Shown here piece after piece: positions 1 through 64,000 of a stretch of 64,000 nt of DNA. Both the position numbers and the translations under genes were made by a program. Location: assembly GCA_041662965.1 (NCBI GenBank), contig JBAZRI010000001.1, positions 227,680 through 291,679 on the forward strand. Direction: 5' to 3'. Source of the stretch: Patescibacteria group bacterium (lineage in GTDB: Bacteria > Patescibacteriota > Patescibacteriia > Patescibacteriales > GWC2-42-12). Within the stretch, counting starts at the first letter, position 1; each line of letters opens with the position of its first letter. The notes beneath the pieces are model-generated. The model saw only the letters and a program-made list of their open reading frames with translations. It had not been told where the DNA came from and made no database searches.

Positions 1-791
1 TGGGATTTTTTAGCGGCGCCTGTTTTTTAATGATCGGCGGCTGGCTGGACGATAAATATAATTTAAAACCGGCTTGGCAGATTATTTGGCCGGCGCTGGC
101 GATCGTGAGCGTTATCGCCGGCGGCGTGCAGATTGAAAAAATTACCAATCCCTTCGGCGGTTTTATTTATTTGGGCGCTTTGTCGGCTGTTTTAATCGCT
201 TTGTGGCTCTTAGGCATGATGTATACGACTAAGCTTTTGGACGGGCTTGACGGCTTAGTCAGTGGCATGACGGCTATCGGCGCGCTAGTGATTTTTTTAT
301 TTACCATGAGCGAGAAATATTATCAGCCCGACATCGGTCTGGCCGCTTTGATTTTAGCGGCCGCGACGCTCGGCTTTTTATTTTTTAACTGGCATCCGGC
401 GAAAATATTTTTAGGCGAAGGCGGGTCGCTTTTTCTAGGCTACGCCCTAGGCGTGCTTTCAATCATCTCGGGCGGTAAAATCGCCATCGCCTTATTGGTT
501 ATGGGCATACCGGTATTAGACGTGGCCTGGACTATCATTAGGCGCTTGGTTGCCGGTAAAAATCCTTTTAGGTTCGCGGATAATAAGCATCTGCATTTTC
601 GCTTGTTAAATATGGGCCTAGGCGTTAAAAAATCAGTTTTACTTTTTTACGGCGTTTCCATTATTTTCGGCTTATCCGCCTTATTTTTGCAAAGCCAAGG
701 CAAGGCGCTGGCCTTAGCCGCGCTCTTGGCTATTATGATATCGGTTATTATGTTTTTCGCTTATCTTGACAGAAAGAATAAAGTAGTTTAA
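1..791 (+). CDS. Undecaprenyl-phosphate sugar-phosphate transferase (WecA/TagO/MraY-like GT4 family), 5'-truncated by window edge
   Basis: The frame stays open upstream of the tracked ATG to position 3. Motifs seen: WLDDKY, LDGLDGL, HPAKIFLGEGGS, RFADNKHLHFRLL. Multiple TM segments. Confidence 0.8.
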   Translation, partial: GFFSGACFLMIGGWLDDKYNLKPAWQIIWPALAIVSVIAGGVQIEKITNPFGGFIYLGALSAVLIALWLLGMMYTTKLLDGLDGLVSGMTAIGALVIFLFTMSEKYYQPDIGLAALILAAATLGFLFFNWHPAKIFLGEGGSLFLGYALGVLSIISGGKIAIALLVMGIPVLDVAWTIIRRLVAGKNPFRFADNKHLHFRLLNMGLGVKKSVLLFYGVSIIFGLSALFLQSQGKALALAALLAIMISVIMFFAYLDRKNKVV

Positions 792-805
792 TATTATCTC
801 ATAAC

Positions 806-831
806 GCCTCACTTTCGTGAGCTTTTATTTT
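806..831 (+). terminator. Weak rho-independent terminator after the transferase gene
   Basis: CTCAC-tttc-GTGAG stem followed by ttttattttt. Confidence 0.45.
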
Positions 832-846
832 TAAATAATGTTTTTA

Positions 847-951
847 TTCACCCCGTTAGATATAATTGATAATTATAATGTTATCAATATAACAATCGGG
901 GTTTATCAAATTATATGGCAATTAAAAAAGATGAGATATCTAACGGGGTAA
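847..951 (+). promoter_or_regulatory. Start-codon-enclosing inverted repeat, copy 1 (TTCACCCCGTTAGATAT ... ATATCTAACGGGGTAA)
   Basis: A 14-nt perfect complement (849-863 vs 936-950) flanks the rplU ATG at 915. An inner hairpin ATTGATAA..TTATCAAT lies within the loop. The same architecture occurs at 46265-46351 and 50252-50339. Confidence 0.55.
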
Positions 952-1253
952 AAATAGCAGTTATTAAAACCGGCGGCAAGCAATATAAAGTTAGCCAAGG
1001 GCAGAATTTGAAAATTGAGAAAATTGACGCCGAAGTCGGCGCGGTTTTAAAGTTTCCGGCTTTGCTTATAGCCGAAGAGGAAAATATTAACTTGGGCAAG
1101 CCTTTATTGGGCGAGATAGTTGAAGGCAAAATTTTAGAGCAGGGCAAGGGCAAGAAAGTCAGCGTGGTAAAGTTTAAAAACAAAACCAGATATAAAAGAA
1201 ACGTCGGCCATCGTCAGCCGTATACCAAAGTGGAAATAACCAAGATTGCATAA
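915..1253 (+). CDS. rplU: 50S ribosomal protein L21, with an unusual 12-aa N-terminal extension
   Basis: AVIKTGGKQYKVSQG ... KVSVVKFKNKTRYKRNVGHRQPYTKVEI are typical L21 motifs. Confidence 0.9.
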   Translation: MAIKKDEISNGVKIAVIKTGGKQYKVSQGQNLKIEKIDAEVGAVLKFPALLIAEEENINLGKPLLGEIVEGKILEQGKGKKVSVVKFKNKTRYKRNVGHRQPYTKVEITKIA

Positions 1254-1258
1254 CAAAA

Positions 1259-1282
1259 ATCCCGCGCTTAGCGGGATTTTTA
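1259..1282 (+). terminator. Rho-independent terminator of rplU
   Basis: CCCGC-gctta-GCGGG stem followed by a T run. Confidence 0.7.
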
Positions 1283-1290
1283 AATTTGTT

Positions 1291-1429
1291 TGTCATTGCG
1301 AGCGACTGCAAGGAGCGCGGCAATCTAACGAACTATTTTATTAAATTATAGATTTGTTTTTAACACAAAGGTTTATTATATTAAATTGTCCGTGAGATTG
1401 CTTCGTCGCTATCGCTCCTCGCAATGACA
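1291..1429. repeat. TGTCAT-hairpin palindromic element, ORF-less copy with a ~60-nt AT-rich core
   Basis: Ends are TGTCATTGCGAGCGACTGCAAGGAGCGCGGCAATCT ... GAGATTGCTTCGTCGCTATCGCTCCTCGCAATGACA. It lies in the convergent rplU/recR spacer. Confidence 0.85.
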
Positions 1430-1435
1430 AAAGTA

Positions 1436-2032
1436 TTACATCTCGTTCCTGTATTTCAGCGCGTTGGATAAAGTTATCTCGTCCGCGTATTCAAGGTCCG
1501 CGCCCATGGGCAGGCCTTTGGCCAGGCGGGTGATTTTTATTTTGTAAGGCTTTAATAATTTCACGATGTACATGGCCGTGGTTTCGCCTTCTAGATCCGG
1601 GTTAAAAGCCAGAATAATTTCTTTGGCGCTATTTTGCTTTAAGCGGTTTAACAGAGTTTTGATATTCAGCTGGTCCGGCTTTACGCCTTCAATGGTATTG
1701 ATGACTCCGCCTAAAATATGGTAAAGCCCGCTGTATTGCTTGGTGGCTTCAATGGCCAGCATATCCCGCGTATCCGCGACCAAGCAAATAACCGAGCGGT
1801 TTCTTTTCGCGTCAGAGCAGATTTGGCAAGGATTGGCTTCGGCGATAGACAAACAGGTTTGGCAGACCGCGGTTTTTTCTTTAACTTCGGCGATAGCCTG
1901 AGCAAATTGCTGCAGCCATTCCGGATGCTGGTTTAATAAATAAAAAACATAACGTTCGGCGGTTTTCGGGCCGACCGTCGGCAGTTTGGAAAAATATTCA
2001 ATTAAGTTTTGGATGGAAGAAGGGTAGCGCAT
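1436..2032 (-). CDS. recR: Recombination protein RecR
   Basis: TVGPKTAERYVFYLL HhH motif, CQTC..CQIC zinc finger, Toprim region (VICLVADTRDMLAIE), GLYHILGG. Start moved to MRYPSS because the upstream residues are repeat-encoded. Confidence 0.9.
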   Translation of the reverse strand: MRYPSSIQNLIEYFSKLPTVGPKTAERYVFYLLNQHPEWLQQFAQAIAEVKEKTAVCQTCLSIAEANPCQICSDAKRNRSVICLVADTRDMLAIEATKQYSGLYHILGGVINTIEGVKPDQLNIKTLLNRLKQNSAKEIILAFNPDLEGETTAMYIVKLLKPYKIKITRLAKGLPMGADLEYADEITLSNALKYRNEM

Positions 2033-2039
2033 ATAAATA

Positions 2040-2132
2040 ATAAATGACAAATGATTAATTTCTAATGACAAATTAATGCCAAAATACCAATGTCAAATAA
2101 TTATTTGTCATTTGTCATTGGAAATTTGACAT
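2040..2132. repeat. AATGACAAATG-type AT-rich palindromic repeat
   Basis: aaatgacaaatga..taatgacaaatt faces tttgtcatttgtcatt..tttgacatt. The same unit family occurs at 36886-37025. Confidence 0.6.
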
Positions 2133-2399
2133 TCCGCTTATGCCGCCCATGTCCTGCACTTTTTTGGCCATGAGCTTTTGCGCTCGCTTGATAATTTCGT
2201 TTATGACGTCGGTTAAAATATTTTCCAGCTTTTCTTTAGAAATCTCGGCGCTTAGGGAAAGGCTGGTAATTTCCATATTGCCGTTCATGGTTATTTTAAC
2301 GCCATTTTTTTCATACTCAACCGATTCTTGTGCTAAAGCATTCTGTAAAGTTTTGGCTTGGTTTCTTAGGTCTTTAAACTGTTTTAATTTGTTGAACAT
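2115..2399 (-). CDS. ybaB: YbaB/EbfC-family nucleoid-associated protein
   Basis: 94 aa, conserved position next to recR, and the central VKITMNGNMEITSLSL pattern typical of the family. Confidence 0.7.
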   Translation of the reverse strand: MFNKLKQFKDLRNQAKTLQNALAQESVEYEKNGVKITMNGNMEITSLSLSAEISKEKLENILTDVINEIIKRAQKLMAKKVQDMGGISGMSNFQ

Positions 2400-2417
2400 G
2401 TTTTTTAGTTTATTGAA

Positions 2418-3812
2418 TTAGTATTCCGGCGGAGCTTCTTGGCCGGTTTTTTCCATATTTTTAAAGCTGACCGTATCTTCGTCAAAGAATAAATTAACTT
2501 TGCCGGTCGGCCCGTTTCTATGCTTGGCAATATATATTTCAGCCAGATGTTTCTCGCTCTCGGACAGTTCATCGTAATTATAGCCTCGGTCGGCGGCTTT
2601 CCTATAAATAAACATAACTACGTCCGCGTCCTGCTCAATTGAGCCCGACTCCCTTAAATGGGATAGTTTCGGTATGGCCGGCCTGGATATTTCCGCGGCG
2701 CGCGATAATTGCGATAAAGCAAAGACCGGTATATTAAGTTCGCGGGCGATGCCTTTAAGCCCGCGGGTGATTTCCGAAACTTCCTGCACGCGGTTATCGC
2801 CGTATTTGCCCCGGCCTTCCATTAATTGCAAGTAGTCAATAATTAATAAGCCCAAGCCTTTTTCAACTTGCAGCCGGCGCGCTTTAGTTCTTATTTCCAT
2901 AATATTGGAGCTGGCTGAATCGTCAATATAAATCGGCGCTTCGGATAATCGGCCCATAGCGTCGCCGATGCGCGAAAAATCATTATCTTCTTCTTTGTCC
3001 GATAATTTTCCCGTGCGCATGCGCCATAAGCTGACGTTAGCCTGGGCGCAAAGCATGCGGTCGACTAATTGCTCTTTGCTCATTTCTAGAGAAAATATGC
3101 CGACCGGAACTTTGCTGATAAGGGCTGATTGTCTGGCGATATCAAGGGCTAAAGAAGTTTTTCCCACGCTCGGCCTGGCGGCTAAAATTATTAAATCCGA
3201 TTTTTGCAAACCGGCGAGCAAGTTATCAAGATCATGAAAACCCGTAGGCAAGCCGCGCAATTTTCCGCTTTGCTTATGCAGTTCGTCAATTCTGTCAAAA
3301 GCTTCGGTTAATAAGTTATCAATCGGCTGAAAAACATTTTTTAAATATTTTTGCGAAACGCCAAATAATTTCTGTTCGGCCTCATCAAGCAGTTTTTCAA
3401 TTTCCTCGTCTTCGCGGTAGCCAAGTTCGGTTATTTCGGCCGAAGCGGATAACAGGCGCCTTAAAGTGGCTTTGCGCTGGATAATGGCGGAGTAATGGAC
3501 TACGTGCGCCGAAGTGGCCACAGTATTGCCCAATTCGGCTATATAAGTCCGTCCGCCCACGTCTGCTAATTTGCTTTTTTCTTCAAGTTTTGAGGTTAAG
3601 GTTAAAATATCAATCGGCTCATGGCGGGCGTAAAGCTCCCGCATGGTTTCATAAACAATGCCGTGGCTGTCTTTATAAAAATCTTCCGGGCGCAAAGTAT
3701 CGGCGATTTTAAAAATCGCGTCTTTATCAATCATTAAACAGCCTAAAAGAGAGGCCTCGGCCTCAATATTTTGCGGCGGTAATTTTAAGATAGAAGTTTT
3801 ATTGTCTGCCAT
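2418..3812 (-). CDS. dnaB: Replicative DNA helicase DnaB
   Basis: N-terminal PPQNIEAEASLLGCL, Walker A ARPSVGKTS, IIDYLQLM, SQLSR, IEQDADVV. Confidence 0.95.
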   Translation of the reverse strand: MADNKTSILKLPPQNIEAEASLLGCLMIDKDAIFKIADTLRPEDFYKDSHGIVYETMRELYARHEPIDILTLTSKLEEKSKLADVGGRTYIAELGNTVATSAHVVHYSAIIQRKATLRRLLSASAEITELGYREDEEIEKLLDEAEQKLFGVSQKYLKNVFQPIDNLLTEAFDRIDELHKQSGKLRGLPTGFHDLDNLLAGLQKSDLIILAARPSVGKTSLALDIARQSALISKVPVGIFSLEMSKEQLVDRMLCAQANVSLWRMRTGKLSDKEEDNDFSRIGDAMGRLSEAPIYIDDSASSNIMEIRTKARRLQVEKGLGLLIIDYLQLMEGRGKYGDNRVQEVSEITRGLKGIARELNIPVFALSQLSRAAEISRPAIPKLSHLRESGSIEQDADVVMFIYRKAADRGYNYDELSESEKHLAEIYIAKHRNGPTGKVNLFFDEDTVSFKNMEKTGQEAPPEY

Positions 3813-3909
3813 ATTTTTATAATACCTTGCAGGGCCGGTTTAAGCAAGAGTAAAATTTGCCGTTTTTTAAACTTTTCATCCACGTTTTTTCCACTACTGC
3901 CCATAGCCT

Positions 3910-4001
3910 ATAACTCGCAACTCGTAACTAAAAATGCCGCAAAATAAGGAGTTGTGAGTTATGACCCGCCTGCCATACGGGCAGGGTTGCGAGTTGCGGG
4001 A
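3910..4001. repeat. ACTCGTAAC/GTTACGAGT-type short palindromic repeat cluster
   Basis: ataactcgcaactcgtaact ... gagttgtgagttatgac ... cctgcc-atac-gggcagg ... ttgcgagttgcggg. A related block lies at 25358-25426. Confidence 0.6.
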
Positions 4002-4079
4002 GTTTTTCTTGCTATTTTTAAAGATATATGTTATTTTAATAATAATTAAGACATCCGTCAGCACGGATTTTTTAATTTT

Positions 4080-4155
4080 GCGCTGTTAGCTCAGCTGGTA
4101 GAGCAGCTCCCTTTTAAGGAGAAGGTCACAGGTTCGAATCCTGTACGGCGCACCA
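4080..4155 (+). tRNA. tRNA-Lys (anticodon TTT), CCA encoded
   Basis: Hand-folded cloverleaf: acceptor GCGCTGT/ACGGCGC, anticodon loop CTTTTAA, T-arm ACAGG-TTCGAAT-CCTGT. Confidence 0.9.
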
Positions 4156-4187
4156 TTTTATTTCGTCCTAAATCAAAAGTTAAAATT

Positions 4188-4260
4188 GCCGTCTTAGCTC
4201 AGCTGGTAGAGCAACGGTTTTGTAAACCGTAGGTCGTCGGTTCGAATCCGACAGACGGCT
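4188..4260 (+). tRNA. tRNA-Thr (anticodon TGT), no encoded CCA
   Basis: Acceptor GCCGTCT/AGACGGC, anticodon stem ACGGT/ACCGT with loop TTTGTAA, T-arm GTCGG-TTCGAAT-CCGAC. Confidence 0.9.
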
Positions 4261-4320
4261 CTGAGAAAAATAAAAAATAAATATAAATATAAATCCAATT
4301 AAATAAGGGGGTGAGGAGAG

Positions 4321-4914
4321 ATGATGCGCTCATTAAATGAAATTTTAGAAAATGTAAACAGTACCGTAGCCAATAGAATAAGCGCTTCCCGCATTTTGAT
4401 GTTGCCATTCTATCTAATCTACCATTATATGGGCGAATATAGCATATCATTCGCTCTGGCTTTTTATATGGTAATCTCGGATTTTCTAGATGGGTATGTG
4501 GCGCGACTATACGGCGAGATTAGCGAATTCGGGAAAATTTTGGACCCGATAGCGGATAAGGCCGTTACTTTAACTTTGTTTGTCTCTTTATTGGCAGGCT
4601 CGTATGGTTTGATTGAACGGTCTCTTTGGCGCTCAATCATTATAACTTCGTTAGGTCTGTTGGCGTTGGAAGCAGTTCTTATTATTTTAGGGCATTGGGC
4701 GGCTAAGAAAAATTTGCATAATGGCTCTAATCTATTCGGGAAAGCTAAGATGATAACCGAGAGCTATATTTTTTTATTCGGTTATTATTTTTTCTTTCTC
4801 AACCCAGGCTTATCTCCATTGGCGGAAATCGGCAGATCAATTAATGATTTGCTCTATGTGGCCGTTGGACTAGCTTTTTTAAGCATAATAGGCCACATTA
4901 CAGAAAAAAGATAA
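4321..4914 (+). CDS. CDP-alcohol phosphatidyltransferase family protein (PgsA-like)
   Basis: Family signature DFLDGYVARLYGEISEFGKILDPIADK, plus TM segments. Strong SD GAGGAG just upstream; the start may be 4324. Confidence 0.8.
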   Translation: MMRSLNEILENVNSTVANRISASRILMLPFYLIYHYMGEYSISFALAFYMVISDFLDGYVARLYGEISEFGKILDPIADKAVTLTLFVSLLAGSYGLIERSLWRSIIITSLGLLALEAVLIILGHWAAKKNLHNGSNLFGKAKMITESYIFLFGYYFFFLNPGLSPLAEIGRSINDLLYVAVGLAFLSIIGHITEKR

Positions 4915-4936
4915 CCAGGGCTACATACAATAGCCT

Positions 4937-4963
4937 AGAGCTTTCGCGAGAGAGCTCTTTTTT
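4937..4963 (+). terminator. Hairpin plus T run between the phosphatidyltransferase gene and mtaB-like
   Basis: AGAGCT-ttcgcgagag-AGCTCT followed by tttttt directly before the ATG at 4964. Confidence 0.5.
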
Positions 4964-6301
4964 ATGAAAAATATTAAAATAAAAATTTATACCTTAGGCT
5001 GTAAAGTTAATCAGTATGATTCGGGTAAACTAGCCGGCGAGCTGGTTCGGGCCGGCTTTATAACCGCGGACAAAAACGCCGATATAGCCGTAATCAATAG
5101 CTGCGCCGTGACTAAAACTGCCATAATTAAAAGCGGCCGCATGGTTAAATTGGCTAAAAAAGAAAACCCCAAAGCTAAAATCGTTTTAGCCGGCTGCTGG
5201 CCGAAAACCTATGGAATAAAGAATATTGCCGCTGATTTTATTATTGCCAAAGGCGAGGTCGGCGAGGCTATTAAAAAAATTGCGAATCGCTTCTCTCTAT
5301 TTAAGGATAAGATCTTTACGCCGGCTATCGCCGAGCTCGCGCTAACCGGCCGGACAAGGTATTTTATAAAAATTCAGGACGGCTGCGAGCAGTATTGCAG
5401 TTATTGCGTTATCCCTTACGCGCGCGGCAAATTAATTAGCAGGGGAGAGAAAGAAATTATTCGCGAAATTGAACGGGCGGTAAAAGCCGGATATCGGGAG
5501 ATCGTGCTGTCCGGAATCCATTTAGGGTTGTATGGAAAAACGAGCCAATTGTCATTGCGAGCGACCGGAGGGAGCGAAGCAATCTCACGTACTCGGAGCT
5601 TAACCGGAGATTGCCGCGTCGCTGGCGCTCCTCGCAATGACAAGCTGACGGCATTATTAAAAAAATTAGTTAAAATAAAAGATCTCGGCCGGATCAGGTT
5701 AAGTTCAATTGAAATCACCGAAGTATCGAGCGAGCTGATAAATTTAATGGCCGGGTCAAATAAAATTTGTAAGCATCTGCATATACCATTGCAGTCCGGC
5801 TCGGATAAAATTTTAAAATTAATGAATCGGCCATATGATGTAAAATATTTTTCTGGCCGGATAAAAAAAATTAGGCAAATTATGCCGGATATTGCCATTA
5901 CTACCGACGTGATTACCGGCTTCCCGGGCGAGACCGAGAAAGATTTTAAAGACACGGAAAAATTTATTAAGCGGATAAAATTCAGCCGTCTGCATGTGTT
6001 TCCATATTCGGCTCACGAAAAAACGCCGGCCGCTAAATTCCCCGGCCAAGTTAAAGAAAAAAATAAAGCGCAACGGGCGGAAAAATTAAGGCGGCTTGGC
6101 CTTAAGCTGGCTGAAGATTATAAAAAGAAATTCAAGGGCAGGGAGCTGGAGATTACCGTGGAGCGGATAAAGCAAGATGAAATTATCGGTAAAACCGAGT
6201 TTTATTTTGATATTTTATTTAAAAAGCGACAGCTTATCGGCGGAGAAGCCAGCCAAAGTAAAAAATTAATAGGCACGATTGTTAAGGTAAAAAACAATTA
6301 A
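4964..6301 (+). CDS. mtaB: MiaB/MtaB-family radical-SAM tRNA methylthiotransferase carrying an in-frame repeat insertion
   Basis: MTTase N-domain (IYTLGCKVNQYDS), radical-SAM cluster (GCEQYCSYCVIPYARG) and a TRAM-like C-terminus. Residues LSLRATGGSEAISRTRSLTGDCRVAGAPRNDK are encoded by a palindromic repeat. Confidence 0.85.
   Translation: MKNIKIKIYTLGCKVNQYDSGKLAGELVRAGFITADKNADIAVINSCAVTKTAIIKSGRMVKLAKKENPKAKIVLAGCWPKTYGIKNIAADFIIAKGEVGEAIKKIANRFSLFKDKIFTPAIAELALTGRTRYFIKIQDGCEQYCSYCVIPYARGKLISRGEKEIIREIERAVKAGYREIVLSGIHLGLYGKTSQLSLRATGGSEAISRTRSLTGDCRVAGAPRNDKLTALLKKLVKIKDLGRIRLSSIEITEVSSELINLMAGSNKICKHLHIPLQSGSDKILKLMNRPYDVKYFSGRIKKIRQIMPDIAITTDVITGFPGETEKDFKDTEKFIKRIKFSRLHVFPYSAHEKTPAAKFPGQVKEKNKAQRAEKLRRLGLKLAEDYKKKFKGRELEITVERIKQDEIIGKTEFYFDILFKKRQLIGGEASQSKKLIGTIVKVKNN
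5550..5642. repeat. TGTCAT-hairpin palindromic element inserted in frame inside the mtaB-like CDS
   Basis: 93 bp (31 codons), TGTCATTGCGAGCGACCGGAGGGAGCGAAGCAATCTC ... GAGATTGCCGCGTCGCTGGCGCTCCTCGCAATGACA. Near-identical in layout to 58563-58654. Confidence 0.85.
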
Positions 6302-6330
6302 AATCTCCCGAAAAAACTCTATAAAACATT

Positions 6331-6359
6331 AACCGGCATAGTCCGGTTTTTTGTTTTTT
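6331..6359 (+). terminator. Rho-independent terminator of mtaB-like
   Basis: ACCGG-catagt-CCGGT followed by ttttttgtttttt. Confidence 0.65.
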
Positions 6360-6456
6360 CTGGTAAAATATGTTATAAAAATAGCTGTCTTGACAAAAAT
6401 TAGGAGAAATGTTAAGGTGTGCTGTTAAACTATAATTAATTTTTTATCTGAACTCT

Positions 6457-7371
6457 ATGGAATTTAAAGATTATTTAGGGCTAATAAGCAGGAAGAAAAT
6501 GACAATATTTTTAATTGTTATGTTTTTTTTAATATTAGCTTTAATTTTAACGTTCATTCAACCATTAAAATACGGTTCTACTTCCAGAATTATAGTAATT
6601 CAAAATTTTGACGTAGATACCGACCCTTATGCTATTTCCAAGTCTAATGAATATTTAAGCAATATATTAGCTAACGTGGTTACCTCTAGTTCATTTTTTG
6701 ATGATATTTTGGAATCCGGATATCATATTGATAAAAATTATTTTTCAAAGAATAATAATATTAATGGCGAGATGAAGAAATGGCGGGAAACTGTTCAGGC
6801 TAAAGTTGTCGGTGATACCGGTATTATTGAAATTAATGCGTATCATCCGGATAAAAGACAGCTAGACTTGATCGCCTCGGCGGTAAATTATGTTTTGCAA
6901 ACTAAAAACGGGCAATATCATGGCATGGCAAGCAATGTTGTGATTAGAATAATTGATAAGCCGATTATTTCTTTATGGCCGGTTAGACCAAATATTATAT
7001 TTAATCTGGCGCTGGCAATCGTTTTTGGTCTACTTATTTCTTTTTCTTACATTTATTTATTCCCGGAAGATAGGTATAACTTAAGATTATGGTCAAGATC
7101 GAATAGAAAAAAAATAGAAGAGCAAAAAATATCCAGCGTCCAGCCAGCTGATATAAAGAATCAATGGGAAGATTTAGGCGATGCAAAAAAATATACTGAA
7201 GAGAATCTGAATAGCGATGATTTAGAAATACCCGGCGAAGAAAGCGCTAGTTATAAATCTTTATCTTCTGATGATTTGGATAATAATTATGGCGGGAATG
7301 AACCTCAAGATATTTCCATAAAAGGAAGCATAAATAATATTTTCAGAAATCCAAACCGGGACGATTTTTAA
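6457..7371 (+). CDS. Wzz-like polysaccharide chain-length determinant protein with an acidic C-terminal tail
   Basis: N-terminal TM after LISRKKMTIF, a second TM near residue 200 (IIFNLALAIVFGLLISFSYIYLF), and a periplasmic-type middle domain. Low-GC gene. Confidence 0.55.
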   Translation: MEFKDYLGLISRKKMTIFLIVMFFLILALILTFIQPLKYGSTSRIIVIQNFDVDTDPYAISKSNEYLSNILANVVTSSSFFDDILESGYHIDKNYFSKNNNINGEMKKWRETVQAKVVGDTGIIEINAYHPDKRQLDLIASAVNYVLQTKNGQYHGMASNVVIRIIDKPIISLWPVRPNIIFNLALAIVFGLLISFSYIYLFPEDRYNLRLWSRSNRKKIEEQKISSVQPADIKNQWEDLGDAKKYTEENLNSDDLEIPGEESASYKSLSSDDLDNNYGGNEPQDISIKGSINNIFRNPNRDDF

Positions 7372-7548
7372 TAATCGTCTTATTTTGGGAGTCTGAATTT
7401 TTTCCGGTTATTGCCGGCCATTTTCTTCCGGGTGGAAGAAAGTTGGGATTCAAGCTTTGTTCTTTACATTTTTTTTGACTACTGAAGGCAGGCCTTTGAG
7501 CCGGAGCTGGACGAGTTGAAACCCCTAGAGGGAGAAAGGTAGGGAAAG

Positions 7549-8277
7549 ATGAAAAAACAGTTTTTAGTATTAGCGGTTATGGTTGCTATTGTCTTTGGTT
7601 TTACAGCCATAGTAATGGCGGAGAATAATCTCCAGCGTCATTTTGTCTATTTTCAAGTGGGCAAATCTGATGTCGACAAGCAAAAGGTTTTGGATAAGTT
7701 GGTCAATATTAAGTCGGATTCCATCGTAGAAATATACGGGTATACTGACGAGAGAGGGCGAGCGGATATTAATATTCCGTTGGCTCAAAAAAGATCTGAG
7801 ACTATCGCTGGCGTGGTTAAAGGGGTAATGCCTGAAGTTAAGATTCGGGTAGTGAAGGGCATGCCTTATACCGACGACAAGTCGGTTAATGCCACGAGCG
7901 GGGAGATCAGAATTTACACGCCTGTTAAGGTAGCTCCGGCAGTTGTGGTTGAGCAGAAAGATTATTTACTCAACAAGTATGGATTTTATTTTATAGTCGT
8001 GGGTATAATCGGTCTCTGCTCTATTCTTGGTTTACTGATATGGATTTTGCGTAAATTTTTCATAAAGGCTAAACTTGTTTGGCCCCGGGAACTTTCGGAG
8101 ATCGCGGAGATGTTTCTGGAAAAATTGAACGGAAAAGACGTGAAAAATTGCCCGTTCTGCGGAATGGAAGTAGGCGGGAAAAATTACGTCGGGCACCTTC
8201 GCAGGTGCGTTAAGTCTCCGCTTTTTGAGAAAGACGCAGATGAAACAAAAACAATACTAATGGAAGCGAGGAGGTAA
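7549..8277 (+). CDS. OmpA-like peptidoglycan-binding domain protein with a central TM and a C-terminal CCHC zinc-ribbon-like tail
   Basis: Signal/anchor MKKQFLVLAVMVAIVFGFTAIVMA. OmpA_C-like segment FVYFQVGKSDV..IVEIYGYTDERGRADINIPLAQKRSETI. TM FYFIVVGIIGLCSILGLLIWIL. Tail motif CPFCG..HLRRC. Confidence 0.6.
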   Translation: MKKQFLVLAVMVAIVFGFTAIVMAENNLQRHFVYFQVGKSDVDKQKVLDKLVNIKSDSIVEIYGYTDERGRADINIPLAQKRSETIAGVVKGVMPEVKIRVVKGMPYTDDKSVNATSGEIRIYTPVKVAPAVVVEQKDYLLNKYGFYFIVVGIIGLCSILGLLIWILRKFFIKAKLVWPRELSEIAEMFLEKLNGKDVKNCPFCGMEVGGKNYVGHLRRCVKSPLFEKDADETKTILMEARR

Positions 8278-8281
8278 CAAA

Positions 8282-9256
8282 ATGAAGAAGACACAGAAGA
8301 TTATAGGATTGTTGTTGGCGCTTCTGTTAGTTACAGGTTGCGCCGCGAAGAACATGACGGTAAAAGAGTCGTTTGAATTGCCCCCTAACCCGAATTCGGT
8401 GCTTATTCAGACCGAAAAGGGAAAACAGGCGATTGTTCCAGAAAAAAAGCCTTATGTGGCTTATTTGATTCCTGTGAATCCGATTCTGGAGTTTGCCAGT
8501 AGGTTCGGTATCCGCCAGGATTTGTACCTGGAAGAGAAGGGCAGCAAACCAGAGAAACTTTCCGGCGAGAACTATATTGGCACTAAGATTCCTTGGGGAA
8601 CGAAATTGCATATCCTGGTCACTGACTTCAATAATAAGATTAATATGGACAGAAAAGGGTATATCGGTTCCCGCGACCAAGCAGGCCAACTCCGTCAATA
8701 CGGCCTGGACGGCAAGACCGTCTATGGGCAGTACGAGGAACGCTTTAACTGGGGGAAGATCAAGTCCCTTAAGGAAAGTGGCGTTATCCGGCTGGAAGTT
8801 CAACCCGACGACGCGAATGATAAGTTGATCAGCGAGTCCTTGAATAAAATCGCAGCCCAGGTTGATAAGTTAAATATTCCTAATTTAACAGAGCGGGTGC
8901 TAAGAAAGATTGGTGTTATAACCAGCCAAGATCTGATCATTGGTTTAGGCTTGGTACCCAGAGTAGAGGGGCTAATATTTATGTTCGGAGTACGAATTTT
9001 CCCTGTAATCATGGAGATCGCCGGTGCAGGAGAGCCTAATGGTCCACATCTGGAGCAATCCGTGATCACGAACTACGACCTCGGAAAAACATTAGCCGAG
9101 GAGATTGCGCCGATAAAGAGCATGATGGCCGAGCGCGATGAGGTGCAGGTCAGGGAATATCTCAAGATTCTGGCCGAGCACAATCGTGTGCTTAAGGCTC
9201 AAGAGGCCCTTCAGCAGCAGTACCAGTTACGGCTGGAGGAAAATAAAAAACCTTAA
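8282..9256 (+). CDS. Lipoprotein of unknown function with a C-terminal hydrophobic segment and coiled coil
   Basis: Lipobox LLLVTGC, strong SD AGGAGG 7 nt upstream, 4-nt gap from the upstream gene. Confidence 0.6.
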   Translation: MKKTQKIIGLLLALLLVTGCAAKNMTVKESFELPPNPNSVLIQTEKGKQAIVPEKKPYVAYLIPVNPILEFASRFGIRQDLYLEEKGSKPEKLSGENYIGTKIPWGTKLHILVTDFNNKINMDRKGYIGSRDQAGQLRQYGLDGKTVYGQYEERFNWGKIKSLKESGVIRLEVQPDDANDKLISESLNKIAAQVDKLNIPNLTERVLRKIGVITSQDLIIGLGLVPRVEGLIFMFGVRIFPVIMEIAGAGEPNGPHLEQSVITNYDLGKTLAEEIAPIKSMMAERDEVQVREYLKILAEHNRVLKAQEALQQQYQLRLEENKKP

Positions 9257-9277
9257 TGAAAGATGAGAGGTGGACAG

Positions 9278-10993
9278 ATGAGACGATTGATTTTATTTTT
9301 TGCGGCTCTATTTCTCTGCGCGACCTCTCATCTTGCCCTTGCCGATGAAGGCAAGGTTCAATATGAGCTGGTTACGCCGGAAGTTAGAGCGACGGCTGAA
9401 CACCGAGTAAAATATGGCGAATCGTTATGGGGTATTTTTAAAAAATACTATGGCGAGAATCCATCGGTGAATAAATGCCGCCGTTTGGCAGAATTAAACG
9501 CGATAAAGGATCCGAACCGCATTCGTGCGGGGCAGGTAATCAAGATCTATAAACCCTTAATCATGTTGCAAACTTCGGTCGTGTCTAATCGAACGACTGT
9601 TTCATTGCCAAAAGCCGCGGACAATGCGGTAGCGGCTTTGAAAAAAAGCTTGCGACAAGCGGATATAAAAATGTCCATCCCGGACGACTTAGCTCAAAAG
9701 GTTGTTATAGGGCTAGAGTCTTCTGAAACAATTCATCAATTAAACGGTGAAATTGTGGCCGCGACGACTTATGGCAAGTCGGCCCAAGGATGGACAAAAA
9801 TTGTGGCAAAAGGCGAGGTATCGGGCAAAAGTACAATTACAAGCATTAATGAAAATTACGCTGCTTTAGCAACACTTGCTAAGCAGTGTAAGAACGTCAT
9901 TATCCAGCTTGTGAAAAAAGTGCTTCCGCCGCCGCCACCGCCTAAAGTGGAAATACCGCCGCCACCGCCTAAAGTGGAAATACCGCCGCCTCCGCCGATG
10001 CCGCCGATATTACCACCGCCAGAGTTGTACAGTAAGCCGTTGGAACGGTTTTTAACGGTCTTGTATCGGGAGGCGGTTTGCCCGAACTGCGAGTTTGATT
10101 TAGCAGTCGGCAAGGTGCATCAGGATTATACTGATGACGCGCAAGATTATTCAACCTGGTTATATGCCGCAGTTAGGTGCCAAGTTTGGACCGATAAGGA
10201 TGGCAATATCCACAAAGCCGGCGTATATATTAACGGCAGCAAGTGGGAAGGTGATTGGAAGAAAACGTTTGATTTTGAAGGGAAAATTGAAACCTTCGGG
10301 GTTGAGCATAGAATCCAAACACCGGACAACCAAGAGTATATTTTCCGTATCGGTTATCGCACGCGCCAAGATCTTGGCGCTTCAAGCGATATCTACGGCA
10401 GATATCAAACGGAGACTAACTATAAGGCCCTGGTGTTTGAATCCGAGATCGACGACAATTCCCGTATTAACGAATTGTTTTTCTCAAGATTTAAGGTCGG
10501 CGTAGCCCTGATTACCGAGCTGTCGTCAAGCAGGTATTCAACCTGGACCAATAGTCTAAATGGTCAGGTGATTAACCTTAATGAAAAGCCTGACATAACT
10601 TCCGGGCTGGAATTTAAAAGCGAAATAAGAATTTTTAGTGACAAGCGCAAGCTGGTCACGCTATCGCTTGAGAGTTGGGTTAATTTTCTGTTTGACGGTG
10701 ATTCGGTTTATAAGTTGACCCCATATTTCGGAATCTTGGGCGATTCCTTAAAAATCGGGTATCAAGCTACCGGCCGAAACACCAATGGCAGTCATGCCTT
10801 TGGCAGTGGGTTTGCTTGGCAGCTTAATCTGGGCCAGCTATATGATTATTTAAAGTATAAAGGCTGGGACAGCGGGATTCCCCAACCCGAAATGAACATT
10901 TTCATCAACCCTGATGCCGTGCTTTACGGATCTACATCGGTGGCTGGTGGAGGAGATGTTTTCACTGACCCTGGCGCGTTATTAGAAAATTAA
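9278..10993 (+). CDS. Secreted LysM-domain protein with a poly-proline linker and a beta-rich C-terminal domain
   Basis: Signal peptide MRRLILFFAALFLCATSHLALA. LysM-like HRVKYGESLWGIFKKYYG..LNAIKDPNRIRAGQVIKI. Linker PPPPPPKVEIPPPPPKVEIPPPPP. About 330 aa with alternating aromatic and polar residues. Confidence 0.6.
   Translation: MRRLILFFAALFLCATSHLALADEGKVQYELVTPEVRATAEHRVKYGESLWGIFKKYYGENPSVNKCRRLAELNAIKDPNRIRAGQVIKIYKPLIMLQTSVVSNRTTVSLPKAADNAVAALKKSLRQADIKMSIPDDLAQKVVIGLESSETIHQLNGEIVAATTYGKSAQGWTKIVAKGEVSGKSTITSINENYAALATLAKQCKNVIIQLVKKVLPPPPPPKVEIPPPPPKVEIPPPPPMPPILPPPELYSKPLERFLTVLYREAVCPNCEFDLAVGKVHQDYTDDAQDYSTWLYAAVRCQVWTDKDGNIHKAGVYINGSKWEGDWKKTFDFEGKIETFGVEHRIQTPDNQEYIFRIGYRTRQDLGASSDIYGRYQTETNYKALVFESEIDDNSRINELFFSRFKVGVALITELSSSRYSTWTNSLNGQVINLNEKPDITSGLEFKSEIRIFSDKRKLVTLSLESWVNFLFDGDSVYKLTPYFGILGDSLKIGYQATGRNTNGSHAFGSGFAWQLNLGQLYDYLKYKGWDSGIPQPEMNIFINPDAVLYGSTSVAGGGDVFTDPGALLEN
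9929..9982 (+). repeat. Perfect 2 x 27-bp tandem repeat encoding PPPPPKVEI
   Basis: ccgccgccaccgcctaaagtggaaata occurs twice in tandem inside the LysM protein CDS. Confidence 0.85.
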
Positions 10994-11394
10994 GGCGCAA
11001 GGGTCATAATTTCCGAAAATTATATTGTTGAGTTTCAGAGCTTAGCTGCGTAATTTAAATTACGTGGCGGCCGAGCCGAGTCATTGGTTTAAAATCAAGA
11101 GACGGAGCCGAAACAGTAGACAATATTGTTAAAGGAAATAGTAGCACATTACAATGCATAGAATCAGCTTAATACGCTGTTATAATATATGGTGGCGATT
11201 TCTTTAAAAAGAAATCGCCACCCACCCAATTTCTTTACAAATCAAGAAAAATTATATTTAATAATATAAGCTAGAAGAAAGATAAGTTTAGGTAAATAAT
11301 TTATCTAAAATTACGTTTCTTTTAACAAGCCTAAAAATATTCACGGATGTTCCGTGAAAAAAATAAAGGCAAAATATTCATTAGGGAGGTGCAC

Positions 11395-11982
11395 ATGAAA
11401 AGATTATTGATAATTGCAGTAATGTTGGCAGTCATCGCCGTTGGTGCAAACCTGGCAATGGCGGCCGAGTTAAGGGATCTTGACAAGGAAGGAAACGGTT
11501 TTATTATTGAGGCAACTGCGACGGGTTTTACCGTTACGGTTATTGACAGGTTTACAAAATTGTCAGCACCATTTACGGGGCCGGATGCTAGTAGTTGGAT
11601 CCAGGAAAAAGGGGGCGTATCGCTGATCTCCACGGCCGGTTGGGTCGTGGATGGTAAAAAGGGCAACGCCAAGAGTGCGTCCTATGATGTCAAGGCAGGG
11701 GAAGGCAAGGCGGTTTATGTTTTTGCGGTCAACCCTTCAGTGGTTGGTAAACCGGTTAATGTTGCCGTGAGCAACGGGTCGGTAAACGACCAGCGGTCAA
11801 TCTGGCTGTGTCCGCCCTGGACCAGCCAAGTATTCTTCGCACGGGCGAACAACGCCCACCCGGACGGCGAGCACATGATATTCTTCCAGCTGGAAGGGGA
11901 AATCGTGCGCTCCGTCGTTGATGAGGCAAAAAAGGGAGGTTGGATTCCGGCGGCCGTTTACCATGCCGCCAAAATGAAATAA
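11395..11982 (+). CDS. Secreted hypothetical protein
   Basis: SD GGGAGGT upstream of the ATG at 11395, signal peptide MKRLLIIAVMLAVIAVGANLAMA. No family recognised. Confidence 0.5.
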   Translation: MKRLLIIAVMLAVIAVGANLAMAAELRDLDKEGNGFIIEATATGFTVTVIDRFTKLSAPFTGPDASSWIQEKGGVSLISTAGWVVDGKKGNAKSASYDVKAGEGKAVYVFAVNPSVVGKPVNVAVSNGSVNDQRSIWLCPPWTSQVFFARANNAHPDGEHMIFFQLEGEIVRSVVDEAKKGGWIPAAVYHAAKMK

Positions 11983-12007
11983 ATCGCTTTGCGAAGCAAA
12001 GCCAAAT

Positions 12008-12044
12008 GGGTAACCTGCAGTCACGCGGGTTACCCTCTTTTTTT
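12008..12044. terminator. Bidirectional hairpin terminator between convergent genes
   Basis: GGGTAACC-tgcagtcacgcg-GGTTACCC followed by tcttttttt. Confidence 0.7.
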
Positions 12045-13428
12045 AGGAGACTTCTTTTAAATTCGCGTAAGCTATGACGGCGCCGGTGTAGCTCCAAATC
12101 AAAAATTGCAAAGGCATGGTGCGAAGAATATTGTCGCCTAATGATATAGCTAAGATGCCCAGCCAAAGAATAATTAAACTAAAGAGATAATTTCTAATAT
12201 ATTTGCTGTCCGTTTTATAAAGTTTATAGATTAAAATAAATAATGATATAAATATGCTTATATATATTGCCAGGCCGATAATGCCCAACTCTATCAGGAG
12301 GCGGAGGTAATCATTATGAGCCTGGAGCGATTCATAAGTTTTTGCTTCATCATTATATTTTAAATTTATATTTTTAAAACTGCCTAAACCGTAGCCGAGA
12401 ACCGGGGCGTTCGTAAAGGCCGGCAAGGTAGTCTCAATAATTTTAAGCCGGGTAATAAGGGAACTATTATATTTTGGGTTAAAAACGTCGTTGACGCGTT
12501 CATTTATCGCGGGAGTGAAAAGATAAGCTAGAAAAATTAAAGCAGTAATAGCGACTAGAAATTTACGGCTTTTAAATAAGCCGAAGACTAAAGACATTGC
12601 TAAAAGACCAATCCAGGCGCCGCGCGTTAAAGTTATAAGCGCAATAAATAAATTTAAAAGCAGTAAAACAGCCAAGGGAATTTTTTTGCTTTTATTAATT
12701 TTATTGGACAATAAAGCATAAATAATAGGCAGAGTAGATATGAGATAAAAGGCTAAAGTAGCCGGATGCGAGAAGGTGCCATCAACCCTGTAAGCCATTA
12801 TAGTTTTATCCCACCACCCGCTAACGGTAAAATATTGATAAAAAGAGATTAAGCAGGGAAATAGAGAGCCGAATAATATTGCCGCGATAAGTTGATAAAA
12901 ATTATTTTTATTTTTTACCGCCAATATGGAATAAATAAATAAAATAAAAATAATAATGATCCGGGATAATTCTATGGCGGATGATGTTTTATCTATTGAA
13001 TATATGACGCTTAGAGCGGAGGTTATTAAAAACAAAAAAAATAAAGTTATTACTTTGTATTTTTTTATTAACTCGATTGTTGGCTTAATGTTTCTTAATA
13101 AAAATATACCGCCGAAGGCTAAAACCATCAAATCTATAACAAAGTTAAAATTAAAGGAAATATTATTAAAATTGCCCACGATTATCGTTTCCGATATGTC
13201 TCTTAAACTCGGCGTGATTAAAAAAATGAAGAATAAAAAATATATTGGTTTATATAAAAAAAGAGGAGATAGGCCAAGCAGCAACCCAAGCATTAATTTC
13301 ATATAAATAGTTGCATCAAGCGAGAGAACGGCAAAAAACAATATTAAGGCTAATATTAAATAACTTATTGCTAGCACGCCTGGTTGCCCTTGACTTTTTT
13401 TATAAAATATATTATTATGTAAGGTCAT
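12043..13428 (-). CDS. O-antigen ligase / polymerase-like (Wzy_C family) membrane protein
   Basis: About 11 TM segments, the LTRGAWIGLLAMSL motif, and a large loop with SLQAHNDYLRLLIELG. Confidence 0.7.
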   Translation of the reverse strand: MTLHNNIFYKKSQGQPGVLAISYLILALILFFAVLSLDATIYMKLMLGLLLGLSPLFLYKPIYFLFFIFLITPSLRDISETIIVGNFNNISFNFNFVIDLMVLAFGGIFLLRNIKPTIELIKKYKVITLFFLFLITSALSVIYSIDKTSSAIELSRIIIIFILFIYSILAVKNKNNFYQLIAAILFGSLFPCLISFYQYFTVSGWWDKTIMAYRVDGTFSHPATLAFYLISTLPIIYALLSNKINKSKKIPLAVLLLLNLFIALITLTRGAWIGLLAMSLVFGLFKSRKFLVAITALIFLAYLFTPAINERVNDVFNPKYNSSLITRLKIIETTLPAFTNAPVLGYGLGSFKNINLKYNDEAKTYESLQAHNDYLRLLIELGIIGLAIYISIFISLFILIYKLYKTDSKYIRNYLFSLIILWLGILAISLGDNILRTMPLQFLIWSYTGAVIAYANLKEVS

Positions 13429-13433
13429 AAAAA

Positions 13434-13441
13434 TGTATAAT
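13434..13441 (+). promoter_or_regulatory. Extended -10 box (TGtTATAAT) 7 nt upstream of the ATG at 13449 (leaderless-type spacing)
   Basis: tgtataat then taaatag then ATG. An upstream TTGACT (13390) with a 17-nt spacer to TATTAT is also present. Confidence 0.4.
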
Positions 13442-13448
13442 TAAATAG

Positions 13449-14453
13449 ATGAAGAAACACCAATACAATCAATATTACTCCAAAATCTCGATTATTAGAA
13501 GGCATATTAAGACTAGTCTGCCATATTTAAATATTAGCAAATTTTTAAATATTTTGCTATCAAAAATAGGAGAGGCTATAGGTTTGGAAATAATCAGGCC
13601 CAAACCTTTTTTTATAAAGATTGAGCCGACAAATAAATGTAATCTACGTTGCCCCGGCTGCCGGCAAGCGCTTGGGGAAAAAGATCATATGCCAGGCGGC
13701 TATTTCGGCGATATGGATTTTTCCGCATTCGCTAAAATAATTGATGAGTTGAAAAAGTATTTGGTAAAAGTCTCTCTTTATTTTGAGGGCGAATCTCTAA
13801 TCAACGGGCAAATCAGTCAGATGGTTAAATATTTATCCGATAGAAATATTGGCAGTGTTATTAGCACTAATTTTAATTATCTGCCGGATAAATTAGCCGA
13901 AGAGCTGGTCGCCAATAGATTAACTCATTTGATAGTATGTCTTGACGGCTATAACGAAGAAACATATCAGAGATACAGGCGAGGAGGCAGTTTTCAAAAA
14001 GTTGTTGAGAATATAAAAAAAATTCAGATAGAAAAAAATAAACAAAAATCAAAATATCCGTTGGTTGAAATACAAACAATCAATTTTTCATATTATTCAA
14101 GCGAAGAGAAAGAGAAGATTAAATTACTGGCCGAAAAATTGGGCGCGGATTATTTCACTTTTAAAGATGATCTAAATTCTTATTATAATAATCCGCGGCC
14201 GGCGGGTAAAAGATGCTTTTGGTTGTATGGCCACCCGGCATTCCGTTGGGACGGCGAAGTCCAGCCATGCTGCTATTATTATAATAAGGAAGATAATAAT
14301 TTTGGGAATATTAAGGAGAGTAGCGTAAGACAAATATGGAATAATAAAAAATACCGCGCCGCCAGAAGGTATTTTAAGAACGGCGAGAAAGATAAATCAT
14401 TAAATATCCGTTGTTACTATTGCGATTTTTTTAAATATGAAAATAATAAATAA
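13449..14453 (+). CDS. Radical SAM protein with a Cys-rich SPASM/twitch-like C-terminus (paralog 1 of 3)
   Basis: CNLRCPGC (CX3CX2C) cluster motif. C-terminal GEVQPCCYYY ... NIRCYYCDFF. Confidence 0.75.
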   Translation: MKKHQYNQYYSKISIIRRHIKTSLPYLNISKFLNILLSKIGEAIGLEIIRPKPFFIKIEPTNKCNLRCPGCRQALGEKDHMPGGYFGDMDFSAFAKIIDELKKYLVKVSLYFEGESLINGQISQMVKYLSDRNIGSVISTNFNYLPDKLAEELVANRLTHLIVCLDGYNEETYQRYRRGGSFQKVVENIKKIQIEKNKQKSKYPLVEIQTINFSYYSSEEKEKIKLLAEKLGADYFTFKDDLNSYYNNPRPAGKRCFWLYGHPAFRWDGEVQPCCYYYNKEDNNFGNIKESSVRQIWNNKKYRAARRYFKNGEKDKSLNIRCYYCDFFKYENNK

Positions 14454-15426
14454 ACAACCTCGCACCGCGACTTTAGCCGTAACTTATAGATGCAATTCAC
14501 GTTGCCGGATGTGCAATATCTGGCGAAGTAAAATTGCCGACAGCCTAAAGCCGGCTGACTATTTAAAATTGCCGAAAAGTTTAAATGATATAAATATTAC
14601 CGGCGGCGAACCATTTTTAAGGGATGATTTATTAGAGATATTGGATAGTATTTTTAAAAGATGCAACCCTGAAAGATTGGTTATTTCATCCAACGGTTTT
14701 TTAACCGACCGGATAGTCGGTCTAGCTAAAATAATCTTAAAGCGTAGCTATGCCGACCGCGTTATTATCGCTTTGTCTCTGGACGCTCTAGGCAAAAAGC
14801 ATAATGAAATCCGGGGAGTCGTTAATGCTTTTGAACTGGTTATTAACACAATAACCGAATTAAAAAGAATCGGCTTTAATAATATCGGCCTAGGTTTTAC
14901 TTTTATCTCCGGGAATGAAGATCAGTATTTACCCGTCTATGAATTCGCCAAGAAGAATAACTTAAATTTCGGCGCGACTATCGCCCATAACGCGGAAAAT
15001 TATTTTTCTACGGACAATAATGAAAAACCTGATTATAAAATAATTAAAAAGCAGACTGATTATTATATTGGTGAAAAAATAGAATCGTTTAAAAAAAATG
15101 AGCTGGGCAAATGCTATTATATGCATGGCTTAGCTTATTATGCCAGGACGGGGAAAGCGTTAGTTAATTGTGACGCTATGCGCGGGTCATTTTTCATAGA
15201 TCCGCGGGGCAATATTTATCCCTGTAATATTTTAACCGATATCGCCGGCAATTTACTTGAGGCAGATTTTAAGAATATTTGGCAAAGCCGGGCGGCTGAT
15301 AAAATTAGATGTAAAACAAAAAATTGTCCGACTGCCTGCTGGATGGTCTGCACGGCCAAGCCGGGGATAAAAAAACACTGGCTAAAAACAGGGCTTTGGT
15401 TAATTAAACGTAAATTGAAGCAATAA
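14437..15426 (+). CDS. Radical SAM / SPASM-domain protein (paralog 2 of 3)
   Basis: CNSRCRMC cluster motif, GGEPFL. C-terminal IDPRGNIYPC ... CKTKNCPTACWMVC. Overlaps the upstream gene by 17 nt. Confidence 0.75.
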   Translation: MKIINKQPRTATLAVTYRCNSRCRMCNIWRSKIADSLKPADYLKLPKSLNDINITGGEPFLRDDLLEILDSIFKRCNPERLVISSNGFLTDRIVGLAKIILKRSYADRVIIALSLDALGKKHNEIRGVVNAFELVINTITELKRIGFNNIGLGFTFISGNEDQYLPVYEFAKKNNLNFGATIAHNAENYFSTDNNEKPDYKIIKKQTDYYIGEKIESFKKNELGKCYYMHGLAYYARTGKALVNCDAMRGSFFIDPRGNIYPCNILTDIAGNLLEADFKNIWQSRAADKIRCKTKNCPTACWMVCTAKPGIKKHWLKTGLWLIKRKLKQ

Positions 15427-15429
15427 AAT

Positions 15430-16533
15430 ATGTTTAATAAACATAAAACAATTAAATACGGTAAAATTGCTTTAGCCAAATTAAAGAATATATTTGTTGG
15501 CAATATTTATTTAAGGACAGGATTATTTATGCCCCGGCCGACTAAATTATATTATTTGATGTCAAATAAATGTAATTTTCGCTGTCAAATGTGCCCGCAA
15601 TGGAAAATCGGAGAAGGTGAAAATATTAGTGGTTATATTAGCGAAAACAGAATTAAAGAGATAATTAAAGAAATGGCAAAATTAAAAATTTTTGAATTTG
15701 GAATTTCCGGCGGCGAACCTTTAATTTTTAAAGACAAATTATTAAGGCTGTTAAAATATGCTAATGAGCAAGGTCTCTATACCCATTTCGCGACCAACGG
15801 CAGCTTATTAACCGAAGAATTTTTAGAAAAATATGATAACTTCGGCGGCGGCCATATTTCACTGTCTTTGGACGCGGGCGAAATTTTACATGACAGCTTG
15901 CGCGGATTCCCCGGCGCTTATAAAAACGCCATGGCAGTGATGAAAATATCCAGCGGTAATAAATATAAAAATATAAATTTAAAAATTAACATTACGTTGA
16001 CTAATGAAAATTTAGATGAAATAAGCCCCTTGCTCATGAAAGCAAAAGAAATTGGCGCGATGGTTTTTATCCAGCCTTATGATGCCTACGATTACGGCAA
16101 TAAAAATATAGATTATAAAGAAAATAATTATCCATTATGGGTTAAAAAAGAAAATTATTTTAAATTAAAAAAATTAATCAGTAAATTATTAGAATTTAAA
16201 AGAAAAAATCCGGAGATATTATTAAACGACGAAAAACACTTGAAAGTTTTTTATAGTTATTTTACCGATAGCAATTATTCAGCCAAGTGCTATGCCGCCA
16301 TAGACCAAGTAACTATAGATCCTTTCGGCAATGTGATATTATGTAAATTCGGAAAAATTGTTAATTTGCGTGACACCAGCTTAAAGGATTATATATATAG
16401 CAAAAAAAGAAAAGATATCGTTAAGGCCAGCCTGCAATGCGGTGAAGGTTGTTTGCTTGGTTGTATGTTTAAGCCAAGTCTTATAGATTTAATCAGACAC
16501 GGAAGCAAGCAGTTCTTTAAATTAATAAAATAA
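15430..16533 (+). CDS. Radical SAM / SPASM-like protein (paralog 3 of 3)
   Basis: CNFRCQMC cluster motif, SGGEPLI. C-terminal IDPFGNVILC ... LQCGEGCLLGC. 3-nt gap from the upstream gene. Confidence 0.75.
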   Translation: MFNKHKTIKYGKIALAKLKNIFVGNIYLRTGLFMPRPTKLYYLMSNKCNFRCQMCPQWKIGEGENISGYISENRIKEIIKEMAKLKIFEFGISGGEPLIFKDKLLRLLKYANEQGLYTHFATNGSLLTEEFLEKYDNFGGGHISLSLDAGEILHDSLRGFPGAYKNAMAVMKISSGNKYKNINLKINITLTNENLDEISPLLMKAKEIGAMVFIQPYDAYDYGNKNIDYKENNYPLWVKKENYFKLKKLISKLLEFKRKNPEILLNDEKHLKVFYSYFTDSNYSAKCYAAIDQVTIDPFGNVILCKFGKIVNLRDTSLKDYIYSKKRKDIVKASLQCGEGCLLGCMFKPSLIDLIRHGSKQFFKLIK

Positions 16534-16595
16534 AAAAAGCGGACAGGGACAAGAATTTTTCTTGTGTATCCGCAATTGAGTGCCTACTTGTTGGT

Positions 16596-17090
16596 TTATT
16601 CGTTTAAAAAACCAGTAGGATCAGTACAAACTTTATAGTTTTGGGGAGATTGCAGTTTCTTATTAAGTAAATAATTTTTGCCGCCTTCTTCTCCCCTGAG
16701 GATCACGATAGCATCTGTTACTTTGTAGCCTTGCCATTTATTCTCCGGTCGTGGCGAATAGTGTGTGTAGTATATAGCATCTACTATATCTGCTATATCT
16801 ACAAATTCAATTTCCTCTGTCTGCTGGCCCTGGTAGCGAACTATAGTATATTCGATGTCATGATATTTTTGCATACTGTCTGTTTTCCACTCAGCAGGTT
16901 CCTGGTCGCAGGCTACTCCACAAACAACGACATAATAGTCTGGTTTAGGGAAATAAGAAAGCATTTCTGAGGTACTGGCGCCCTTGTTAACTTTTTTTAT
17001 CTCTTCTGAAGCGTAGGAAATTGAGCACACAACACTTACAAAGAGAACAATCGCCAAAAAAATACTTACGTTACGGATTTTCTTAAACAT
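16596..17090 (-). CDS. Secreted hypothetical protein
   Basis: SD GGGAGG 7 nt upstream, signal peptide MFKKIRNVSIFLAIVLFVSVVCSISYA. Composition differs from the neighbouring low-GC genes. Confidence 0.5.
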   Translation of the reverse strand: MFKKIRNVSIFLAIVLFVSVVCSISYASEEIKKVNKGASTSEMLSYFPKPDYYVVVCGVACDQEPAEWKTDSMQKYHDIEYTIVRYQGQQTEEIEFVDIADIVDAIYYTHYSPRPENKWQGYKVTDAIVILRGEEGGKNYLLNKKLQSPQNYKVCTDPTGFLNE

Positions 17091-17187
17091 GGTTTTTCCT
17101 CCCTAGAATAGGTTAAATATGAATTTTAAAAAAGCAATGAATATTATTGCGAATTGCAATCTTAATTTATATCATATATTGAGTAAT

Positions 17188-18411
17188 ATGTCAAGAGTAT
17201 TAAAAATTCTACAAATAAATAAATTTTATTATTTAAAAGGCGGCAGCGAGCGGCATATGTTTGATATAACTCAAATATTAGAACAAAAAGGCCATGCCGT
17301 AATACCTTTTTCAATGCAAGATCCGAGAAATAAAACCTCTGAATACGATAAATATTTTATAAGCGAAGTAGATTTGAATAAATTCAGCCTGAAAAATATT
17401 GTAAAGTTTTTTTGGAATTACGACGCGGTTAGAAAGCTGGAAATATTAATTAGAAATGAGAAGCCCGATATCGCCCACTTGCATAATATCGCGCACCAGT
17501 TTAGCCCGGCGATTATATATGTTTTAAAAAAGCATAAAATACCCGTTGTCCAGACTTTGCATGATTATAAATTAATTTGCCCCAATTATAAGCTATTTAA
17601 TAAAAATAAGGCTTGCCTGAAATGTTTAAACGGAAAATATTATAATTGCTTTTTGGGCGAGTGCGTGAAAAATTCTTACTTAAAAAGTTTTTTGGCTATG
17701 CTCGAAGCGTATTTATATAAATGGTTAAGAACATATGCTTTGGTTGATTTATTTATCGCTCCCAGCCAGTTTATGAAAGATAAATGCGTTGAATCAGGAA
17801 TCAAGGAAGAAAAAATTAAAATATTAAGACATTTTGTAGATGATAAATATTTTAGTATTAATAGCGAGGTCGGAGATTATCTATTGTATTTCGGCCGCTT
17901 ATCTGATGAAAAAGGAGTTGATATTTTATTTAGGGCCATGCGGGAAACTAATAGCGGGCAGAGATTAAAAATTGTCGGCGCCGGCCCGGATTATGAAAAG
18001 TATAAATTAAAAATTTTGGATAGCCGACTCTCGGAAAAAGTTGAGTTATGCGGGCCTAAATATGATGATGAGCTTATTGGAATCGTTAAACAGGCTAAAG
18101 CCATTATTATGCCGTCAGTTTGGCCGGAGAATATGCCATATAGCCTTTTGGAAGCTATGGCTATGGGAAAAGTAGTTATCGCTTCACGGATCGGCGGCAT
18201 GGCAGAGGTTATAAATGATAAGGCCAACGGATTTTTATTCAGGGCGGGTGGCGAAAAAGAATTAGCCTCGATTATGAACAATTTGGGTAATTGCAATCTA
18301 GAGAAAATCGGTGAAATGGCGAGAGAATCAGCCAGTCGCAATAAAAAAGACGAATACTGCGAAAGTCTTTTGCGTATTTATCAAGGAGCGGAAAGGCAGG
18401 CGCGTTTATGA
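17188..18411 (+). CDS. Glycosyltransferase family 4 (GT-B fold)
   Basis: EAMAMGKVVIASRIGGMAEVINDKANGFLF motif. Start moved to MSRVLKILQINKFYY. TATATT box 7 nt upstream of that ATG. Confidence 0.8.
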   Translation: MSRVLKILQINKFYYLKGGSERHMFDITQILEQKGHAVIPFSMQDPRNKTSEYDKYFISEVDLNKFSLKNIVKFFWNYDAVRKLEILIRNEKPDIAHLHNIAHQFSPAIIYVLKKHKIPVVQTLHDYKLICPNYKLFNKNKACLKCLNGKYYNCFLGECVKNSYLKSFLAMLEAYLYKWLRTYALVDLFIAPSQFMKDKCVESGIKEEKIKILRHFVDDKYFSINSEVGDYLLYFGRLSDEKGVDILFRAMRETNSGQRLKIVGAGPDYEKYKLKILDSRLSEKVELCGPKYDDELIGIVKQAKAIIMPSVWPENMPYSLLEAMAMGKVVIASRIGGMAEVINDKANGFLFRAGGEKELASIMNNLGNCNLEKIGEMARESASRNKKDEYCESLLRIYQGAERQARL

Positions 18412-20441
18412 TAATTAACAATCATAAAAAAATATTAATTTTTTTTCTTAGTTTATTATTAAACCTTGGTTTGTTTAGCGATACGGCATCGGCGGAAATT
18501 AAAAGTGATTATCCCAAAATCGCCAATTATTATCTTCAGCCATGGATGCCGGCTGAAGACGCGGACGAATTATATAAATACGATTTAATTATTCTTGACG
18601 CGGACGTTGATACGGTAAATCCGGAGCTTATTCCCGGTATAAAAAAGAAAAACCCAAAAGCTATAATACTTGCTTATATTCCTGCCCAGGGAGTTAATAC
18701 CGAGGACTTAAATTCATGGGCAAAACTAAGAAGAGAAGAATATAAAATAATTAAAGACAATGATTGGTGGTTAAAAGACAGCCGGGGCGATATAATTAAT
18801 TTTTCAAATATTTGGCCGAATATTAAGTTTGTTGATCCGGGCAAAGGCTGGGCTGATTATTTATCCACGGCCGCGAAAAATGAATTATCCGACAACACTT
18901 ACTGGGATGGAATTTTTTATGACATGATGTTTGCTAATTTGGGATGGCTGAATAATGGAGATATAGATATAAATCAGGACGGTAAGAAGGATGATATAAG
19001 CTTGGTGAATCAGTATTGGCAAAAGCAGATGAATGATTTGCTTAAAAAAACCAAAGATAAGATCGGCGGCAAATTGCTTTTGGCGAATGTTGATATAGTC
19101 GATAAGTATGCCGGGTTGCTTAACGGCACGATGATGGAAAATTTTCCGGCTGCTTGGCTGGGTAAAAACGGCTGGTCGATATTAACTGATCAATATGTAA
19201 ATAATCTGCCTTTGATTAATCAATTTCCGAATATTTATATTATTAATTCAAATTTGAATAATGCCGAAGTGATGAGCGATTTTTCCGCCATGCGCTTCGG
19301 TTTAACCAGCACTCTGCTCGGCGGCGGTTATTATTCTTTTGATTACGGCGATCAGGATCATTCTCAAAATTGGTGGTACGATGAGTATGATGTAAATTTA
19401 GGCATATCGATGTCGAACCCCTACAACCTGCTGAACAGAAGCAGCCAGGCCGTGAAACTTGGGCTATGGCGCAGGGATTTTGAATTCGGTGTTTCAATAG
19501 TAAATTCAACCAGCGAGAAGCAAAGGTATATTTTTTTAAAAGAGGAATTTGAGAAAATTAACGGCGCCCAGGACAGAAGAGTAAATAATGGAACTAAAGT
19601 TAATTATATAGACCTAGAGCCTAAAGACGGCGTTGTATTATTGAAAATTGATAATATGATTAAGGAAAACAGCTTCAACAACGGCAGTTTTGTCCGTGTT
19701 TTTAACCAAGCCGGAGATCAGACAAGAAACGGTTTTTTTTCATATCTTGATAGTTATTCCGGCAGCGTTACTGTTTTAAATAGCGATATTGATAATGACG
19801 GCAGAATTGAGACCCTGGTCAACGGCCAAGGCGTGATTACAATATACAAAGACGGGAAAGCAGTTTCAAATTTTTGCGTTTATGATAGAAAATTTAATGG
19901 GGATGTTTCATTCGCCGTCGGCGATCTTAACGGCGACGGCACCAAAGAGATTATCACCGGAGCCGGACCGGGCGGCGGCCCTCAGGTGCGGATATTTTCA
20001 AAGGACGGCCGGCCTCTAACCGGCGGATTTTTCGCCTATGATAAAAATTTCCGCGGCGGAGTGAATGTGGCGGTTATAGATCTTAACGGCGACGGCACCA
20101 AAGAGATTATCACCGGAGCCGGACCGGGCGGCGGTCCTCAGGTGCGGGTATTTTCAAAGGACGGCCGGCCTCTAAACGGCGGATTTTTCGCTTATGATAA
20201 AAATTTCCGCGGCGGAGTAGATTTGGCAGTCGGTGATCTTGATGGCGACGGCACCAAAGAGATTATTGCCGGAGCCGGGCCGGGAGGCGCGCCTGAAGTA
20301 AAAATTTTTAGCAAAGACGGTAAATTATCAAGCGCTTTTATGGCTTATAACCACAACGATAAAAATGGTATAATGGTAATGTCTAATGATATCAATAGTG
20401 ATAAGGTGGATGAAATTTTGGTAAGTTTAAGAGGGAATTAA
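18408..20441 (+). CDS. Secreted protein: N-terminal putative glycoside-hydrolase-like domain plus C-terminal FG-GAP/VCBS-type repeats
   Basis: Signal peptide. YPKIANYYL..DLIILDADV region (weak GHL-type resemblance). Repeats GDLNGDGTKEIITGAGPGGGPQVR.FSKDGRPL.GGFFAYDKNFRGG. Confidence 0.6.
   Translation: MIINNHKKILIFFLSLLLNLGLFSDTASAEIKSDYPKIANYYLQPWMPAEDADELYKYDLIILDADVDTVNPELIPGIKKKNPKAIILAYIPAQGVNTEDLNSWAKLRREEYKIIKDNDWWLKDSRGDIINFSNIWPNIKFVDPGKGWADYLSTAAKNELSDNTYWDGIFYDMMFANLGWLNNGDIDINQDGKKDDISLVNQYWQKQMNDLLKKTKDKIGGKLLLANVDIVDKYAGLLNGTMMENFPAAWLGKNGWSILTDQYVNNLPLINQFPNIYIINSNLNNAEVMSDFSAMRFGLTSTLLGGGYYSFDYGDQDHSQNWWYDEYDVNLGISMSNPYNLLNRSSQAVKLGLWRRDFEFGVSIVNSTSEKQRYIFLKEEFEKINGAQDRRVNNGTKVNYIDLEPKDGVVLLKIDNMIKENSFNNGSFVRVFNQAGDQTRNGFFSYLDSYSGSVTVLNSDIDNDGRIETLVNGQGVITIYKDGKAVSNFCVYDRKFNGDVSFAVGDLNGDGTKEIITGAGPGGGPQVRIFSKDGRPLTGGFFAYDKNFRGGVNVAVIDLNGDGTKEIITGAGPGGGPQVRVFSKDGRPLNGGFFAYDKNFRGGVDLAVGDLDGDGTKEIIAGAGPGGAPEVKIFSKDGKLSSAFMAYNHNDKNGIMVMSNDINSDKVDEILVSLRGN
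19923..20390 (+). repeat. Three tandem 156-bp near-identical coding repeats (52-aa FG-GAP-like units)
   Basis: gatcttaacggcgacggcaccaaagagattatcaccggagcc recurs at 19923, 20079 and 20235. The first two copies are almost identical at the DNA level. Confidence 0.85.
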
Positions 20442-20460
20442 TTATATAAATTTTAAATAT

Positions 20461-22326
20461 ATGAATATGCCAAACAATGATAATAACAAAAAAGAATATA
20501 GCCAAGAAGAAGGCAACTTAGAGATAGTAAAGATTAATAAAAACAATAATGCTATCGCCGTAGATAACTGCGCTCCTGGCGTTAAAAGGAGCGGCAATAT
20601 AATTATCGGCACCCTTAATGTTTTTACGTGCCCATTTAAAAAAAGGCATGCTAAATATTATAAAGAAAGTACTTTTCATTTGGTAGCGGATATAATTTTA
20701 GCATTGATAATTTTTGGTTTGATTGGCATTTTGTGCTGGTTGGTATTTTTTGAGCCGGGGCAGAAGATGCTTTTAGAGTCTAAGTATTTAAGCGACAAGA
20801 TCACCAGCGGCCAGATGGAAACTTTCGAAATTAAATATATTAATAAATCCCAAGAAGAGTATCAAAACACTTCTTTGGCCGTTATTATGCCGGAAAATTT
20901 TATTTTAGATTCTGTGTCGCCGGAAAATGTATTTGATAATAATACAAATACTTTCCATCTCGGTAATTTAACGGCAGGCGGGAACGGCAAAGTAAAAATT
21001 AAGGGTATAATTTTGGGCGACCTTGGCAGCCAACAGACTTTAGCGTATATTTTTAATTATTATTATAAAGGCAGTCAGGAAAACGTGATAAATTCGTTAA
21101 TTTATAATATTGAAGATTCTGCCTTAGACGTTAAGCTGATTTTGCCTAATAGAATTTTTCAGGGCGTCGAATTCTTCGGGAACATAGATTTGTCCCTTAA
21201 TTCAGATATAAATTTTGAGGAAATTAAGTTAGAATTTAGTGATAATTTAGAAATTATCTCGGGAGAAGCGGTAAAAAAAGATAATGATATTTTAATCAAT
21301 GAAATAAAGCCCGGAGAAAAAAAACAAATAAGTTTTAAAGCTATGGCTAATCGGGGAGGCCCGCAGGATTTTGAATTAACGGCCAGCGCTTTATTTAATA
21401 ATAAGAATTTAAAGCAGAGTTTAATTAAAGAAAAAAGAGATATTCAAAAATCAAAATTTATAGTTTCAATTAATACTGATCAGGAGATTATCAAAGACAA
21501 AGAGGCGGTAAATTACGTAGTAAGTTTTATAAATGATGAAACGGAAAAGATTAGCAATGTAAATTTTTATTTTGTTTCCGGTAATAATAATTATCGCCTA
21601 GGTAATTTTAATATTACCTATCCCGGGAGTTGCGATATAACAGCCGAAAAATTTACGGCCAGTAAAACTGAATTATCTCCCGGGGAAAGTGAACGGATTG
21701 AGTTAAGCGCTAGCTTTATAAATTATAAAAGGGATTTTAATCAGGAAGTATATTTATCAGCGGTAGTAAGTTATGAAATTAACGGAGAAAAATTAAAAAA
21801 AGTTATTTATTCTCCTAAAGTTAAAATTTTATCAAATCTTAATGTTTCCGCGGCGGGTTATTATTATAGCCGGGAGGGGGACCAGCTGGGGGTAGGCCCT
21901 TTACCGCCTACCGTAGATATGCTGACAAATTATTGGATTTTCTTTGATATCGGTAATTTTGGCAATGACCTTGAAGATATTAATATTGTTGCCCAGCTCG
22001 GCAAGGATGTAATCTGGGGTGATGATAAAAGTCTCTTGGCCGGGGAATTATATTTTGGGCAAGAATCAGGCAGGATTGTTTGGAATATCAACACTTTTGG
22101 TAAAAACGAGAGTAATAAAAAGGCCGGTTTTAAAATCGGGATAATACCAAAATCCAATGATATCGGGAAAATATCAACTTTATTGGAAAATATTGAATAT
22201 AGCGCATATGATAAATTCTGCAATAAAAAAATTTCTGGCTCTTTGAGCGATATTACCACTGATTTGGTTATGGATAAATTGGCGTCAGGCAAGAGCAAGG
22301 TTATTAGCAGACCATTGACAGATTAA
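20461..22326 (+). CDS. Membrane-anchored surface protein with Ig-like (DUF11/CARDB-like) repeats, function unknown
   Basis: Single TM (ILALIIFGLIGILCWLVFF) after a ~75-aa N-terminal region. Beta-rich repeated segments follow. No family firmly recognised. Confidence 0.45.
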   Translation: MNMPNNDNNKKEYSQEEGNLEIVKINKNNNAIAVDNCAPGVKRSGNIIIGTLNVFTCPFKKRHAKYYKESTFHLVADIILALIIFGLIGILCWLVFFEPGQKMLLESKYLSDKITSGQMETFEIKYINKSQEEYQNTSLAVIMPENFILDSVSPENVFDNNTNTFHLGNLTAGGNGKVKIKGIILGDLGSQQTLAYIFNYYYKGSQENVINSLIYNIEDSALDVKLILPNRIFQGVEFFGNIDLSLNSDINFEEIKLEFSDNLEIISGEAVKKDNDILINEIKPGEKKQISFKAMANRGGPQDFELTASALFNNKNLKQSLIKEKRDIQKSKFIVSINTDQEIIKDKEAVNYVVSFINDETEKISNVNFYFVSGNNNYRLGNFNITYPGSCDITAEKFTASKTELSPGESERIELSASFINYKRDFNQEVYLSAVVSYEINGEKLKKVIYSPKVKILSNLNVSAAGYYYSREGDQLGVGPLPPTVDMLTNYWIFFDIGNFGNDLEDINIVAQLGKDVIWGDDKSLLAGELYFGQESGRIVWNINTFGKNESNKKAGFKIGIIPKSNDIGKISTLLENIEYSAYDKFCNKKISGSLSDITTDLVMDKLASGKSKVISRPLTD

Positions 22327-22498
22327 TTTTATTATGGTAAGTTCCTTAGTTAAAAGCATGAAACATTAACTTATATAAAAATACATTTTATTGTTGAATA
22401 TTAGTCAATAAATTAAGAAATCATAGAAAAAATAGAAATAATTTCTGCCAGCGGTCTATAATGTATCGCAACAAGTGAATAAACAATTATTTAATATT

Positions 22499-23806
22499 AT
22501 GAACACAAATATGAACATAAATAAGCTAAAAATTACATCAACAACGGTCATTATAATAATATCCATAGCCGCGATATTATTTTATGCTAATCTTTCTCTT
22601 GGCAAAGCTCGGCCATATTATTCCGGCCAAGCCATTCGTTTTCAGAATAAAATAGTATTCGCCACTGTGAACACAGGAGAGTTTGAATTATTCGTTTTAG
22701 ATAATAACAAAATAATTAAAACCGCTTCTATTTCTAACGCTTACGGATATGACTCGGGAAATAAAGCTTTTGATAGCCAAGTAATGAAACAGGAGGCCGA
22801 TAGGCTGTATGCTTATTTGGTTAACGGGGCATATTTATATAAATATGATATTACCGATCCTTTTTCGCCTAAGCTAGAAACAAGGGTTAAAGATAATTCC
22901 TGGGACTGGTTTACTAGTTTAAGCAAGGCGGGAAACTATATAATTTCCAAGGGCACTAAGGGTATTAAAGCTTGGAACAGCAATTTAGATATTATTAACG
23001 CGTATAATATAATCAATAGTGGTTATTCGGATAATTTGAGATTATCGGAGACAATGAAATATATTTATAATATTGACGGCGATAAATTGCAGATCTATTC
23101 ATCAGAAAAAAGAGATTTGTTAAAAGAGATAAAGTTTTTTTTAAACGAAGAGCATGTCAGAAAATTATATAATGACGAAAAGGCAGGCTTAGTTTATATG
23201 GTTGATGACCAAGCGTTAAGGGCTTATGATTTAGGCGGTGTTCTAAAGAAAGAATTTAAGCATATATCTAAACTAGGGTATGATGTCGCCGCTTTAGATA
23301 ATAGCAAATATTTATACTTTTCCGATGGCGTCGGAATCGTTAAGGCGAAAAAGAGCGATTTAAAACCGGTTGATTGGATTTTTACTACAAAACTGGAGAT
23401 TGAAAACGGCTGGGCCATGGGCCTGGATGTAGCCATGGATAAAGACGGAGAAAAAGTTTTTGTTTTTAACGAGTCAAGCATATTAGTTTTAGATGAGGAT
23501 CTAAAGTTAGTGGATTATTATTTGGCGAGTGGAGATAGCAGCAAGCCAATTGAATCTTTATATTTGAATTATGATAAAAAAAGCAGTTCGCCAGGGGAAT
23601 ATATTGCTTTATCCGGCGGCGGATATGGGCTGAATGAGCCGTTGCAGATAATATTTGCCGGAACCGAAATTAATGCCACGAGTAACAAAAATGGAAAATT
23701 TAAGGAAATAATTAAAGCGCCGTCAGTTTTACCTGGCAATGTGCAAATAACAGTGAATGGAGTTAATTCCGGCCGAACTTATAGCATCAGTTTTGTAATT
23801 AATTAA
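22499..23806 (+). CDS. Membrane-anchored beta-propeller-like surface protein with a C-terminal Ig/IPT-like domain
   Basis: N-terminal anchor TTVIIIISIAAILFY. The tracked ORF starts at a GTG (22475); the in-frame ATG at 22499 is preferred. No family firmly recognised. Confidence 0.4.
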   Translation: MNTNMNINKLKITSTTVIIIISIAAILFYANLSLGKARPYYSGQAIRFQNKIVFATVNTGEFELFVLDNNKIIKTASISNAYGYDSGNKAFDSQVMKQEADRLYAYLVNGAYLYKYDITDPFSPKLETRVKDNSWDWFTSLSKAGNYIISKGTKGIKAWNSNLDIINAYNIINSGYSDNLRLSETMKYIYNIDGDKLQIYSSEKRDLLKEIKFFLNEEHVRKLYNDEKAGLVYMVDDQALRAYDLGGVLKKEFKHISKLGYDVAALDNSKYLYFSDGVGIVKAKKSDLKPVDWIFTTKLEIENGWAMGLDVAMDKDGEKVFVFNESSILVLDEDLKLVDYYLASGDSSKPIESLYLNYDKKSSSPGEYIALSGGGYGLNEPLQIIFAGTEINATSNKNGKFKEIIKAPSVLPGNVQITVNGVNSGRTYSISFVIN

Positions 23807-23808
23807 TT

Positions 23809-24987
23809 ATGAAAATATATTTTATCGGTCAAAAAGGCATACCGTCAAAATTCGGCGGAGTGGAAAAGCACGTGGAAGAGCTGTCCTCGCGCCTGGTTAA
23901 GGCCGGGCATGAAGTTTTCGTTTATACTCGGCCCAACTATACCGATAAAAATTTGAAAAAATATCGGGGAGTTAATTTAATCAGTTTGCCTGCTATCGCG
24001 ACTAAACATCTGGACGCCATTACTCATACTTTCCGCGCTTGCTTGGATTTAACAAGGCGCGAGGCAGATATTATTCATTTTCATTCCATCGGCCCGTCAT
24101 CTTTAATTTGGCTGGCTAAATTATTAAAGCCGGGCGTGCCGGTTATTTTTACCTTTCATACAAAATGCTATGAGCATAAGAAATGGGGGGCATTAGCTAA
24201 GGCGTGCTTAAAAATAGGCGAGGCAATCGCCTGCCATTTAGCGGATAAGGTAATAGTGATTTCGCCGTCGCTGGCCGAATACACCTTGGCTAAATATAAA
24301 GTTAGCGCGGCTTACGCTCCTAATGGAGTCAGCCTGCCTAGAATAGTTAAAGCTGATAAAATAAAAAAATGGGGGTTGAGAGAAGGCAATTATATTTTAA
24401 CGGTCACTAGATTAGTCGGCCATAAGGGCGTGCAGTATTTAATCGGCGCTTATAAAAATTTGAAGACTAAAAAGAAATTAGTCATAGTGGGCGACGGCGC
24501 TTATACGGATAATTATGTTAAAGAATTAAAAGCGGCGGCTCAAGGCAACAAAAATATAATTTTTACCGGCAATCAAACCGGCCCGGAGCTGGCAGAGTTA
24601 TTTTCTAACGCTTATCTTTTCGTCCAGCCTTCCGAGTCGGAAGGTTTATCTATCGCTCTGCTTGAAGCTATGGCCTATAAAAATTGCGCGCTAGTCAGCG
24701 ATATTATAGAAAATAAATATGTGGTCGCGGATTGCGGGTTTATTTTTAAAAATAAAAATATAAAAAGCTTGCGACTGAAATTATCGTATTTGCTGAAACA
24801 GCCTAAGTTGGCGGATAAGTGCGGCCAATCAGCCAGAGCAAGAGTCAGCGGAAATTTTAATTGGTCTAAGATAGTTTTTTCCATAATAAAAATCTATCGT
24901 CAATCTTCAGCCGAAAAGAATAAGCAGCCGAAATATTTTTTTAAATTAAAGTTAGCCAGGAGAATAGCAACTATGTTTATGCTATAA
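23809..24987 (+). CDS. Glycosyltransferase family 4
   Basis: KFGGVEKHVEELS N-terminal motif and ESEGLSIALLEAMAYKNCALVSD motif. Confidence 0.8.
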   Translation: MKIYFIGQKGIPSKFGGVEKHVEELSSRLVKAGHEVFVYTRPNYTDKNLKKYRGVNLISLPAIATKHLDAITHTFRACLDLTRREADIIHFHSIGPSSLIWLAKLLKPGVPVIFTFHTKCYEHKKWGALAKACLKIGEAIACHLADKVIVISPSLAEYTLAKYKVSAAYAPNGVSLPRIVKADKIKKWGLREGNYILTVTRLVGHKGVQYLIGAYKNLKTKKKLVIVGDGAYTDNYVKELKAAAQGNKNIIFTGNQTGPELAELFSNAYLFVQPSESEGLSIALLEAMAYKNCALVSDIIENKYVVADCGFIFKNKNIKSLRLKLSYLLKQPKLADKCGQSARARVSGNFNWSKIVFSIIKIYRQSSAEKNKQPKYFFKLKLARRIATMFML

Positions 24988-24988
24988 T
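24980..24988 (+). promoter_or_regulatory. Extended -10 box (TGcTATAAT) 6 nt upstream of the tsaB-like ATG (leaderless-type spacing)
   Basis: tgctataat then tctagt then ATG at 24995. The box overlaps the stop codon of the upstream GT4 gene. Confidence 0.4.
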
Positions 24989-24994
24989 TCTAGT

Positions 24995-25369
24995 ATGACC
25001 CTATTAATCGACACCACGCAAAAAGATTTGATCGTGATCGGCTTAAAAGATAAAGATAAGCTTATCGCCGTTAAAAAATTCAAGTCGCACCGCACCCAGG
25101 CGGAAAAGCTTTTGCCGGCCATAGGCAGACTGCTTAAAGCCAATAAATTAAAATTAAGCGATCTTAAAAAGATAGAAGTGGAGAATAGGGGAGGCTCGTT
25201 TACTTCGCTGCGCATCGGCGTAGTGACGGCCAACGCTTTGGCTTACGCGCTCGGTATTCCGATATCTGGCGGCAAACAGCCGGAAAAAAGAAGCAAAAAG
25301 CTAGCCGCCGCCGAGCCGATATACGACAGGGAGCCGGAGATTACCAAGAAGAAATCCCGTAGCTCGTAA
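24995..25369 (+). CDS. tsaB: Short TsaB/YeaZ-like protein (N-terminal domain only)
   Basis: LLIDTT ... GGSFTSLRIGVVTANALAYALGIPI motif. The last codons and the stop lie inside a repeat block. Confidence 0.5.
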   Translation: MTLLIDTTQKDLIVIGLKDKDKLIAVKKFKSHRTQAEKLLPAIGRLLKANKLKLSDLKKIEVENRGGSFTSLRIGVVTANALAYALGIPISGGKQPEKRSKKLAAAEPIYDREPEITKKKSRSS

Positions 25370-25426
25370 CCCGCAACTCAAAACTTAAAATCGGGAGCTA
25401 CGAGTTATGGGTTACGAGTTATGAGA
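25358..25426. repeat. ACTCGTAAC/GTTACGAGT-type palindromic repeat cluster
   Basis: gtagctcgtaacccgcaactc ... gggagctacgagttatgggttacgagttatgag. Confidence 0.6.
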
Positions 25427-25484
25427 TTTGTGGATAAACTTGTTGATAACTGCCTGAGAAAAATTGTATAATATTTCAAATAAA

Positions 25485-25515
25485 ACATCCGCCGATAAAT
25501 GACGGATGTTTTTTA
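25485..25515 (+). terminator. Rho-independent terminator
   Basis: ACATCCG-ccgataaatga-CGGATGT followed by ttttt. Confidence 0.65.
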
Positions 25516-25561
25516 TTATTTTTAATTTAACTTTAGCTTAAATTTTAGTGGCGGCTTATCA

Positions 25562-25590
25562 TTGACAAATGGCAAATTGTGGTATATAAT
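25562..25590 (+). promoter_or_regulatory. Consensus sigma-70-type promoter of the dcw cluster (TTGACA, 17-nt spacer, TATAAT)
   Basis: ttgaca aatggcaaattgtggta tataat: both hexamers are perfect. Confidence 0.7.
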
Positions 25591-25625
25591 TATAGTATTA
25601 TGGTGAATGGTGGGGAATTGTGGCG
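25577..25625 (+). promoter_or_regulatory. Cluster of TGTGG/TGGTG repeats overlapping and following the promoter (candidate MraZ operator)
   Basis: tTGTGGt (25578), aTGGTGa (25601), aTGGTGGGG (25608), tTGTGGc (25619). Confidence 0.35.
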
Positions 25626-25853
25626 ATTCATCCGCGAAACTATCTTCAAGTTATTTAAAATAAAAACAAAAAACAAGCCCGCCTCGCTAAAGCTATGGCG
25701 GACAAGCCGGCCAAGACAATAACGCCGGCCAAACAAGGCCTGTTTCGTGCCTAACGAAACAAATTTTAATTAAGGCAAAGAAGGGGTCTTATCAGCGGCT
25801 TGCCGCTGGTCGGACTTCTCGTTAGCCTTAGTTCTAACTTCTTAATTTTTCAC

Positions 25854-26285
25854 ATGTTCATCGGCGAATACAACCATAATTTAGACGATAAAGGCCGAGT
25901 GGCCGTGCCGGTTAAATTCCGCTTTATGCTAAAAGGCGGAGCAGTCGTTACCAAGGGATTGGACAACTGCCTTTTTTTGTATACAAAAAATGAATGGCGG
26001 GAACTGGCCGTTAAGCTGTCTAAATTGCCGATCGGCCAAGCCAACACCCGCGCTTTCGCGCGTTTGATGCTGGCCGGCGCCATGGATGTGGATTTTGATA
26101 ATCAGGGGCGCATTATGCTACCCGAGTATTTAAGGAAGTTCGCCGGCTTAAAGAAAAAGCTGGTGATCGCCGGCCTTTACAGCCGATTGGAAATTTGGGA
26201 CCAAACCGCTTGGAATAAATATAAGCAAGGCACGGAAAAAAAGAGCGTGGATATCGCCGAAGCTTTAGGGGGATTAGGCGTGTAA
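25854..26285 (+). CDS. mraZ: Transcriptional regulator MraZ
   Basis: MFIGEYNHNLDDKGRVAVPVKFR and a second DxxGRxxLP repeat (DNQGRIMLPEYLR). Start moved to the ATG at 25854. Confidence 0.9.
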   Translation: MFIGEYNHNLDDKGRVAVPVKFRFMLKGGAVVTKGLDNCLFLYTKNEWRELAVKLSKLPIGQANTRAFARLMLAGAMDVDFDNQGRIMLPEYLRKFAGLKKKLVIAGLYSRLEIWDQTAWNKYKQGTEKKSVDIAEALGGLGV

Positions 26286-26323
26286 ACCGCCTGGTTAAAT
26301 AATTTTAAAATTAAAATAAAAAA

Positions 26324-27145
26324 ATGAAAAAAGTAATCGCGGGTCTCGCGGTGGTATTATCCGCCGCCGTCTTATTAGGCCAGGCCATGGCCACGGAAAA
26401 TAATGTGCCGTATGTTAATATGGAAACCGGCGCGACGGTCGTCGGCGACGAAGAAGGCGGAGTTATCGTTGACCCTGACAGCGAAGAAGTCGTCGTTACC
26501 AACGGCAACGAAACCATAGTCGTTGACGGGAAAAATAACAGCGTGCTGATTAATAACAGCGAGGGAACGCTAATCGTCGGCGGTTGCGCCGCCAATACTT
26601 TATGCGGCCGGATTCTAGGCAATATAGTTTTGCGAGTCCAAAAAAACGGCGAAGCTTATTATGTCAATCCGGTGAAAAAGAGCCTGCATTTTCTCGGCCG
26701 GCCCGACGACGCTTTGGGAGTAATGAAAAAAGAAGGCGTGGGCATCGCGACCAGCGATCTTAAAAAAATTCCTATCGGCTTAAGCCAGTCGTCAGGTCCG
26801 GATGCCGACGGAGACGGCTTGTCGGATTTGATGGAAGACGCGGTTAAGACGGATAAGAATAAAAACGATACTGATAATGACGGCTTTGACGATAAGTCGG
26901 AAATAGCCGGCGGGTATGACCCGGCTAAAGGCGGCGGCGCGAGAATGCAAGTGGAAGCCGGCTTCGCCAAAAAGCAAAAAGGCAAAATTTTTCTCCAAAT
27001 CCAGGACAACGGAGAAGCTTGGTATATTAATACTAAAGATGAAAAAAGATATTTCTTAGGCCGTCCGGCGGACGCTTTTAGCATCATGCGCTTTTTAGGC
27101 GTCGGCATAACCGAGGCGGATTTCGTGAAATTAAGCGTTAAATAA
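26324..27145 (+). CDS. Secreted protein with a duplicated ~50-aa domain and thrombospondin-type-3-like Ca-binding repeats
   Basis: Signal peptide. The duplicated domain is VQKNGEAYYVNP..HFLGRPDDALGVMKKEGVGI versus IQDNGEAWYINT..YFLGRPADAFSIMRFLGVGI. Ca-binding stretch DADGDGLSD..DTDNDGFDD. Confidence 0.55.
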   Translation: MKKVIAGLAVVLSAAVLLGQAMATENNVPYVNMETGATVVGDEEGGVIVDPDSEEVVVTNGNETIVVDGKNNSVLINNSEGTLIVGGCAANTLCGRILGNIVLRVQKNGEAYYVNPVKKSLHFLGRPDDALGVMKKEGVGIATSDLKKIPIGLSQSSGPDADGDGLSDLMEDAVKTDKNKNDTDNDGFDDKSEIAGGYDPAKGGGARMQVEAGFAKKQKGKIFLQIQDNGEAWYINTKDEKRYFLGRPADAFSIMRFLGVGITEADFVKLSVK

Positions 27146-27155
27146 AAATAAAAAT

Positions 27156-27317
27156 ATGGTGAAAAAAATAAAAGTGTCGGTGCCGTTTTTAAAAAACGCG
27201 GCCGGCGCGAATGCCGAAGCGGAAAAGGTGAGGGTAAAAATCATAAGAGCGCCGCTCGTAGACGGGAACGATTTGCGCAACGTTATGTTTTATCGCGCCC
27301 GAGCGGTTGTTCTTTAA
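27156..27317 (+). CDS. Possible small ORF (53 aa), not in the supplied track
   Basis: ATG at 27156 to TAA at 27315-27317, hand-translated with no internal stop (MVKKIKVSVPFLKNAAGANAEAEKVRV...). No family recognised. Confidence 0.2.
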   Translation: MVKKIKVSVPFLKNAAGANAEAEKVRVKIIRAPLVDGNDLRNVMFYRARAVVL

Positions 27318-27369
27318 AGAAACGGGCGGCGCGAGCAGCCGCCACCTTATTAAAATTAGCAGTACTTAA

Positions 27370-28311
27370 ATGCCATACCGACATACTCCAGTAATGTTAA
27401 AAGAAGTTTTAGAATATTTGCGGCCCAGGCCGGGCGGGAATTTTATTGATTGCACGCTCGGCGGCGGCGGCTATACTTTCGCCATAGCCAAAGCCGTAGC
27501 GCCCGGAGGCAAAGTTTTAGCCATAGACTTGGACGAAATGGCTATAAAAAATTGGCAGACGCCTGACCTTGGCCCAAGATTTAATAATATAATAATCGCC
27601 CATGACAATTTTAAAAATTTACAGAAAATTGTTGAAGAATACTTTGAAGCAGGCGCCAAATTTAATGGCATTGTATTTGATTTGGGGCTATCATCAGCTC
27701 AACTCGAAGATAGGGCTAGAGGATTTTCTTTCAGCTTGGCTGGCGCGCCGCTAAGCATGAACTTCGGCCAAACAGGGGAGACGGCTGAAAATATCATTAA
27801 TAGCCGGAGCGCGGAAGATTTAGCTAAAATATTCAAAGATTACGGCGAGGAAAAGTTCGCTTATAAAGTCGCCTTAGCCATAGCCGAAGAGCGCCGGACG
27901 GGGAGAATCACAACGACAGATCAGCTGGTTAAAATTATTTTAAGCGCCATACCAAAAAGGTTTCAATCAAAAATACATCCGGCCACAAAAATTTTTCAAG
28001 CCTTGCGCATCGCCGTTAACCGGGAACTAGAAAATTTGCGAGCGGTTTTGCCTCAGGCAGTCAGTTTATTAAAGCCGGGCGGGAAATTAATAGTTATTTC
28101 TTACCATAGCTTAGAGGATAGGATCGTTAAACAATATTTCAGGCAAGAGTCAAAAGATTGCCTCTGTCCGCCGGTGGCGCCGATCTGCCAATGCGGCCAT
28201 AAAGCCAGTTTAAAAATATTAACTCATCCGATTTTAAGGCCGACCGGGGAGGAGGTCTTAAAAAATCCTAAAGCCAGAAGCGCTAAGCTAAGAGCGATAA
28301 TAAAGATATAG
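27370..28311 (+). CDS. rsmH: 16S rRNA (cytosine1402-N4)-methyltransferase RsmH
   Basis: HTPVMLKEVLEYL, DCTLGGGGY, DLGLSS.Q, ISYHSLEDRIVK. Confidence 0.95.
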   Translation: MPYRHTPVMLKEVLEYLRPRPGGNFIDCTLGGGGYTFAIAKAVAPGGKVLAIDLDEMAIKNWQTPDLGPRFNNIIIAHDNFKNLQKIVEEYFEAGAKFNGIVFDLGLSSAQLEDRARGFSFSLAGAPLSMNFGQTGETAENIINSRSAEDLAKIFKDYGEEKFAYKVALAIAEERRTGRITTTDQLVKIILSAIPKRFQSKIHPATKIFQALRIAVNRELENLRAVLPQAVSLLKPGGKLIVISYHSLEDRIVKQYFRQESKDCLCPPVAPICQCGHKASLKILTHPILRPTGEEVLKNPKARSAKLRAIIKI

Positions 28312-28367
28312 AAAATTTCCTGAATTTAGTCCAAGCTGATAGTAAAATATAAAAATAAAAAATAAAT

Positions 28368-28685
28368 ATGGAAAAAACAAATAACAAAATCGGAAAAAAA
28401 ATATTCAATTTGAAAAATTTTAACAAAGCCATATTTTTTGCTATGATTGTTTTGTCGCTTTATTACATCGCCGGCGTTAATGATTTATCCATAAAAGGCT
28501 TTGCTTTAAGCGAATTAAAACAGCAAAAAAATAAATTAGTTGAAGCTAACAACAAGCTTGAGCTTAAGGCCTTAACTTCAAGCTCATATTCAAATATTAA
28601 AGAAAAAATCAGCGATTTAAAAATGGTGGCGGTCGGAGAAGTAAGCTATATAACCGCCGGAGCCGAGGTGGTGGCGAAAAAATAA
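28368..28685 (+). CDS. FtsL-like small membrane / coiled-coil division protein
   Basis: Position between rsmH and ftsI, a single TM (AIFFAMIVLSLYYIAGV), then a coiled coil. Confidence 0.45.
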   Translation: MEKTNNKIGKKIFNLKNFNKAIFFAMIVLSLYYIAGVNDLSIKGFALSELKQQKNKLVEANNKLELKALTSSSYSNIKEKISDLKMVAVGEVSYITAGAEVVAKK

Positions 28686-28708
28686 GAGAGATTGTAATTT
28701 AGCGATTT

Positions 28709-30790
28709 ATGTCGTTTTGGAAAAAAAGACAAAACAGCGGTGGTAAAATAAATAATAGTCGCATTAATTTAATAATTGCGATTGTTTTTTTATTGGCCGG
28801 AGTTATTATTTACAGATTAATTGATCTGCAGATATTAAATTATGATTTATATTACAGCTTAGCCTCGGATCAGCATCAAATCTATAATCTTTTAAGTCCG
28901 ACTCGCGGCCGGATTTTTATTCAAAATGACGTTAAGAGCGCCGATAACCGGCTTTATCCCATCGCCACCAATAAAAATTTCGCCTTGCTTTTCGCCGTGC
29001 CCAAAGACATAAAAGGCGTAAAAGAAGCCGAGAGGATCAGCGAACAGCTTTATGTGATTTTCAAAAAAGAGAAAATTGAGCAAGAAGTTGAGGAGATTTT
29101 CATAAAAGAAGACGCTGATAATCTAAGCGCCCAGCTTAAAGCTTTAGGCGATATAAAAGACGAAGCCGGCAAGATTAAAGAAGCGGAAATAATCGCTCGG
29201 CATCAAGCCATCCAATCCGATAAATCATTTCAAGATATAAGGCAAGTTAGGCGGGAAGCGGAAATTAATTTGAGGAAAAAAGAAATTATCGGCGCCTATT
29301 TAAAAAAGCTTGATAAGCCGGGCGATATTTATGAACCGCTTGAGCAAAAAGTTGACGAGGCGGTTTTAAAAAATTTCTATCTGGCCGCCGGCCGGCCGGT
29401 TGATGATGTAAAGATTGAAGATTTGGAAGTTGACGGCAATACGATGGTTATTTTAAACCATGAAGCAGAAAAAGAATTAAAAATAGACGGCATTGGTTTT
29501 TCCGAAAGTTCATTTCGTTTTTACCCCGAAGGCAATATCGGCTCTAACATCTTAGGCTTTGTCGGCTACGCGGGCGATAAGCTAGAGGGCCGGTATGGCC
29601 TTGAAGGATTTTTTGATCAAGAGCTTACCGGCTCTCCGGGCTCAATAAAGATTGAGCGCGACGCCAAAGGCTACCCGATAATTATTAATGACCGCGAATA
29701 CAATAAGGCGGACGACGGCAGCGATTTAATTTTAACCATTAACCGGTCTATCCAGTTTATGGCTTGCCAAAAATTAAATGAAGCGGTTAAGAGGCATGGC
29801 GCCGACGGCGGCAGCGTCATAATTTTAGAGCCTGATACCGGAGCGGTTTTGGCCATGTGCTCAAGCCCTGATTATGACGGCAATAATTTTCAAGAAACCA
29901 AAGATATTAAGGATTTTACCAATCCGGCGATTTTCTCCCAATACGAGCCCGGCTCAATTTTTAAAGTCATCACCATGGCTATGGCTTTAGACCGGGAAAA
30001 GATAACCCCGCAAACTACCTACGACGACACCGGGCAGGTTATAATTTCCAAATATAAAATAGAAAATTCCGACCATAAGGCCAACGGCGTGCAAACTATG
30101 TCCGAGGTGCTGGAAAAATCTTTAAATACCGGCGCTATTTTCGCTATGAGAGCCATCGGGCCTGATTTATTTTCCGAATACGTGAAAAAATTCGGTTTTG
30201 GCGAAAAAACCGGCATTGAGCTTGAAGGCGAAAGCAAAGGCGATATAAAAAATTTAATAAAAAAACCCGTGGGCGAGCTTTACGCGGCTACAGCTTCCTT
30301 CGGCCAAGGCATGGCGGTTACGCCAATACAAATAGCTGCGGCCTTTTTAGCTTTAGCTAATAATGGCATAATGATGCAGCCTTATATTGTTAAAGAAATA
30401 ATCAAGCCTGACGGCGCTAAAATTGAAACCAAGCCTAAAATAGTCGGCCGGGTAGTTTCGGAAAAGGCCACTGTTATTTTAGGCGGCATGATGGTTAATG
30501 TGGTAGAAAAGGGCCATGGTAAATTGGCCGGCGTTAAAGGCTATTACGTCGCCGGGAAAACCGGTACGGCCCAGGTTCCGGCGAAAAACGGCGGCTATCA
30601 GGCCGGCGCCCATATCGGCTCTTTCGCCGGTTATGCTCCGGTCGATAATCCGAAATTCGTCATGCTGGTCAGAATTGACCAGCCGCGAGACGTTGAATGG
30701 GCGGAAAGCTCGGCCGCGCCTTTATTTGGCGAATTGGCTGAATATATGCTAAATTATTGGCAGGTGCCTAAGGAAAGAAACATCAATTAA
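28709..30790 (+). CDS. ftsI: Penicillin-binding protein 2 / FtsI-type transpeptidase
   Basis: N-terminal TM. SxxK (GSIFK), SxN (SLN) and KTG (GKTGTA) motifs. Contains an extra ~120-aa charged, coiled-coil-like insertion in the N-terminal domain. Confidence 0.9.
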   Translation: MSFWKKRQNSGGKINNSRINLIIAIVFLLAGVIIYRLIDLQILNYDLYYSLASDQHQIYNLLSPTRGRIFIQNDVKSADNRLYPIATNKNFALLFAVPKDIKGVKEAERISEQLYVIFKKEKIEQEVEEIFIKEDADNLSAQLKALGDIKDEAGKIKEAEIIARHQAIQSDKSFQDIRQVRREAEINLRKKEIIGAYLKKLDKPGDIYEPLEQKVDEAVLKNFYLAAGRPVDDVKIEDLEVDGNTMVILNHEAEKELKIDGIGFSESSFRFYPEGNIGSNILGFVGYAGDKLEGRYGLEGFFDQELTGSPGSIKIERDAKGYPIIINDREYNKADDGSDLILTINRSIQFMACQKLNEAVKRHGADGGSVIILEPDTGAVLAMCSSPDYDGNNFQETKDIKDFTNPAIFSQYEPGSIFKVITMAMALDREKITPQTTYDDTGQVIISKYKIENSDHKANGVQTMSEVLEKSLNTGAIFAMRAIGPDLFSEYVKKFGFGEKTGIELEGESKGDIKNLIKKPVGELYAATASFGQGMAVTPIQIAAAFLALANNGIMMQPYIVKEIIKPDGAKIETKPKIVGRVVSEKATVILGGMMVNVVEKGHGKLAGVKGYYVAGKTGTAQVPAKNGGYQAGAHIGSFAGYAPVDNPKFVMLVRIDQPRDVEWAESSAAPLFGELAEYMLNYWQVPKERNIN

Positions 30791-30890
30791 AATAATGAAT
30801 AATCTTGAGATTTTAAAGAATAAAAATAAAAATTACATTCCCAAATTTTCAATTACCAATTACCAATTTTCAAATAAAATGCAAATACAT

Positions 30891-32186
30891 ATGAAATCAT
30901 TAACGCAAAAAATTTTAAAAATATTGGCCGGATTGATTTTAAAAAAATACCGGCCGGAAATTATCGGCATTACCGGCAGTGTCGGCAAGACCGGAGCTAA
31001 AGAAGCGATCTATGTAGTGCTCAATGCTAAGTTTAATGTGCGCCGCAGTTTAAAAAATTATAATAACGAAATCGGCGTGCCGCTTACTATTATCGGCGCG
31101 GCCTCGCCGGCTAAATCAATTTTCGGCTGGATGCAAGTTTTTTTCTTGGCAATTAAGCTATTAATAAAGCCGGATGAAAATTATCCTAAAATATTAATTT
31201 TAGAAATGGCCGCGGATAAGCCCGGCGATATGAGCTATTTAACCGGTATGGTTAAGCCGAATATCGGAGTTTTAACTTCAATCGGCGATTCTCATATTGA
31301 AAATTTTGGCAGCCAGGAAAGAATTAAGCAAGAAAAATCTGTTTTAATTAAAACGATTGACCGCCAAGGCTGGGCGGTTTTGAATATTGATGATCAGCGG
31401 ATCGCGCCTCTTGTTAAAGAGGCTAAGGCAAAAGTTTTAACTTATGCCATAGATAATCAAGCTGACTTTTCCGGCAAGGAAATAAGATTAGTGTTCGTTC
31501 CTTCGCTTAGCGAAAAAGACAAATTAGGTATGAATTTTAAATTGCTTAATAACGGTTCTTTCGCGCCGGTCTTTTTGCCCAATGTAATCAGCAAGGCCGG
31601 AGTCTATGCCGCGCTGGCTGCCGCGGCCGTTGGCGTGGCTAAAGGCCTGAATTTGGTAGAAATCAGCCAAGCGCTGAATAAATATTCACCGCCGAACGGC
31701 AGAATGAAATTGCTTTTAGGCGTAAAAGGCACTTATATAATTGACGATACTTATAATGCTTCTCCGGCCGCTTCTATTTTAGCCATTGAAACTTTGGCCG
31801 TCATCCCTAAAAAAGGTGGGGAAAATAAATACGCGGTTTTAGGCGATATGCTGGAGTTAGGTGAATTCACTAAAGCCAAGCACCAAGAAGTCGGCCGAGC
31901 GGTGGTAAAAAATAAAATTGATAAATTAATCGTCGTGGGGGAGAGATCGCGCGATATCGCCCGCGGCGCTTTAAATTCAGGCATGAGCCAAGATGATATT
32001 TTTCATTTTGCCGCCACCGATGAAGCCGGTAAATTTATCCAGGAAAGGATTAAAACCGGTGATCTGATTTTAGTCAAAGGCTCGCAGGGCGCTCGCATGG
32101 AAAAAGTAGTGAAAGAAATTATGGCCGAACCGTTGAGAGCGAAAGAATTATTAGTCAGGCAAGGTGAAGAATGGGAGAATAAATAG
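30891..32186 (+). CDS. murF: UDP-N-acetylmuramoyl-tripeptide--D-alanyl-D-alanine ligase MurF
   Basis: GITGSVGKTGAKE P-loop, NYNNEIGVPLT, DDTYNASP. The tracked start (30795) adds residues encoded by the low-complexity attaccaattaccaat repeat; the ATG at 30879 or 30891 is preferred. Confidence 0.9.
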   Translation: MKSLTQKILKILAGLILKKYRPEIIGITGSVGKTGAKEAIYVVLNAKFNVRRSLKNYNNEIGVPLTIIGAASPAKSIFGWMQVFFLAIKLLIKPDENYPKILILEMAADKPGDMSYLTGMVKPNIGVLTSIGDSHIENFGSQERIKQEKSVLIKTIDRQGWAVLNIDDQRIAPLVKEAKAKVLTYAIDNQADFSGKEIRLVFVPSLSEKDKLGMNFKLLNNGSFAPVFLPNVISKAGVYAALAAAAVGVAKGLNLVEISQALNKYSPPNGRMKLLLGVKGTYIIDDTYNASPAASILAIETLAVIPKKGGENKYAVLGDMLELGEFTKAKHQEVGRAVVKNKIDKLIVVGERSRDIARGALNSGMSQDDIFHFAATDEAGKFIQERIKTGDLILVKGSQGARMEKVVKEIMAEPLRAKELLVRQGEEWENK

Positions 32187-32220
32187 CATGGCGTGTTTTT
32201 TAAAATTAATATTATAAAAA

Positions 32221-32250
32221 CACCTCCGAAGAAACTCGGAGGTGTTTTTT
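32221..32250 (+). terminator. Rho-independent terminator of murF
   Basis: CACCTCCGA-agaaa-CTCGGAGGTG followed by tttttt. Confidence 0.8.
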
Positions 32251-32252
32251 AG

Positions 32253-32324
32253 TACCGCTACGGGGAATCGAACCCCGATTACCAGGATGAGAACCTGGCG
32301 TCCTAACCGTTAGACGATAGCGGC
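32253..32324 (-). tRNA. tRNA-Glu (anticodon CTC)
   Basis: The reverse complement folds as acceptor GCCGCTA/TAGCGGT, anticodon stem CCAGG/CCTGG with loop TTCTCAT, and T-arm CGGGG-TTCGATT-CCCCG. Confidence 0.85.
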
Positions 32325-32458
32325 ATATTTACTTCGTTAAATATATCAATAAAATTAAAAATTTAATTTGCCTTAGATTAAGCGTTTATTTAACGGAGTT
32401 AACTTATTATTAACACATTATACACATAAAATCAGCCAGTTATCAATAGTTTTTCCTC

Positions 32459-32620
32459 TTGACTGATTTAACTAAGCGCGCCTAAACTGAAATTAGAGTT
32501 AGAGTGCGGATCAGTCTGCATTTTAACAATGCCTGCCGTCATAAGTATTCATATACGAAAAACGGCAACGCATGGGGATTGAAGCGCCTGCATATGCATA
32601 ATGTGCTGGCGCTTTGTTTT
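32459..32620 (+). ncRNA. Candidate small RNA transcription unit (promoter-like TTGACT, 18-nt spacer, TAAACT; internal hairpins; terminator)
   Basis: GCCGT..ACGGC hairpin (32535-32565). AGCGCC-tgcatatgcataatgtgct-GGCGCT followed by ttgtttt. No plus-strand CDS downstream. No RNA family recognised. Confidence 0.3.
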
Positions 32621-32628
32621 ATAGGATT

Positions 32629-32670
32629 AAACGGCTAGCTTATAAAATTATTTTATAAGCTAGCCGTTTT
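32629..32670. terminator. Long perfect hairpin downstream of fmt; reads as hairpin plus TTTT on the plus strand
   Basis: AACGGCTAGCTTATAAAAT / ATTTTATAAGCTAGCCGTT followed by tttt. Confidence 0.65.
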
Positions 32671-32671
32671 A

Positions 32672-33607
32672 TTATCCCAATATATTGCCAATAAAATCTT
32701 TATGGCCTCGCAAGAATTCTTCGCTGGCTAGCGCGTTTTTTCCTTCAAGCTGCAAACTTTTTATAATTAAAGCGTCCCGGCCGCATTGCACGGCCAAGCC
32801 GCTGTTGTATTTAAAAGTTTTGCCCGGCTTATAAGAATTTATTTCTATAGGCTGATTTTGCGCGGAAATTATTTTAATTTGTTTGCCGTCCCACCAAGTC
32901 CAGGCCATGGGCCAGGGATTCATGGCTCTAATAAATTTTTCCAGATGCGCTGCCGGTTTTGACCAATTGATTAAACCGTCGCCCTTAGTTAAGGCTTTGG
33001 CGTAGCTGGCCTGGCTGGAATCTTGCGCTTTCGGCGTGATTTTTCCGGCTAAATATTTTTTGATCGCGGCAATCAGAAAATCCGCGCTTACTTCCGATAA
33101 TTTGTCATATAATGTTCCGGCCGTATCTTCATCGCTAATGTTAATCGCGGTTTGCGCTAAAATCGCTCCGGTATCTAAGCCTTTATCCATTTTTATTATG
33201 GTTAAACCGGTCTCTACGTCGCCGTTTAAGATAGCGGCCTGAATTATGGCCGCGCCCCGGTATTTAGGCAGAAGCGAAGCATGCAGATTTAGGCAGCCGT
33301 ATTTCGGCAGATTCAAAATTTCTTCAGGTATAAGCTGCGCGTAAGCCGCTACGATAATTAAATCGGGTTTTAGCAAAAGAATTTTATCTCTGATATCTAT
33401 AATATGCTCCGGCTGTAAAACCGTAATATTTTTTTTCTCGGCCGCGATTTTTATGGGCGAAGACGTTATTATTTGTTTTCTGCCCGTTGGCCTGTCCGGC
33501 TGGGTAATTGCTAAGACTATTTCAAAGTCGTTGTCTTTTATTAAAGCCTCAAACCCGGGTAAACCGAATTCGGCAGTGCCGATGAAGATTGTTTTAGTTT
33601 TATTCAT
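32672..33607 (-). CDS. fmt: Methionyl-tRNA formyltransferase
   Basis: IFIGTAEFG, ITQPDRPTGRKQ, NLHASLLPKYRGAAIIQAAI. Confidence 0.95.
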   Translation of the reverse strand: MNKTKTIFIGTAEFGLPGFEALIKDNDFEIVLAITQPDRPTGRKQIITSSPIKIAAEKKNITVLQPEHIIDIRDKILLLKPDLIIVAAYAQLIPEEILNLPKYGCLNLHASLLPKYRGAAIIQAAILNGDVETGLTIIKMDKGLDTGAILAQTAINISDEDTAGTLYDKLSEVSADFLIAAIKKYLAGKITPKAQDSSQASYAKALTKGDGLINWSKPAAHLEKFIRAMNPWPMAWTWWDGKQIKIISAQNQPIEINSYKPGKTFKYNSGLAVQCGRDALIIKSLQLEGKNALASEEFLRGHKDFIGNILG

Positions 33608-34085
33608 TTTTGTTTTTTAATTTTTCATTTTCTATCTCTACCGCCTTGTCAATAAAAAGTATTCCGTCAAGATGATCAATCTCATGCTGTATCACCCGAG
33701 CCATCATGCCGACGGCGGTAAGTTTGGTTTTTTTGCCGTCTTTATCCGTATAAGTTAAGCTGATTTTTTTGTGCCTTTTAACTTTGCCGAAAACTCCGGG
33801 TATGGATAAGCAGCCTTCTTGCCCTATTTCGCGCGCCCAGGATTTTTTAGTGAATTTGGGGTTTATCAAGCAGAAAACTCCGTCTTTGGAATTAATGACG
33901 GCCAATCTGATATTCTTCCCAATTTGCGGAGCGGCCAAGCCAACGCCGTCGGTTTTAAGCATGGTTTTATCCATGGCGGAAATAAGGTTTTTAAATTCGC
34001 GGCTTTTTATAGCTTCCGGGCTTATTTCAATTGATTTTTTCCTTAAAATCTGGTTGGGCTGAGTTATTATTTTTAGTATTGGCAT
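33600..34085 (-). CDS. def: Peptide deformylase
   Basis: GVGLAAPQIG, EGCLSIPG, QHEIDHLDG. Confidence 0.95.
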   Translation of the reverse strand: MPILKIITQPNQILRKKSIEISPEAIKSREFKNLISAMDKTMLKTDGVGLAAPQIGKNIRLAVINSKDGVFCLINPKFTKKSWAREIGQEGCLSIPGVFGKVKRHKKISLTYTDKDGKKTKLTAVGMMARVIQHEIDHLDGILFIDKAVEIENEKLKNKNE

Positions 34086-34116
34086 GTTATAAATGATAAA
34101 TTATTAATACTCTTTC

Positions 34117-34247
34117 TGTCATTGCGAGGAGACTTGTAATCAAGTCGACGAAGCAATCTCTGGTTAAGTTCAGAGTACGTGAGATTGTGAAGTTTATCCC
34201 GAGCGATAGCAAGGGACCTGCATTCCTTTCAGTCGCTCGCAATGACA
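34117..34247. repeat. TGTCAT-hairpin palindromic element, ORF-less copy in a divergent promoter region
   Basis: TGTCATTGCGAGGAGACTTGTAATCAAGTCGACGAAGCAATCTC ... GAGATTGTGAAG ... CAGTCGCTCGCAATGACA. Confidence 0.8.
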
Positions 34248-34291
34248 ATAATAGTTGATATTAACAAATAGATGAAATTTTAGCAATAGTT

Positions 34292-34300
34292 TGTTATACT
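34292..34300 (+). promoter_or_regulatory. Extended -10 box (TGtTATACT) 6 nt upstream of the ATG at 34307 (leaderless-type spacing)
   Basis: tgttatact then taatat then ATG. Confidence 0.4.
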
Positions 34301-34306
34301 TAATAT

Positions 34307-34603
34307 ATGCAAACAAACAAAGGCATGGAAAAATTAGGCGATTTATTTATGGAAGGGTCAAAAAACCAGCGCTTGCGGCCTAAAGCGCCGGCTTATGCTT
34401 GGCAGGATTTGGCTTTAGAGGTAATTAAAGAATTAAACATTCCGGATTTTAAAAGAAGCGCGGTTTTTAGAGTATGTAAACTAAAGCCAAGAGTTTATAT
34501 TGAAAAATGTTTAAATGACACTAAAGAATTATGCCATACCGGCGAGAAGTGGAAATATTTTTTTAAAGTCGCGGCCGGCGGAGCTAAAAGTAAAAAGTTA
34601 TAA
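34307..34603 (+). CDS. Hypothetical protein (98 aa)
   Basis: ORF with a plausible promoter; no family recognised. Confidence 0.4.
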   Translation: MQTNKGMEKLGDLFMEGSKNQRLRPKAPAYAWQDLALEVIKELNIPDFKRSAVFRVCKLKPRVYIEKCLNDTKELCHTGEKWKYFFKVAAGGAKSKKL

Positions 34604-35386
34604 TTTAAAATTCATCGTTAAATAACCGACGCCGAAAGGCGCTTCGTATGATAAAAGCTGGGGTTCATATTTTATAACCTCTATAATGCCAAGCAAGATA
34701 ACGATTGATTTTAAGCCGCATTCGCCCGCGTCAGCGATTAATTCCGGTTTGAATTTTATTATTTCATTGGTTTGTTTTTTAAGCAAACAATCAATTAGCT
34801 TTTTATCAAATTTTTTTCCTTTAGGGCTAAAGCCGGCCGGGGCGTTTTTGCTTAACCTATGCGAAAGGTCGCCGGAAGCGATTAGGGCGATACGGGTGCT
34901 TGAGCTTAATAGTTCATTTTTTAATATCTGGCCGAAATTATAATGAGCGGCTAAACTCAATCCCGAATAATAAAGCGGGATTATTTTTATTTTTGGCAAG
35001 TGCCGGGTTAAATGATAGAGGGGGATTGAGGCGCCGTGGTCAAGCTTGGTTTCGCTAATAAGCTGGAGCGGGGCCTTAGTCTCTAATTTTTCTCTGATTT
35101 TATGGGCTAAGCCGATATCGCCGTTTAGATTAAATTTAGTCGTTAAATCGCCGAAGTCTTTAAAATCACCCGTGAATTCAGGGCTTAAGTTAATAGTGAA
35201 AGCTTCTTCCTGCAGATGGCCGTGCGGAGAAATGATAATGATAGTTTCCGCCTGCGAAGCATATAAATCTTGCTCTAATTCCAAATATGAATCAGAAGTG
35301 GCTTTAAGCTGATTGATATTTTCTTTGCCGATGGTCGGTATAAGAATGGGCGGGTGAGGGACAATAGCGGAAAAGACAATAGACAT
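34598..35386 (-). CDS. Class III extradiol dioxygenase (LigB) / Memo-related family protein
   Basis: N-terminal AIVPHPPILIP, IIIISPHGH, DHGASIPLY, SGDLSHRL. Confidence 0.6.
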   Translation of the reverse strand: MSIVFSAIVPHPPILIPTIGKENINQLKATSDSYLELEQDLYASQAETIIIISPHGHLQEEAFTINLSPEFTGDFKDFGDLTTKFNLNGDIGLAHKIREKLETKAPLQLISETKLDHGASIPLYHLTRHLPKIKIIPLYYSGLSLAAHYNFGQILKNELLSSSTRIALIASGDLSHRLSKNAPAGFSPKGKKFDKKLIDCLLKKQTNEIIKFKPELIADAGECGLKSIVILLGIIEVIKYEPQLLSYEAPFGVGYLTMNFKL

Positions 35387-35406
35387 ATAGTTAATGATTA
35401 AAATAT

Positions 35407-36879
35407 TTATTCTTGCGCATTTTCCGCTAGCACTTCGGTTATTGGCGCGCCGGCTTCGTATAAATATAAGACGCTTGACGGCACGATGATGATATTTTCC
35501 GCTTTATAGCCTAGGCCGCTGAAGACTTTGTCTGAAGCTATGAGGATTTTTTTGCCGCCGGAAATTACGTAGGCGTAAGGGGAGTCTTTGGTTTTTAGAA
35601 GTTCTCCGTCGCCGAATAAATAAGGTTTTAAGGTTAGGTATTGGTCAAGCTCCTCCGGCGCGACTTTTATGATTTTTTTACTGCTGAATTTCGCGGTTAA
35701 GAAAATTTTATCAATCAGCGGCGCTTTAGTGCCGTCAATCACGTAATAAACGCCGCCGGTTTTGTTATTCTGCAAGAGCGCTCCGGTCGGATAAGTCGAA
35801 GTGGCGGTGATATTGGCCCCATCGGCGTAATAATTTATGTCTTCCCAGCTGGCGTTAACGACTTCGTCCGGGTTAAAGCCCATTTTGCGGAAAGCTTCCA
35901 TGGATGTAAAGCCGCGCTTTTTATCGTCAACCAATAAGAAAATCGTGCCGCGCGGCGATTTGATTAGGGAATATTGGGGGAATTTAATCGGCGCGCCTTT
36001 CTCATATTTATCCAAGTCGGATTTGTTTATTTTTATGATTTTATTGGCGTCAAAGCGCGTAGCCAAGGCGGCCATGGATAAGAACGGCCGTTTTAAGCCG
36101 TTTTGCAGAAGCCAGACTCCGGGTTCGCCTTGGGCTTGCAGGAGAGAGCCGTCCGGATAGATTTTAGTGAACCAGCGCTGCCAGATTTTATAAAAATTAA
36201 AATTGCCGTTATAGACGTGCGGCGTGTAATTATACAGCGCGGCCGTAGCCTGGTTAACCGGCGTTACGGTTATCGGATCGGTGCTGATAGTTCCGTAAGG
36301 GTTGGTGAAAGTATAAGTATTGCCGGCACGGTAAGTATAAAATTGGGGATTATCCATATAGTCTCTGAACTGCAAAGCCGCGGAATTAACCTGTTTGCCA
36401 AAACCTTGCCAGCGGGTATTGCAGCCGCCTGAATCCGGACAACCGTAACCGGTGGCCCAATCAAGATTACGTTGGCCGGGCGAAGAATTTTCAATCAGAC
36501 TTTGCTCTTTCTGCAGAAGCACTAAAAGGAATTTTGGGCTGATGGTAATTTTCCGGCATTTTAATTTTCTTTCTTCTTCGGTCGGGTTATCGCTTAAAAT
36601 AGCGCTACTGCAGTCATAATTTTTTGCGGCCGCGTTATAAATTATTTCCGAAGCTTTTCTAGTTACGCCGTAATAATCCGGGCAGGAGTAATTAGCCAAA
36701 TAGCTATTTTTATTTTCTAAAAATTTTTGAATATCGGCTAAATCCATGGAAGTATAATCCATGATTTCCAAGTCGCTAATAATATTATTAGGATCAAAGC
36801 CTTCGGCGCTGGCGGTAAGACCGAATGCCAAACTTAATGGTATAATTATAAAAATTAATAAATATTTTAGGTTTGTCAT
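35407..36879 (-). CDS. Secreted hypothetical protein (490 aa), possible cell-wall-associated
   Basis: Signal peptide MTNLKYLLIFIIIPLSLAFGLTASA. ISPKFLLVLLQKEQSLI region. No family firmly recognised. Confidence 0.4.
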   Translation of the reverse strand: MTNLKYLLIFIIIPLSLAFGLTASAEGFDPNNIISDLEIMDYTSMDLADIQKFLENKNSYLANYSCPDYYGVTRKASEIIYNAAAKNYDCSSAILSDNPTEEERKLKCRKITISPKFLLVLLQKEQSLIENSSPGQRNLDWATGYGCPDSGGCNTRWQGFGKQVNSAALQFRDYMDNPQFYTYRAGNTYTFTNPYGTISTDPITVTPVNQATAALYNYTPHVYNGNFNFYKIWQRWFTKIYPDGSLLQAQGEPGVWLLQNGLKRPFLSMAALATRFDANKIIKINKSDLDKYEKGAPIKFPQYSLIKSPRGTIFLLVDDKKRGFTSMEAFRKMGFNPDEVVNASWEDINYYADGANITATSTYPTGALLQNNKTGGVYYVIDGTKAPLIDKIFLTAKFSSKKIIKVAPEELDQYLTLKPYLFGDGELLKTKDSPYAYVISGGKKILIASDKVFSGLGYKAENIIIVPSSVLYLYEAGAPITEVLAENAQE

Positions 36880-36885
36880 GAAAAA

Positions 36886-37025
36886 ATGTAAAATGTAAAT
36901 TTCAAAATGAAAAATGACAATGTAAAGTTACTTGTCCCGCCTCGCTTACGGGGTCGGGGAAAATTATAAAATTAGGCAATTTTACATTTTGAATTGTCAT
37001 TTTAAACTTTGATCTTTAAATTTTT
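36886..37025. repeat. AATGACAATG/TGTAAA-type AT-rich inverted repeat flanking a GC-rich core
   Basis: tgtaaaatgtaaatttcaaaatgaaaaatgacaatgtaaag ... cccgcctcgcttacggggtcgggg ... caattttacattttgaattgtcattttaaac. Confidence 0.6.
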
Positions 37026-37217
37026 AATTAGTTATACTATACATTATAGTATACGAGGGGTAATAGGGCAAATTATACTAGTCTGTTTACTAAAATTAGC
37101 CAATATATTTATTATTAGTTGATTTTTTTAGTGAATTGTGTTAAGATATAATTTAAATATTTAGTGTGGATAGGGGGAAGGGGATAGTTTTTTCAAAATT
37201 TAATTATGGAGGGGAAA

Positions 37218-37805
37218 ATGAAAAAACGAGTTCGAGGGGAAAAATTAATGGCGGATCATGTCGCTCTTGGAATTGACAATTGGTCGAGGGATGTGCGCGA
37301 TGATCTGGAAAGGTTAAACGACAGAAAACAGGTGCCGATTGGAGAAAGATTATTTTGTACAATTGACGGTACTGCTGTCGCGTCTTTTGGAGAGGTCGTC
37401 AGCGGATGTTCTAATATCTCATTCTGTCAGCTTCAAGATTGTCTTACAGGAAATGAGGAAAAGGTTTGTACTATTTGCGGCTATGAATTTGCTGAAGAAA
37501 GAAAAATCGGCGGCGCTTATCCCTGCCAGCCTATTAACGAAGATGATTATGAGGATAGGCTTGATACGCCGGAAAAGATAAAAGCATATTATCGTTTTAT
37601 GTACCCCTGGCTGTTTATTGACAAAGCGCCAGCCGTTAAGAAAAGAAAAAAAATAAAGCTGGAGAAAATCGGTTGCCCAAAATTTCATGGCGCGACGCGC
37701 CAAAGCCATCCTAAACCAAAAGTTTTGCGTTTGCATAGTAAATCAAACGCGAAAAGAAGACCCTGCAAATGCCGTTGTAGAAAAACTATACGGCAGATAG
37801 AATAA
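37218..37805 (+). CDS. Cys-rich basic-tailed orphan protein
   Basis: SD GGAGGGG directly upstream of the ATG at 37218. Contains VCTICGYEF and a C-terminal RRPCKCRCRK. No family recognised. Confidence 0.45.
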   Translation: MKKRVRGEKLMADHVALGIDNWSRDVRDDLERLNDRKQVPIGERLFCTIDGTAVASFGEVVSGCSNISFCQLQDCLTGNEEKVCTICGYEFAEERKIGGAYPCQPINEDDYEDRLDTPEKIKAYYRFMYPWLFIDKAPAVKKRKKIKLEKIGCPKFHGATRQSHPKPKVLRLHSKSNAKRRPCKCRCRKTIRQIE

Positions 37806-37817
37806 AATGAATTAAAA

Positions 37818-37855
37818 AAGGACCGCCGATTAAATCAGGCGGTCCTTCTTCTTTT
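37818..37855. terminator. Bidirectional terminator between the orphan gene and clpB
   Basis: AAGGACCGCC-gattaaatca-GGCGGTCCTT followed by cttctttt. Confidence 0.75.
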
Positions 37856-37867
37856 ATCTGTTATTTT

Positions 37868-40495
37868 TTATTTTACGGTCATCAAAATTTTATCTTTTAC
37901 GCCCAAATCAATTTCCACTTTGTTGCCTTGCTTGATTTTACCTTCAATTATTTCCAAAGCCAGTTCGTCTAAAATCATATTTTGGATGACCCGCTTAAGC
38001 GGCCGGGCGCCGTAAGTCGTATCAAAGCCTTTTTCCGCCAGCATCTTTTTAACCTTAAGCCCGATTTTAATATTAATTTCTTTATTTTTCAGCCTGGTCT
38101 CAACTTTAGCCAGTTCCAAGTCAACGATTTTAGATAAAACTTCTTTGTTCAGGCTTTTGAATATGACGATTTCATCAATGCGGTTTAAGAATTCCAGCTT
38201 AAAATGGTCTTTTAAGATGTTGTCAATTTTTTCCTTCATTTCATCCGAGCGCAGGCTGGCCGCGGTTTTTACGTCCGTAGTATCGGCGAAACCGATGGAA
38301 TATTCTTTAATCACTTCATTGCCTAGATTTGAGGTCATGATAATGATGGCATTTTTAAAGTTAACCGCCCGCCCTTTAGAATCGGTCAGGCGGCCGTCGT
38401 CTAAAATTTGCAGGAGTATATTAAAGACTTCGGGATGAGCTTTTTCAATTTCGTCAAACAGCACCACGCTATACGGCCGGCGCCTGATTTTATCGGTTAA
38501 TTGCCCGCCTTCGTCATGGCCGACATAGCCGGGCGGCGCGCCGATTATTTTAGCTACCGAATGTTTTTCCATAAATTCGCTCATATCCAATCTAACTAAA
38601 GCGTTTTCATCGTTAAACATGAATTCGGCTAAAGCTTTAGCCAGTTCGGTTTTACCCACGCCGGTCGGGCCGACAAACATAAAAGAGCCGATAGGTTTTT
38701 TTTCTTCATTAATGCCGGCTCGCGAGCGCCTGATGGCGTTAGCCACGGATTTAATGGCCTCGTCTTGGCCGATAACTCTTTTATTTAAAACCTCTTCGGC
38801 TTTGGCTAATTTTTTTATTTCCGATTCCAGCATTTTAGAAACCGGGATGCCGGTCCAGCGCGCCACGACTTTAGCAATATCTTCTTCGTCAACCTCTTCT
38901 TTTAAAATTCTTTGGCCCGCCGATTGGATTTTTACGAGTTCGGCTTCTTGTTTTTTTACTTCTTCCATAAGCGCGGGAATTTTTGAATATAATATTTCCG
39001 CCACTTTGGTTAAATCGTCGCCGCGCCGCTCAATAATCTCGGCTTGAATTTTCAGTTCGTCAATTTGTTTTTTAGACAGCCTGATTTTAGCGATGATATT
39101 TTTTTCATTAAGCCAATGCAGTTCCAGCTGATTGGCTTTTTCTTTGAGAGCCGCTAATTTTTTGTTTATTTCTTTTAATTTGGCGGTTTGCTTGTTTTCT
39201 TTCATTAAGCCGGCCTTTTCAATCTCCAGCCGTTTTATTTCCCGCTTTAAAGCGTCCAATTCGTCCGGCGAAGAATCTATTTCCATGCGCAAAGCCGAAG
39301 TGGCTTCGTCAACCAAATCCACGGCTTTATCCGGCAGAAACCGATCGGTAATATAGCGGGAAGATAATTTGGCCGCGGCGATTAAAGCATCGTCGGTAAT
39401 CCGCACGCCATGGTGCACTTCATATTTTTCTTTAATGCCGCGCAGAATAGCGATGGTATCTTCAATTGAAGGTTCGCTGACATAAATCGGCTGAAAGCGC
39501 CTTTCTAAAGCCGCGTCCTTTTCAATATATTTTTGGTATTCGCGGGTAGTAGTAGCGCCCACGGCTTTTAATTCTCCCCGCGCCAAAGCCGGTTTTAGCA
39601 TGTTAGAGGCGTCCATAGAGCCTTCAGAGGCCCCGGCGCCCACCAAGGTGTGCAGTTCGTCTATAAAGAGGATAATGTTGCCGCCCTGGGCCTTAATCTC
39701 TTTTAAAACGGCTTTTAGGCGGTCTTCAAATTCGCCTCTGAATTTTGAGCCGGCCACTAAAGCGCCGAGGTCCAGCGAAATCAATTCTTTGCCTTTTAAG
39801 GTTTCCGGCACATCACCGGAAACAATTCTTTGCGCCAGGCCTTCAATGATAGCGGTTTTGCCCGTGCCGGCTTCGCCGATTAAGACCGGGTTATTTTTAG
39901 TGCGCCGGGACAAGACTTGCATAATGCGCCTGATTTCTTCGTCGCGGCCGATGACCGGGTCAAGCTTTTCATTTCGCGCCAGCTCGGTTAAGTTAATGGC
40001 GTATTTTTCCAAAACTCTGAATTTTGACTCCGGCTCCGGATCGGTGATAGTTTGCGCCCCCCTTAGCTTGCCCAGTATTTTTAGAACTTCCATATATTCA
40101 ACCCCGGCGCTAATCAATATTTCCTGGGCTCTTGATTTTATGCCGATTAAAGATAAAAACAAATGCTCGGTGGAAATGTATTCATCGCCGATTTTATCCG
40201 CTTCTTTTTTAGCGCGCTCTAAAATCATGGCCACTTCGGCCGTGCCTTGGACCGTGCCGACGCTGGCGGAAATTAAAATTTTCGGCAGTTTTTCTATAAT
40301 TTCCTTGGTTTGTTTTTCTATTTGGCGAAAATTAATGCCTAATTTTTCAAGGATCGGCTTAATTAAGCTCTCGCTTTGAGCGAGTAGGGAAGCGAGTAAA
40401 TGCAAAGCTTCAATTTGCTGCTGGCCGTTGTCCTGGGCGATAATTTGCGCGTTGATAATGGCTTCTTGGGATTTATGGGTGAATTTATCAAACAT
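37868..40495 (-). CDS. clpB: Chaperone ClpB (AAA+ disaggregase)
   Basis: 875 aa. Two Walker A motifs (GEAGTGKTA, GPTGVGKTE), the long middle coiled-coil domain, and a Clp N-domain. Confidence 0.95.
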   Translation of the reverse strand: MFDKFTHKSQEAIINAQIIAQDNGQQQIEALHLLASLLAQSESLIKPILEKLGINFRQIEKQTKEIIEKLPKILISASVGTVQGTAEVAMILERAKKEADKIGDEYISTEHLFLSLIGIKSRAQEILISAGVEYMEVLKILGKLRGAQTITDPEPESKFRVLEKYAINLTELARNEKLDPVIGRDEEIRRIMQVLSRRTKNNPVLIGEAGTGKTAIIEGLAQRIVSGDVPETLKGKELISLDLGALVAGSKFRGEFEDRLKAVLKEIKAQGGNIILFIDELHTLVGAGASEGSMDASNMLKPALARGELKAVGATTTREYQKYIEKDAALERRFQPIYVSEPSIEDTIAILRGIKEKYEVHHGVRITDDALIAAAKLSSRYITDRFLPDKAVDLVDEATSALRMEIDSSPDELDALKREIKRLEIEKAGLMKENKQTAKLKEINKKLAALKEKANQLELHWLNEKNIIAKIRLSKKQIDELKIQAEIIERRGDDLTKVAEILYSKIPALMEEVKKQEAELVKIQSAGQRILKEEVDEEDIAKVVARWTGIPVSKMLESEIKKLAKAEEVLNKRVIGQDEAIKSVANAIRRSRAGINEEKKPIGSFMFVGPTGVGKTELAKALAEFMFNDENALVRLDMSEFMEKHSVAKIIGAPPGYVGHDEGGQLTDKIRRRPYSVVLFDEIEKAHPEVFNILLQILDDGRLTDSKGRAVNFKNAIIIMTSNLGNEVIKEYSIGFADTTDVKTAASLRSDEMKEKIDNILKDHFKLEFLNRIDEIVIFKSLNKEVLSKIVDLELAKVETRLKNKEINIKIGLKVKKMLAEKGFDTTYGARPLKRVIQNMILDELALEIIEGKIKQGNKVEIDLGVKDKILMTVK

Positions 40496-40511
40496 ATGTT
40501 TAAAATTTTTC

Positions 40512-40593
40512 TGTCATTGCGGGCTTGACCCGCAATCCAGAAACTTGTTAATTGCGATTAAACATGGATTCCGGCTCGTAGGCCGGAATGACA
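40512..40593. repeat. TGTCAT-hairpin palindromic element (variant stems) in the clpB 5' leader
   Basis: TGTCATTGCGGGCTTGACCCGCAATCC ... GGATTCCGGCTCGTAGGCCGGAATGACA. Confidence 0.75.
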
Positions 40594-40602
40594 ATACACT
40601 TT

Positions 40603-40629
40603 TTAGCACTCTTTAGCGTTGAGTGCTAA
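40603..40629. promoter_or_regulatory. CIRCE element (HrcA operator) upstream of clpB
   Basis: TTAGCACTC-tttagcgtt-GAGTGCTAA is a perfect match to the TTAGCACTC-N9-GAGTGCTAA consensus. Confidence 0.85.
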
Positions 40630-40633
40630 TTTC

Positions 40634-40662
40634 AATATAGTATAGCCGTTTAGCCTTGTCAA
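40634..40662 (-). promoter_or_regulatory. clpB promoter (minus strand: TTGACA, 17-nt spacer, TATATT)
   Basis: The reverse complement reads ttgaca aggctaaacggctatac tatatt, immediately upstream of CIRCE. Confidence 0.6.
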
Positions 40663-40742
40663 TAGTTTCTCGGGTTAAAAGATTATTTTAAATATGCTAT
40701 AATGTGGATAAGCAGAAATCTCAAAAAATAAAGGAGGGGACC

Positions 40743-40937
40743 ATGATGGAGAAAAATTGTTTTAACTGCGCATTTAGACAAGCGTGTTTTTGCCAAATAT
40801 TTAGACATCTGATTGAAAATTGTAAAAACGAAGGCAAGGATTGCGTTGCCTTTATGGAAAATTCGCCTAAACAATGTTTTTCCGAATCTGTCTATTTTTC
40901 TCTACAAAGAAAAATAGCCGAAGGTTATTTTGATTAA
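40743..40937 (+). CDS. Small Cys-rich protein (64 aa)
   Basis: SD AAGGAGGGG 3 nt upstream. Sequence MMEKNCFNCAFRQACFCQIF..C..C. An extended -10 TGcTATAAT lies at 40695-40703. Confidence 0.4.
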   Translation: MMEKNCFNCAFRQACFCQIFRHLIENCKNEGKDCVAFMENSPKQCFSESVYFSLQRKIAEGYFD

Positions 40938-40962
40938 AGGCGCTATCTAAAATAGCGCCTTT
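40936..40962. terminator. Bidirectional terminator
   Basis: AAAGGCGCTAT-ctaaa-ATAGCGCCTTT. Confidence 0.75.
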
Positions 40963-40963
40963 C

Positions 40964-41980
40964 TCATTCCAAAATATCTAAACTCTTATCGCAATAAAGG
41001 CAGCGGCCGTGATGGTCCAGGCGTTCAATCTCGTAGCCAAAGCGGCGAATGGCTAGCTGGCCGCAGACCGGGCAATAAGTATTTTCCCTTTCATCGCCCG
41101 GGATGTTGCCGGTATAAACATATTTAAGGCCGGCTGATTTGCCGATTTCATAAGCTCCTAAAATTATTTTTTCCGGCGTGGCCGGAGTATTTTTTAATTT
41201 CCAGGCAACGTCCGGGGAAAATTTGGAAACATGCCAAGGCGTGTCGGCGCCTAATTCTTCGGTGATGAATTCGGCGGTTTTTTTAAGCATCTCGTAATCG
41301 TCGGATAATTCCGGAATAATCAAAGTGGTTATTTCCAGGTGCAGGCCGGCTTTTTTTATGGCGATTAAATTATCTAATACCGGTTCAAGCTTGGCCGCGC
41401 AGTTTGTTTTATAAAATTCGCTATCCATGGATTTTAAATCAACGTTGATGGCGTCAAGGTAGGGGGAAATTGCTTCCAGGCATAAGCCGCTCATGTAGCC
41501 GTTAGAAACCCAGATATTTTTTAAATCATTCTGCCTGGCCAGCTTCATAATCTCTAGGGCGTATTCGGTAAAGATGGTCGGCTCATTATAGGTATAAGAA
41601 ATTGACGAGCAGGCGTTGTCCAGCGCACCGCTGACGATTTTTTCCGGCTCTATAAAATCAATATTTTTAATTTTTTTCTCAATATCAGCGGCTTGGCTGA
41701 TATGCCAATTTTGGCAGTTCAGGCATTTAAAATTACAGCCCAGCGTGCCGAGAGAATAACTTAAACTGCCGGGTAGAAAATGAAATAAGGGTTTTTTTTC
41801 AATCGGGTCAACGTTTAAGGCCGCCGGATAGCCGTAGGTCAAAGAGAAGAGCTGGCCGTTGATATTTTTTCTAACTCCGCATACTCCGGCCGAATTATTT
41901 TTTATCAAGCAAGCCTGATGGCAAAGCAGGCAAGCCGCGGTTAGATTATCTGATTTTTTGTAGAATTCGGCTTCGTGCAT
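40964..41980 (-). CDS. AmmeMemoRadiSam-system-type radical SAM enzyme (PflA-like activase family)
   Basis: N-terminal Cys cluster CLLCHQAC..GVCGVR, radical-SAM CNFKCLNCQNW, and a C-terminal CPVCG..C..C. Confidence 0.75.
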   Translation of the reverse strand: MHEAEFYKKSDNLTAACLLCHQACLIKNNSAGVCGVRKNINGQLFSLTYGYPAALNVDPIEKKPLFHFLPGSLSYSLGTLGCNFKCLNCQNWHISQAADIEKKIKNIDFIEPEKIVSGALDNACSSISYTYNEPTIFTEYALEIMKLARQNDLKNIWVSNGYMSGLCLEAISPYLDAINVDLKSMDSEFYKTNCAAKLEPVLDNLIAIKKAGLHLEITTLIIPELSDDYEMLKKTAEFITEELGADTPWHVSKFSPDVAWKLKNTPATPEKIILGAYEIGKSAGLKYVYTGNIPGDERENTYCPVCGQLAIRRFGYEIERLDHHGRCLYCDKSLDILE

Positions 41981-42039
41981 ATTTATTTCTTACGCCTGTA
42001 TATTAGCATAAAATTTCCTTTTTGTCATGCGGAATGCGT

Positions 42040-42068
42040 TTGCTAAAGCTAGCTTTTTTTAGTATAAT
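42040..42068 (+). promoter_or_regulatory. tagA promoter (TTGCTA, 17-nt spacer, TATAAT) with the -10 box only 6 nt from the ATG
   Basis: ttgcta aagctagctttttttag tataat tcagtt ATG. Confidence 0.55.
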
Positions 42069-42074
42069 TCAGTT

Positions 42075-42815
42075 ATGGGTTTAATCAATATATTAGGCGT
42101 AAATATTAACACCTTCAGCAAGAAACAGGCTCTGGCTAAAATCCAGGAGTTTTTAATTGACGGCCGGCGGCATTTTATTATTACGCCCAACCCGGAGATT
42201 ATTCTAGCGGCCGGCGAAGATAAGGAATTTTTTGATATATTGAATAAAGCTGATTTGTCTTTGCCTGACGGCGTTGGCTTAAAAATCACGGCTTGGCTGA
42301 TGGGCGTTAATTTTCAGAGAATTACCGGAGCTGATTTATTGAAAGATATTTTGGCGATAGCGGAGGCGCAGGGCAGGCGAGTGGCGGTTTTTAACTGGCG
42401 AGGCGGGCTATCAAGCTATCAAGATATATCGCAGGCGTTGGCCGTTTACTATCCAAAATTGCAAGCCATAGCCATTGACTTGGATCGGCAAACTGATGTG
42501 TCGGAGGGCATACTAGCGCCAGTGCGCGAATTCAAGCCGGGAATAATTTTTTTAACTTTAGGCGCGCCTTATCAGGAAAAATTTATTTTTCATAATTTGG
42601 CCAAGCTGCCGTCCGTTAAAATCGGGCTGGGCGTTGGCGGAGCGTTTGATTTTTTAACCGGCAAGCTGCCACGCGCGCCTTTTTGGCTTAGAAAAATAGG
42701 CTTAGAATGGCTCTGGCGATTGATTAAACAGCCGGCCAGATGGAAAAGGATTTATAACGCGGTCATAGTTTTCCCGGTTAAATTTTTAATTTGGTTGATT
42801 AAAAGAAAAATTTAA
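42075..42815 (+). CDS. tagA: WecG/TagA/CpsF-family glycosyltransferase (GT26)
   Basis: ILGVNIN.F, IITPNPEII, LPDGVGL, GAPYQEKF, GVGGAFDF..G...RAP.W....GLEWLWRL..QP.R. Confidence 0.85.
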   Translation: MGLINILGVNINTFSKKQALAKIQEFLIDGRRHFIITPNPEIILAAGEDKEFFDILNKADLSLPDGVGLKITAWLMGVNFQRITGADLLKDILAIAEAQGRRVAVFNWRGGLSSYQDISQALAVYYPKLQAIAIDLDRQTDVSEGILAPVREFKPGIIFLTLGAPYQEKFIFHNLAKLPSVKIGLGVGGAFDFLTGKLPRAPFWLRKIGLEWLWRLIKQPARWKRIYNAVIVFPVKFLIWLIKRKI

Positions 42816-42832
42816 AAATAAATTTTAAACAT

Positions 42833-43603
42833 ATGTTAAAATATACGCCGTCAAAAAACGCGTTAATCATCGCTAAGCAATATTTAAAGCAAGAATTCAG
42901 GAAAATTTTTGCCGATATTAAAGATGATAAATTTTATAAAAGAATTGATAAATCAATTGATAATTTTAACGCCAGGGAAGGGGAGGCGTCGTTTTGGAAT
43001 TTATTAGCCGCGATTTCCGAAGGCTGGAAGCTAAAGCAGGTTTTCGCCGTTATGTCGGATGATAAATATCAATGGAAGCTGAAAAATATCCCGTTGGAAA
43101 AAATTTATTTAACCGGCATGTCGCCGATAATTGATAAGTATGTTATAAAAAAATTCAACCGCAATCCGGCGGCTTTTGCCAAAGCCTGGAAGATAAACAA
43201 GGCTATGCGGGAGGAAATTATTAAAACCGGATTTTGCGCCCATAAAGAAAGGGATTATTTCCCGATTTTAGTTTATAAAACAGGGGATAGTTACCGAGTT
43301 TTTGACGGCATGAGGCGCGTTTTACTAGCCTTAACTAAAAATCAAAAAAATATTAAAGCTTGGGCAGGCTATAAAGTTAACGCTAAAGGCCGGCCGCTCA
43401 TTAGCGCCAACCGTTGCTATTTTTTGTCAAACTTATATAATCAAGCCAAGAGCAAAGATAAAACTCTGGAAAAATCAATTATTAGAATTGGCAAAGAAAT
43501 CAATAAAAATTATCGTAACGGCCGCGAAGTGCTTTTAAAAAGAATTATCGGCTGGTCGCATGACCAAAAAATAAAAAGTATTTTCGCGGAAATGATAAAA
43601 TAA
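42833..43603 (+). CDS. Hypothetical protein with a ParB/Srx-like nuclease-fold motif in the C-terminal half
   Basis: YFPILVYKTGDSYRVFDGMRRVLLAL resembles the ParB-like DGxHR core (weak). The N-terminal half is unrecognised. Confidence 0.35.
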   Translation: MLKYTPSKNALIIAKQYLKQEFRKIFADIKDDKFYKRIDKSIDNFNAREGEASFWNLLAAISEGWKLKQVFAVMSDDKYQWKLKNIPLEKIYLTGMSPIIDKYVIKKFNRNPAAFAKAWKINKAMREEIIKTGFCAHKERDYFPILVYKTGDSYRVFDGMRRVLLALTKNQKNIKAWAGYKVNAKGRPLISANRCYFLSNLYNQAKSKDKTLEKSIIRIGKEINKNYRNGREVLLKRIIGWSHDQKIKSIFAEMIK

Positions 43604-43620
43604 AAAGTTCATCTTATCTT

Positions 43621-44089
43621 TGTCATTTCGACCGAAGGGAGAAATCTATAATACAAGGAAAGCGCTTTATTATGCGAAAAGAATACCAATTTTTTGTTTA
43701 TATTTTAAGCAATTACGAAAGAACAACTTTATATGTAGGTTTTACTAATAATATAATAAGGAGAATGATTGAACATAAAAACGGCCTAGGCTCTAAGTTT
43801 ACTAAATTATACAAGTTAACAGATTTACTTTATTACGAACAACACCAATATGTTAACGATGCCATTTCCAGAGAAAAAGAAATAAAAAAATGGCGTCGCG
43901 AAAAAAAGATTAATTTGATAAAATCAAAAAATAAAATGATGAATGATTTAAGCGATAAGTTATTTTCAGAATATGATATTTCCGAAAAAGAAATTAAAGA
44001 TTATGTAGGTAGTTTAAAAAATAATTGATATATTAGTTTAAGTATTAACCTATTATAGATCTCTCCTCCCTGTGGTCGTCGAGATGACA
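43621..44089 (+). mobile_element. GIY-YIG gene bracketed by inverted TGTCAT-hairpin termini (candidate autonomous element, copy 2)
   Basis: Left end TGTCATTTCGACCGAAGGGAGAAATCTAT (43621-43649). Right end ATAGATCTCTCCTCCCTGTGGTCGTCGAGATGACA (44055-44089). Confidence 0.6.
43672..44028 (+). CDS. GIY-YIG nuclease family protein (118 aa)
   Basis: FFVYILSN..TLYVGFTNNIIRRMIEHKNG ... AISREKEIKKWRREKKINLIKS. Paralog of 53371-53667. Confidence 0.8.
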   Translation: MRKEYQFFVYILSNYERTTLYVGFTNNIIRRMIEHKNGLGSKFTKLYKLTDLLYYEQHQYVNDAISREKEIKKWRREKKINLIKSKNKMMNDLSDKLFSEYDISEKEIKDYVGSLKNN

Positions 44090-44121
44090 AAAAGGTCAGG
44101 CTAGAGATGATAATAATATTT

Positions 44122-45603
44122 ATGAGCAATATCAGAGTTCGTTTCGCTCCATCGCCGACCGGTTTCCTGCATATCGGCAGCTTAAGGCCGGTTTTGTTTA
44201 ATTATCTGATAGCGAAAACTTTAAACGGTGAATTGATTTTAAGGATTGAGGACACGGACCAAAAAAGGGAAGTTCAAGGCGCGGTTAAAGGCTTAATTGA
44301 TATTTTAGACTGGGTGGGCATAAAATTTGACGAAGGGCCGCATGTTGGCGGCGGATTCGGGCCATATACCCAATCGCAAAGGCTGGAAATTTATAAAGAG
44401 CATATTGAAGCGCTTTTAAAAAAGGGCGAGGCTTATTATTGTTTTTGCACTTCTGAAAGATTAACCGAGATGCGCGAGCGCCAGCAGGCGGAAAAAAAAC
44501 CGCCGCGCTATGACCGCGCCTGCCGCGAGCTCGCCAAAGAAGAAGTTGAGAAAAAAATTAAAGCCGGAGAAAAATTCGTTATCAGGCAAAAAATGCCTGT
44601 GGGCGGAGAAATTATTGTCCATGATGAACTGCGCGGCGATATAAAATTCGCGGCCCGCGATCTGGAAGACCAAGTTTTAATAAAATCAGACGGCATGCCG
44701 ACTTATCAATTCGCTAGTGTAGTTGATGATCATCTTATGGCCATCAGCCATGTCTTAAGAGGCGATGAATGGCTTTCCAGTTTCCCCAAAAATATTTTAT
44801 TATATAACGCCTTCGGCTGGCCAGCGCCGAAATTTATTCACCTAACCTTAACTTTAAATAAAGAAGGCGGTAAATTAAGCAAGCGCCAGGGCGACGTAGC
44901 GGTTGAGGATTACCGCTCTAAAGGCTATCTGCCCGAAGCTCTATTGAATTTTTGCGTCTTGCAGGGCTGGCATCCTTCGGCGTCGGCTAAAGCGCCAAAA
45001 GAAAAAACCGATGAAATTTTAAATTTGGATGAAATGATTGAATATTTTGATTACAAAGATATGGGGATCAGCCCGGCGGTTTTTGACATAGAAAAATTAG
45101 ACTATTTCAACGGTTATTATATCAGGCGGATGTCATTGGAAAAATTAACTAAATTATGCCTGCCGTTTATGGGCGAAAATTTGAAATTAACTCGCGATAC
45201 AAGAAAACAAGCCAATGATTTTATGGAAAAAGTTATCGGGCTGGAGCAGGAAAGGCTTAAGAAATTATCCGAGATAGGGGAGTTGACAAAGTTCTTTTTT
45301 TTGGATAATCTTGAATATCCGGAAGAAATGCTGATCTGGAAAAATTTAACTCTTAAGCAGGCGAAAGCGAACCTTAAAGAGCTGGCCGCTTTGCTTGAAA
45401 AAATTCCCGAAGCCGACTGGTTGAAAGAAACGATTGAAAAAACTCTGCTTGATTACATTAAAGACAAAGGCGCTAAAAACGGCGATTATCTCTGGCCTTT
45501 GCGCGTAGCGCTTTCCGGCCAAAAATTCAGCCCGCCGCCTTTCGCCATCGCCGCGATTCTAGGCAAAAAAGAAAGTTTAGATAAAATTAATAAAAATAAA
45601 TAA
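44122..45603 (+). CDS. gltX: Glutamyl-tRNA synthetase
   Basis: RVRFAPSPTGFLHIGSLR (HIGH-type motif), KLSKR motif. Start moved to MSNIRV. Confidence 0.95.
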   Translation: MSNIRVRFAPSPTGFLHIGSLRPVLFNYLIAKTLNGELILRIEDTDQKREVQGAVKGLIDILDWVGIKFDEGPHVGGGFGPYTQSQRLEIYKEHIEALLKKGEAYYCFCTSERLTEMRERQQAEKKPPRYDRACRELAKEEVEKKIKAGEKFVIRQKMPVGGEIIVHDELRGDIKFAARDLEDQVLIKSDGMPTYQFASVVDDHLMAISHVLRGDEWLSSFPKNILLYNAFGWPAPKFIHLTLTLNKEGGKLSKRQGDVAVEDYRSKGYLPEALLNFCVLQGWHPSASAKAPKEKTDEILNLDEMIEYFDYKDMGISPAVFDIEKLDYFNGYYIRRMSLEKLTKLCLPFMGENLKLTRDTRKQANDFMEKVIGLEQERLKKLSEIGELTKFFFLDNLEYPEEMLIWKNLTLKQAKANLKELAALLEKIPEADWLKETIEKTLLDYIKDKGAKNGDYLWPLRVALSGQKFSPPPFAIAAILGKKESLDKINKNK

Positions 45604-45632
45604 AAAAATCCCGAAAGGGGAAGGGGGATGAC

Positions 45633-45893
45633 ATGAATTACGAGGAGTATTTGTTCTTTTTATTTTCAATTTTTTTTGGCATTTACTTGATGGGCAGAGG
45701 ATTTTCTTCTGAAACGCTCTCTCTAACGTGTGCAATATTTGGATTATTTATTTTCTTTTTTGCCTTCATGAATTTATTATTTTTAGGGCCAGGAAGCAAA
45801 GTGGCTACCATGCCGGCGGATATATTTTTCGCGGTGGTAGCTGGAATGTTAATAGCGTGGGCCTTTGGAAAGACAATCGAAAGGAGGACATGA
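45633..45893 (+). CDS. Small membrane protein (86 aa, 3 TM)
   Basis: G-rich SD GGGGAAGGGGGA upstream. Hydrophobic segments. The stop overlaps the next start (ATGA). Confidence 0.45.
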   Translation: MNYEEYLFFLFSIFFGIYLMGRGFSSETLSLTCAIFGLFIFFFAFMNLLFLGPGSKVATMPADIFFAVVAGMLIAWAFGKTIERRT

Positions 45894-46186
45894 TGAATTT
45901 ATGGGAAGCTTTTATTTTTATAATGTTAGTTTTTGTATTTATTCTGATAACCGAAAGGAAAAATGTTAATAACCCGGGGCGGATAGGAGAATATGCGATT
46001 TTTATGTTTTTCGTTGTAATATTGACATCAGGAATAATAATGTTATTTATTTCTTTCTTTTCTTTTTATTGCCACTGGCCATCTTTTTATTGCCGCTGGC
46101 CATTCGTAGTGGTACTTGATAGTATGGTAATATCATATTCTGGCTTGCTGTTGGGCTATACTGTAAAGCAATTGTTTTTTAAATAA
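45890..46186 (+). CDS. Small membrane protein (98 aa) with an FYCHWPSFYCRWP duplication
   Basis: SD AGGAGG 3 nt upstream of the ATG at 45890. The tracked ORF start (45728) overlaps the previous gene out of frame and is rejected. Confidence 0.45.
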   Translation: MMNLWEAFIFIMLVFVFILITERKNVNNPGRIGEYAIFMFFVVILTSGIIMLFISFFSFYCHWPSFYCRWPFVVVLDSMVISYSGLLLGYTVKQLFFK

Positions 46187-46264
46187 GATAATCTATGTAG
46201 TTAAGGGGCTTGGATAAAATCCGGCTCCTTTTTTTATTGTTTAAAAAATGTTATAATTAAATTA

Positions 46265-46351
46265 TTCACCCTGTTAGAAGTCTTAAATAAACAAGATATC
46301 TGGCAGGGCAAATTATAATTGCAGTTTCTATGGGAACTTCTAACAGGGTAA
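46265..46351 (+). promoter_or_regulatory. Start-codon-enclosing inverted repeat, copy 2 (TTCACCCTGTTAGAAGT ... ACTTCTAACAGGGTAA)
   Basis: A 14-nt perfect complement flanks the ATG at 46330. Base changes relative to copy 1 are compensated in both arms. Confidence 0.55.
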
Positions 46352-47571
46352 AAAAAATTATTAAGTTAATCATACCTATATTATTTTTAGGCCTGTTTTT
46401 AACCGCGCCTGATTTTAGCTATGGCCAGGCTGAAGCCGGGCAAAACGAAGAAGTCAGGCAGATAAACAAAGATATTCAGGAAAAAAAAGACAGGATTAAA
46501 AAAATCCAGGATCAGCAGGCGGTCTATGAAGCGCTGATTAAGAAAAAACAGAGCGAAAAAGCCAGCCTGAATAACCAGCTGGCGATTTTAGAAAACCGTT
46601 TGGCTAAAGCCGCTTTGGATATTGAAAGCGCGCAGACCGAGATTGACCGGACGAATTTAGAGATAGACAAAGTCAACCTGGAAATTAAGGCTAAAGATGA
46701 GCAGATTTTAAATCAAAAAGAGCATATCGCGTCAGTCGTTAGATTGATGCAAAAGCAAGACGATAAATCAACTTTGGAAATATTGCTTCTGAACGGCACT
46801 TTGAATGATTTTGTCAGCCAGGTTAAATATTTGGAAGATATAAATAAAGAAATCGGCCAGAGTTTGGAAACTTTAAAGCAATACAAAAAAGATTTGGAAG
46901 CCCAGCAGAAAGATTTGAACGGAAAAAAGCGGGAATTATCCGGCTTGAAGGTAGAGCTGGAAAACAGAAAAAGCGGCCTGGCTACGGAGCAGCAAAACAA
47001 GGCGTATGTTTTAGACCAGACTAAATCTTCGGAAAGAGAATACCAAAGGTTATTGGCATTAGCTAAACAAGAACAACAGCGGGCTGAGTCCGATATCGTC
47101 AGCCTGGAAAAAACCGTCAGGGCAAAATTATCTAAAATTTCCGGCCAAGCCTTGGAATTCAATGACGCGGGTTTTATCTGGCCGGTGACGAAAAATATGG
47201 TTATGGCGACTTTCCATGATCCGGACTATCCGTTCCGCTATATTTTTGAGCATCCGGCCATAGATATCAGGGCCGGTCAAGGCAGCGCCTTAAGGGCCGC
47301 GGCTTCAGGCTACGTGGCCATAGCTAAAAACGCGGGTAAAGGCTATAGCTATATTATGATAGTGCATGGCAACGGGCTGGCTACGGTTTACGGGCATGTG
47401 TCAAAAATCTATGTCCAAGCCGATGAATACGTAGTCCAGGGGCAGGCGATCGGCCTTTCGGGCGGCATGCCGGGCACTAACGGAGCCGGCTCGTTAACCA
47501 CCGGGCCGCATCTGCATTTTGAAGTCCGCTTAAACGGAATTCCGGTTAATCCTTTGGAATATCTGCCGTAA
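46330..47571 (+). CDS. M23-family peptidase with an N-terminal coiled coil (EnvC-like)
   Basis: A long coiled coil followed by HPAIDIRAG..G..V.A..SG.V, GNGLATVYGHVS and GPHLHFEVRLNG. Confidence 0.85.
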   Translation: MGTSNRVKKIIKLIIPILFLGLFLTAPDFSYGQAEAGQNEEVRQINKDIQEKKDRIKKIQDQQAVYEALIKKKQSEKASLNNQLAILENRLAKAALDIESAQTEIDRTNLEIDKVNLEIKAKDEQILNQKEHIASVVRLMQKQDDKSTLEILLLNGTLNDFVSQVKYLEDINKEIGQSLETLKQYKKDLEAQQKDLNGKKRELSGLKVELENRKSGLATEQQNKAYVLDQTKSSEREYQRLLALAKQEQQRAESDIVSLEKTVRAKLSKISGQALEFNDAGFIWPVTKNMVMATFHDPDYPFRYIFEHPAIDIRAGQGSALRAAASGYVAIAKNAGKGYSYIMIVHGNGLATVYGHVSKIYVQADEYVVQGQAIGLSGGMPGTNGAGSLTTGPHLHFEVRLNGIPVNPLEYLP

Positions 47572-47579
47572 AAATTGAT

Positions 47580-48023
47580 ATGGATTTAATAGAACATTAT
47601 AAAAAAGTCCAAACAGCTTGCGACTGCGCTTTAAAAATAATTGGCATTACCAAGCTTAAATTCAGGCCCATGCGCCGCCAAGACGACCACGTTAATACCA
47701 AGCGTGGTTTTGTTATCGGCCGGACGAATTTAAAAACCGGCCTGATTACGATTGATATTTTTACGCCGAAGTTCAGAAAGCCAAAAAAAATTTCTTCAAT
47801 TTTAAGGACGCTAGCCCATGAAGCCGCGCATCATCAAAAACCGCCTTACCGCTCGCGGTTCAGGGGGCGGATAATAACCAGAATTCATTACCCGATATTT
47901 TATCGGCAGGTAACGAGAAATATTAAGAAGTTGAAAAAAGACAAAACGCTGGGGGAGTATTTTTCCTTGAATAGGGGATATAGGCATTTATTTTTAAAGC
48001 GGTATGCGCGTATTACTTTATAG
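47580..48023 (+). CDS. Putative zinc metallopeptidase-like protein (HExxH; SprT/DUF45-like)
   Basis: The LAHEAAHH motif in a small basic protein; weak assignment. Confidence 0.35.
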   Translation: MDLIEHYKKVQTACDCALKIIGITKLKFRPMRRQDDHVNTKRGFVIGRTNLKTGLITIDIFTPKFRKPKKISSILRTLAHEAAHHQKPPYRSRFRGRIITRIHYPIFYRQVTRNIKKLKKDKTLGEYFSLNRGYRHLFLKRYARITL

Positions 48024-48062
48024 TCATTTCAATAAATCTAAATTTCTACGGGCTTAACCTAG

Positions 48063-48107
48063 ATTCCCGCCCGCCTAGCGGACTGGTAAACCTGCGCGGG
48101 AATGACA
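48063..48107. repeat. Solo TGTCAT-hairpin unit just 3' of the metallopeptidase-like gene
   Basis: ATTCCCGC-ccgcctagcggactggtaaacct-GCGGGAATGACA. A degenerate partner aGTCATTTC lies at 48022. Confidence 0.6.
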
Positions 48108-48613
48108 ATAAAAAATTAGTCGCTTACAGCGGTAGTTATTTAAAGGGGGAATTACTATAACGGCTATACTTTTCTAATATAATAGCGTCGCACAATATAA
48201 CTTATGCGACGCCAGACTAACCTTTGATATAATCTATTTGCTTGAGTTTATGCCCGGCCTATTGAATTAACATGCCGAACAGGCTGATTTGCGGGTAAAA
48301 TAATAATATGAATTTCAATAAAAGTAAAAATAAGCCGACAATCAAAAAACAAAATACTATTACCCCTAAAATAAACAATGTTTTAAAAATTCCTTCCATA
48401 AGCTTATTGGCGCATTAAAATTTAAATGCCCGCCTGGTACCTATGTACCTTTTTAGGTTTAAATTTTAATAGGTTTATTAACATAAATTTAATTTTTTTC
48501 AATAGCCGGGTTATTTTTTCTGAAATTATGCTGTTATATAATCTCGCCTGCCTGCTTGCTACCAGTATATAACATTTTTTAATATTATGTAATTAGTTAT
48601 GTGTCGCAAAATA

Positions 48614-49492
48614 TTATTTCAGGTAAACATTATTGGCGTATCTTAAATCAATATACTCCCTAGCGGCTTTAAAATCGTTTTTTAATTTTTCTCTAATGAT
48701 TAAATCAAGTTTGGCCGCTTGCTCGGCTACGGGCGCTTTTATGTTAAAATAAACTTTTGGCCCGGATAAAATCGCCATTTTAACGGTGTTAATGTCTTTA
48801 TCAACAATAAATCTTTCAATCGCGAAATTATGTTTTTTCTCCTTGAATTCATTAAACAAATTCAGGATATAGCCTATCGCCTCTTTATTTATATTGGCTT
48901 GCCGCCCGTCTATCTTAACGGCGGTCAGGTTTTCTATTAAAGGGTAGCTTCCGTCGTTAATATTTAAAGGATCGGTTTGGTTTATGACGTTGCCGTCGCC
49001 GTCCAGATAATAGTATTGCTCATCTTCGCGCCAAACCGCGGCTTGTTGTTTTTCGCGCAAATTTATGGTTAAAGTATGAAATAATTTTCTTTTAACGGTT
49101 AAATCGTCTAAATAATATTTTTCGTTTAAAATTTTTATCAAATCGCTTTTATTATAAAGCAATAGATTATTTTTTCCCGCCAACCTGTCCCGCGCGAGAT
49201 CCCAAGCGATTGATTCTATCTCGCCGGTTAGGCTTTCACGAACGCCGTTGACTTCTATTTTTTGGATTTTAAACAGAGTTGAAAAAAATAACAGCCAAAC
49301 TAGGATTAAAATTATAATAGCGGCGGCGAAAATAGCCAGCTTGCTTTTATTTTTCAGCCAGCCCGGCTTTATATCCGCGGTTCTTTTATTTTGAAAAAAA
49401 GGATTTTTATAAGCTTTGGCCGAATAAACGTATTTTCTTCTATTTGAGCCGAACCGATTTATTTTTTTAAGGCTATTCCTCCTGAATAACAT
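48614..49492 (-). CDS. ftsQ: FtsQ/DivIB-like cell division protein (POTRA)
   Basis: Basic N-terminus, a single TM (LAIFAAAIIILILVWLLFF), then the POTRA-like segment KIQKIEVNGV. Confidence 0.65.
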   Translation of the reverse strand: MLFRRNSLKKINRFGSNRRKYVYSAKAYKNPFFQNKRTADIKPGWLKNKSKLAIFAAAIIILILVWLLFFSTLFKIQKIEVNGVRESLTGEIESIAWDLARDRLAGKNNLLLYNKSDLIKILNEKYYLDDLTVKRKLFHTLTINLREKQQAAVWREDEQYYYLDGDGNVINQTDPLNINDGSYPLIENLTAVKIDGRQANINKEAIGYILNLFNEFKEKKHNFAIERFIVDKDINTVKMAILSGPKVYFNIKAPVAEQAAKLDLIIREKLKNDFKAAREYIDLRYANNVYLK

Positions 49493-49494
49493 AA

Positions 49495-50277
49495 TTATTT
49501 TAAATTTATTATAATTTTTTTGACTATTAAGCCGATCAGCAGGGCGTAAGCGTGGTGCTCGCCGAAGCGGTTTATTGAATAATTTTTTGTTTCATTGCCG
49601 TCGGTAACCGCTACGGTTTGCCCGCTTGAGGTTTTTTCCGTTATCTCGCCCAGCCAATGATTATTAAGGCTAGGCGTGTTTTTTTCTAAACCGAAAAAAA
49701 TAACTTTGGCTTTTGTAAATCCGGAAAGTTTTTTAATCCGCCGGTTGTCGTAATTTAAAATTAAATAACCGTTTTCGTTAATTGACTCAACAAAATGCTT
49801 ATACTCCCCTACTAGGTCGTCCATATCGGAAAAACTTTCAATATAGCGCTGGGTAATATCGGTGACAATGGCGATTTTCGGCTTAACTAATGACATTAAA
49901 TATTTCATGTCGCCGCGCTTGTCTATGCCCAGGCCTAATACTAAAATTTTAGGGAAAGTTGGCTTAAATAACGATATAAAAGCCCGCCAAATAATCGGCA
50001 GCCAATTTTTATAAGAATTATAGCCGCTGGATAAATTCAGAATGGCTAGCGGCAGTCCGATTTCGGTATTGAAATTTTTAGGATTTGATCTAACGTCATA
50101 TCCGGCTTGTTCCAGTCGGCGCTTAATTTCGCTTTTAACGAAAAATTCATTGGTGCTGCCGGTGACGCTGATAATCAGCGGCCGATGAATCAATAAAACT
50201 ATTTTGGTAATAAATTTCAAATAGTATTTTAAGATTTGCTTGAAAATTATTTTCACCCCGTTAGAAATATCATTCAT
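49495..50277 (-). CDS. Truncated MurF paralog lacking the P-loop lysine and the C-terminal domain
   Basis: Aligns by eye to MurF residues ~50-300 (NFNTEIGLPLAIL, KILVLGLGIDKRGDMKYL), but GSVGKT is replaced by GSTNEF. 2-nt gap to ftsQ-like. Confidence 0.6.
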   Translation of the reverse strand: MNDISNGVKIIFKQILKYYLKFITKIVLLIHRPLIISVTGSTNEFFVKSEIKRRLEQAGYDVRSNPKNFNTEIGLPLAILNLSSGYNSYKNWLPIIWRAFISLFKPTFPKILVLGLGIDKRGDMKYLMSLVKPKIAIVTDITQRYIESFSDMDDLVGEYKHFVESINENGYLILNYDNRRIKKLSGFTKAKVIFFGLEKNTPSLNNHWLGEITEKTSSGQTVAVTDGNETKNYSINRFGEHHAYALLIGLIVKKIIINLK

Positions 50278-50339
50278 AGAGTTATATAGGTAAGATTAAT
50301 TATGGCCCGTTAATATAAATTAATTTCTAACGGGGTTCA
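50252..50339 (-). promoter_or_regulatory. Start-codon-enclosing inverted repeat, copy 3 (minus strand: GAACCCCGTTAGAAAT ... ATTTCTAACGGGGTGAA)
   Basis: A 14-nt perfect complement flanks the ATG at 50277. The upstream arm abuts the aminotransferase stop codon. Confidence 0.55.
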
Positions 50340-51488
50340 TAAGCTAAAAAATTTTTCCAGCCGGTCAAAAGCCGTATTGATATGCGCCTCGGTCCGGCCG
50401 AAGCTTAACCGGATATGCCCTTCGCCGTTAGGCCCGAAGGCTATGCCGGGCACAACCGCGACCTGGACTTTATCCAAAAGTTCTAAAGCCAAAGCCAGAG
50501 AATCGCTGTTATTCAATATTTTAGGGAAAACAAAATAAGCGCTGTTAGGCTTTATGTAGCGCAAGTATTTATTAAGCCGATCAAGCCTTGAGCAAATTAA
50601 ATCTCGGCGGCGGTCATATTGTTTTTTAAAATTAATTACATCGCCCTCCCCCATTTCCAAAGCTCCCATGGCCGCGTATTGGGAAATTACCGGCGCGCAG
50701 GTTACCAGGCAGTCATGCACTTTTAAAATTTCTTTAATAACCGATTCGTCGCTATGGATAAAGCCGATGCGCCAGCCGGTCATGGCGTGGGATTTGGAAA
50801 AACTGAAAACCCTGATAACGCGCTCTCTTATTTCCGGCAGTTCGGCCAGGGAAAATATTTTTCCCGAACCGCCATAAATAAAATCTTTATAAACCTCGTC
50901 GCTGATTATAAAAAGGTTGTGTTTTTTCGCCAATTCGGCCAAACCGGTTAATTGCTCCCGGCCATAAATCGTTCCGGTCGGGTTATTCGGGTTGCAGAAT
51001 AAGATGGCTTTGGTTTTCGGCGTGATGGCCTGCTCAAATTCAGCCAATTCAAAAGACCAGCCTTGGTCCTCGTTTAAAGGCACGAAAATCGGCGTACAGC
51101 CGGCTAAATTTATTACTTCTTTGTACGAGACATAAGTCGGCGTAGGCAGAATTATTTCGTCGCCCGGGTCGCTGACGGCTAAAACGGCCGCGGTTAGGCC
51201 CTCAATTGATCCGGCCGTTACTATGATTTCTTTCTGCCAGTCATAAAACATGTTTTCTTTAGCCAAAGAAATTTCTATCATTTCCCTAAGTTCCGGCAGG
51301 CCGGGCGATAATGAATATTTAGCCACGGCGCCGGCGCGCAAAGCTCTTTCCACGCGCCGTTTAATGCAGGCCGGAGTATCAAAACTGGGAATGCCTTGGG
51401 CTAAGGAAATAACGTCCGGGTATTTAGCCGCCCGGATTTCCATCTGCTTAATAACGCTTAATTGCAAATTTTTAACTCGGTTGAACAT
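50337..51488 (-). CDS. Class I/II PLP-dependent aminotransferase
   Basis: SFSKSHAMTGWRIG (PLP-lysine motif), NPNNPTG, and the expected length. Confidence 0.85.
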   Translation of the reverse strand: MFNRVKNLQLSVIKQMEIRAAKYPDVISLAQGIPSFDTPACIKRRVERALRAGAVAKYSLSPGLPELREMIEISLAKENMFYDWQKEIIVTAGSIEGLTAAVLAVSDPGDEIILPTPTYVSYKEVINLAGCTPIFVPLNEDQGWSFELAEFEQAITPKTKAILFCNPNNPTGTIYGREQLTGLAELAKKHNLFIISDEVYKDFIYGGSGKIFSLAELPEIRERVIRVFSFSKSHAMTGWRIGFIHSDESVIKEILKVHDCLVTCAPVISQYAAMGALEMGEGDVINFKKQYDRRRDLICSRLDRLNKYLRYIKPNSAYFVFPKILNNSDSLALALELLDKVQVAVVPGIAFGPNGEGHIRLSFGRTEAHINTAFDRLEKFFSL

Positions 51489-51497
51489 GGTTATTGG

Positions 51498-52805
51498 TTA
51501 AGCCGCCTTTTTGCTTTTTATCAATTTAATTTTTCCCGGCAGATACTTGCGCAGAACTTTGGGAATTTCTATTGAGCCGTCGGCTCGCTGATAATTTTCC
51601 ATAATGGCGATTAAGGCGCGGCTGACCGCTATGGCCGTGCCGTTAAGCATATGCACGAAATGCTTTTCGCCGGCTAGGTCTTTATATTTGATGTTTAAGC
51701 CTCTGGCCTGGTAATCCGTGCAGTTAGAGGTTGAAGTAATTTCTGCCCAATCGCCGGCCGTGCCGTTTTTATTGGGTTTGCCCGGCAGCCAAGCTTCTAA
51801 ATCGTAAGTCCGGTATGACGGCCCGCCCAAGTCGGCCGTTGAGTGGTCAATAACCCTGAACGGCAGGCCCAGGCCTTTAAATATTTCTATTTCAATATTC
51901 AGCATTTCCTGATGGGCCGCTTCGCTGTTTTCCGGCAAAGTATATTGGAACATTTCTATTTTAGTAAATTGGTGGACGCGGAAAATGCCTTTGGAAAATT
52001 TTGAATAGCTGCCGGCTTCGGTGCGAAAACAATGGGAGACGGCCACGTATTTTTTCGGCAAATCTTTTTCGTCAATAATTTCATTCATATGGTAGCCGCC
52101 CATGGTTATTTCCGCCGTGCCGATTAAGCTAAGGCCTGTCCCGAGTTTAGCCGAGGGATCGGTTTGCTCAATATTATATATTTGCGTTGCTTCGCCTCTC
52201 GGATTAAAGCCCAAGCCTTCTAAAACTTCTTGCTTGGCCATGTCCGGAGTTATAAACGGCGTGAATTTATGCTTGATAACGGTTTCTAAAGCGTATTGGA
52301 TTAAAGCGAATTCCAATAAAACCGCCTGGTTTTTTAGGTAATAAAATTTCGCGGCGCTGACTTTAGCCGCGCGGTCAAAGTCAATTAAATCCAGATTTTC
52401 CGCCAGCTGAACATGGTCAAGCGGCGTGAATTTAAATTTAGGCGGCTTACCGTAAGTTTTTAATATCGGATTGTCGTCTTCATTAGCGCTTACCCGCACC
52501 TCGGGATGGGTTAAATTCGGAACCTGAAAAAGCAATTTTTTATATCCGGCATAAACTGAATTATATTTTTCTTCCAGGCTTTTTACGGTTTCGCCCAATT
52601 TTTTCATCGCGGATATTTCTTCGGCCGTGGGCTTAGTTTTGGAAACCGTATTTCTTTTCGCCCTAAGCTCGTCAATCTCGGCTTCCAGGGCGCGGCGCTC
52701 CTCGTCGGCTTTTATTAATTCGCCGATATCAACTTTGGCTAGCCGGTTTTTGCAGTTGGTTTTTATTAAATCAACGTTCTCCCTGATGAATTTTATGTTT
52801 AGCAT
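51498..52805 (-). CDS. serS: Seryl-tRNA synthetase
   Basis: MLNIKFIREN start, an N-terminal coiled coil, and class II motifs (FRTEAG, GTAIAVSRALIAIMENYQ). The tracked start at 52814 is a TTG; the ATG at 52805 is preferred. Confidence 0.95.
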   Translation of the reverse strand: MLNIKFIRENVDLIKTNCKNRLAKVDIGELIKADEERRALEAEIDELRAKRNTVSKTKPTAEEISAMKKLGETVKSLEEKYNSVYAGYKKLLFQVPNLTHPEVRVSANEDDNPILKTYGKPPKFKFTPLDHVQLAENLDLIDFDRAAKVSAAKFYYLKNQAVLLEFALIQYALETVIKHKFTPFITPDMAKQEVLEGLGFNPRGEATQIYNIEQTDPSAKLGTGLSLIGTAEITMGGYHMNEIIDEKDLPKKYVAVSHCFRTEAGSYSKFSKGIFRVHQFTKIEMFQYTLPENSEAAHQEMLNIEIEIFKGLGLPFRVIDHSTADLGGPSYRTYDLEAWLPGKPNKNGTAGDWAEITSTSNCTDYQARGLNIKYKDLAGEKHFVHMLNGTAIAVSRALIAIMENYQRADGSIEIPKVLRKYLPGKIKLIKSKKAA

Positions 52806-52885
52806 ATAAATCAATTAAAAATTAATAATTACGAATTACGAAATTTTTCGCGAAGCTAACGCTGCCGCAAAGAGTTATTCTCATA

Positions 52886-53290
52886 TTAGTTTTTTAAAAT
52901 AATAGATGTTTTGTATTTATGCGGCATAAAAGGCCTTAATCTTACAATTTTAGTTTTTAATTTTAATCTTTTTAATTCGTTTTTAAGCCGGTCAACAAAA
53001 TTAGTTTGGTCATAGCCCAGGCAGATTATATTCGGCCGGTATTTTTTAATGGCGCTGTATTTATCGGTTAGACTGCCTAATACCGCTTTAGACGCCAATT
53101 TTAGGCCTTTAATCGCCTCTAGGCGCTGTTTTTCGCTATGCTCGGGCAATTTGCCTTTAACCTTTAAAACCGTGCTGTTGCGGGCAATAACAACGATTAG
53201 ACAATCGCCATATTTTTTAGCCTGTTTTATAAAGTTGATATGCCCGGGATGCAAAATATCAAATGTGCCGAAAATCATAACAATTTTCAT
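52886..53290 (-). CDS. Cytidylyltransferase-like nucleotidyltransferase (RibL/FAD-synthase-like)
   Basis: FGTFDILHPGHINFI (HxGH). Start moved to MKIVMIFG because the upstream residues are repeat-encoded. Confidence 0.65.
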   Translation of the reverse strand: MKIVMIFGTFDILHPGHINFIKQAKKYGDCLIVVIARNSTVLKVKGKLPEHSEKQRLEAIKGLKLASKAVLGSLTDKYSAIKKYRPNIICLGYDQTNFVDRLKNELKRLKLKTKIVRLRPFMPHKYKTSIILKN

Positions 53291-53296
53291 TTTTAT

Positions 53297-53740
53297 TGTC
53301 ATCCCGAGTGAGCGCATCTGCCAATCGGCAGATGAGCGACGAGGGATCTCGTTAAATGCAATAATGTAAATTATAAAAAATCTATTATTAAGTCTTTAAA
53401 TATTAAGTTGTTACTTTTTATTAAGTTTATTTTCTTTTCTCTGCGCCAGCCTTTTAATTCTTTTTCTCTGGAGATGGCGTAGCTAATATCATTAAATATT
53501 TCATAATAAACTAATTTATTGATATTGTACTTCGCGGTAAAACTTTTTGGAAATTTTTTATTTTTATGTTCATAGCAGCGGTTCAATAGATTATTGGTAA
53601 CTCCGATATAAAATCGTTTATTATTGATGTTAGTTAAAATATAAATATAGTAAGTATATTCTTTCATCTTTAAATTATATTATCATTTTATCGCGCTTTG
53701 CCGAGATCCCTCTGCCGCTGAAGCGGCATTCGGGATGACA
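53297..53740 (-). mobile_element. GIY-YIG gene bracketed by inverted TGTCAT-hairpin termini (candidate autonomous element, copy 1)
   Basis: TGTCATCCCGAGTGAGCGCATCTGCCAATCGGCAGATGAGCGACGAGGGATCTCG (53297-53351) and CGAGATCCCTCTGCCGCTGAAGCGGCATTCGGGATGACA (53702-53740). Confidence 0.65.
53371..53667 (-). CDS. GIY-YIG nuclease family protein (98 aa)
   Basis: YYIYILTN..RFYIGVTNNLLNRCYEHKN ... AISREKELKGWRREKKINLIKS. Confidence 0.8.
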   Translation of the reverse strand: MKEYTYYIYILTNINNKRFYIGVTNNLLNRCYEHKNKKFPKSFTAKYNINKLVYYEIFNDISYAISREKELKGWRREKKINLIKSNNLIFKDLIIDFL

Positions 53741-53743
53741 TTA

Positions 53744-55201
53744 TTATTTCGGCCGCATCAGCGGGAAAATTTGGCATTCTCTCATGGATCTGTCCATTAA
53801 AAAAGCAAAGACGCGCTCCGACATGCCAAAGCCGCAAGCCGGCGGCATGCCGTATTCTAAAGCTTCCACAAATTCAGCATCAAACATCTGGGCTTCTTCG
53901 TCCCCTGCTTCCCTTAATTTAGCCTGCTCTTTAAATCTTTCAACCTGGTCTAAAGGATCATTAAGCTCGCTATAGCCGTTGCCTAGTTCCGAGCCGGCGA
54001 TAATCACCTGAAATCTCTGGCTTAATTCCGGATGTTTCTCATCGCGCTTAGCCAAAGGCGAGACTTCAATCGGCACGCCGGTTAAAAAGCCCGGGCCGGT
54101 GATTTGCTTACGGCAATATTTCCATAAATTATCAATGGCGCGAGTTTTATTAAAGCCTTTTTTATCATATTCCACGCCCAGTTCTTTTAGTTTTTTTTCA
54201 ATCTGTTTTATATCCGTAGCTAAAATATCAACGCCCGTATATTTTTTTACGGTTTCGCGGTAATCATAGCGCTCCCAGGTTTTCCCCAAATCAACTGCAA
54301 AATTTTTAATTTTAAATTTAAGCGCGCCGAAAGTTTCCTCGGCCGCGTATTTAAACAGCTCTTCAACCAGTTTCATGCCGGCTTCATAATCGGCGTAGGC
54401 CCAATAAAATTCCATATGCGTGTAATCCTGCAGATGCTCGGCGTCCATGCCTTCATTGCGAAAAACTCGCCCAATCTCAAAAGTTTTTTCAAAACCCGCG
54501 ATCATCAGCCGTTTTTGCCATAATTCGCCGGCGCAAATACGCAGATAAACATTCATATCCAAAGCGTTATGATGAGTTAAAAAAGGCCTGGCGTCGGCGC
54601 CGCCGGCGGTATTCTCCAGGACCGGAGTTTCAACTTCCAAAAAATTTTTCTTAATTAAAAAATCCCGGATAGACTGCCAAAATTTCGCGCGTTTTATAAA
54701 TATGTCTTTTACCTCGCTGTTAAATAAAATATCCAAATAGCGTTTTCTCAATAGCTCTTCTTCGTCCGATAAACCGTGCCATTTTTCCGGCAGGGGCCGG
54801 ACGGCTTTGGCTAAGAGCCGCCAATCTTTAACCATAACGCTTTTTTCACCGTTATGGGTTAAAAAGGCCGTGCCGGAGATTTGCGCGAAATCGCCGATGT
54901 CAACGTATTTTGAAAATATTTTATAGCTCGAGTCGCCAATTTCTTTTTTAGAAAAAGCCAGCTGGATTTTACCGCTACCGTCTTCCAGATGGGCGAAAGT
55001 AAGATTGCCGTGGGCGCGCAGGCTTCTTAGCCGGCCGGCTAATTTCAATTCAACTTCGCCTGATTGCAATTTTTCAAAATCAGCCAGAACGTTATTCACA
55101 AAGATATTCTTTTCCGCTTTGGCCGGGTAAGGGTTGACGCCTAATTTTTTTAATTCCGCTAATTTTTTAAGCCGGTCCTCGCGCTCGCTTGTTTTTATCA
55201 T
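53744..55201 (-). CDS. lysS: Lysyl-tRNA synthetase, class II
   Basis: OB-fold N-domain. FLEVETPVL, FRNEGMD, and GGFGMSERVFAFL-type motif 3 (ACGFGMSERV). Confidence 0.95.
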   Translation of the reverse strand: MIKTSEREDRLKKLAELKKLGVNPYPAKAEKNIFVNNVLADFEKLQSGEVELKLAGRLRSLRAHGNLTFAHLEDGSGKIQLAFSKKEIGDSSYKIFSKYVDIGDFAQISGTAFLTHNGEKSVMVKDWRLLAKAVRPLPEKWHGLSDEEELLRKRYLDILFNSEVKDIFIKRAKFWQSIRDFLIKKNFLEVETPVLENTAGGADARPFLTHHNALDMNVYLRICAGELWQKRLMIAGFEKTFEIGRVFRNEGMDAEHLQDYTHMEFYWAYADYEAGMKLVEELFKYAAEETFGALKFKIKNFAVDLGKTWERYDYRETVKKYTGVDILATDIKQIEKKLKELGVEYDKKGFNKTRAIDNLWKYCRKQITGPGFLTGVPIEVSPLAKRDEKHPELSQRFQVIIAGSELGNGYSELNDPLDQVERFKEQAKLREAGDEEAQMFDAEFVEALEYGMPPACGFGMSERVFAFLMDRSMRECQIFPLMRPK

Positions 55202-55270
55202 ACGAATTAACTTATAAATTAATGTTGATATTTTACCCTAATTTAACCTAAAAGTCAAAATAAAAGCCAA

Positions 55271-55304
55271 ATAAAAAATAAGCTTCTCACAAAGCTTATT
55301 TTTA
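55271..55304 (-). terminator. Terminator of greA
   Basis: AATAAGCTT-ctcaca-AAGCTTATT with a T run on the minus strand. Confidence 0.65.
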
Positions 55305-55319
55305 GAATACCGCTGATAT

Positions 55320-55778
55320 TTATTCAACTTTTAAAATTTCATAAATTACATTGCCCCGAGGCGTGTTAACCGTTATTTTTTCACCCTTCTTTTTTCCGAG
55401 CAAAGCTACGCCCAAAGGCGATTCATTGGAAATTTTGCCTTCGCCTGGGTTAGCTTCGTTAAAGCTGACGATAGCAAACTCTTTGGTTTTGCCTTCGCTT
55501 AAGGCGGTTACTTTTGAGCCCATGCCGACCTTATGCTTATCGCCGTTATTCTGCACGATGGTAACGTTTTTTAATAAAGCCATCAGCTCGCCGATCCGCC
55601 CGTCGTTAAAAGCTTGCTCATCTTTAGCTTCGGCATATTCGGCGTTTTCGCTTAAATCTCCAAGTTCTTTAGCCGTTTCAATCCGGCCGGCGATTTCCAG
55701 CCTTTTAGGGCCAAGCCTTTCGTCAAGCTCTTTCTTTAATTTATCATAGCCTTCTTGGGAAATGATTTGGTCGGGCAT
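55320..55778 (-). CDS. greA: Transcription elongation factor GreA
   Basis: GDLSENAEY.AAK.EQ, plus the C-terminal ISNESPLGVALLGKKKGE. Confidence 0.9.
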   Translation of the reverse strand: MPDQIISQEGYDKLKKELDERLGPKRLEIAGRIETAKELGDLSENAEYAEAKDEQAFNDGRIGELMALLKNVTIVQNNGDKHKVGMGSKVTALSEGKTKEFAIVSFNEANPGEGKISNESPLGVALLGKKKGEKITVNTPRGNVIYEILKVE

Positions 55779-55859
55779 AATGTTTATTAAATTAGAAGTA
55801 AAATTATATAATCTACAATATACAGGAAGTTTAAAATTTGCGCAAGAGCGTTGTTCGCG

Positions 55860-57362
55860 CTAAAAATTATTTTTTAATTTTAAATTTTCCAGCATAACCG
55901 CGGCGATGATTAGGCAGCCGATGCCTAAAGGATGGTTAACGTACGGGCTGAAGATATTAACCGCCAAGACGACTATTAAGCCGGCGGCTAATGACAAGGA
56001 ATAATATGAGCCTATTTTAAAGCCGTCAAAAATAAGCTTGGCAAATAAAGCTAAATAAGCCAATAAGCCGAAAATTCCCAATTTCAGCCAAACATCAAGC
56101 CAGCCCCATTCAAAAGCATAAGTCGTGTATTCACCTTTTAAATTAGCGCTTAAAACGCGGGGATCGCTGCTGATATAAGTTACCGTGGCGCCAAAGCCTT
56201 GGCCTAAAATCGGCGCGGCTTTAATTTTCTGCCATAACGGCGGCAAAAGCTGCCACCTTGAAGAAGCGCCGGCCTCATCAGTAATTTGCGTGGCTCGGTC
56301 GCTTAATAAATTCGTGGCGTTAAAATCTCCGGCCGGCGCCGGGTAAGGAAATTTTATAATAAAAAAAGTTAAGGCCAGGCTTAAAATTATAACAGCTAGA
56401 GCCAGCAGGTTAAAAACGATAAATTCTTTTAACTTGGTTTTTAATTTAAAAATCATGGCCAGCCAAACGGATAAGCCGCCGGCCGCTAGCCCCAGCCAAA
56501 AGCTTCGCGAAAAACTGACTATGATGATTGATAATAATAAAGAGGCCAAGCCGATTAATTTAAGACTTTGTTTATTTAAGGCGGTATGTTTTTCCGCTAA
56601 ATTTTTCAATAAATAAAACAGCAGAATAAAAAAGCCGATTAAAACAAAAATATGCGATTGCATAAATATCCGGTTGAACCCGGGAACGACTTGGGTTATC
56701 TCCCCGACTCCGCTGCGGCGCACCCAAAGGTAAAGATCCGGAATAAAAAAATTAAAACTATGGGAAAAAATATAAGCTAAAATAATCGTTTTTACGCTAA
56801 GCCAGCTTATGGACGCTAAAAATATTTGCTTAACAATGTTTAAATTATCGTCAGATCGCAAAAGGGAAAATACCGGAAAAACCAATAAAAAATACAGCCA
56901 ATTGTTAAAATCAAAAAAGATATTGTTTAACGAATTATTTTTTAAAAAGCCGCTTACTGCGCCTAGAGCGATGAAAATAAATAAAGCTGAAAAATAAAAT
57001 AAATAAGGCGAACGGAAAAAATTTAATTCCAGCTTTTTTGTTTTTACCGATTTAATTACGGTTCCGGCCAGCCAAACCGACATAACAATCAGCCAGAGCG
57101 CGATGCGGATGGAAATTTTAAAACCGCCGGTTTCAAAATAGAATAAATAACCGAAAGAGCTGATTAACAGTTCGGCTAATAATATATATAAGCCATATTC
57201 CAGCCGGTATAATGATAAGATTAAAACCAGAGCTATTATAATAAAAAACGCGGTAAAATTAACCGCCGGATAATAATAGCCTAAAAATGATAATATTTCG
57301 GCTAAGATTATCAGTAAAAAAATTAACCGTAAATTTTTATTTAAAATACCATTTATTGACAT
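55860..57362 (-). CDS. O-antigen-ligase-like polytopic membrane protein
   Basis: At least 10 TM segments, an SFSRSFWLGLAAGG motif, and a large outward loop near the C-terminus. Confidence 0.5.
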   Translation of the reverse strand: MSINGILNKNLRLIFLLIILAEILSFLGYYYPAVNFTAFFIIIALVLILSLYRLEYGLYILLAELLISSFGYLFYFETGGFKISIRIALWLIVMSVWLAGTVIKSVKTKKLELNFFRSPYLFYFSALFIFIALGAVSGFLKNNSLNNIFFDFNNWLYFLLVFPVFSLLRSDDNLNIVKQIFLASISWLSVKTIILAYIFSHSFNFFIPDLYLWVRRSGVGEITQVVPGFNRIFMQSHIFVLIGFFILLFYLLKNLAEKHTALNKQSLKLIGLASLLLSIIIVSFSRSFWLGLAAGGLSVWLAMIFKLKTKLKEFIVFNLLALAVIILSLALTFFIIKFPYPAPAGDFNATNLLSDRATQITDEAGASSRWQLLPPLWQKIKAAPILGQGFGATVTYISSDPRVLSANLKGEYTTYAFEWGWLDVWLKLGIFGLLAYLALFAKLIFDGFKIGSYYSLSLAAGLIVVLAVNIFSPYVNHPLGIGCLIIAAVMLENLKLKNNF

Positions 57363-57421
57363 TCTGTTTAATATTAGTTAAAGTTATTTTAAATAACCGA
57401 TGGAAATAAGGAGGGTAATTT

Positions 57422-57478
57422 ATGAGGATATGGCGGCTCTTTTCAATCGTAGTTATTATTTCTTGGCTAATAGGCTAA
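57422..57478 (+). CDS. Possible 18-aa hydrophobic micro-ORF (MRIWRLFSIVVIISWLIG)
   Basis: Strong SD AAGGAGGG 6 nt upstream. Not in the supplied track. Hand-translated. Confidence 0.2.
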   Translation: MRIWRLFSIVVIISWLIG

Positions 57479-57540
57479 TTATATAATTTATTTTATTTAA
57501 ATTCATCTAAAAATTTTTACCCAAACAGAAGGAGGGGCTA

Positions 57541-57801
57541 ATGGAAAAAAGAAAAAGTATTATAGAATCGATTATTGACACTGCGTGTGAAAATTTCATA
57601 AGACGGATAGAACTCATGGCTGAATTTGAATCTCAGGCAGAGCGATCTTCAAAAAAAATTATGCCTGAGCCTTGCGCAGCATGCGGCTGTAATTTCTATG
57701 TTATTAGCGAATCATGCTTAATAACTGATATTTTTTGTTCTCAAGATCCACAAAATAATCAGAAAATCATGGTATGCGCTGACTGTGGCGAGCCAATTTA
57801 A
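57541..57801 (+). CDS. Small Cys-rich (zinc-ribbon-like) orphan protein (86 aa)
   Basis: SD AAGGAGGGG 3 nt upstream. Contains CAACGC ... CADCGEPI. Confidence 0.45.
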   Translation: MEKRKSIIESIIDTACENFIRRIELMAEFESQAERSSKKIMPEPCAACGCNFYVISESCLITDIFCSQDPQNNQKIMVCADCGEPI

Positions 57802-57833
57802 ATGGCTCTTAAATTGTTTATTTATCCTCCGGT

Positions 57834-57860
57834 TTATTTTAAAAATTGGAGGATTTTTTA
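57834..57860. terminator. Bidirectional terminator
   Basis: ATCCTCC-ggtttattttaaaaatt-GGAGGAT followed by ttttt. Confidence 0.65.
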
Positions 57861-58553
57861 TTATAGGTTATGCTTTTGCTTGATTATGGCCATGGCTTGA
57901 TTGTATTTTTTAACCCGGGGCAGCCAGGGAAATAGTTTATAAGCGCAGGACGGCAGCCAGCCGCTCATAGTCTGCGTGCCGCCTAAGGCAAGCTTAAAAA
58001 GAATTTGGTCGGCGAAAACTCCCGTATGGCCCTGTTCCAGCATAGTCAGCCAAAGATCCCAGTCTTGGAATTTTTTTATAGCTTCGTCAAAGCCGGGAAA
58101 ATGCTCGCGCTTGATTAATGAAGTTGTAGTGATGTAAGGCATCTCTTTAAGCTTCTCGGCGTCAAACGGCCAAAGCTTGAATTTTTTACGGCCCCAGATA
58201 AAAGACGAATAGCAGAAGCTGGCGCTTAGGTTATTTTTTAAAGTTTTCAGCATCACTTCAAGCATAAACGGCTTCATGACAGCGTCGGCGTCGCAAAAAA
58301 TTATATATTCTCCGCCGGCTAATTTAGCGCCTTTATTCCTGGCCGCGGCCGCTCCCCTGTTTTCCTGCTCGGTGTAAGATAATTTCAAGCCGAAAATTTG
58401 CTTGAATTTTTCAATCACTTTAATTATATTATCCGTTGAGCCGTCGTCAACCACGATAATTTCATAATTACCGTAAGTTTGTTTTTTAATGCCGGCTAAG
58501 CAATTAGCCAGATGTTCGGCCTGATTATAAACCGGGATAATAATGCTTATCAT
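57861..58553 (-). CDS. Glycosyltransferase family 2
   Basis: ISIIIPVYNQAEHL, VVDDGSTD, CDADA. Start moved to MISIII because the tracked N-terminus (to 58649) is repeat-encoded. Confidence 0.85.
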   Translation of the reverse strand: MISIIIPVYNQAEHLANCLAGIKKQTYGNYEIIVVDDGSTDNIIKVIEKFKQIFGLKLSYTEQENRGAAAARNKGAKLAGGEYIIFCDADAVMKPFMLEVMLKTLKNNLSASFCYSSFIWGRKKFKLWPFDAEKLKEMPYITTTSLIKREHFPGFDEAIKKFQDWDLWLTMLEQGHTGVFADQILFKLALGGTQTMSGWLPSCAYKLFPWLPRVKKYNQAMAIIKQKHNL

Positions 58554-58562
58554 ATTGTTATT

Positions 58563-58654
58563 TGTCATTGCGAGCGACCGCAGGGAGCGCGGCAATCTCA
58601 CATACGTGGGATTTAACCAGAGATTGCTTCGTCGCTGCGCTTCTCGCAATGACA
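58563..58654. repeat. TGTCAT-hairpin palindromic element, ORF-less copy between GT4 and GT2
   Basis: TGTCATTGCGAGCGACCGCAGGGAGCGCGGCAATCTCACATACGTGGGATTTAACCAGAGATTGCTTCGTCGCTGCGCTTCTCGCAATGACA. Confidence 0.85.
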
Positions 58655-59803
58655 GTGAGAGAATGTTATTGCTTTATATATTTTTTTAATCTGTTTTTCC
58701 CAATTAAATTCTTTGATCGCTCGCTCTCTCCCCTGCTCGCCTAATTTTTTTCGCAGTCCGGGATCCCGGGCTAATTTAATGATAGCCGAAGCGATTTGCT
58801 CCGTATCTTCGGGATCAACTAAGAGGCCGTTTAAGCCGGCTATTACGGCGTCGCCGACTCCGCCGCTTTTGCCGGCTATTACCGGCTTGCCGGCCAGATT
58901 AGCTTCCAGATAAACTAGGCCAAAGCCCTCAAAATCGCCGTTAATATTTCGGCTAGGCATAATAAAGATGTCGCTGGCATTATACCAATTATCGCGCTCC
59001 TTGTCCGTAGCTTGATTTATTATTATAACTTGTTTTTCCAATCCCAAATTTGAAATTTGAAATTTTAAATTTTTTAATTCGGCTCCGCCGCCTAAAATAA
59101 TATAAATTAAATTCGGCGCTTGTCTTAGCGCTTCCGGCAGAGCTTCTATGACTTTATCAAAACCTTTGCGTTTTACCAGCCTGCCGACCGATAATAAAAT
59201 TATTTTATCGGTTAAATTATATTGTTTTTTTAAAGCAGAAATTTTTTCCGGCGCCGCCGGCCGCGCCGGCTCAATCGCCGGGTTAACGACGGCTATTTTA
59301 TCCGCGCTTAACGGGAAAAATTGTTTGGTTAAATTCGCCGTGTAGCCGTTTAAGCAAATTATTTTATGGGTATTAGATAAAATTTTTTTAGCCAGCCATT
59401 TTTTTCTGGGTTTCTTCAAGGCGTAAGTTAAATCCATGCCGTGTAAAAATACCGAATATTTTATTTTAAAAAATTTGGCGCAAATCAACGCGGCCGCGCC
59501 TAAGGGCAAAATTTGGCCGACTAAAATATGCTCGATTTTTTCTTGTTTTATTTCCCGCCGCAAAGCGAAATAAGCCGGCAGCCATTTTAACAGCGGCAGT
59601 TTATTATTAATCAAGCGCCCATCCTTGTTATCAAGCACGGAAATTTCGTCCGGCTTGGGCTTGCCCTCCGACTTGTCCGCCAAAGCTTTAGCGTCGGTGG
59701 AAGCTTTAGCGAAGGAGGGCCAGTATTTTACCAGATTACCGTAATAATTGGCCACGCCGCCATGAAACGGCGGATATTCTAATGTAAATAATAGAGTTTT
59801 CAT
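58613..59803 (-). CDS. Glycosyltransferase family 4 whose last ~14 codons and stop lie inside a palindromic repeat; also carries an internal repeat-encoded insert
   Basis: GFGLVYLEANLAGKPVIAGKSGGVGDAV motif. The C-terminus ...FSHCHCEKRSDEAISG is repeat-encoded. The FAKASTDAKALADKSEGKPKP insert lies near the N-terminus. Confidence 0.8.
   Translation of the reverse strand: MKTLLFTLEYPPFHGGVANYYGNLVKYWPSFAKASTDAKALADKSEGKPKPDEISVLDNKDGRLINNKLPLLKWLPAYFALRREIKQEKIEHILVGQILPLGAAALICAKFFKIKYSVFLHGMDLTYALKKPRKKWLAKKILSNTHKIICLNGYTANLTKQFFPLSADKIAVVNPAIEPARPAAPEKISALKKQYNLTDKIILLSVGRLVKRKGFDKVIEALPEALRQAPNLIYIILGGGAELKNLKFQISNLGLEKQVIIINQATDKERDNWYNASDIFIMPSRNINGDFEGFGLVYLEANLAGKPVIAGKSGGVGDAVIAGLNGLLVDPEDTEQIASAIIKLARDPGLRKKLGEQGRERAIKEFNWEKQIKKIYKAITFSHCHCEKRSDEAISG
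59663..59720. repeat. GCCCTCC...GGAGGGC palindromic repeat inside the GT4 CDS
   Basis: gccctccgacttgtccgccaaagctttagcgtcggtggaagctttagcgaaggagggc. A related sequence (gcccgcctcgctaaagctatggcggacaagccggc) lies at 25675-25712. Confidence 0.65.
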
Positions 59804-59816
59804 TTTAGATTGCCTG

Positions 59817-59847
59817 GACGTCCGACGTCCCCGGGACGTCGGACGTC
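59817..59847. repeat. 31-nt perfect GC-rich palindrome between wzx-like and GT4
   Basis: GACGTCCGACGTCCCCGGGACGTCGGACGTC. Confidence 0.8.
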
Positions 59848-59848
59848 T

Positions 59849-61291
59849 TTATGATTTTTTACTGAAAGATTGATAAATGCTTATCACGTCTTCCTTTTTA
59901 AAGCCTTTAAAGATATATAAAGCGATAAAGTAGCTTAAGCCGGCTAAGATAACGGTTAAAATAAGATTGACTTGATTTTTTAAATAATAGCCGACCGCGC
60001 CCATGACCGCTACGGCCAAAAGCGACTTTACTGATATGGCGATTATTTTTTTATAATCATATTTAGTGATTCGCGGAACTATCCACATGCTCAAAATAAA
60101 CATCAGTAAATTAGTCAGCAAGGCGGTTAAACTGGCGCCGGCCGCCTCTAAGCGGGGTATTAAAATTAAATTTAAAATAACGCTCGCCGTTAAGACAATG
60201 CCCATATTGATAGTATTGGTTTTTTGCCGGTCGCAGGCGTTTAAAAGCGATCCGGCCGGAAAGTTTAAAAACATAAAAACGACCGCGCCCATGGTAATTT
60301 GCAATGGTAAAATCGCGTCGTTAAAGCCGCTTTTAAAAATTATCATTATTTTATCGGCTAAAATTATTCCGCCGACGGAAACCGGCAAAGAAATGATTAT
60401 TAAATAATTCATGGCGCGCTCAAAAGTAATGGCCAGCTGTTCGCGGTTATTATGCCAATAATGGCTTAAGGCGGGGAAAAGCGAAGCCACGAAAGCCATG
60501 GGCAGAAACTGTAAAGCGAAAATAATTTTAAAAGGAATTTGGTAGATGCCTACTTGATGGTCGCCCGAGAGAAGCGAGAGCATGACCGAATCAAGATACA
60601 TGTAAAGCCGCTGGAAAATAGCGTAAACCGCGAAAGGCAGGGAAATCATTAAGATGCTTTTAATTAAAATTTTATCCGGCCGCCAATTAATTTTAAGCTT
60701 CCATCTGGTTTTTAAAATATAAAATGAAAAAATTAAATTATACAGGCTGGCTAAAACCAAGGACATCATCAGCCAGACAAGCCCCAGATTGAATTTTAAG
60801 ACGGTTAAAATTACGGCCAGAACGATTAGCTGGAAGATAACCGAAGAGATGCTTTCGTATTTTAAGTTATGGAAACCGCGGCTAACCGCGAAAAAGGTTA
60901 AAGTAAAAGAATCTAGGGCCATGCAAAACATGGAAAGATAAACCAGCTGGCGGGTTATCTCGGGATAAGCCGAAAAATTTATTAGGCTGAAAGCCGCCAG
61001 CATAGCTAGTAGAGCCAAAGGCAGCTTAATTAAAAAAACCGAGCTGAAGAATTTCTCGGCATTGTCCGGGCGCTTGGCCACTTCGCGCGTCAGGACGCTG
61101 GATTGGCCGATATCAATAAAAATTCCGAAGATGGAAGTGAAAGAAATGGCAAAGTAATATTTGCCTAAATCGGCCGGGCCGATGGCGCGGGCGATTAAAA
61201 CAAAATAAGTGAAAGAAATTATTTTTTGCAGTATTAAAGCCAAGGTGAAGTAAGACGTATTCTTGGCGATATTAGTAATTTTTTCGGCCAT
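59849..61291 (-). CDS. Wzx-like oligosaccharide flippase (MOP superfamily)
   Basis: 480 aa, about 12-14 TM segments, and the N-terminal IAKNTSYFTLALILQKIISFTYFVLIARAIGPADLGKY pattern. Confidence 0.75.
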   Translation of the reverse strand: MAEKITNIAKNTSYFTLALILQKIISFTYFVLIARAIGPADLGKYYFAISFTSIFGIFIDIGQSSVLTREVAKRPDNAEKFFSSVFLIKLPLALLAMLAAFSLINFSAYPEITRQLVYLSMFCMALDSFTLTFFAVSRGFHNLKYESISSVIFQLIVLAVILTVLKFNLGLVWLMMSLVLASLYNLIFSFYILKTRWKLKINWRPDKILIKSILMISLPFAVYAIFQRLYMYLDSVMLSLLSGDHQVGIYQIPFKIIFALQFLPMAFVASLFPALSHYWHNNREQLAITFERAMNYLIIISLPVSVGGIILADKIMIIFKSGFNDAILPLQITMGAVVFMFLNFPAGSLLNACDRQKTNTINMGIVLTASVILNLILIPRLEAAGASLTALLTNLLMFILSMWIVPRITKYDYKKIIAISVKSLLAVAVMGAVGYYLKNQVNLILTVILAGLSYFIALYIFKGFKKEDVISIYQSFSKKS

Positions 61292-61392
61292 AAAATATGT
61301 TAATATTATAGCTTATTTTTAATAAAAATAAAACCCCGTTTTTTAAACAAGGTTTTATTGTATATTTGATATTTGTATATTATAAATTCTGG

Positions 61393-61416
61393 ATTCCCGC
61401 CTACGCGGGAATGACA
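61393..61416. repeat. Solo TGTCAT-hairpin unit immediately 3' of rpsI
   Basis: ATTCCCGC-ctac-GCGGGAATGACA, 5 nt after the rpsI stop. Confidence 0.6.
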
Positions 61417-61420
61417 TGCC

Positions 61421-61840
61421 TTAACGTTTAGCCCATTGCGGAGCGCGCCTGGCTTTCTTTAGGCCCGGTTTCTTTCTTTCTTTCTTGCGCGCGTCGCGCA
61501 TAATCCAGCCTTTTACCTTAAACGATGCCCTTAATTCCGGATTGATCGCGAGTAGGGCGCGGGCGATGCCGTGCCGTACGGCTTCGGCTTGGCCTTTTTT
61601 ACCGCCGCCGGCGAGATTAACCGATATGTTAAAATCTTTAGCCAAACCGGCTAATTTCAGGGGCTGGCTGATAATTAAAAATAATTCTTCTTCCGGGAAA
61701 TATTTTTTAGCCTCAACGCCGTTAATAACAAATAAACCCTCGCTACCTTTATAGACTCTAACCCGGGCGGTTGAAGTTTTTCGGCGGCCTAAACCGACCG
61801 TATATCTGCCTTTAAATTTTATAGCTTCTGTTTCGGTCAT
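61421..61840 (-). CDS. rpsI: 30S ribosomal protein S9
   Basis: GRRKTSTARVRV, GGGKKGQAEAVRHGIARAL, and the C-terminal RRAPQWAKR. Confidence 0.95.
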   Translation of the reverse strand: MTETEAIKFKGRYTVGLGRRKTSTARVRVYKGSEGLFVINGVEAKKYFPEEELFLIISQPLKLAGLAKDFNISVNLAGGGKKGQAEAVRHGIARALLAINPELRASFKVKGWIMRDARKKERKKPGLKKARRAPQWAKR

Positions 61841-61841
61841 A

Positions 61842-62180
61842 TTAATTTATAATTAATCTTTTTAGCATATTTACTCTATGCTTGGTCGGCGGCAGCATGT
61901 CTCTAACCGCCCTTTTTAAAATGTCGGCCGGCTTCAAGTCGGCTATTTTTTTGGTTTTTAAGCCGCCCGGATAACCGGAATATTTATAATATTTTTTTTG
62001 TTCAATCTTTTTGCCGCTGAATTTAAGCTTGGCTATGTTTATAACCTGAACTATGCCGCCCATATCTAAATGAGGCAGATATTCGGCCTTATTTTTACCG
62101 CGCAAGATTAAGGCTATTTCCGTAGCCAATCGGCCGGCCGCTTTGCCTTCAGCGTCAATTTTATAAATTTTTCTTTCCAT
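61842..62180 (-). CDS. rplM: 50S ribosomal protein L13 (short, 112 aa)
   Basis: IDAEGKAAGRLATEIALILRGKNK, YSGYPGGLK, AVRDMLP. Lacks the usual ~25-aa C-terminal tail. Confidence 0.9.
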   Translation of the reverse strand: MERKIYKIDAEGKAAGRLATEIALILRGKNKAEYLPHLDMGGIVQVINIAKLKFSGKKIEQKKYYKYSGYPGGLKTKKIADLKPADILKRAVRDMLPPTKHRVNMLKRLIIN

Positions 62181-62215
62181 ATTATTTAATGCAGTATATT
62201 TTTTTAAATATTTTT

Positions 62216-62566
62216 TTAAACCAATTCAATTTGCACCATCTCCGCGCTATCGCCGGCTCTTTTGCCCAGCTTAATGATCCTTAAATAACCGCCTTGTCTG
62301 CCTTTGTATTTAACCGCTAAAATTTCCATGGCTTTTTTTACGGCCATCGGCTGGGGCAATAATCTGATTAATTCCCGGCGGCTGGCCAAATCGCCCTTGA
62401 TTGACGCGGTAATGATTTTTTCCAAAAGCGGTTTTACCGTTTTGGCTTTAGCCTCGGTAGTCTTAACTTTTTCATAAATAATAATGCTGGACGCTAAATT
62501 TTTCAGCATCGCAACCCTGGGCGCTTTGGTTCTGTCTAGTTTTTTCCCTTTTACTCTATGTCTCAT
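62216..62566 (-). CDS. rplQ: 50S ribosomal protein L17
   Basis: MRHRVKGKKLDRTKAPRVAML.NLA, TTEAKAK, GGYLRIIKLG.R.GD. Confidence 0.95.
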   Translation of the reverse strand: MRHRVKGKKLDRTKAPRVAMLKNLASSIIIYEKVKTTEAKAKTVKPLLEKIITASIKGDLASRRELIRLLPQPMAVKKAMEILAVKYKGRQGGYLRIIKLGKRAGDSAEMVQIELV

Positions 62567-62579
62567 ATAAAAATATTAT

Positions 62580-63398
62580 TTAACTTTTTTTCGGCCGGCC
62601 GCGTTTTTTAGTTTTTTTGTCTTCGCCGGCTTCTTCCGGTATTCCTTCTTTCTTTTCCGCTTCTTTAGTTTCCGCGGCTTCAGTTTTTATTTCTTCGGCC
62701 TCTTCTTTAACGGTTTTTCCGATTAAAGCGTTAAATTGATTTATTAAAATATCCACGGATTTATTAAAGGCGTCTTCCGGAGTTATCGTGCCGTCGGTGG
62801 TTAAATCCAAAATCAGTTTATCCCAGTTGGTCATTTTGCCGATGCGGACGTTTTCAATGTTGACGCCGACCGACATTACCGGAGAAAAAATAGAATCCAT
62901 TTCAATGTAGCCGATTTCATTTTTAGCGCTTTCACGGCTTTCAACCGTTATATAACCCGACCCTCGAGAAACGGAAATTTCCATGCTTAGGCTCCCTGCC
63001 ATATCGGTAACATGGCCTAAAACCAAGTCAGGATTGGCTATTTCCACCAAGCTGTTCTTTTTTATATCAGAAGCTTTAACTTCTTTCTCGCCGCGGGCAT
63101 CAAGCTCAAGCTTCACAACCTCGTCAGTGAAAACTTTTAAGCGCAGTTTCTTTAAATTCAAAATAAGCTCTAAAACATCTTCTTTAACATGGGGTAAAGA
63201 CATAAATTCATGGTCAGCGCCTTTAATTTTTACGCCGATAGGGGCGGCTCCGGGCAAAGAAGACAATAATACCCTTCTTAAAGCATTGCCGATAGTAGCG
63301 CCATAGCCCGGGTAGCATGGCTCAATGATAATTTGCTTGTTGTTCGCGCTTGAACCTTTAACAAATTCTATTTTTTGCGGCAAAGCTATTTTTTCCAT
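62580..63398 (-). CDS. rpoA: DNA-directed RNA polymerase alpha subunit, N-terminal domain only, with an acidic tail ending in an AT-hook-like KKRGRPKKS
   Basis: GYGATIGNALRRVLLSSLPGAAP, HEF..L..V.EDV.E.ILNLK. No HhH C-terminal-domain sequence after residue ~228. Confidence 0.9.
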   Translation of the reverse strand: MEKIALPQKIEFVKGSSANNKQIIIEPCYPGYGATIGNALRRVLLSSLPGAAPIGVKIKGADHEFMSLPHVKEDVLELILNLKKLRLKVFTDEVVKLELDARGEKEVKASDIKKNSLVEIANPDLVLGHVTDMAGSLSMEISVSRGSGYITVESRESAKNEIGYIEMDSIFSPVMSVGVNIENVRIGKMTNWDKLILDLTTDGTITPEDAFNKSVDILINQFNALIGKTVKEEAEEIKTEAAETKEAEKKEGIPEEAGEDKKTKKRGRPKKS

Positions 63399-63441
63399 AT
63401 AATTCTTGTTTATTTATAATAATTGTTTGTAAATTCGCGGG

Positions 63442-64000
63442 TTATTTAGAATAGAACTCAACGATCATCTGGCTGTTGATTTTTGATTCAAAATCTTCTT
63501 TAGCCGGCTGATGCAAAACTTTGGCGCTTAAATCTTTAATCTCAAGATTAAGCCAGCTCGGGGTTTCTATTTTTTTAAGTTTTTCCGATAAATTAGCGAA
63601 GTGCTTATTTTTTCGGCTTGACTGCCTAACCTTTATAATATCGCCGGTTTTGACGTTAAATGACGGAATATTAACTTTTTTATCATTAACTCGGAAATGG
63701 CCGTGGTTGGCTAGAACTCTGGCCTGGGCCCTTGACGGGGCGAAGCCTAAGCGGTAAATAACATTATCAAGCCTGGTTTCCAATATTTTCATTAAATTTT
63801 CGCCAGCCTCGCCTTTTTGCTTAATGGCCCTTAAAAAACTTAATTTGAATTGTTTTTCCATCAAATTATAAATTCTTTTGGCTTTCTGTTTTTCTCGTAA
63901 CTGCATGTTGTAGCCGCTCTGTCTGGCTCGGCCTTTCGGGCCATGCAGGCCCGGCGGATAGTTTCTTTTAACTATCGCGCATTTAGCCGTAAAGCATCTC
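63442..64000 (-). CDS. rpsD: 30S ribosomal protein S4, 5' end beyond the window edge
   Basis: The frame stays open upstream of the tracked Met: ...CFTAKCAIVKRNYPPGLHGPKGRARQSGYNMQLREKQK. S4 RNA-binding domain (LDNVIYRLGFA.SR.QAR). Confidence 0.9.
   Translation of the reverse strand, partial: RCFTAKCAIVKRNYPPGLHGPKGRARQSGYNMQLREKQKAKRIYNLMEKQFKLSFLRAIKQKGEAGENLMKILETRLDNVIYRLGFAPSRAQARVLANHGHFRVNDKKVNIPSFNVKTGDIIKVRQSSRKNKHFANLSEKLKKIETPSWLNLEIKDLSAKVLHQPAKEDFESKINSQMIVEFYSK

Follow-up and report, generated by a model that had tools for sequence, protein, structure and literature searches.

Five short hairpin elements with no ORF of their own, dispersed through a Patescibacteria window (by which is meant the whole stretch of 64,000 nucleotides analysed here), are an example from a new phylum of a class of repeat that has already been described, that is, the CGTC/TGTC-tagged REPs and the NTS/SRM repeats of the Ssn nucleases. 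We are fairly confident that they are head-to-head dimers of TGTC-tagged hairpins (inverted SRM pairs), which form the gene-less counterparts of arm–ssn–arm units and are mobile. The class itself is published, the repeat in 2013 and the partner nuclease in 2025, and the value of the present finding is accordingly a comparative one.

The repeats were catalogued in 2013 as CGTC-tagged REPs, in which the tag is often TGTC, stem positions 1–2 are AT and the tail is CCA; they occur mostly as head-to-head dimers with spacers of 20–100 bp that are often conserved, their intragenic dimers sometimes encode 20–30 amino acids, and they include the dRS3/NIME units of Neisseria and the RPE-4/RPE-6 units of Rickettsia (Di Nocera et al., PMC3733652). 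The partner enzymes are the Ssn family of single-domain GIY-YIG proteins of about 94 amino acids (CDD cd10448), the genes of which are typically flanked by repeats in an IS-like layout (Chenal et al. 2025, PMC11893778). The Neisseria and Wolbachia Ssn proteins bind the hairpin only as ssDNA, and only one strand of it, and cut a few nucleotides 5′; the GTC before the palindrome matters for cleavage and the C after it is the most critical base for binding (PMC11893778). The Neisseria repeat is the NTS, CGTCATTCCCGCGMAVGCGGGAATCYRG, and its generalised form is the Ssn-related motif, or SRM (PMC11893778).

Hairpin elements of the window

The ORF-less doublets, the coordinates of which are given without strand, are from 82 to 139 bp long. 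That at 58563–58654 (92 bp; left arm 58563–58601 on the + strand, right arm 58617–58654 on the − strand) belongs to the 93-nt subfamily of the ATTGCGAG arm family, as does the 93-bp doublet at 5550–5642. The earlier note had remarked upon the like length and layout of these two copies, and they are indeed 84% identical over 76 nt, core included. The same core, in reverse orientation, occupies the 131-bp doublet at 34117–34247, in which the loops of both arms are remodelled and which lies between the divergent genes def (−) and ORF 34307 (+). The 139-bp doublet at 1291–1429 also has ATTGCGAG arms; it lies in the rplU–recR spacer, placed after the rplU terminator, and has the additional AT-rich core that had been described for it, here measured at about 65 nt. 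The fifth doublet (40512–40593, 82 bp, 16 nt upstream of the clpB start) belongs to a second family with arms ATTGCGGG and ATTCCGGC, such that the single TGTCAT element proposed earlier for all of the copies holds for the shared TGTCAT…ATGACA termini and not for the arm family. This 82-nt type is conserved, being found also in two other genomes (L005 and L059) with a mean column identity of 91%.

Two further units carry a gene and two arms stand alone, as had been noted. The gene-bearing units lie at 43621–44089 (+ strand; ssn ORF 43672–44028, 118 amino acids; arms ATTTCGAC and ATCTCGAC) and at 53297–53740 (− strand; ssn ORF 53371–53667, 98 amino acids; ATCCCGA-type arms), where the second occupies the whole spacer from lysS to the next gene. 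The solo arms, both on the − strand, are at 61389–61416, with the sequence TGTCATTCCCGCGTAGGCGGGAATCCAG, and at 48062–48107, with a ATTCCCGC stem and a long loop, to which 48024–48042 is a possible, very degenerate partner. All the elements together amount to about 1.5 kb, or 2.4% of the window.

The five ORF-less copies are recovered far above chance. The termini of each are complementary (12/12 of the first 14 nt), and a scan of the window for TGTCAT…ATGACA pairing returned seven elements, namely the five without an ORF and the two with a small one. The 14-mer TGTCATTGCGAGCG, with up to two mismatches allowed, occurs 10 times in the window where 0.32 occurrences are expected. A strict search for arms, defined as GTC followed by a palindrome with AT at both ends and then by C, found 16 of them against 2.5 expected from shuffles; 15 of these are real and the remaining one, at 28912, is probably due to chance, while the diverged arm at 34247 was missed. 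A second assembly (L168) is 100% identical to the window over 16.3 kb and provides 5 kb extra, with no further arms and no polymorphism. A search of the literature with the arm sequence returned unrelated primers only.

Other repeats are present in the same DNA. A perfect palindrome with a 15-bp stem, GGACGTCCGACGTCC-CCG-GGACGTCGGACGTC, unrelated to the TGTC arms, lies at 59816–59848 in the 45-nt spacer of ORFs 58613–59803 and 59849–61291, and three tandem 156-bp repeats (73–92% identical) lie at 19872–20320 within ORF 18408–20441. At 36885–37029 there is an AT-rich inverted repeat with ATGACA…TGTCAT facing inward around the GC-rich hairpin gtcccgcctcgcttacggggtcgggg, without the arm signature. 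Finally, imperfect intergenic inverted repeats with the words aactcgtaac or acttgtaac are found at 3900–4010 of the window, at 11450–11485 of L008 and after lysS in L013 and L017, and may be another short repeat family common to the window and its relatives.

Arm anatomy and folding

All 16 arms of the nine elements open with (T)GTCAT, placing GTC directly 5′ of the palindrome. Directly 3′ of the palindrome there is a C followed by T or C in 15 of the 15 real arms (in a search that did not demand the C), an ending of the form AT-C(T/C) that three chance TGTCAT hairpins of the window lack. The tail is CCA in the arms at 40512, 40593 and 61389, and CTC or CTA in the remaining arms. The rule of an 8–9-bp stem with a 4–5-nt loop is followed only by the ATTCCCGC, ATTGCGGG and ATTCCGGC arms; the ATTGCGAG arms have an outer stem of only 5 bp and a loop that is long or bulged.

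The arm at 61389–61416 is nearly identical to the Neisseria NTS consensus, and is the sole arm to match the published SRM search pattern, HGTCWYN(0-2)YYVSBRHN(0-5)WNVSBRGN(0-2)RNCYNB, for which the null expectation is 0.07 per window. This pattern was derived from 29 mostly proteobacterial genomes, and it goes unmatched by 15 of the 16 arms, including the ten doublet arms and the four arms of the ssn units; the non-matching arms are therefore divergent variants of the SRM/TGTC-REP class.

As ssDNA, clean hairpins of 8 bp are formed both by the 61389 arm (−8.9 kcal/mol, z −4.2) and by the arms of the 40512 element, the stems of which are perfect. Single ATTGCGAG arms are no stabler than shuffles (−7.2 and −4.5 kcal/mol, z −1.1 and +0.2), and it is the ATTGCGAG dimers that form, as ssDNA, one long hairpin of −26.2 to −28.3 kcal/mol (z −4 to −6). 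In other words, the arms of this family have a stable fold only as the whole dimer, and the manner of recognition established for SRM hairpins is therefore uncertain for them.

Hairpins of this strength, −19 to −28 kcal/mol with z of −4 to −6 over the elements, which moreover separate co-directional genes, follow stop codons and precede clpB, would suit a role in gene regulation as REP-like elements of RNA or transcription, be it as terminators, attenuators or stabilisers of mRNA. We nevertheless regard such a role as quite improbable. Intrinsic terminators were considered and rejected, as no arm is followed by a T-run and a terminator scan does not flag the arms; indeed, the gene beside the 61389 solo arm has a separate canonical terminator at 61327–61359. 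Nor is there an Rfam match, even at E ≤ 1: the gathering search over the whole window returned three tRNAs only, and the search at E ≤ 1 around 58400–58800 returned nothing. One copy, furthermore, is probably translated within mtaB, and the positions of the elements are unconserved among relatives (see below for both).

GIY-YIG genes and their association with the arms

Both ssn ORFs of the window have Pfam GIY-YIG as their sole domain (E 1e-16 and 9e-14) and align from end to end, with 41% and 40% identity, to an NTS-flanked ORF of 94 amino acids from N. gonorrhoeae, the SsnA orthologue, which was found by tblastn of plasmid records, its source being a chromosome filed as a plasmid. The catalytic residues that align with Y6, Y17 and E64, which experiment has found to be essential, are invariantly Y, Y and E in the window ORFs. 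Against NCBIfam the ORFs gave only sub-threshold matches to group I intron endonucleases, and against the PDB none. On the gonococcal chromosome (L087, 2.17 Mb), a gene-less NTS pair of ~100 bp lies with its tags outward at 918–1016, downstream of the ssnA orthologue; the dimer layout of the window is therefore also present in Neisseria.

The association of arms with ssn extends well beyond the window. Among 80 metagenomic ssn loci, retrieved using the Ssn alignment, an arm lies within 250–300 nt of ssn in 73, and on both sides of it in 49. Arm density is 5.2 per kb beside ssn versus 0.6 per kb farther off, an 8.6-fold local enrichment; the most frequent layout has the tags pointing outward, the same as in the window, and the arm families co-vary with the ssn locus.

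Within the 64-kb window, by comparison, no arm family is common to any of the five doublets and either resident GIY-YIG unit, and no ssn gene has ATTGCGAG or ATTGCGGG arms. One complete ssn unit with ATTGCGAG arms, the sole such unit found, lies on an unrelated metagenome contig (L117), and the commonest dimer family therefore has a gene-bearing counterpart in nature. Moreover, the AT-rich cores of the 1291 doublet and of three related dimers have no similarity to four ssn units beyond that of shuffled controls; as the cores hold no detectable ssn remnant, derivation by deletion is unproven. The ORF-less copies are gene-less relatives of the hairpin-bounded units, and in this sense the earlier description of them as derivatives of the GIY-YIG units stands.

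These data bear on whether the dimers might be moved by some other enzyme, such as a tyrosine transposase of the IS200/IS605 or RAYT type, or some further transposase encoded at another place in the genome, in which case the link with GIY-YIG would be one of co-location. The 2013 survey, having found no dedicated transposase for the CGTC REPs, raised this option (PMC3733652), and it draws further strength from GIY-YIG enzymes being without joining activity and from there being no arm-matched ssn within the window. It has, however, to be set against the enrichment of arms around ssn and the co-variation of their families with the ssn locus, and against the arm–ssn–arm units, which are present or absent as wholes; furthermore, Pfam searches of neighbouring genes place no transposase beside any element of the window or of the loci examined. 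On balance another mover is improbable, and it is the pairing of the dimers with Ssn that is pursued below.

A different small GIY-YIG ORF (110–125 amino acids) lies beside tRNA-Lys in two other loci (L003, 9282–9614; L004, 934–1311). It is preceded by a duplicated fragment of the tRNA 5′ end and followed by a partial copy of the 3′ end, and so looks like an insertion into, or next to, a tRNA gene. TGTC-tagged arms are lacking, and the ORF is missing from L001, a close relative.

Copies within host coding sequence

The ORF-less copies had been described as scattered through the window. They do lack an ORF of their own, but two of them form part of host genes, which the earlier note missed. The doublet at 5550–5642 is not intergenic: it is an in-frame insert of 31 codons in mtaB (4964–6301, + strand), which encodes a methylthiotransferase of the MiaB/RimO family (radical-SAM), and it adds the residues LSLRATGGSEAISRTRSLTGDCRVAGAPRND, with peptide stretches such as LSLRATGGSEAISR. 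In the AlphaFold model of the window MtaB the insert (residues 194–224) is a loop that leads from a barrel strand to the following helix, with pLDDT < 50 and confident prediction on either side. The 58563 doublet sits between two glycosyltransferase genes, GT4 (58613–59803, − strand) and GT2, and encodes the last 13 residues of GT4, CHCEKRSDEAISG, together with its stop codon; in relatives the protein ends earlier.

The nearest named relatives of the window MtaB are from Candidatus Falkowbacteria, the next best homologue being about 68% identical. The loop, delimited by GIHLG and RLSSIE, has 25–30 residues in ‘empty’ homologues and 50–80 in at least 25 others, and in the long loops at least four arm families can be recognised by their signature peptides, with insert positions that differ by a few codons. 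On a rough NJ tree of 60 loop-masked sequences the filled or empty state changes at least 21 times, and sister sequences differ in it (for example P0004/P0012 and P0007/P0015). The DNA of the loop presents the same picture, being filled in L001 and empty in its close relative L003, and in L005 an 82-nt dimer is nested within a decayed ATTGCGAG dimer.

Among 39 gene-less dimers, 34 are intergenic and five lie in ORFs; all five of the latter are in mtaB and keep the frame. The lengths of the 34 intergenic dimers, taken modulo 3, are 0 in 12 cases, 1 in 16 and 2 in six, that is, without bias towards 3n. Frame-keeping inserts in mtaB beside unbiased intergenic ones fit selective filtering and read-through translation rather than splicing. 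That many relatives have an insert at the same mtaB loop could be taken to mean that the insert is fixed structural sequence, or that the mtaB copy is removed, like an intron or intein, at the RNA or protein level. We consider this very improbable, given that the inserts are of at least four arm families, are shifted by a few codons and alternate with empty sisters, that the coding inserts are 3n and stop-free where the intergenic dimers are not so biased, which argues for translation, and that neither motifs of introns or inteins nor any Rfam match is seen.

A second variable region of MtaB (columns about 150–220 of alignment A1, window residues about 110–130) also holds arm-signature peptides, for example SFRPPSRNPD… in P0017 and …YRLLAMT in P0036, which brings the insertion-tolerant loops of mtaB to at least two. 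More generally, the repeats explain recurrent odd peptide inserts and C-terminal tails in annotated CPR proteins, and such inserts matter for the annotation and structure prediction of reduced genomes.

Presence and absence among relatives

The comparison set comprised about 90 syntenic Patescibacteria loci; a LysRS scan of the genome collection gave 80 syntenic loci at 60–86% identity. Empty sites in relatives, which the earlier note had proposed should be sought, were found in clean form in two cases, the doublet at 58563 and the ssn unit at 53297. At the GT4/GT2 junction a doublet of this family is present in the window and in L008, and absent from L007, L009 and L011, in which GT4 and GT2 overlap without a spacer. 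The 53297 ssn unit occupies the same lysS spacer in L033, and L007, L010, L011, L013 and L017 have clean empty spacers of 8–40 nt. At the rplU–recR site the relatives have a gene of 118 amino acids that is missing from the window, and there is therefore no clean empty-site comparison for the 1291 doublet. No target-site duplication is seen in the filled-versus-empty comparisons at mtaB, GT4/GT2 and the lysS spacer. Reciprocal cases occur in which it is the window spacer that is empty: a ATTGCGAG dimer follows the homologue of 52886 in L033 (2767–2937), and another lies between the homologues of 55860 and 55320 in L008 (9233–9325).

The ssn unit shared with L033 has diverged less than its surroundings. 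Window 53297–53740 and L033 1914–2357 are 94.1% identical in nucleotides, the arms being 94.5–98.6% identical, and the flanking genes are 79–86% identical, with divergence resuming right outside the arms. This suggests a more recent arrival of the unit, or exchange or homing to the same spacer; strong constraint is a less likely cause of the difference.

Over 1.28 Mb, the inverted arm pairs are bimodal in length, 39 of 56–169 bp, which are ORF-less with their tags outward, and four of 418–467 bp. Among 10 syntenic genomes, 3 of about 13 occupied spacers are common to any two. At single sites gain and loss are inseparable, LysRS identity being only about 85% even to the nearest relatives. Taken over all sites, related Patescibacteria differ by gain, loss, nesting and replacement of both dimers and ssn units, which is the behaviour of mobile DNA. 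The copies are, in other words, not fixed in position across relatives, as they would be were they structural or regulatory sequence in the sense of the earlier note; their presence differs from one syntenic genome to the next.

An account of a different kind is that the repeats are recognition marks kept by the host, at which Ssn cuts adjoining incoming or exposed ssDNA and so tunes recombination or transformation near particular genes, with change in copy number as a by-product. Restriction of incoming ssDNA in Neisseria is the sole role of an Ssn/NTS pair that has been demonstrated experimentally (PMC11893778), both ssn genes of the window are intact and keep their catalytic residues, and the arms lie at gene borders in operons. 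Such marks leave unexplained, however, the nested insertions, the in-frame inserts in an essential tRNA-modification gene, the turnover of arm families at one site and an ssn unit that two genomes have at the same site and that seems younger than the genes around it; their positions, too, are hardly common among relatives. As the main explanation, host-kept marks are thus rather unlikely, though the two readings are not exclusive of one another.

Proposed mobilisation of the dimers

On the preferred reading, that of mobile inverted SRM pairs, the determinants of the arm that Ssn would read on ssDNA are the GTC 5′ of the palindrome, its AT…AT ends and the C that follows. The tags of the dimers point outward, and Ssn would therefore nick opposite strands, each just outside the element. 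The dimers would be non-autonomous, relying in trans on an Ssn of matching specificity, and host replication or repair would do the joining, a logic like that of REPIN/RAYT with a different enzyme. Insertions would then last where they are harmless, that is, in spacers, at gene ends and in permissive protein loops, where they would be transcribed and, in mtaB and GT4, also translated.

Whether the dimers are mobilised in this way, in trans by a matching Ssn with joining by host replication or repair, is in our estimation evenly balanced, GIY-YIG enzymes being unable to join DNA. To our knowledge GIY-YIG nucleases form no covalent intermediate, and they would therefore carry out no strand transfer by themselves. 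The nesting and the re-use of sites point either to existing hairpins being preferred as targets or to strong filtering, by which only insertions at permissive positions are left. More tentatively, and with somewhat more doubt than belief, the Ssn/SRM units may be truly mobile as such, with the dimers mobilised in trans via ssDNA and re-using sites in a homing-like manner and landing preferentially in or beside existing copies. If this is true, the puzzle left in 2013 of CGTC REPs without a transposase would be answered, with a GIY-YIG Ssn as the driver of a REPIN-like system, and elements of Patescibacteria would repeatedly write peptides of 20–45 residues (LSLRA…APRND, SVIPA…PAMTN, CHCE..DEAIS) into essential proteins such as MtaB.

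Comparison with known systems

The attC sites, Correia elements and IS200/IS605 ends were rejected as identities for the window elements on sequence grounds and for absence of partner genes. With classical MITEs (Correia, MITEAba12) the elements share their shortness (82–139 bp here), terminal inverted repeats, the lack of an ORF, insertion polymorphism and the capacity to add coding sequence to host genes, and to this extent the MITE analogy drawn earlier is apt, the copies being gene-less and not fixed. They are not, however, classical MITEs: no target-site duplication was found for them, there is no parent IS with a DDE transposase, and their termini are putative structured hairpins for protein recognition rather than simple TIRs.

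The other analogy drawn earlier, with REPINs, is borne out by the organisation of the copies as inverted arm pairs. As in REPIN/RAYT systems, two hairpin repeats in inverted orientation together form one long hairpin, with recognition presumed to be on ssDNA, and gene-less copies far outnumber a partner gene that is itself flanked by the repeats. The likeness is one of analogy only, as the partner gene in the window is a GIY-YIG nuclease, with no known joining chemistry, and not an HUH tyrosine transposase, and the tag is (C/T)GTC versus GTAG.

A further parallel lies in Rickettsia, where Ogata and colleagues, cited in PMC3733652, reportedly described, in 2000, RPE-1 palindromic repeats that stand in frame in housekeeping genes and are tolerated as surface peptide segments. 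The in-frame palindromic inserts in housekeeping genes, and their variable presence among relatives, are alike in the two cases; RPE-1 is longer, and the mtaB site differs in being re-used by several arm families.

The resemblance to the CGTC/TGTC REPs is closer. All window arms have the unpaired TGTC tag and the AT start of the stem, head-to-head dimers predominate, in-gene copies are coding, and the 40512 and 61389 arms fit exactly the 8–9-bp stem, 4–5-nt loop and CCA tail. The differences are that Patescibacteria lie outside the five phyla listed in the 2013 paper, which knew no partner enzyme (PMC3733652), and that the ATTGCGAG family departs from the stem and loop rule.

With the NTS/SRM–Ssn system, finally, the elements share the GTC(A/T)(T/C) tag, the AT-initiated palindrome and the C that follows it, the placing of arms around a GIY-YIG gene for ~94–118 amino acids, and the dispersal of many gene-less copies in the genome. 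They differ in phylum, and the ATTGCGAG, ATTGCGGG, ATTCCGGC, ATCCCGA and ATTTCGA arms miss the published pattern, such that the class is here extended to the candidate phyla radiation, with arm families beyond that pattern. The window proteins are known from sequence, in distinction to those studied by Chenal et al.; the present comparison contributes in turn the empty, filled and nested sites, and a unit apparently younger than its flanks, as evidence for a mobility by gain and loss that was only hypothesised in PMC11893778.

Follow-up and report, generated by a model that had tools for sequence, protein, structure and literature searches.

What does a bacterial RNA polymerase (RNAP) use to contact the DNA upstream of its promoters when the α subunit has no C-terminal domain (CTD)? 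This question was raised by the rpoA gene in the 64-kb stretch of DNA that we analyzed (referred to here as the window), which comes from an ultra-small bacterium of the Patescibacteria (CPR). Core RNAP contains two α subunits. Class I activators target the α-CTD, which also binds A/T-rich UP elements in their minor groove, a groove that it is said to read (Ross et al. 2001). The domain has been treated as a universal bacterial feature and as the hub of UP-element recognition and class I activation. A 2025 study called it ubiquitous in Bacteria (PMC12531629).

The rpoA gene and its missing α-CTD

The rpoA gene was located on the minus strand at positions 62580 to 63398, in an open reading frame (ORF) that encoded 272 amino acids (aa) plus a stop codon at 62580 to 62582. 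The translation agreed with the protein quoted in a preliminary description of this DNA, which had noted a normal N-terminal domain (NTD) up to the residues ILINQFNALIG. The window ORFs had the order of a canonical α operon: rpsD (ribosomal protein S4; 63442 to 63906, minus strand) was the upstream neighbor of rpoA, rplQ (ribosomal protein L17; 62216 to 62566, minus strand) was the next gene, and rplM and rpsI followed. The rpsD-rpoA-rplQ order was also found in related loci (it was Pfam-labeled in L029 and L030), and the rplQ start ATGAGACAT (MRH...) recurred after rpoA in most of them.

The α-NTD, which is the assembly and dimerization domain, covered residues 1 to 228 (62715 to 63398, minus strand). 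This assignment was based on matches to the two α-NTD models in Pfam (PF01193, E=7e-19, and PF01000, E=7e-26) and on an AlphaFold2 model built from a 46-sequence alignment, in which the α-NTD was confident over residues ~9 to 230. RpoA also passed the TIGR02027 rpoA equivalog, with 243.7 bits versus a cutoff of 227.8. It scored below the cutoffs of the PRK05182 sub-models because only profile positions ~1 to 250 matched. Likewise, α subunits with solved structures in the PDB aligned to residues ~8 to 250 only (E=1e-52). Judged from these matches, the window protein is a genuine bacterial-type RNAP α subunit.

A Pfam scan of RpoA yielded no match to the α-CTD model PF03118, and the same model was matched by 0 of the 120 nearest RpoA homologues (65 to 100% identity, 254 to 291 aa). 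A single-sequence search of all window frames with the Escherichia coli and Bacillus subtilis α-CTDs was also negative. In addition, we built a profile from 87 α-CTDs collected in the present analysis and searched it against six-frame translations of the window and loci L001 to L025 (244 kb); no CTD was detected, and the E values were above 0.9. As a positive control, the same profile recovered the CTD in three Planctomycetes loci, with E values of 1e-17 to 1e-21.

Because rplQ started 13 nt past the rpoA stop codon (the preliminary description had given 14 nt, a trivial difference), there was no space for a hidden CTD. A hidden or frameshifted CTD was ruled out by this gap and by the lack of a CTD signal in any frame, and the frameshift or assembly error that the preliminary description had allowed for did not materialize. 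A stand-alone CTD gene was also considered, and none was found within the 64 kb or in the 25 flanking related loci. The Pfam, all-frame, and profile searches agreed with the earlier claim: the α-CTD was truly absent from RpoA, with neither a frameshift nor a separate copy in the sequence examined.

The acidic spacer and the AT-hook tip

After ILINQFNALIG, RpoA ran on as KTVKEEAEEIKTEAAETKEAEKKEGIPEEAGEDKKTKKRGRPKKS. The tail consisted of a 32-residue acidic spacer, TVKEEAEEIKTEAAETKEAEKKEGIPEEAGED (residues 229 to 260; 62619 to 62714, minus strand), and a basic C-terminal tip, KKTKKRGRPKKS (residues 261 to 272; 62583 to 62618, minus strand). Thus, translation bore out the acidic tail and the AT-hook-like KKRGRPKKS ending that had been described previously. 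The AlphaFold2 pLDDT was below 50 for residues 232 to 267 and 270 to 272, and the tail was therefore predicted to be disordered. The R-G-R-P core of the tip corresponded to R266-G267-R268-P269, and it was flanked by basic residues on both sides (KK-RGRP-KK). Where basic residues flank it, an RGRP core is a ligand of the narrow minor groove in AT-rich DNA. A lone AT-hook, as known from HMGA, binds DNA weakly by itself.

In the Pfam AT_hook model (PF02178), residues 263 to 272 of the full protein gave a sub-threshold match of 11.3 bits. The tail alone scored 14.6 bits, and the comparison sequences scored 16.2 bits (human HMGA1a) and 17.9 bits (WhiB7) against a gathering score of 17.4. Since HMGA1a itself fell under 17.4, this cutoff does not separate true single hooks. 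In this model, the RpoA motif scored much as bona fide hooks do.

The tail was unusual among the 63 called window genes, as RpoA had both the most basic C terminus and the most acidic 30-aa stretch. The latter was located within residues 229 to 260 and contained 13 D/E residues, the highest value in the window. RpoA was also the only real ORF of the 64-kb window with a basic-flanked RGRP. These charge ranks and the unique RGRP showed that, in the window, basic tails and GRP motifs are not a general trait of the proteome. Each RpoA chain contained a single GRP, and an RNAP would have two only via the α dimer.

The preliminary description had named conservation of the tail among relatives as a test that could refute its proposal. 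We found that the hook was almost invariant and that the preceding linker was not. Specifically, a [KR][KR]GRP[KR]K ending was found in 110 of the 120 closest homologues (65 to 100% identity). When all 122 AT-hook tails were compared, 95 had the exact KKRGRPKK, the flanks of the RGRP core were K or R in >97%, and the core was 3 to 6 residues from the C terminus. Column entropy was 0 to 0.5 bits in the hook, whereas the spacer, which was free to vary in sequence, reached about 3 bits. The spacer had a median length of 33 aa (range, 17 to 60 aa), a D/E content of 37%, and a median net charge of -6.

The codons for the R, G, R, and P residues differed synonymously across nine genomes (CGC, AGA, CGG, or AGG for R; GGC, GGT, or GGA for G; and CCG, CCA, or CCT for P). 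This turnover indicated that the constraint was on the peptide and not on the DNA, and a DNA-level cause of the conservation, such as a signal for rplQ translation, was ruled out. On the evidence of these alignments, the hook peptide is under strong purifying selection. As read from the sequence, the helix-hairpin-helix CTD is replaced by a predicted disordered tail composed of a ~30-residue acidic spacer and a canonical AT-hook (KKRGRPKK).

Tail types among related α subunits

The species-level genomes with a related RpoA were titled Patescibacteria, Falkowbacteria, Parcubacteria, or Paceibacterota. Many loci carried the titles "uncultured Gammaproteobacteria bacterium" (TPA) or "Bacillota bacterium" (L001, L003, L006, L011 to L013, L016, L018 to L021, and L023 to L025); on genomes with a Patescibacteria-type CTD-less RpoA, such titles are probably placeholder or wrong labels. 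The CTD was missing in 25 of 25 related loci, and the tails fell into three classes: an AT-hook behind an acidic spacer, a lysine-rich end (such as KKKSKK or KKTKK) behind an acidic spacer, and an acidic stretch only. Purely acidic tails with no hook were found in L006, L023, L024, P0127, P0128, and P0138. Other CTD-less lineages (P0171, P0184, P0186, and P0198 to P0200) had wholly basic tails with no acidic block. The GC content of AT-hook loci (0.37) and lysine-rich loci (0.40) showed no clear difference.

For a broader view, 1.84 billion 50%-identity representatives were searched exhaustively with the NTD alone, and the best 150 matches were classified. Among these 150 matches, 88 had a CTD, ~40 were genuinely CTD-less, and the rest were fragments or frameshifted junk. 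The ~40 CTD-less representatives included 26 with lysine-rich tails, 11 with acidic tails, and 3 to 5 with an AT-hook, as counted at the 50%-identity level.

Two of the representatives with a CTD, P0131 and P0150, were labeled Patescibacteria. PF03118 was present in 120 of 120 relatives of P0131, and the named relatives included Candidatus Moranbacteria and Parcubacteria GW2011 genomes. CTD loss does not extend to the whole CPR, since a normal CTD is kept in Moranbacteria and other Patescibacteria. Only some lineages of Patescibacteria have thus lost it, and this holds even inside "Parcubacteria."

We also generated a neighbor-joining tree of the NTDs. The tree had no bootstrap, and it was star-like and unreliable at depth among the 50%-identity representatives, so only the window's own clade is interpretable. 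The window's clade was predominantly AT-hook. According to the tree, the hook had given way to a lysine-rich end at least three times independently within this clade (P0039/43/53/64, P0101/106/119/120, and L009), which also included two acidic-only members. A lysine-rich sister clade in the same tree had an AT-hook member, L013/P0154.

A few of the related entries had unusual architectures. P0154 (475 aa) consisted of a squalene/phytoene-synthase fragment fused to a partial α-NTD and ended in KKRGRPKKS; this fusion is probably a chimeric gene call or an assembly error. P0123 (L030, positions 3001 to 4581; GCA_003864475.1, BGZO01000033.1) was a 526-aa RpoA with two tandem α-NTDs and then one α-CTD in a single ORF. 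Its two NTDs were just 52% identical to each other, and the gene was part of a canonical rpsD-rpoA-rplQ operon. P0123 may be a genuine single-chain α "dimer" with one CTD. P0121 (L029, positions 4001 to 5710; ENA ERZ28644208 scaffold_297) was 569 aa long and had the same NTD-NTD-CTD order. Its halves were ~99% identical, and the most likely explanation is a tandem repeat created by assembly and not a biological fusion.

Possible functions of the tail and comparison with known systems

The reading that we somewhat favor, with a probability of roughly 0.55, is that the tips would serve as a pair of minimal anchors on upstream DNA and take over the UP-element function of the α-CTD, with activator docking simply lost. 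Because RNAP has two α subunits, there would be two flexible AT-hook tips per polymerase, tethered behind its promoter-binding face. Ahead of the -35 element, the tips would enter the narrow minor groove of A/T-rich DNA or, in a looser version, would clamp the DNA there electrostatically. In both versions, promoter binding would gain an UP-element-like boost that is independent of activators. The acidic spacer may keep the tip extended, lower non-specific sticking, or both. The docking surface for class I activators would be gone along with the CTD, and regulation in these reduced genomes would consequently rely less on recruitment through the α-CTD. The DNA binding, the AT preference, the location upstream of promoters, and the regulatory consequences are what we infer.

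We compared this reading with the promoters predicted in the window. At 13 predicted strong promoters, the 30 nt that precede the -35 element had an A+T content of 0.70 versus 0.66 in the intergenic background, which is not a significant excess (p ~0.19). Two tRNA promoter regions served as single anecdotal cases. The region for the tandem tRNA-Lys(UUU) and tRNA-Thr(UGU) genes (4080 to 4261, plus strand) had a GC-rich stretch upstream of the -35 element, and the region for tRNA-Glu(CUC) (32252 to 32324, minus strand) had TTGATA-N18-TATAAT with an A-tract just upstream. Two gene-free gaps in the window (48024 to 48613, 590 nt, and 25370 to 25799, 430 nt) lacked ORFs of at least 70 aa, and Rfam gave no credible match in either; unrecognised RNAs or regulatory DNA might be located there.

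An alternative that we regard as unlikely is a generic polycationic tether, in which the tail would have no selectivity for AT or UP sequences. The tip would raise the non-specific affinity of RNAP for DNA, in nucleoid retention or facilitated diffusion, or for RNA, nascent or other, and the GRP core would be just one basic ending among several that can stand in for each other. This alternative is consistent with the replacements of the hook by lysine-rich ends on at least three occasions in the window's clade of the neighbor-joining tree, with the AT-hook member inside the lysine-rich sister clade, and with the excess of lysine-rich tails (26) over AT-hooks (3 to 5) among the 50%-identity representatives. 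It also agrees with the lack of a significant upstream AT excess at the predicted window promoters (p ~0.19, n=13) and with the tolerance of CarD for H1-like basic tails in place of its hooks (PMC8156234). However, in the AT-hook clade, R-G-R-P and the K/R pair on each side of it were almost invariant down to 65% NTD identity, and their codons turned over synonymously. This constraint far exceeds what charge would need, and a merely cationic tip should drift like the lysine-rich tails.

The same swaps bear on the anchor reading itself. Together with the few tipless relatives, the repeated replacement of the hook by lysine-rich ends suggests that the tip is a basic DNA anchor of a generic kind and not a strict reader of AT or UP sequences. 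Because relatives with lysine-rich and purely acidic tails function hookless, AT-specific recognition is dispensable in evolution. The missing AT excess at the predicted window promoters, the GC-rich stretch near the tRNA-Lys/Thr promoter, the similar GC content of AT-hook and lysine-rich loci, and the weak DNA binding of a lone AT-hook also count against the anchor reading.

It is improbable, in our view, that the tail works as an electrostatic regulator, in which the acidic spacer would be functional as a nucleic-acid mimic and the basic tip would form an intramolecular latch or cluster RNAPs head to tail. Acidic mimics of this type include the disordered tail of the Bacillus δ subunit and region 1.1 of σ70. 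Such a role would account for a spacer that stays acidic (37% D/E, net charge about -6) despite drift in its sequence, for the acidic part being kept alone in L006, L023, P0127, P0128, and P0138, and for an acidic-then-basic block pattern that was unique among the window genes. The wholly basic tails of P0171, P0184, P0186, and P0198 to P0200 argue against it, and a latch would not need the exact RGRP core.

Even less probable is that the tail works as a short linear motif to which a protein partner docks (a regulator, for instance, or a factor of a host or epibiont), and that it would thus replace the activator-contact role of the α-CTD and not its DNA role. An extremely conserved 9-residue peptide that ends a disordered region is typical of short linear motifs, but no candidate partner was found, the peptide coincides exactly with the known minor-groove-binding consensus, and its interchangeability with lysine-rich ends favors a nucleic-acid target. 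Finally, an artefact, whether a truncated or frameshifted gene, an assembly error that conceals a CTD, or a tail that is the decaying remnant of a linker, is effectively refuted: frameshifted or chimeric junk does occur among metagenomic RpoA entries (the "other" class and P0121) and nothing else speaks for it, whereas rplQ follows within 13 nt, no frame holds a CTD, the same architecture recurs in 25 independent genomes and >120 protein clusters, and the tip is under purifying selection.

A large and diverse clade has thus given up the CTD and gone on to fix, at the same tethered position, a minimal peptide of the minor-groove-binding type. That the CTD was dropped and a hook was fixed in its place suggests that upstream DNA contact is what selection demands and that activator docking is expendable in reduced genomes. 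These α subunits provide a natural minimal system for asking what the α-CTD contributes, a concrete hypothesis on how promoters are built in CPR bacteria that are still uncultured, and a compact, portable peptide tag that could be tried in engineered polymerases. Somewhat less likely than not is the reading that a 9-residue, eukaryote-style AT-hook swapped for the 85-residue α-CTD, twice per core RNAP, has rebuilt promoter-upstream recognition in a major radiation of Patescibacteria. If so, it would be the first AT-hook integral to a cellular core RNAP, these organisms would have a distinct promoter grammar in which A/T-tract upstream elements are read by a disordered peptide, and they would have essentially no α-CTD-dependent activation. 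No description of an AT-hook or a basic tail on RpoA was found in full-text searches of literature that covers part of the journals. As far as we can tell, CTD loss has already been noted and barely characterised, and its replacement by an acidic spacer and an AT-hook is undescribed.

The canonical α-CTD of E. coli and B. subtilis resembles the tail of the window RpoA in its flexible tether to the α-NTD, in its two copies per RNAP, and in its target, as the A/T-rich minor groove upstream of the -35 element would be expected for both. The two differ in that RpoA has a disordered peptide of 9 to 12 residues rather than an 85-residue helix-hairpin-helix domain. The tail also lacks the 261, 265, and 287 activator and sigma determinants, and the class I surface is missing.

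Other α-type subunits are known to lack a CTD. Archaeal RpoD and eukaryotic Rpb3-AC40 are α-NTD homologues that naturally have none. Unlike archaeal RpoD, the window protein is of the bacterial type, as indicated by TIGR02027 and the α operon, and it scored 16.6 bits in the archaeal D model. CTD-less α subunits have been reported for Hodgkinia, Tremblaya, and Euglena chloroplasts and, in one sentence, for Parcubacteria (PMC8321222); the main text of the paper cited for the loss in Parcubacteria is silent on RpoA and RNA polymerase (PMC4508563). These proteins are similar to the window protein in that the CTD was lost in a reduced genome. They differ in that the loss has been described as erosion without replacement, and we found no report of a conserved AT-hook or basic tail on them.

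Further parallels were found in RNAP-associated factors. Mycobacterial WhiB7 sits on sigma and reaches promoter DNA with an AT-hook at its C terminus (PMC8786299). Like the window RpoA, WhiB7 has a single RGRP hook at the extreme C terminus of an RNAP-attached polypeptide, and the AT_hook scores of the two were similar. In contrast, WhiB7 is an accessory, inducible Fe-S factor of the WhiB family on sigma region 4, and the window hook is built into a core subunit, where it is constitutive and present twice. The Pfam scan found no WhiB domain (PF02467) in RpoA, and WhiB7 did match that model.

In the case of Myxococcus xanthus CarD, an RNAP-β-binding domain is followed by an acidic region of ~50 residues and four RGRP hooks, and the protein binds AT tracts at -63 and -77 (PMC8156234). 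CarD and RpoA share an acidic disordered stretch that precedes the RGRP hook or hooks of an RNAP-associated protein. CarD differs in having four hooks and in being an accessory factor of the CarD_CdnL_TRCF family, whereas RpoA has one hook per chain, fused to the α-NTD. Measured against the HMGA-like domains of CarD and HMGA, RpoA has the adjacent acidic disordered region but not the 3 to 4 joint hooks. In CarD, histone H1 or a different basic disordered tail can take the place of the hook domain (PMC8156234). Both proteins thus tolerate lysine-rich, H1-like tails in exchange for hooks, experimentally in CarD and naturally in RpoA, and this parallel supports a nucleic-acid-binding role for the tip. 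The proposal made in the preliminary description, that an AT-hook may stand in for the α-CTD at UP-like contacts and that class I activation would be reduced, fits both WhiB7 and CarD and is plausible by analogy with them.
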